Part shown: positions 1 through 11,995 of the stretch, one piece after another
Layout: each line of letters begins with the position of its first letter
Position numbering within the stretch: position 1 is the stretch's first letter
Source of the DNA: Candidatus Heimdallarchaeota archaeon
Lineage (GTDB): Archaea > Asgardarchaeota > Heimdallarchaeia > JABLTI01
Reading direction: 5' to 3'
Length of the DNA: 11,995 nt
Assembly (NCBI GenBank): GCA_030614005.1
Contig: JAUWKS010000087.1
Span: 1 to 11,995 of the forward strand
Program-made: the position numbers and the translations under genes
Notes under the pieces: model-generated
What the model was told of the DNA's origin: nothing
Databases searched by the model: none
Seen by the model: only the letters and a program-made list of their open reading frames with translations

Positions 1-174
1 AAAGCTGCTGAAGAAGCTGCTGAAGAAGCTGTTGCAAAAGAAAGAGCTGCTGCAGAAGAAGCTGCTGCAGAAGAAGCTGCTGCAGAAGAAGCTGCTGCAG
101 AAGAAGCTGCAAAAGAGAAAGCAGCAAAAGAAGAGGAAACAACGAAAGAGAGTGAACCAAATGGTAGCAACTGA
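1..174 (+). CDS. 3' end of an unknown upstream gene (partial) with an Ala/Glu-rich low-complexity C-terminal tail
   Basis: Frame +1 is open from base 1 to TGA at 172-174 and reads KAAEEAAEEAVAKERAAAEEAAAEEAAAEEAAAEEAAKEKAAKEEETTKESEPNGSN*. The GCT/GCA/GAA codon pattern is natural in this frame. The gene overlaps the antiporter ATG (161) by 14 nt. Not in the ORF track because its start is outside the window. Confidence 0.85.
   Translation, partial: KAAEEAAEEAVAKERAAAEEAAAEEAAAEEAAAEEAAKEKAAKEEETTKESEPNGSN
4..110 (+). repeat. Coding tandem repeat: 4 perfect copies of 15-bp GCTGCTGCAGAAGAA (46-105) plus 2 copies of 12-bp GCTGCTGAAGAA (4-27)
   Basis: Read directly. Unit lengths are multiples of 3 and encode AAAEE and AAEE in frame +1. 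Confidence 0.95.
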
Positions 175-1528
175 CACAATAAATATTCTTATGTATTTAG
201 GTGTTGCTTTGCTCTCTGCAAGAATCCTTGGTGAAATTTTTGAAAGAATCAAACTTTCATCTATCCTTGGAGAATTACTAGCAGGTATGATATTCGGTGG
301 ACCATTACTAGGAATGGTTGGTGTAAATCCAGCTTTGTTTGTAGATAATGAAGTTTTGAAACAGTTTTCTCAACTTGGAATTATTATTTTGCTATTTATC
401 ATCGGTTTAGAAATCAATACTAAGAGTCTAAGAAAAACTGGAAAAAAAAGTTTAGTAATCTCACTTGTAGGTGTATTAATATCGTTAGCAGGTGGATTTC
501 TTGCAGCATTCTTAATATTTGATTATAGCCTCCCTATAGCAATATTCTTTGGTACAATGCTTACCGCGACAAGTATTGGTGTAACAGTTAGAACGTTAAG
601 CGATGTTGGTAAATTAAATACAACTGAGGGAGAAATTTTGCTATCTTCTGCAATTTTCGATGATTTTATTGTTTTATTTCTTGTCTTAATCTTTGCAAGT
701 GTTTTATTCCCTAAATCAGGAAGTGATGTATGGTATCTTAGTTTATTCCTTGGACCAGAAAATACTGTAACCTTGGCATGGTATTTCACATTATTAATTG
801 ATATTACTGTCATGGTTATATTGATTGTAGTCGTAGTTATTTTGATACCTCAACTTTTGAAATTCTTGGAGAACCGATTTAGAATTTTCTCTAATTCCTC
901 AACAAAATTCTTATCTCTAGGAATAATTTTCGGTCTACTGGTTTTGTTAGTTTTTCTTGCAGAATTTTTAGGCATTTCTGGAGTTATTATTGCTTTTCTG
1001 TTTGGTCTATCCTTACAGAAAAATAGAGTACTTGTAGGTGAAATAAAGGAAACGTTCGTCAAAATGGGTGAAGGCTTGTTTTTACCGTTGTTTTTCTTCG
1101 GTGTGGGCGCGACATTCTTATTTGATTTTTCTGTATTTGCTCCAATACTCCTCCTTGCTATTCCCATAACGATAATTTCAAAAGGTTTAGGTACGTTTGC
1201 GGGGGCATCTATGGTTAAGATTAACCCAAAAGATTCAGCAAAAATTGCTGTAGGGATGTTACCACGTGCAGAAATAGTTCTTATAATTGCGGAGATTGGA
1301 TTACTTCAAGGTATTTTTGATCAAAGTATCTTTTCAATGGCCGTGTTACTAGTATTTGTAACGATTGTGATAACGCCATTTGCTCTTCGTTTTGCTTTCC
1401 GGACACCGAAACCGCCTGTTTTGCCTGAAGTGGAATCCGATTTAGATGAATTATCAGAAGTTGAAAATGACACTAAGGAATCGTCAAACATTGAAAAGAG
1501 TGTTAAAGAATCACCAAAGGTTGGCTAG
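161..1528 (+). CDS. Cation:proton antiporter, CPA2 family (NapA/Kef-like), 455 aa
   Basis: Many hydrophobic segments. Motifs GELLAGMIFG, LLFIIGLE, TATSIGVT, SAIFDD (DD motif), ISKGLG (Lys) and GMLPRAE match CPA2/NapA signatures. Start moved from 32 to ATG 161 (MVATD...) because the track's first 43 aa are an out-of-frame reading of the upstream repeat. Ends in an acidic tail with no KTN/RCK domain. Confidence 0.92.
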   Translation: MVATDTINILMYLGVALLSARILGEIFERIKLSSILGELLAGMIFGGPLLGMVGVNPALFVDNEVLKQFSQLGIIILLFIIGLEINTKSLRKTGKKSLVISLVGVLISLAGGFLAAFLIFDYSLPIAIFFGTMLTATSIGVTVRTLSDVGKLNTTEGEILLSSAIFDDFIVLFLVLIFASVLFPKSGSDVWYLSLFLGPENTVTLAWYFTLLIDITVMVILIVVVVILIPQLLKFLENRFRIFSNSSTKFLSLGIIFGLLVLLVFLAEFLGISGVIIAFLFGLSLQKNRVLVGEIKETFVKMGEGLFLPLFFFGVGATFLFDFSVFAPILLLAIPITIISKGLGTFAGASMVKINPKDSAKIAVGMLPRAEIVLIIAEIGLLQGIFDQSIFSMAVLLVFVTIVITPFALRFAFRTPKPPVLPEVESDLDELSEVENDTKESSNIEKSVKESPKVG

Positions 1529-1553
1529 TTAGCTATTTCAGAATAGCTAATTA
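1526..1553 (+). terminator. Hairpin starting at the antiporter stop codon
   Basis: TTAGCTATT (1529-1537), loop TCAG, AATAGCTAA (1542-1550): perfect 9-bp stem, extendable to 12 bp with one G-U pair. Confidence 0.5.
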
Positions 1554-1570
1554 TATTCAGCTAAAATATC

Positions 1571-1599
1571 GAGTGAGAGATAATCCTCTCTCATTTTTT
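1571..1599 (+). terminator. Hairpin plus oligo-T terminator-like element after the antiporter
   Basis: TGAGAGA (1574-1580), loop TAATCC, TCTCTCA (1587-1593), followed by T6 (1594-1599). Confidence 0.6.
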
Positions 1600-1710
1600 C
1601 CTTTTAATTAGTTAATTTGTCGAGTACTATAAGATATAAATCAATTAACTTTTAATATCTTATTACTATATAGACATAAATCGCATACAGTAACCAGGAA
1701 TTATTGAAAA

Positions 1711-2193
1711 ATGACTATAAAAAACACTGAAACAGATTTTGCTCCAGCGGAAAGACTAACAGATGGAGATGTATATCTACAAACAATAAAGATTTTAGGA
1801 CTAAGAAACCTATTACCAATTTTACAAATTTTACCAAATATGGTTGCTATTTTGAATAAAGAACGACAAGTCATTTTTGCTAATGATGCATTTATTTCTG
1901 GAATTAGTACAGAGAAATTTGAAGATAGTTTAGGGCAAAGACCCGGAGAACTTCTAACTTGCGTTCATTCTTTAGATAATGTAAATGGTTGTGGAACTGG
2001 GAAAGAATGTAAACACTGTGGTGCTGTTCTCGTATTGTTAAAAACGCAAGAAACAGGTCGTAAGCAAGAGAGTAATGCAAAGATAACAATAAATAAGGAC
2101 GGCAAACTTGTTCCTTTAGATCTACAAATAATTGCTAGCCCAATAACAGTTGACAATGAAATATTCTATATTATTATTATCTCAGAAAATTGA
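1711..2193 (+). CDS. Stand-alone Cys-rich PAS-domain protein, 160 aa
   Basis: PAS-type start LPNMVAILNKERQVIFANDAF, then GQRPGE and C84-x-H86-x7-C94-x5-C100-x2-C103. Ungapped manual alignment to the N-terminus of 3882-5030 gives about 64/154 identities (~41%). Confidence 0.9.
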   Translation: MTIKNTETDFAPAERLTDGDVYLQTIKILGLRNLLPILQILPNMVAILNKERQVIFANDAFISGISTEKFEDSLGQRPGELLTCVHSLDNVNGCGTGKECKHCGAVLVLLKTQETGRKQESNAKITINKDGKLVPLDLQIIASPITVDNEIFYIIIISEN

Positions 2194-2221
2194 ATTGCAT
2201 GTAGAACAACCTCATAATTGC

Positions 2222-2228
2222 TTTTTTT
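2222..2228 (+). terminator. Oligo-T (T7) archaeal-type terminator candidate
   Basis: T7 run 28 nt after the PAS gene stop. Oligo-U termination is established in archaea; function here is inferred. Confidence 0.4.
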
Positions 2229-2277
2229 GATACATATTTGGACAAAGTATTAATTGGTATATCTCAATAATCTTGAT

Positions 2278-3075
2278 ATGAATGCTGAAATTTTACAAAT
2301 AGTGGCAATAACTGCTCATGCTAATGCATATTTAAACGATAAGCAAGTGTCTTTTGATAAAAACCACCCTGCAGGTTTTGGTTACAGAAATATTAAATTT
2401 GTGAGCAAAGTTGCTCAACTCGACCCAATAGCTCAGAGAGTACTTTTAGCTCAAAATCCAAATGACTGGTTTAAGTTTCTTAAAAAGAATAATGTCAGTC
2501 GTTTGTATCTAACTTATGAAATGTCTGAAAATATGTTTAATAAAGATCATCTTAAAATGACAAAAGGAAAAAAAGTAGGTCGATGGAATATTATTGCAAA
2601 GAAACAAGACAAGCACGATCTTTGGACAAATTATATTCAAGCGGAATATGGAGACGCAATAAATTATTATCATTTAATAATAAAAGATACTAGTTTTGGC
2701 ACATTAAATTTTCCAACATTGGAAACAACAAAACTCTATCTCAATGAGATTTTATCCGATTTGATTAGTTTTACAACAAAAAATAAATTGAAAAATTGGA
2801 CCAACGTTTTCCAAAACGCTCTGGGTACTTTATCCATAGAAGATCCTTCTAAACTAGTTTCTGATAATTTCTTTCCAGCTGATAGTTATAGCTTAGAAGC
2901 TAAGCAAATTTTGACCACCATTGATATTGCATGGGTTTTCGGTGGAATGGGATCATGGAATGATGTTTCGCATGTTAATGATTATGACTTGTACAGTCGT
3001 TTAACAGCAAATCTATACAATACTCTTTGTAATGCCCTTGTAGCTGTTACAAATAGTTATCTTGATGAAGACTAA
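2278..3075 (+). CDS. Conserved hypothetical protein with C-terminal WVFGGMGSWND motif (DUF6966-like from memory, unverified)
   Basis: Long open frame with normal composition. ATG 2278 (MNAEIL...) is preferred over the track's TTG 2254. The motif AWVFGGMGSWND lies near the C-terminus. Confidence 0.8.
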   Translation: MNAEILQIVAITAHANAYLNDKQVSFDKNHPAGFGYRNIKFVSKVAQLDPIAQRVLLAQNPNDWFKFLKKNNVSRLYLTYEMSENMFNKDHLKMTKGKKVGRWNIIAKKQDKHDLWTNYIQAEYGDAINYYHLIIKDTSFGTLNFPTLETTKLYLNEILSDLISFTTKNKLKNWTNVFQNALGTLSIEDPSKLVSDNFFPADSYSLEAKQILTTIDIAWVFGGMGSWNDVSHVNDYDLYSRLTANLYNTLCNALVAVTNSYLDED

Positions 3076-3103
3076 TCTAAAATGTTAAATTGGTTGTATA
3101 TGA

Positions 3104-3772
3104 ATGACTGAAATTCATAAATTGAAACAAGAGCTAGTAAAAATTTGCACTGAAATATACAAACAAAATTTAGTGATTTTAGGAGAAGGAAATATCTCTG
3201 TTCGAGTAACCGGAAAGAATGAAATGATTATCACACCTGCCGGTAATGATTATACTGCTCTCCAACCAAGTAAAATGGTACACATGGGCTTAGATGATAA
3301 TGTTTTTGACAATAAGTCTAAACCTTCCAGCGAATTTCGCATGCATAGATCCATTTACTTGCAGAGACCGAGGGTTCAATGCATTATTCACACTCATTCA
3401 CCTTTTGCTTCAACACTTGCAATTCTCCATCACAATTTACCGGTTATAATTGAAGAAATGGCTATTTTTTTGGGTGGAAGTGTTGCGTGCACAAATTATT
3501 GTCCTGCAGGTAGTGAAGAATTGCCCGAAGAAATACTTCGGACAATGAAAAAACAAAATGCTGCTATTATTGCTAATCATGGGGTTATTGTTGTAGGTAA
3601 AACATATGATTATTGTATTAAAATTGCTCAATTAGTTGAAAAAATGGCCCAAATTTACTTGGGAGCAATGAAAATTGGCGAAGTTAAAACAATAACAGCA
3701 AAAAATCAAGCACCATTCATTAAAGCTTTCAATGAAAAATATTCTACTTTAAAAGATTTACTTTTTGCTTAA
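3104..3772 (+). CDS. Class II aldolase/adducin family protein (FucA-like Zn aldolase), 222 aa
   Basis: GNISVR, ITPAG, KPSSE (catalytic Glu), HTH and NHG (three Zn-binding His) are all present. The substrate cannot be assigned from sequence. Confidence 0.92.
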   Translation: MTEIHKLKQELVKICTEIYKQNLVILGEGNISVRVTGKNEMIITPAGNDYTALQPSKMVHMGLDDNVFDNKSKPSSEFRMHRSIYLQRPRVQCIIHTHSPFASTLAILHHNLPVIIEEMAIFLGGSVACTNYCPAGSEELPEEILRTMKKQNAAIIANHGVIVVGKTYDYCIKIAQLVEKMAQIYLGAMKIGEVKTITAKNQAPFIKAFNEKYSTLKDLLFA

Positions 3773-3797
3773 TTTCTCACTTGTAAAAACAAATAAG

Positions 3798-3805
3798 TTT
3801 AAAAT
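3798..3805 (+). promoter_or_regulatory. TATA-box candidate for the histidine kinase gene
   Basis: TTTAAAAT preceded by purine-rich AAACAAATAAG (BRE-like), 77 nt upstream of ATG 3882. GGAG at 3871-3874 is a plausible RBS. Confidence 0.4.
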
Positions 3806-3812
3806 GTATAAC

Positions 3813-3831
3813 TCTCATTAAATTAATGAGA
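3813..3831. promoter_or_regulatory. Perfect 9-1-9 palindrome, candidate transcription-factor operator
   Basis: TCTCATTAA-A-TTAATGAGA. A 1-nt spacer is too short for an RNA hairpin loop, which favours a dsDNA binding site. Confidence 0.6.
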
Positions 3832-3881
3832 TTCGTTAAGGGAATTGTTGTGGGTATTCACTAATAAAATGGAGCAGCTCA

Positions 3882-5030
3882 ATGTCCCAAAAGGATACCT
3901 ACTTTGCCTCGCCAGAAAGGCTAGACAAAGACGAAATATTACAACAATCAAATGACATTGTTAACTTAGCCTACGCTGAGAAAATTCTAAATTCTCTGCC
4001 AAATATGGTGGCTGTTGTTAATGAGCAACGACAAGTAATTTTTGCAAATAACATTTTTATTAAAATGGTAGGTTTGACTGATTTTCGAGAAGCAATAGGT
4101 CAAAGACCAGGAGAATTGATTCATTGTATCCACGCAAACGATACAAAGAACGGTTGTGGTACTGGAAGAAATTGCCGATATTGCGGAGCTTTATATGCTG
4201 TGCTTACAAGTCAAAAAAATAATTCGTCAGTAGAAAGCGAGTCTAGAATCACTACTTCTGTAGATGGGAAAATTATTGCTTTGGATTTAAATGTTAAAGC
4301 GAGCCCTTTCGGTTTTGAAGGTCAAAAATTCACTCTAGTTGTTATGGCTGATATAGGAAATATTAAGAAAAAAGAGCATCTAGAGAAAATCTTTATTCAT
4401 GATTTAATTAATTCCACTTGGTCGCTCGAATCTAGAGCTGATCTTTTTCCACTAGAAGGATTGAATAATAAACAAAAAGAACTTTTTAGCAAAATAAAAC
4501 ACCAAATTGGTTCTATTATGGAAGAAGTAGAGGTTCAAAGAGATTTATTAAGAATGGAACAAAAGGAATTAGAAACTCAATTTGCTAAGGTAAATACAAT
4601 GGAGTTAATAAATTCAACAATAAATTCAGTTACTCCTTTAGAAATTTCAAAGAATAAACATATCGTTATTGATGAAACTTATGAACAGAAAGAAATAACT
4701 ACTGATCCAAGATTACTACGACGAGTATTGATTAATCTGTTGAAAAATGCTTTAGAAGCTAGTAAAGACAATGAGACTGTTTATATTGGTTGTAAAGAAA
4801 CAAAAGATGGTATTGCATATTGGGTGAAAAATAGTTTTGTTATGAATGAAGAAATTAAAAGTCAAATATTTCAACGATCATTTTCAACTAAAGGAGTTGG
4901 TCGTGGATTGGGTACCTATAGCGTTAAAATTCTTGTTGAAGAGTATCTAAACGGAAAAGTAACTTTTGAATCATCAACATCTACAGGAACAATCTTTACT
5001 GTGACTCTTAAAACAAAGGAATTTTCTTAA
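3882..5030 (+). CDS. Cytoplasmic sensor histidine kinase with N-terminal Cys-rich PAS domain, 382 aa
   Basis: PAS with C82-x-H84-x7-C92-x5-C98-x2-C101; H-box FIHD (His173); N-box VLINLLKNALEA; F-box IFQRSFSTK; G2 box GRGLG; terminal GTIFTV. No transmembrane segment. Confidence 0.93.
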   Translation: MSQKDTYFASPERLDKDEILQQSNDIVNLAYAEKILNSLPNMVAVVNEQRQVIFANNIFIKMVGLTDFREAIGQRPGELIHCIHANDTKNGCGTGRNCRYCGALYAVLTSQKNNSSVESESRITTSVDGKIIALDLNVKASPFGFEGQKFTLVVMADIGNIKKKEHLEKIFIHDLINSTWSLESRADLFPLEGLNNKQKELFSKIKHQIGSIMEEVEVQRDLLRMEQKELETQFAKVNTMELINSTINSVTPLEISKNKHIVIDETYEQKEITTDPRLLRRVLINLLKNALEASKDNETVYIGCKETKDGIAYWVKNSFVMNEEIKSQIFQRSFSTKGVGRGLGTYSVKILVEEYLNGKVTFESSTSTGTIFTVTLKTKEFS

Positions 5031-5045
5031 TTTTGGTAACTTGAT

Positions 5046-5064
5046 TATTACTTAACAAGTAATA
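5046..5064. repeat. 8-3-8 palindrome between convergent genes
   Basis: TATTACTT-AAC-AAGTAATA. Confidence 0.6.
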
Positions 5065-5084
5065 CTTCACAACCGTTTCTTTAG

Positions 5085-5146
5085 AATTTACTAATTAATA
5101 GTAGATGTGAGAAGAGAGTGCTTCTCTCTTCATTTCCTAGTAAATT
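5085..5146. terminator. Nested inverted repeat between convergent genes (bidirectional terminator or 3' stability element candidate)
   Basis: Outer arms AATTTACTA (5085-5093) and TAGTAAATT (5138-5146) enclose an inner stem GAAGAGAG (5111-5118) / CTCTCTTC (5124-5131). Confidence 0.55.
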
Positions 5147-5151
5147 TTGAA

Positions 5152-6246
5152 TTATCTCCATTCAAAATACACTGATTCAATCTTTTCTGGAATTGGAACA
5201 TTGTTGATATTTATCAAATATAAACCAACTTTCTTCGGGAAAAAGATGAAATTAACTTTTTTGAATGGTTTAGAATCAAAATAGGGTATATAAGGAGTCT
5301 GTAATCCTTTCCATCCACGTTTGGTTGCTTCAAGTCCAAGAAAATTGGCTAGATCTTTAACTTCTTGATTTGTTAAGTTGTATGTATGAATAGTATCTAA
5401 CCATCCAAACTTGACGTTATGACCAAATCCTGATAAGAGAAATTCCCAGGCATTAATAAAGCCTTTAGCTTCTCCATTGTCATCTTCATAAACAACACAT
5501 AATACTTGAGGATCAGCTAATTTCCATTTTAAATCCTCGTGAACTTGCATTATGCTTATTTGATTTTTCTTTGAAAGTTCCGTAGAGAGTTCAAATATTT
5601 TATCGATATCTTCTGGTTTATAGAGTCTAACTTTGTTGGTTTTTACTTTGCCAATTCGCTCTTTTGATTTAAAGTAGAGTTTTTGTATCCAGTTTGTCTT
5701 TAGTGCTTTTGCAGCTGCATCGACATCGTAGCCTCTTACAATGAATTTATTCATTATAGCTAGTTCTATCATAGGAAGATTTAAGTTACGAGCTGCAGCA
5801 GATGATGCTCCTTTACCATGTTGACTAGCGCCTGCATCGTGAAAAAAGACAGTTGCATCATATCCCAAATTTGAAACTACTTCAAATAACTTCATTCCTA
5901 AAGCAGTTCCAAGACCTTTTCTCCGATGTTCATGATGAACAGATAACCATGCTGGTAAAGAAACGTGGTAAATTTTTCCTTCAATTAATAGGTTCTTTTG
6001 AATTGAACCAAGAAATCCAACTATTTTGTTAGTTGGTTTGTATATCACTCGAATAAAAGTTTCCTTATCTATTGCTGGTGAACCAAAGAGTAATTTGAAA
6101 TTTTCATCTCGGAGATCTGCAACTGCTCCCTCTTTTTTTGCTGCATCATCTTCTTGAAATGCACCTGTTAATAATTTCGCAAGTGTACTAATATCGGAAT
6201 CTTTAATAGTAAATTGTTCGACTAAATAATTTTCATCTAAAGACAT
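5152..6246 (-). CDS. Tandem GNAT-fold acyltransferase, N-myristoyltransferase-like, 364 aa
   Basis: GNAT motif A VHHEHRRKGLG (res 103-113), KIVGFLG strand, and a second GNAT-like lobe starting VRLYKPEDI. Collinear by eye with the eukaryotic NMT catalytic core. RBS TGAGGT lies 8 nt upstream of the ATG. Confidence 0.85.
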   Translation of the reverse strand: MSLDENYLVEQFTIKDSDISTLAKLLTGAFQEDDAAKKEGAVADLRDENFKLLFGSPAIDKETFIRVIYKPTNKIVGFLGSIQKNLLIEGKIYHVSLPAWLSVHHEHRRKGLGTALGMKLFEVVSNLGYDATVFFHDAGASQHGKGASSAAARNLNLPMIELAIMNKFIVRGYDVDAAAKALKTNWIQKLYFKSKERIGKVKTNKVRLYKPEDIDKIFELSTELSKKNQISIMQVHEDLKWKLADPQVLCVVYEDDNGEAKGFINAWEFLLSGFGHNVKFGWLDTIHTYNLTNQEVKDLANFLGLEATKRGWKGLQTPYIPYFDSKPFKKVNFIFFPKKVGLYLININNVPIPEKIESVYFEWR

Positions 6247-6254
6247 AATTGACT

Positions 6255-6260
6255 ACCTCA
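6255..6260 (-). promoter_or_regulatory. Shine-Dalgarno (TGAGGT) of the GNAT/NMT-like gene
   Basis: Minus strand reads TGAGGT-AGTCAATT-ATG. Confidence 0.65.
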
Positions 6261-6385
6261 TTTCATATATTGACTAAGATTATTTCTTAAATAAGAGTAA
6301 AAACTAAATTGATATTTAAAAATCTTCCATTATCATAATAGAAATGAGTAGAATAGCGTTTTTGGTATAAATTTCGATAAAGATA

Positions 6386-6415
6386 TTAAATTAAATCATT
6401 CGATTTTTAATTTAA
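6386..6415. repeat. 10-bp inverted repeat in intergenic DNA
   Basis: TTAAATTAAA (6386-6395) / TTTAATTTAA (6406-6415). All A/T, so significance is modest. Confidence 0.4.
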
Positions 6416-6423
6416 GAGAAAGA

Positions 6424-6450
6424 ATTTGATATGATACTGTCATACCAAAT
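6424..6450. repeat. Near-perfect 11-5-11 palindrome
   Basis: ATTTGATATGA-TACTG-TCATACCAAAT; 10 of 11 positions pair. Confidence 0.55.
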
Positions 6451-6471
6451 AGCACTACTTTTATTATCAAA

Positions 6472-6702
6472 TTAATTTTCAGCATCTTCTGTTCTCTCCA
6501 TTGTTAATCCTATTCGAACTGGCTCTCCCAAATAAGGAATAATACATTCGTCAAAAGGTTTGGTATATTCACAAGTTTTCCAGATACATTTCTCTATTCC
6601 ATATTGTTGAGTTTCTTTAGTCAAGAAACTTCCAAAATTTGGATACACTTCTTTTGCTTCAGGAAGAATAGCAGAAGCAATTATTTGAATAGTATTTGGC
6701 AT
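6472..6702 (-). CDS. Small hypothetical ORF or gene remnant, 76 aa
   Basis: Not overlapped by another gene and has protein-like composition. The frame stays open 17 codons upstream of the ATG (to TGA at 6754-6756) with no start codon. No recognisable family. Confidence 0.4.
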   Translation of the reverse strand: MPNTIQIIASAILPEAKEVYPNFGSFLTKETQQYGIEKCIWKTCEYTKPFDECIIPYLGEPVRIGLTMERTEDAEN

Positions 6703-6952
6703 TCCTTTTGACCATCTTGCCCTACCAATAACAAGAAATTGATGACTCTGAAATCAGTGAAGATAGACTGGTTACAGAACACTTGCATGTCTTTAGCGGA
6801 CAACTAGGAGAATTCACTTTTAAAAAAAAGAGAAAATTGATTAAAAGAATTCGATTTGTAACTATAAGTGTAAAAGTATGAATATGATACACTCAACTAA
6901 ACTTTAAACTTCATTTGAAAAAATATCACAAATACACAATAGACTTTCGTGA

Positions 6953-7498
6953 ATGACAATGACAGATTTAACACCTCTAATACTATTAGGTATTTTTATT
7001 GTTGGATTCACAATTGTCTTCACTATTTCTTTGCCAACCATAAAGGGTGCTCCTTGGTTGCCTACCAAAAGAAAAAAAATTCGAAGAATGCTTGAAGTGG
7101 CAGCAGTACAACCTGGCGAGTTAGTATATGATTTAGGGTGTGGGGATGGTCGAGTATTAATTATGGCTACACGTAATTTTGGCGCTCGTTCAGTCGGTAT
7201 TGAAATTGACTTAATGCGTTTTTTATGGTGTCAATTTCTCATAACAATCTTAGGTTTGCGTAAGAAGATACGAATAATTTATGGCGATTTCTTCAAACAA
7301 GATTTGAGTGAAGCAGATGTTATATTTTGCTATCTTTTACAAAGCACGAATAATAAATTAGAAGCTAAATTATTGCGAGAAGTAGATCCTGCAACTCGAA
7401 TAGTTTCAAATACATTCATGTTTCATGGATTAGCAATAACCAAAACAGAAGGTGAATCCGGAATACTTGTGTATTCTACAGGTGTAGAAGAGAATTAA
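6953..7498 (+). CDS. Class I SAM-dependent methyltransferase with N-terminal membrane anchor, FAM173 (ATPSCKMT/ANTKMT)/aKMT-like protein-lysine methyltransferase
   Basis: N-terminal hydrophobic helix LILLGIFIVGFTIVFTISL; pre-MT motif GAPWLPT; motif I YDLGCGDGR; post-I GIEID; GDFFKQDLSEADVIFCYLL; LEAKLLREVDPATRIVSNTF. Start could be 6953 or 6959. Confidence 0.85.
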   Translation: MTMTDLTPLILLGIFIVGFTIVFTISLPTIKGAPWLPTKRKKIRRMLEVAAVQPGELVYDLGCGDGRVLIMATRNFGARSVGIEIDLMRFLWCQFLITILGLRKKIRIIYGDFFKQDLSEADVIFCYLLQSTNNKLEAKLLREVDPATRIVSNTFMFHGLAITKTEGESGILVYSTGVEEN

Positions 7499-7513
7499 TT
7501 AAGAAAATTTGTT

Positions 7514-7542
7514 AATTTAGTTTTAAAAAGAAACACTAAATT
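7514..7542. repeat. 8-13-8 inverted repeat between methyltransferase and amidohydrolase
   Basis: AATTTAGT (7514-7521) / ACTAAATT (7535-7542). Confidence 0.4.
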
Positions 7543-7584
7543 GTTAAGAGTATCTATAATTAGCTAGTGTACTTGGTGCATCCT

Positions 7585-8976
7585 TTGACTGAACTTATTA
7601 TTCGTAATGGTTTGATTGTGACAAATACAGAAAGCTATAATGCCGATATCAGAATAGTTGGCGAGAAAATCAAGGAAATTGGTCCTCAGCTCATAAAATC
7701 TGCAAAATCATCTCGAGAAGTAGATGCAAAAGGATTAACAATTTTACCTGGTGGAATAGATCCTCATGTGCACCTTTCTTTACCTGATTATGTTCCTGCA
7801 GAGCACCAATGGGCAGATAATTTTGAAAGTGGTTCTAAAGCTGCTCTTGCAGGAGGAATAACAACACTAGGTTGCATTTCTGTTCCTGACAGAGGAGAAA
7901 CTCCATTGGGTACATTGGAGCGTGAAACACAAACTATTCAACAACAAGCAATTGCAGATTTTATGATTCATCCAGTTATTTTTTCTATAACAGAAGATAT
8001 CATCAAAGAAATACCTCTTCTAAGAGAGAAAGGTTGTAATACGATTAAAATTTTCATGGTAACAGATGATTTCGATACTAATTTTCCCCTGTACGAAAAG
8101 GCTATCCGCACTGCAAATAAACATGAAATGTTAACAATGATTCATTGTGAGGATAATACAATAATAAAAAATACTTGTCAAGAACTGATTGCTGCAGGTA
8201 AAGGATCACTAAGAAATTATGCTGAAAGTAGGCCAGTTTCATCTGAAGTGCTTGCTACAGAAAAAGCAGTTGCTATTGTAGAATCAACAGGAGCGGCTAT
8301 TTATGTTGTTCATCTTTCTTCAGAAGAAGCTTTGAAAGTTTGTCAGAAAGCTCAAGCTCGGCATCTCCCTGTTCATGTTGAAGGCAGACCTATTTTTCTT
8401 TATTTAACTAAAAAAGAATATCTAAAAACTGATGGAGCATTATATGTTGTTCAACCTCCTTTGCGGGAAAAAAGCGATATAGATGCTTTATGGATGGGTA
8501 TTAACGAAGGATCAATTCACACTGTTGCAACAGATCATGCACCACACACTCGAGAACAAAAATTAAACCCAAATCTAAGTATCAATAATCTTGTACCAGG
8601 AATAAATGAATTACAAGTTATGTTACCAATTTTACATTCAAAGGGTGTTTTGACAAACAAAATTACAATAGAAAAATTCATTGAATTAACCTCAACCAAT
8701 GTTGCCAAATTATTTGGTTTATATCCAAGAAAGGGAGTAATTCAAATCGGATCGGATGCTGACTTGGTGCTCTGGGATTTAGAAGAAGAACGAATAGTAA
8801 AGAATACTGACATGTTCTCACAAGCCGGATTTTCAATATATGCTGGAGAATCATTTACTGGTTGGCCACAAATGACAATTAGGAGAGGGCAGATAGTATA
8901 TGAGAATGGAAAAATAATTGCTGAACCTGGGGCTGGGCAAATCATTCCTCGTAAAAAATCTCTACGATTGATTTAG
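7585..8976 (+). CDS. Dihydropyrimidinase/hydantoinase-family cyclic amidohydrolase (substrate uncertain)
   Basis: PGGIDPHVH, GGITT, IKIFM (carbamylated Lys), IHCED, VVHLS and TDHAPH give a complete binuclear metal ligand set. TTG 7585 (MTELIIRNG, GGTG 6 nt upstream) is preferred over the track's GTG 7567. Confidence 0.9.
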   Translation: MTELIIRNGLIVTNTESYNADIRIVGEKIKEIGPQLIKSAKSSREVDAKGLTILPGGIDPHVHLSLPDYVPAEHQWADNFESGSKAALAGGITTLGCISVPDRGETPLGTLERETQTIQQQAIADFMIHPVIFSITEDIIKEIPLLREKGCNTIKIFMVTDDFDTNFPLYEKAIRTANKHEMLTMIHCEDNTIIKNTCQELIAAGKGSLRNYAESRPVSSEVLATEKAVAIVESTGAAIYVVHLSSEEALKVCQKAQARHLPVHVEGRPIFLYLTKKEYLKTDGALYVVQPPLREKSDIDALWMGINEGSIHTVATDHAPHTREQKLNPNLSINNLVPGINELQVMLPILHSKGVLTNKITIEKFIELTSTNVAKLFGLYPRKGVIQIGSDADLVLWDLEEERIVKNTDMFSQAGFSIYAGESFTGWPQMTIRRGQIVYENGKIIAEPGAGQIIPRKKSLRLI

Positions 8977-9036
8977 CAATCTTTAAAGCAATGTTTAAAC
9001 CCAGTTATGTATGTCTCAGTAAGTAATCCGACATTA

Positions 9037-9043
9037 TTATATA
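9037..9043 (+). promoter_or_regulatory. TATA-box candidate for the large PAS-GAF sensor
   Basis: TTATATA about 49 nt upstream of GTG 9092. Confidence 0.3.
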
Positions 9044-9091
9044 CTATTCTAGAGTAAAAAGAAATTACAGCATCGTGGAAGTATATAGAGA

Positions 9092-11995
9092 GTGCCTGAT
9101 AAAAAACCAAACAACAAGAGGAAGAATAAATTAGACGATGATTTTGAGGTACAAATAACTATATCAGATAATGATTCTAATGAAATAAAAGCATTGAAAA
9201 GCAGATTTAATACTCTCTTTGAAATAACAAATGATGCGATTTTTTGGATAGATGCTGAAAATGAACGATTTATTTTAGTAAATAGCAAAGCATCAGAGCT
9301 TTTAGGTTTTAGTTTAGAAGAAATTTATTCAAAAAAGGCTAGAGACTTTATAGCAAAAACAGAGAATACTGATGTTGTGAACAAATTTTCTCAATTAAAA
9401 GCAGGAAAAATACTTCCTATTTATGAACGTATTTTTCAGAAGAAATCTGGTGAATTAATTCCCACAGAAATTAATCTCTCTATTTTTGAAGATCCAATTA
9501 CTAACAAGAAAATCATTCAAAGTATTGTTAGAGATATAACTCCAAGAAAACATGTTGAAGATGCGATTAAACGCGAGAGAGAAATTTTTCAACATCTAGC
9601 AGTAACAGCAATTCAAAAACGAGATTTATTTGAATATGCTACTGAAGTGCTGAAAAATTTATTGGATAAACTAAATTTTGATTATGGCTCATTAATAATC
9701 TATAATGAAAAAGAAAAAATCTTGGAAAGAATTGCTTCGTGTGGTTCTCTTGTAGCAAAAGTGGATGATAAATTTTCAATTTCTACTGAAGAGTCAAATT
9801 ACTTTGTAAATTACGTTATTAAATTGAAAAAACCTATTTTTGCTGAAGATATATTAATAATGCCAGAGCTTGAACAATTTCGGAAGAGACTTGAATCATA
9901 TAATGTTCGTTCACTAATTTCTTATCCTATTTTTGATAAAGGAATGAAATTGTTTGGAGTACTACAACTAACATCAGAAGGAACCAAACAATTTAGTGAA
10001 GATGATAAAGCTTTCATTGAATCAATAATATTAATGCTCAGAACAATTTTGGAAAGATATAATGTAGAACTATTGCTTAAAAAAACAGCTCTAGAACGAA
10101 AAGAACTCAACGAAATCATTAACCTAAGTCCTGCTGTTGTCTTTCTTTGGAAAAATGAAACTGATTGGCCAGTTGAGTATGTTTCTGATAATATCGAAAT
10201 CTTTGATTATTCTCCTGAAGAATTTTACTCAGGAGATATTTCTTTCAGCAGTATAATCCATCCTGATGATCTCGATAGAGTTGGTCATGAAGTAGAAAAA
10301 TATAGTCAAGATCCGAAATGTTCACATTTCACACAAGAATACCGAATATTCACAAAATCTGGCAAAGTACGCTGGACACTTGACTTTACATCTATAAAAA
10401 GAGACGATCAAAGGAAAATCACTAATTATCATGGAATTGTTCTTGATATAACAGAACGGAAAAAAGATCAAATCTCACTAAATAGGGAACGTAGAGCATT
10501 TCAGATTATTGCAAACGCAACAGCAGCAGCAACTTCAGTACCAGAATTATGTGTTTCAATTATTAATGATTTGTCAGATGTACTTGACTTTGATTTTGGA
10601 GCTATAAGTCTATTTGATGAAGAATCTAAAATTATGACTCCTATTAAAAACGAAAAAGTGGAAAATCTTCTTAACCATAATTTTATACCAATATCAATTG
10701 ATGATCCTGAATATTTGTATACCCATGTTGCTCGTACAAAAAAAGCTATTTTTGCACCAGATATAGAATTAATAAACCTCGATGGTAGAGCCTTAGATAA
10801 AGTAAGTCGATTTGGTATTAAAGCTATAGTAACTTGGCCAATGTTAAGAACTAATGGCGAATTGTTAGGTATACTCCAATTTGGTTCTATGAAAGTAAAA
10901 GAAATGCCTGATGAAGATAAAATAATTTTCGAGGCAATTGCAAGTGCTGTTTCAAATGTTATTGAAAGATTTCTTATTGATAATGCTCGTAAAGAAAGTG
11001 AGCAGAAATTCAGAGCTTTTGCAGAACAATCACTCGCCGGAGTATTTCTTTTTAGCTCAACTGGAAAAATTCTTTTCGCAAATAAAAGAGTCGAGGAAAT
11101 AACTGAATATTCTATTAATGAGATTCTAGAAACTCCAATAACTGAATTCCTTAGTAGGATTCATCCCAATCAAATAAGTATTCTTCAAGAATCATTGAAT
11201 TTTTCTGAATTGGCTTCTGTTCAGGGAGCAATTGTCAATGAATTTGAAGTTAAAACAAAGAAGGGTTTACATAAATGGGCTCAAATCAATCTCGCCCCAA
11301 TTAAGATAGAAAATGATTTTCTTTTTGCTGTTATGATGATTGATACTACAAAAGAAAAACATATTCAAACTGCTCTTGAGCGGGAAAGAAAATTATTAAC
11401 AGTAATCTCAGAAGCAACAGCAAATAATGTCAATGTTAAAAGTATGTGCCAACAAGTGTTAGAAGGAATAATTAGAGTCTTTGGCCTACAATCAGGAACA
11501 ACAAGATGTTATGAAGAGAAAACAGGATTATTAGAAGTATATTCAGAGTATGGAATATCTGATTCAGAGAAATATTTATTGGAACCTGTTAGTTTAATTG
11601 AGTCAAATTATCCTCTAGCAAAATTCGCTCGTGAAAAAATAAAACTATTTTCTTTGGATGCTCCAAATGATCCAATCCTCAAAGATGCCGATTTAATTAA
11701 ACTACACGATTTCACTGTCTATATTTTCTATCCTATTTTGAGTGCAAATAATGAGTTTCTCGGAACATTACAGATTGGATCCAAAAAAGAAACTATCTTA
11801 ACAGAATACGATATAAAATCATTTGATTCAATAATTGAGATTTTCGCTTCTGCGATTGAACATCTCAAAGTAATAGAACAACTAGATATTAGCCAACAAA
11901 AATTCAAGAGAACCGTTGATACTATCTTAGATGGTATAACTATTATTGAGAACAATGAAATGATCTATGCTAATGACCAAATAGTTCAAATTTAT
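9092..11995 (+). CDS. Large multidomain sensor (PAS-GAF)x3-PAS..., partial, at least 968 aa; output domain outside the window
   Basis: Manual translation of frame +2 finds no stop from GTG 9092 (in-frame TAG at 9086-9088 just before it) to the window end. PAS ends: VRDITPRK, VLDITERKK, MIDTTKEK. PAS2 has HPDD and GKVRW. GAF cores: YPIF..GVLQL, WPML..GILQF, YPIL..GTLQI. A fourth PAS starts near 11900. Missing from the ORF track. Confidence 0.93.
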   Translation, partial: MPDKKPNNKRKNKLDDDFEVQITISDNDSNEIKALKSRFNTLFEITNDAIFWIDAENERFILVNSKASELLGFSLEEIYSKKARDFIAKTENTDVVNKFSQLKAGKILPIYERIFQKKSGELIPTEINLSIFEDPITNKKIIQSIVRDITPRKHVEDAIKREREIFQHLAVTAIQKRDLFEYATEVLKNLLDKLNFDYGSLIIYNEKEKILERIASCGSLVAKVDDKFSISTEESNYFVNYVIKLKKPIFAEDILIMPELEQFRKRLESYNVRSLISYPIFDKGMKLFGVLQLTSEGTKQFSEDDKAFIESIILMLRTILERYNVELLLKKTALERKELNEIINLSPAVVFLWKNETDWPVEYVSDNIEIFDYSPEEFYSGDISFSSIIHPDDLDRVGHEVEKYSQDPKCSHFTQEYRIFTKSGKVRWTLDFTSIKRDDQRKITNYHGIVLDITERKKDQISLNRERRAFQIIANATAAATSVPELCVSIINDLSDVLDFDFGAISLFDEESKIMTPIKNEKVENLLNHNFIPISIDDPEYLYTHVARTKKAIFAPDIELINLDGRALDKVSRFGIKAIVTWPMLRTNGELLGILQFGSMKVKEMPDEDKIIFEAIASAVSNVIERFLIDNARKESEQKFRAFAEQSLAGVFLFSSTGKILFANKRVEEITEYSINEILETPITEFLSRIHPNQISILQESLNFSELASVQGAIVNEFEVKTKKGLHKWAQINLAPIKIENDFLFAVMMIDTTKEKHIQTALERERKLLTVISEATANNVNVKSMCQQVLEGIIRVFGLQSGTTRCYEEKTGLLEVYSEYGISDSEKYLLEPVSLIESNYPLAKFAREKIKLFSLDAPNDPILKDADLIKLHDFTVYIFYPILSANNEFLGTLQIGSKKETILTEYDIKSFDSIIEIFASAIEHLKVIEQLDISQQKFKRTVDTILDGITIIENNEMIYANDQIVQIY

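Follow-up and report, generated by a model that had tools for sequence, protein, structure and literature searches.

The window, that is, the whole 11,995-nucleotide stretch of Heimdallarchaeota DNA analysed here, carries on its minus strand, at 5152..6246, a complete ORF (P0001; ATG at 6246, stop codon at 5152-5154) for a predicted tandem-GNAT acyltransferase of 364 amino acids of the N-myristoyltransferase (NMT) type. The start codon is preceded, 8 nt upstream, by GAGGT (6255..6259, minus strand), which by its sequence resembles a Shine-Dalgarno motif and may act as one, and the 69 full-length homologues retrieved by the homologue search are of similar size (360-367 aa). Pfam matches, all of them to GNAT-type models (Acetyltransf_1/7/9/10, NMT and FR47), and the alignment to the NMT N-domain delimit an N-terminal GNAT domain (residues 1 to ~196; 5659..6246, minus), predicted to bind acyl-CoA. 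This domain contains, on the same strand, an acidic patch, E32-D33-D34 (6145..6153), which aligns with the acidic stretch of the NMT Ab-loop region (..YVEDDD..) and is directly followed in the family alignments by an insertion of 2-5 residues; the segment P98-A99-W100-L101-S102-V103-H104 (5935..5955), aligned with the V-N-F-L-C-V-H beta-bulge of NMT; and R108-R109-K110-G111-L112-G113 (5908..5925), which reads as a canonical GNAT motif A (R/Q-x-x-G-x-G/A) for the CoA pyrophosphate. The backbone amides of the NMT bulge form the oxyanion hole of that enzyme, a role that P98-H104 may play by analogy. Further along, H136-D137-A138-G139 leads into a family-specific insertion (residues ~139-156; 5779..5832, minus) with a conserved Q-H-G144 and, in the AF2 model, an extra helix (143-154) that falls in a gap of NMT in the alignments. 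Conservation, the AF2 model and the hhalign match to the NMT C-domain define a C-terminal GNAT-like domain (residues ~205-346; 5209..5634, minus), predicted to bind the acceptor and devoid of motif A, which both the sequence and the family alignment place in the N-domain only. The C-terminal tail (residues 347-364; 5155..5208, minus) ends in ..Y360-F-E-W363-R364-COOH and, judging by its conservation and the VIA-align superpositions, would supply a catalytic carboxylate. The positional details given by the original prediction for the acidic patch, motif A, the Ala99 found in place of the NMT Asn, and H136-D137-A138-G139 with its helix were all correct.

That prediction, made by eye, held the ORF to be a tandem GNAT collinear with NMT from end to end, and hhalign, the PDB profile search, Foldseek and VIA-align agree with it, the similarity being well beyond what chance would give. 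When the family was compared with 19 true NMTs by hhalign, a probability of 99.6% was obtained (E 8.7e-25, 315 columns), the match spanning residues 8-351 of the protein and 49-385 of the 396-aa NMT, with tails of 13 and 11 residues, respectively, past the last aligned column. Some of the blocks proposed by eye, namely GW.GLQT and F..LYL.N, were recovered in this comparison, while the N-terminal, VRLY..D and VVYEDDNGE..GF blocks were reproduced by phmmer/hmmsearch against the Plasmodium vivax NMT. NMTs were also the only significant matches in PDB sequences, whether the search was made with the family profile (best E 3.5e-12) or with the single sequence (E 7e-5), the best non-NMTs for the profile being AAC3-I (0.018) and Eis (0.058). 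The Pfam model of the NMT N-domain (PF01233) matched residues 4-115 over profile positions 19-128 of 160 with 28.8 bits, above its cut-off of 25, and is precomputed on 56 of the 69 homologues; the top-scoring model, however, was Acetyltransf_9, the Eis-type N-domain (35.6 bits, 1e-8). The NMT_C model (PF02799) gave no match in the protein at E<=10, is precomputed on none of the 69 homologues and stayed below its cut-off in all 399 Asgard genomes, whereas a true NMT used as control (P0150) scored 203.7 bits with it. Despite the absence of this match, the C-terminal GNAT-like domain is aligned to the NMT C-domain by hhalign. No match was found in NCBIfam, and identity to NMT is only 16-18%.

The predicted structure leads to the same family. 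All of the best 50 Foldseek matches of the AF2 model (pLDDT 93.2, pTM 0.90) in the PDB are NMTs (E ~1e-21, TM 0.75-0.80), the AFDB Swiss-Prot rows are NMT throughout and the AFDB cluster rows are led by NMT entries. VIA-align superposed about 334 of the 364 residues on NMTs with Z 31-33 and rmsd 2.6-3.0 A, followed by MAB_4324 (Z 23), Eis (21), HisAT (15) and FemX (14), so that NMT is well ahead of the generic tandem GNATs, Eis and FemABX, the comparison that the original prediction had proposed as a check, in profile and fold searches alike. Residues 1..364 of the model correspond to 150..496 of HsNMT1, 117..492 of AfNMT, 65..410 of PvNMT and 73..455 of ScNMT, and the chain end is in register with the C-termini of six NMT species; the deltaC3-truncated HsNMT1 serves as an internal control, with model residues 1..361 on 150..493. 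In the model, therefore, Arg364 would be the counterpart of the catalytic C-terminal residue of NMT, and the chain appears to end at the equivalent place rather than on the surface, as had been proposed, although AF2 may have learned this placement from NMT structures.

R364 and the chain-end column are invariant in the 46 aligned members of the family, and the tail ..Y-F-[DE]-W-R is near-invariant, with W363 and Y360 at least 90% conserved. P98 and V103 of the bulge are invariant and W100 is more than 90% conserved, and the same invariance is seen for H107, directly before motif A, for G144 of the Q-H-G insertion and, in the C-domain, for R207, D213, G273, G275, G281, W282, W312, Q316, P318, P321 and Y322. 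A three-group alignment, on the other hand, revealed that residues conserved in NMT, among them most of its peptide pocket, are swapped: the Asn before the F-L bulge and the conserved Cys after it became S/A99 and S/A102, the His of Y-x-H-R became I/V170, the Asp of T-D-F became G262, the Ser of F-x-S-F-Y became L/N265, and a Y/F became D284. Among the NMT-conserved residues examined, only the bulge residues [FW]-L, R171, D/N174, R207 and D213 are common to NMT and the family. Since the residues used by NMT for Gly-peptide recognition and catalysis are those swapped, NMT chemistry cannot simply be carried over, and the caveats attached to the original prediction (Asn to Ala, a canonical motif A, the extra helix and a possibly different donor and acceptor) were all borne out.

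Comparison with characterised systems sets out both the likeness and the distance. Eukaryotic NMT (glycylpeptide N-tetradecanoyltransferase, EC 2.3.1.97, PF01233 + PF02799) is likewise a single-chain tandem GNAT with equal domain order and topology, with its CoA motif in the N-domain only, an aligned x-[FW]-L-x-V-H beta-bulge and, as far as the model goes, a C-terminal catalytic carboxylate in register with the last residue of the archaeal protein. Unlike NMT, the prokaryotic protein begins only at the equivalent of HsNMT1 residue 150, ScNMT 73 and PvNMT 65 (NMT column 43 in hhalign), and is devoid of the FWxTQPV motif seen in the NMT alignment ahead of the first GNAT strand, a segment that in NMT helps to form the MyrCoA site. 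In motif A of NMTs, G111 is replaced by R/N; these enzymes also end in a hydrophobic tail in place of the invariant W-R, and they do not have the helix 143-154 or the pocket formed by S/A99, I/V170, G262, D284, H287 and Q316. Mycobacterial Eis is also a tandem GNAT with an Acetyltransf_9 N-domain, and the C-terminus of the model aligns at or near the ends of Eis-like chains, but with Z 17-21, rmsd 5-6 A and a profile E-value of 0.058, and Eis carries a third, SCP2-like domain in its ~400 aa whereas the 364-aa protein is modelled as two GNAT domains only. The C-terminal carboxylate of Eis has also been proposed as its catalytic base. The next-best structural matches are the tandem-repeat GNAT MAB_4324 of Mycobacterium abscessus (PDB 7q3a) and other uncharacterised tandem GNATs such as 3ddd and 3tt2 (Z 20-23). 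The MAB_4324 alignment ends at model residue 347, leaving the C-terminal tail unmatched, and this protein showed no significant sequence similarity in the PDB profile search. HisAT/NAT16, with an active site between both domains of a tandem GNAT, reached a Z of only 15.4, and the defining feature of the HisAT type is a beta-hairpin, not a C-terminal insertion (PMC12219266). In the same work (Nat Commun 2025) the NMT type comprises double GNATs that have their C-terminal end within the active site, a definition that the modelled protein appears to fit, and predicted structures of this type from the AlphaFold DB are mentioned for archaea, including a Thorarchaeota entry, and for bacteria, without family definition, distribution or function (PMC12219266).

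The distribution of the family is patchy. Among 399 species genomes of Asgard archaea, 50 have a member; they fall into two families of the Heimdall group and some of the Loki group. A few bacteria also have copies, which sit on long contigs. Most Heimdall-class families sampled among the Asgard genomes have no member, and a closed Heimdallarchaeum genome holds a decayed copy (pseudogene). A paralogue of the gene lies at L002:1471-2562. The family is surrounded by a wider, unnamed and mostly bacterial superfamily of NMT-like tandem GNATs of ~330-410 aa ending in Y-x-[DE]-x-R, of which 251 representatives, most of ~350 aa, were retrieved with the profile at E<=1e-3; in this wider superfamily the last residue is R in 44% and the residue at -4 is Y in 61%. 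The Heimdall protein carries its signature (G111, G262, D284, Y322, K/R338, Y360, D/E362 and R364), and G111, G262, D284, Y360, D362 and R364 are common to this bacterial-dominated superfamily and not to NMT. Similarly, the neighbours of the family in the atlas are bacterial Acetyltransf_9/Acetyltransf_1 clusters. In the tree, monophyly is supported both for NMT and for the Heimdall/Loki family (SH-aLRT 99 each), and the two meet in a polytomy with other prokaryotic clades, both on long stems, which carries a risk of long-branch attraction. A topology holding NMT and the family together had a lnL higher by 3.9 and was not rejected by the AU test (p-AU 0.62; 64 rows, LG+G4), and the family scored highest with the NMT profile among 14 prokaryotic clades (176, the next being 173 and 167).

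Gene context was not informative. The synteny of the window is common only to the nearest genome (L003). Recurring neighbours (M28, M20, DinB and SIR2) occur at just 9-12 loci, probably of closely related genomes, and aminoacylase-type M20 and M28 peptidases adjoin the gene in one subclade (11-12 loci). In the L004/L006/L007 group, two neighbours of 608 and 471 aa that are encoded in the same direction matched no Pfam family. Carriers of the DNA in the sequencing-run search are marine-sediment and cold-seep metagenomes, and no RNA run was present among the matches listed.

The homology with NMT, the domain order, the predicted fold and, in the model, the register of the C-terminus with that of NMT are established by these analyses. 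The protein is a true full-length homologue of eukaryotic NMT, but its family is a prokaryotic one of its own, and it is probably not isofunctional with NMT. Our best explanation, to which we give somewhat better than an even chance, is that the gene encodes a soluble, single-chain, acyl-CoA-dependent tandem-GNAT N-acyltransferase of the NMT type with a predicted substrate of its own. The N-terminal domain would bind acyl-CoA through R108-x-x-G111-x-G113, the backbone amides of the W100-L101 bulge would polarise the thioester carbonyl, the C-terminal domain without motif A would form the acceptor pocket with the invariant W282, D284, H287, W312, Q316 and Y322, and the carboxylate of the last residue, Arg364, reaching back into the active site, would take a proton from the acceptor amine, as happens in NMT. 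Both the conserved pocket and the invariant Trp-Arg at the C-terminus suggest a defined substrate. Our guess, at about even chances and ahead of a small-molecule amine, which we also consider quite plausible, is that the acceptor is the free alpha-amino group at the N-terminus of a peptide or protein, recognised with a specificity unlike that of the NMT Gly pocket; the M20/M28 neighbours would be equally compatible with an amino acid or a small molecule as acceptor. Acetyl or short acyl-CoA is somewhat more likely than C14 as the predicted donor. The patchy spread, the bacterial copies on long contigs and the decayed copy are more in keeping with an accessory metabolic enzyme than with a core system of protein modification.

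A small-molecule N-acetyltransferase similar to Eis/HisAT, acting on an amino acid, polyamine, aminoglycoside-like compound or other metabolite and sharing with NMT only its architecture of tandem GNATs with a C-terminal carboxylate, is a possible but rather unlikely explanation. It would accommodate the top Pfam match to Acetyltransf_9, a motif A of the canonical acetyl-CoA type, the mostly bacterial superfamily, the HGT-like distribution with one pseudogene copy and the M20 (aminoacylase-type)/M28 neighbours at 11-12 loci; Eis-like chains align through the last residue of the model to or near their own ends (Z 17-21), and the side chain of the invariant terminal Arg could bind a substrate carboxylate. 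Nevertheless, NMT is ahead of Eis by ~10 Z units, its profile E-value is better by ~10 orders of magnitude, the SCP2 domain at the C-terminus of Eis is missing, and synteny is weak evidence because the genomes that share it are probably close relatives.

A functional archaeal N-myristoyl (fatty-acyl) transferase for protein N-termini such as those of Asgard Arf-like GTPases, from a lineage ancestral to eukaryotic NMT, seems improbable to us, even though NMT is the nearest characterised family by every measure, the family leads the 14 prokaryotic clades in NMT-profile score, the tree uniting the two is slightly better, and the Heimdall-group host genome has 44 Arf/small-GTPase matches, one of which starts M-G-I-L-S-K-L-F-K-K like eukaryotic Arfs. 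Most of the Arf-like proteins of this genome start with M-S-F-L rather than M-G, and Asgard Arfs have been described as without myristoylation signals (PMC11914678; bioRxiv 10.1101/2024.02.28.582541). Moreover, NMT_C is absent from the protein and from the 399 Asgard genomes, the ~35-residue N-terminal segment of NMT with FWxTQPV is lacking, pocket residues are swapped, most sampled Heimdall-class families are without the gene, and other, mostly bacterial, clades are almost as near to NMT in a polytomy with long stems and the attendant risk of long-branch attraction. For the same reasons, namely no NMT_C or FWxTQPV, the signature of a bacterial-dominated superfamily, the 50 of 399 genomes and the polytomy, the suggestion of the original prediction that this copy could be a precursor of protein N-acylation is not supported. 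A FemABX-like aminoacyl-tRNA-dependent transferase or a non-catalytic GNAT-fold protein is very improbable, for although FemX and FemA also have the tandem-GNAT fold (Z 13-14), their match is far weaker than that of NMT, no FemAB Pfam match was found at E<=10, the canonical CoA-binding motif A is intact and conserved, the oxyanion bulge is present, and the mean column identity of 58% within the family argues for an active enzyme.

The literature treats NMT as a purely eukaryotic enzyme; it was considered limited to eukaryotes by a 2020 review, as cited in PMC12219266, and a bacterial origin of fatty acylation has been argued (PMC4917890). The occurrence of NMT-type folds in archaea was already known from a passing mention in the 2025 paper (PMC12219266), and in our search of the literature that links NMT or myristoylation to Asgard, Heimdall or Loki archaea no description of the Y-F-D-W-R family was found. 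What this work defines is a conserved family, mainly of Heimdall- and Loki-group archaea, whose nearest characterised relative is NMT and with which it has in common the unusual placement, by modelling, of the C-terminus in the active site. The family is patchily spread and forms a single branch within a large superfamily that is mostly bacterial, and these findings do not make it a true NMT or the ancestor of that enzyme. The question of how small-GTPase lipidation arose in eukaryogenesis is turned by the family into a testable one, that of the acceptor and the acyl-CoA used by its enzymes. Should the Y-F-D-W-R family be the closest surviving prokaryotic sister of NMT and already N-acylate protein N-termini, e.g., those of Asgard Arf-like GTPases with their amphipathic N-terminal helices, which we regard as a long shot, enzymatic N-terminal protein acylation by the NMT mechanism would predate eukaryogenesis, and NMT would have arisen by gaining, at its N-terminus, the segment that binds MyrCoA and by reshaping the acceptor pocket to take Gly.

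The 364-aa predicted tandem-GNAT protein P0001 is encoded by an intact ORF on the minus strand (5152-6246; ATG at 6246, stop at 5152-5154), with a GAGGT read from the sequence 8 nt upstream of the ATG, in a window of about 32% GC; the genome record most similar to the locus, at 86% identity, belongs to a Candidatus Heimdallarchaeota MAG. Its homology to N-myristoyltransferase (NMT) is real and specific. In Pfam, P0001 matches Acetyltransf_9 with 35.6 bits and the NMT N-domain (PF01233) with 28.8 bits (cut-off 25), and a phmmer search of the PDB with the single sequence matched NMTs only, the best being P. vivax NMT (7e-5; residues 18-293 versus 57-315). When the PDB was searched with a profile (A1) built from 46 members of the core family, i.e., P0001 and its full-length homologues, in which a Y-F-[DE]-W-R end is near-invariant, the top 35 distinct sequences were all NMT chains, down to 3.5e-12, and the first non-NMT protein was AAC3-I at 0.018, with Eis at 0.058. 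Comparison by hhalign of A1 with an alignment (A2) of 19 bona fide eukaryotic NMTs gave a probability of 99.6% and an E of 8.7e-25 over 315 columns, spanning residues 8-351 versus 49-385 of a 396-aa NMT, beyond which 13 residues of P0001 and 11 of the NMT follow; P0150, which heads A2, reaches about 200 bits with each of the two Pfam NMT domains.

The AlphaFold2 model of P0001, which is confident (pLDDT 93.2, pTM 0.90), retrieved NMTs as all of its top 50 Foldseek matches in the PDB (E about 1e-21, TM 0.75-0.80) and in 30/30 AFDB Swiss-Prot rows, and NMT entries rank first among the AFDB cluster rows. A structure search independent of Foldseek placed ScNMT (Z 31.4; rmsd 2.9 Å, 336 residues) and C. 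parvum NMT (Z 29.8) above MAB_4324 (23.0), Eis (21.0), HisAT (15.4) and FemX (13.7). The original prediction had set NMT against generic tandem GNATs and FemABX, and NMT ranks first in profile and structure searches alike; the residues that it named, E32-D33-D34, R108-R-K-G-L-G113 and Ala99 (Asn in NMT), are all correct, as are H136-D-A-G139 and the extra helix after it (143-154 in the model). In VIA-align, residues 1..364 of the model pair with 150..496 of HsNMT1, 117..492 of AfNMT, 65..410 of PvNMT, 77..451 of CaNMT, 50..421 of LmNMT and 73..455 of ScNMT, reaching the last NMT residue in all six; against the HsNMT1 deltaC3 truncation the range shifts to 1..361 on 150..493, so the register of the two C-termini is exact. 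All 46 sequences in A1 end at one column, with R364 invariant and W363 and Y360 at least 90% conserved. A surface-exposed C-terminus, which had been named as contrary to the prediction, is not seen in the predicted model, where the C-terminus lies in register with that of NMT, an arrangement that AlphaFold2 may have learned from NMT structures.

As to the differences from NMT, the NMT_C domain (PF02799) had no Pfam match in P0001 at E<=10, nor in any of the core-family homologues (0/69). Residue 1 of P0001 aligns at HsNMT1 residue 150, and the protein is thus without the N-terminal FWxTQPV segment, visible as conserved in A2. In a three-group alignment of NMT, the core family and other prokaryotic relatives, all groups have in common an aromatic residue at position 30, G77-F78, the [FW]-L-x-V-H bulge, R/Q108, K110, A/G113, R171, D/N174, R207 and D213. 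NMT-typical residues are changed in the core family at S/A99 (N in NMT), S/A102 (C), G111 (R/N), I/V170 (H), G262 (D), L/N265 (S) and D284 (Y/F), and the core-family signature of G111, G262, D284, Y322, K338, Y360, D/E362 and R364 is common to the other prokaryotic proteins, not to NMT.

The best-supported explanation is that P0001 is an NMT-type acyl-CoA N-acyltransferase, a reading in which homology and architecture are observed and the catalytic roles are proposed by analogy with NMT. The N-terminal GNAT domain would bind acyl-CoA via motif A (R108-G113), the W100-L101 bulge would form the oxyanion hole, the C-terminal pseudo-GNAT domain would provide a strongly conserved acceptor pocket, and the protein's own C-terminal carboxylate would act as base. 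As acceptor we tentatively favour the alpha-amine of a peptide or protein, with a specificity other than that of NMT, over a small molecule, which is a strong alternative. Double-GNAT AlphaFold models of the 'NMT-type', a term for those whose C-terminus sits in the active site, have been mentioned in passing for archaea, including a Thorarchaeota entry, and bacteria, with the caution that their activity cannot be assumed (PMC12219266, 2025).

The core family forms 69 clusters in a 5.8-billion-protein set, all of about 362-364 aa; those with a name are labelled Heimdall, Loki/Promethearchaeota, Thor, Gerd or 'Asgard group', and a few carry bacterial or Bathyarchaeia labels. One-genome-per-species collections hold 68 loci, the majority in Heimdallarchaeota or Promethearchaeota and a few on long bacterial contigs (Smithella, 160 kb; Leptospirales, 187 and 330 kb; Fusibacter, 1.25 Mb; Neomarinimicrobiota). 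Within the Asgard phylum the family occurs in 50/399 genomes, including 11/11 and 25/30 genomes of two families that belong to the same class as the window and 10/14 and 2/4 genomes of two families from other classes, and it is absent from several other families (0/135, 0/22, 0/19 and 0/12). Two to four paralogues per genome are frequent. The host genome has one on contig C108 (L002:1471-2562, plus strand; 363 aa, 46% identity to P0001, YFDWR end), which lies between the genes for a 422-aa radical-SAM protein and an ABC-transporter ATPase; a radical-SAM neighbour recurs in seven loci. Tandem duplicates occur in some Heimdall/Promethearchaeati genomes (L007:6001-7089 and 7212-8315; G080:C78:12626-13708 and 13852-14934), and isolate CSMAG_1555 has four NMT-like loci. 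The orthologue in the closed genome of Ca. Heimdallarchaeum aukensis (CP084166.1; L058:5989-7080) is a pseudogene with three in-frame stops, scrambled at about residues 77-140 (GFxG strand, bulge and motif A) and intact in the C-terminal half, including YFDWR.

Outside the core family, scores in the profile search fall from about 1e-93 to about 1e-28; under this gap lie some 200 representatives of about 330-410 aa, many with a Y-x-[DE]-x-R end, whose Atlas neighbours are overwhelmingly bacterial, and true NMTs are first met at 5e-10. An ML tree of 118 sequences recovers both NMT and the core family as monophyletic (SH-aLRT 99 each), and the remaining prokaryotic clades join them at a polytomy. 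Constraining NMT and the core family together in a 64-row set (LG+G4) gave a slightly better tree than the free one (lnL +3.9) and was not rejected (p-AU 0.62), which is weak evidence because both have long stems and because it was the Asgard profile that recruited the 'other' sequences. In profile-profile comparison with NMT, the core family scores 176, two other clades 173 and 167 and the rest 81-160, which places the core family among the closest relatives of NMT, not uniquely close. No protein in the Asgard genomes exceeded the Pfam NMT_C cut-off (0/399). A distinct protein of about 415-455 aa, present in 11/135 genomes of one Asgard family (f20; L101-L105), has weak NMT_C matches below it (E 6e-6 to 9e-4) and may represent a second NMT-like tandem-GNAT family.

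The P0001 gene and a PAS-histidine kinase gene are convergently oriented; no conserved operon partner was found, and the synteny of the window is common only to the nearest genome (L003). One core-family subclade has recurrent neighbours, namely M28 and M20 peptidases, a DinB-family protein and a SIR2 deacylase, but its genomes are probably closely related. Elsewhere in the window, a 160-aa PAS-like protein (1711-2193, plus) and the N-terminal half of a 382-aa histidine kinase (3882-5030, plus) are paralogous sensor modules, both with the Cys-rich motif C-x-H-x(5,6)-G-C-G-T-G-x-x-C-x-x-C-G, a possible site for sensing a metal or Fe-S. The reading frame that precedes the Na+/H+ exchanger core (2-160, plus) opens with a Lys/Leu/Gln-rich periodic stretch (KLLKK/LLQKK repeats), which could be an N-terminal extension of low complexity or else non-coding DNA that happens to be in frame. 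ORFs of 273 aa (2254-3075, plus; kept in L003) and 76 aa (6472-6702, minus) had no Pfam family.

The host assembly, as is typical of Asgard archaea, contains 44 Arf/small-GTPase matches. As possible substrates, its Arf-like proteins (contigs C73, C18, C74, C26, C49, C35, C119 and C9) mostly start with M-S-F-L-x-x-L-F, a strikingly conserved N-terminus of the form M-S-[FW]-L-x-x-[LI]-F-[RK]; one protein (C9:70344-70859) begins M-G-I-L-S-K-L-F-K-K, as in eukaryotic Arfs. With Ser2 conserved, N-terminal processing or acetylation seems likelier than Gly-myristoylation, and Asgard Arfs have been described as lacking recognisable myristoylation signals and binding membranes without lipidation (PMC11914678; bioRxiv 10.1101/2024.02.28.582541). 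It is unlikely, though possible, that P0001 is a true myristoyltransferase and ancestral to NMT. Our literature search found no description of the core family, its C-terminal W-R signature, its Heimdall/Loki concentration or its function. The core family is of interest because it opens the origin of NMT to experiment.
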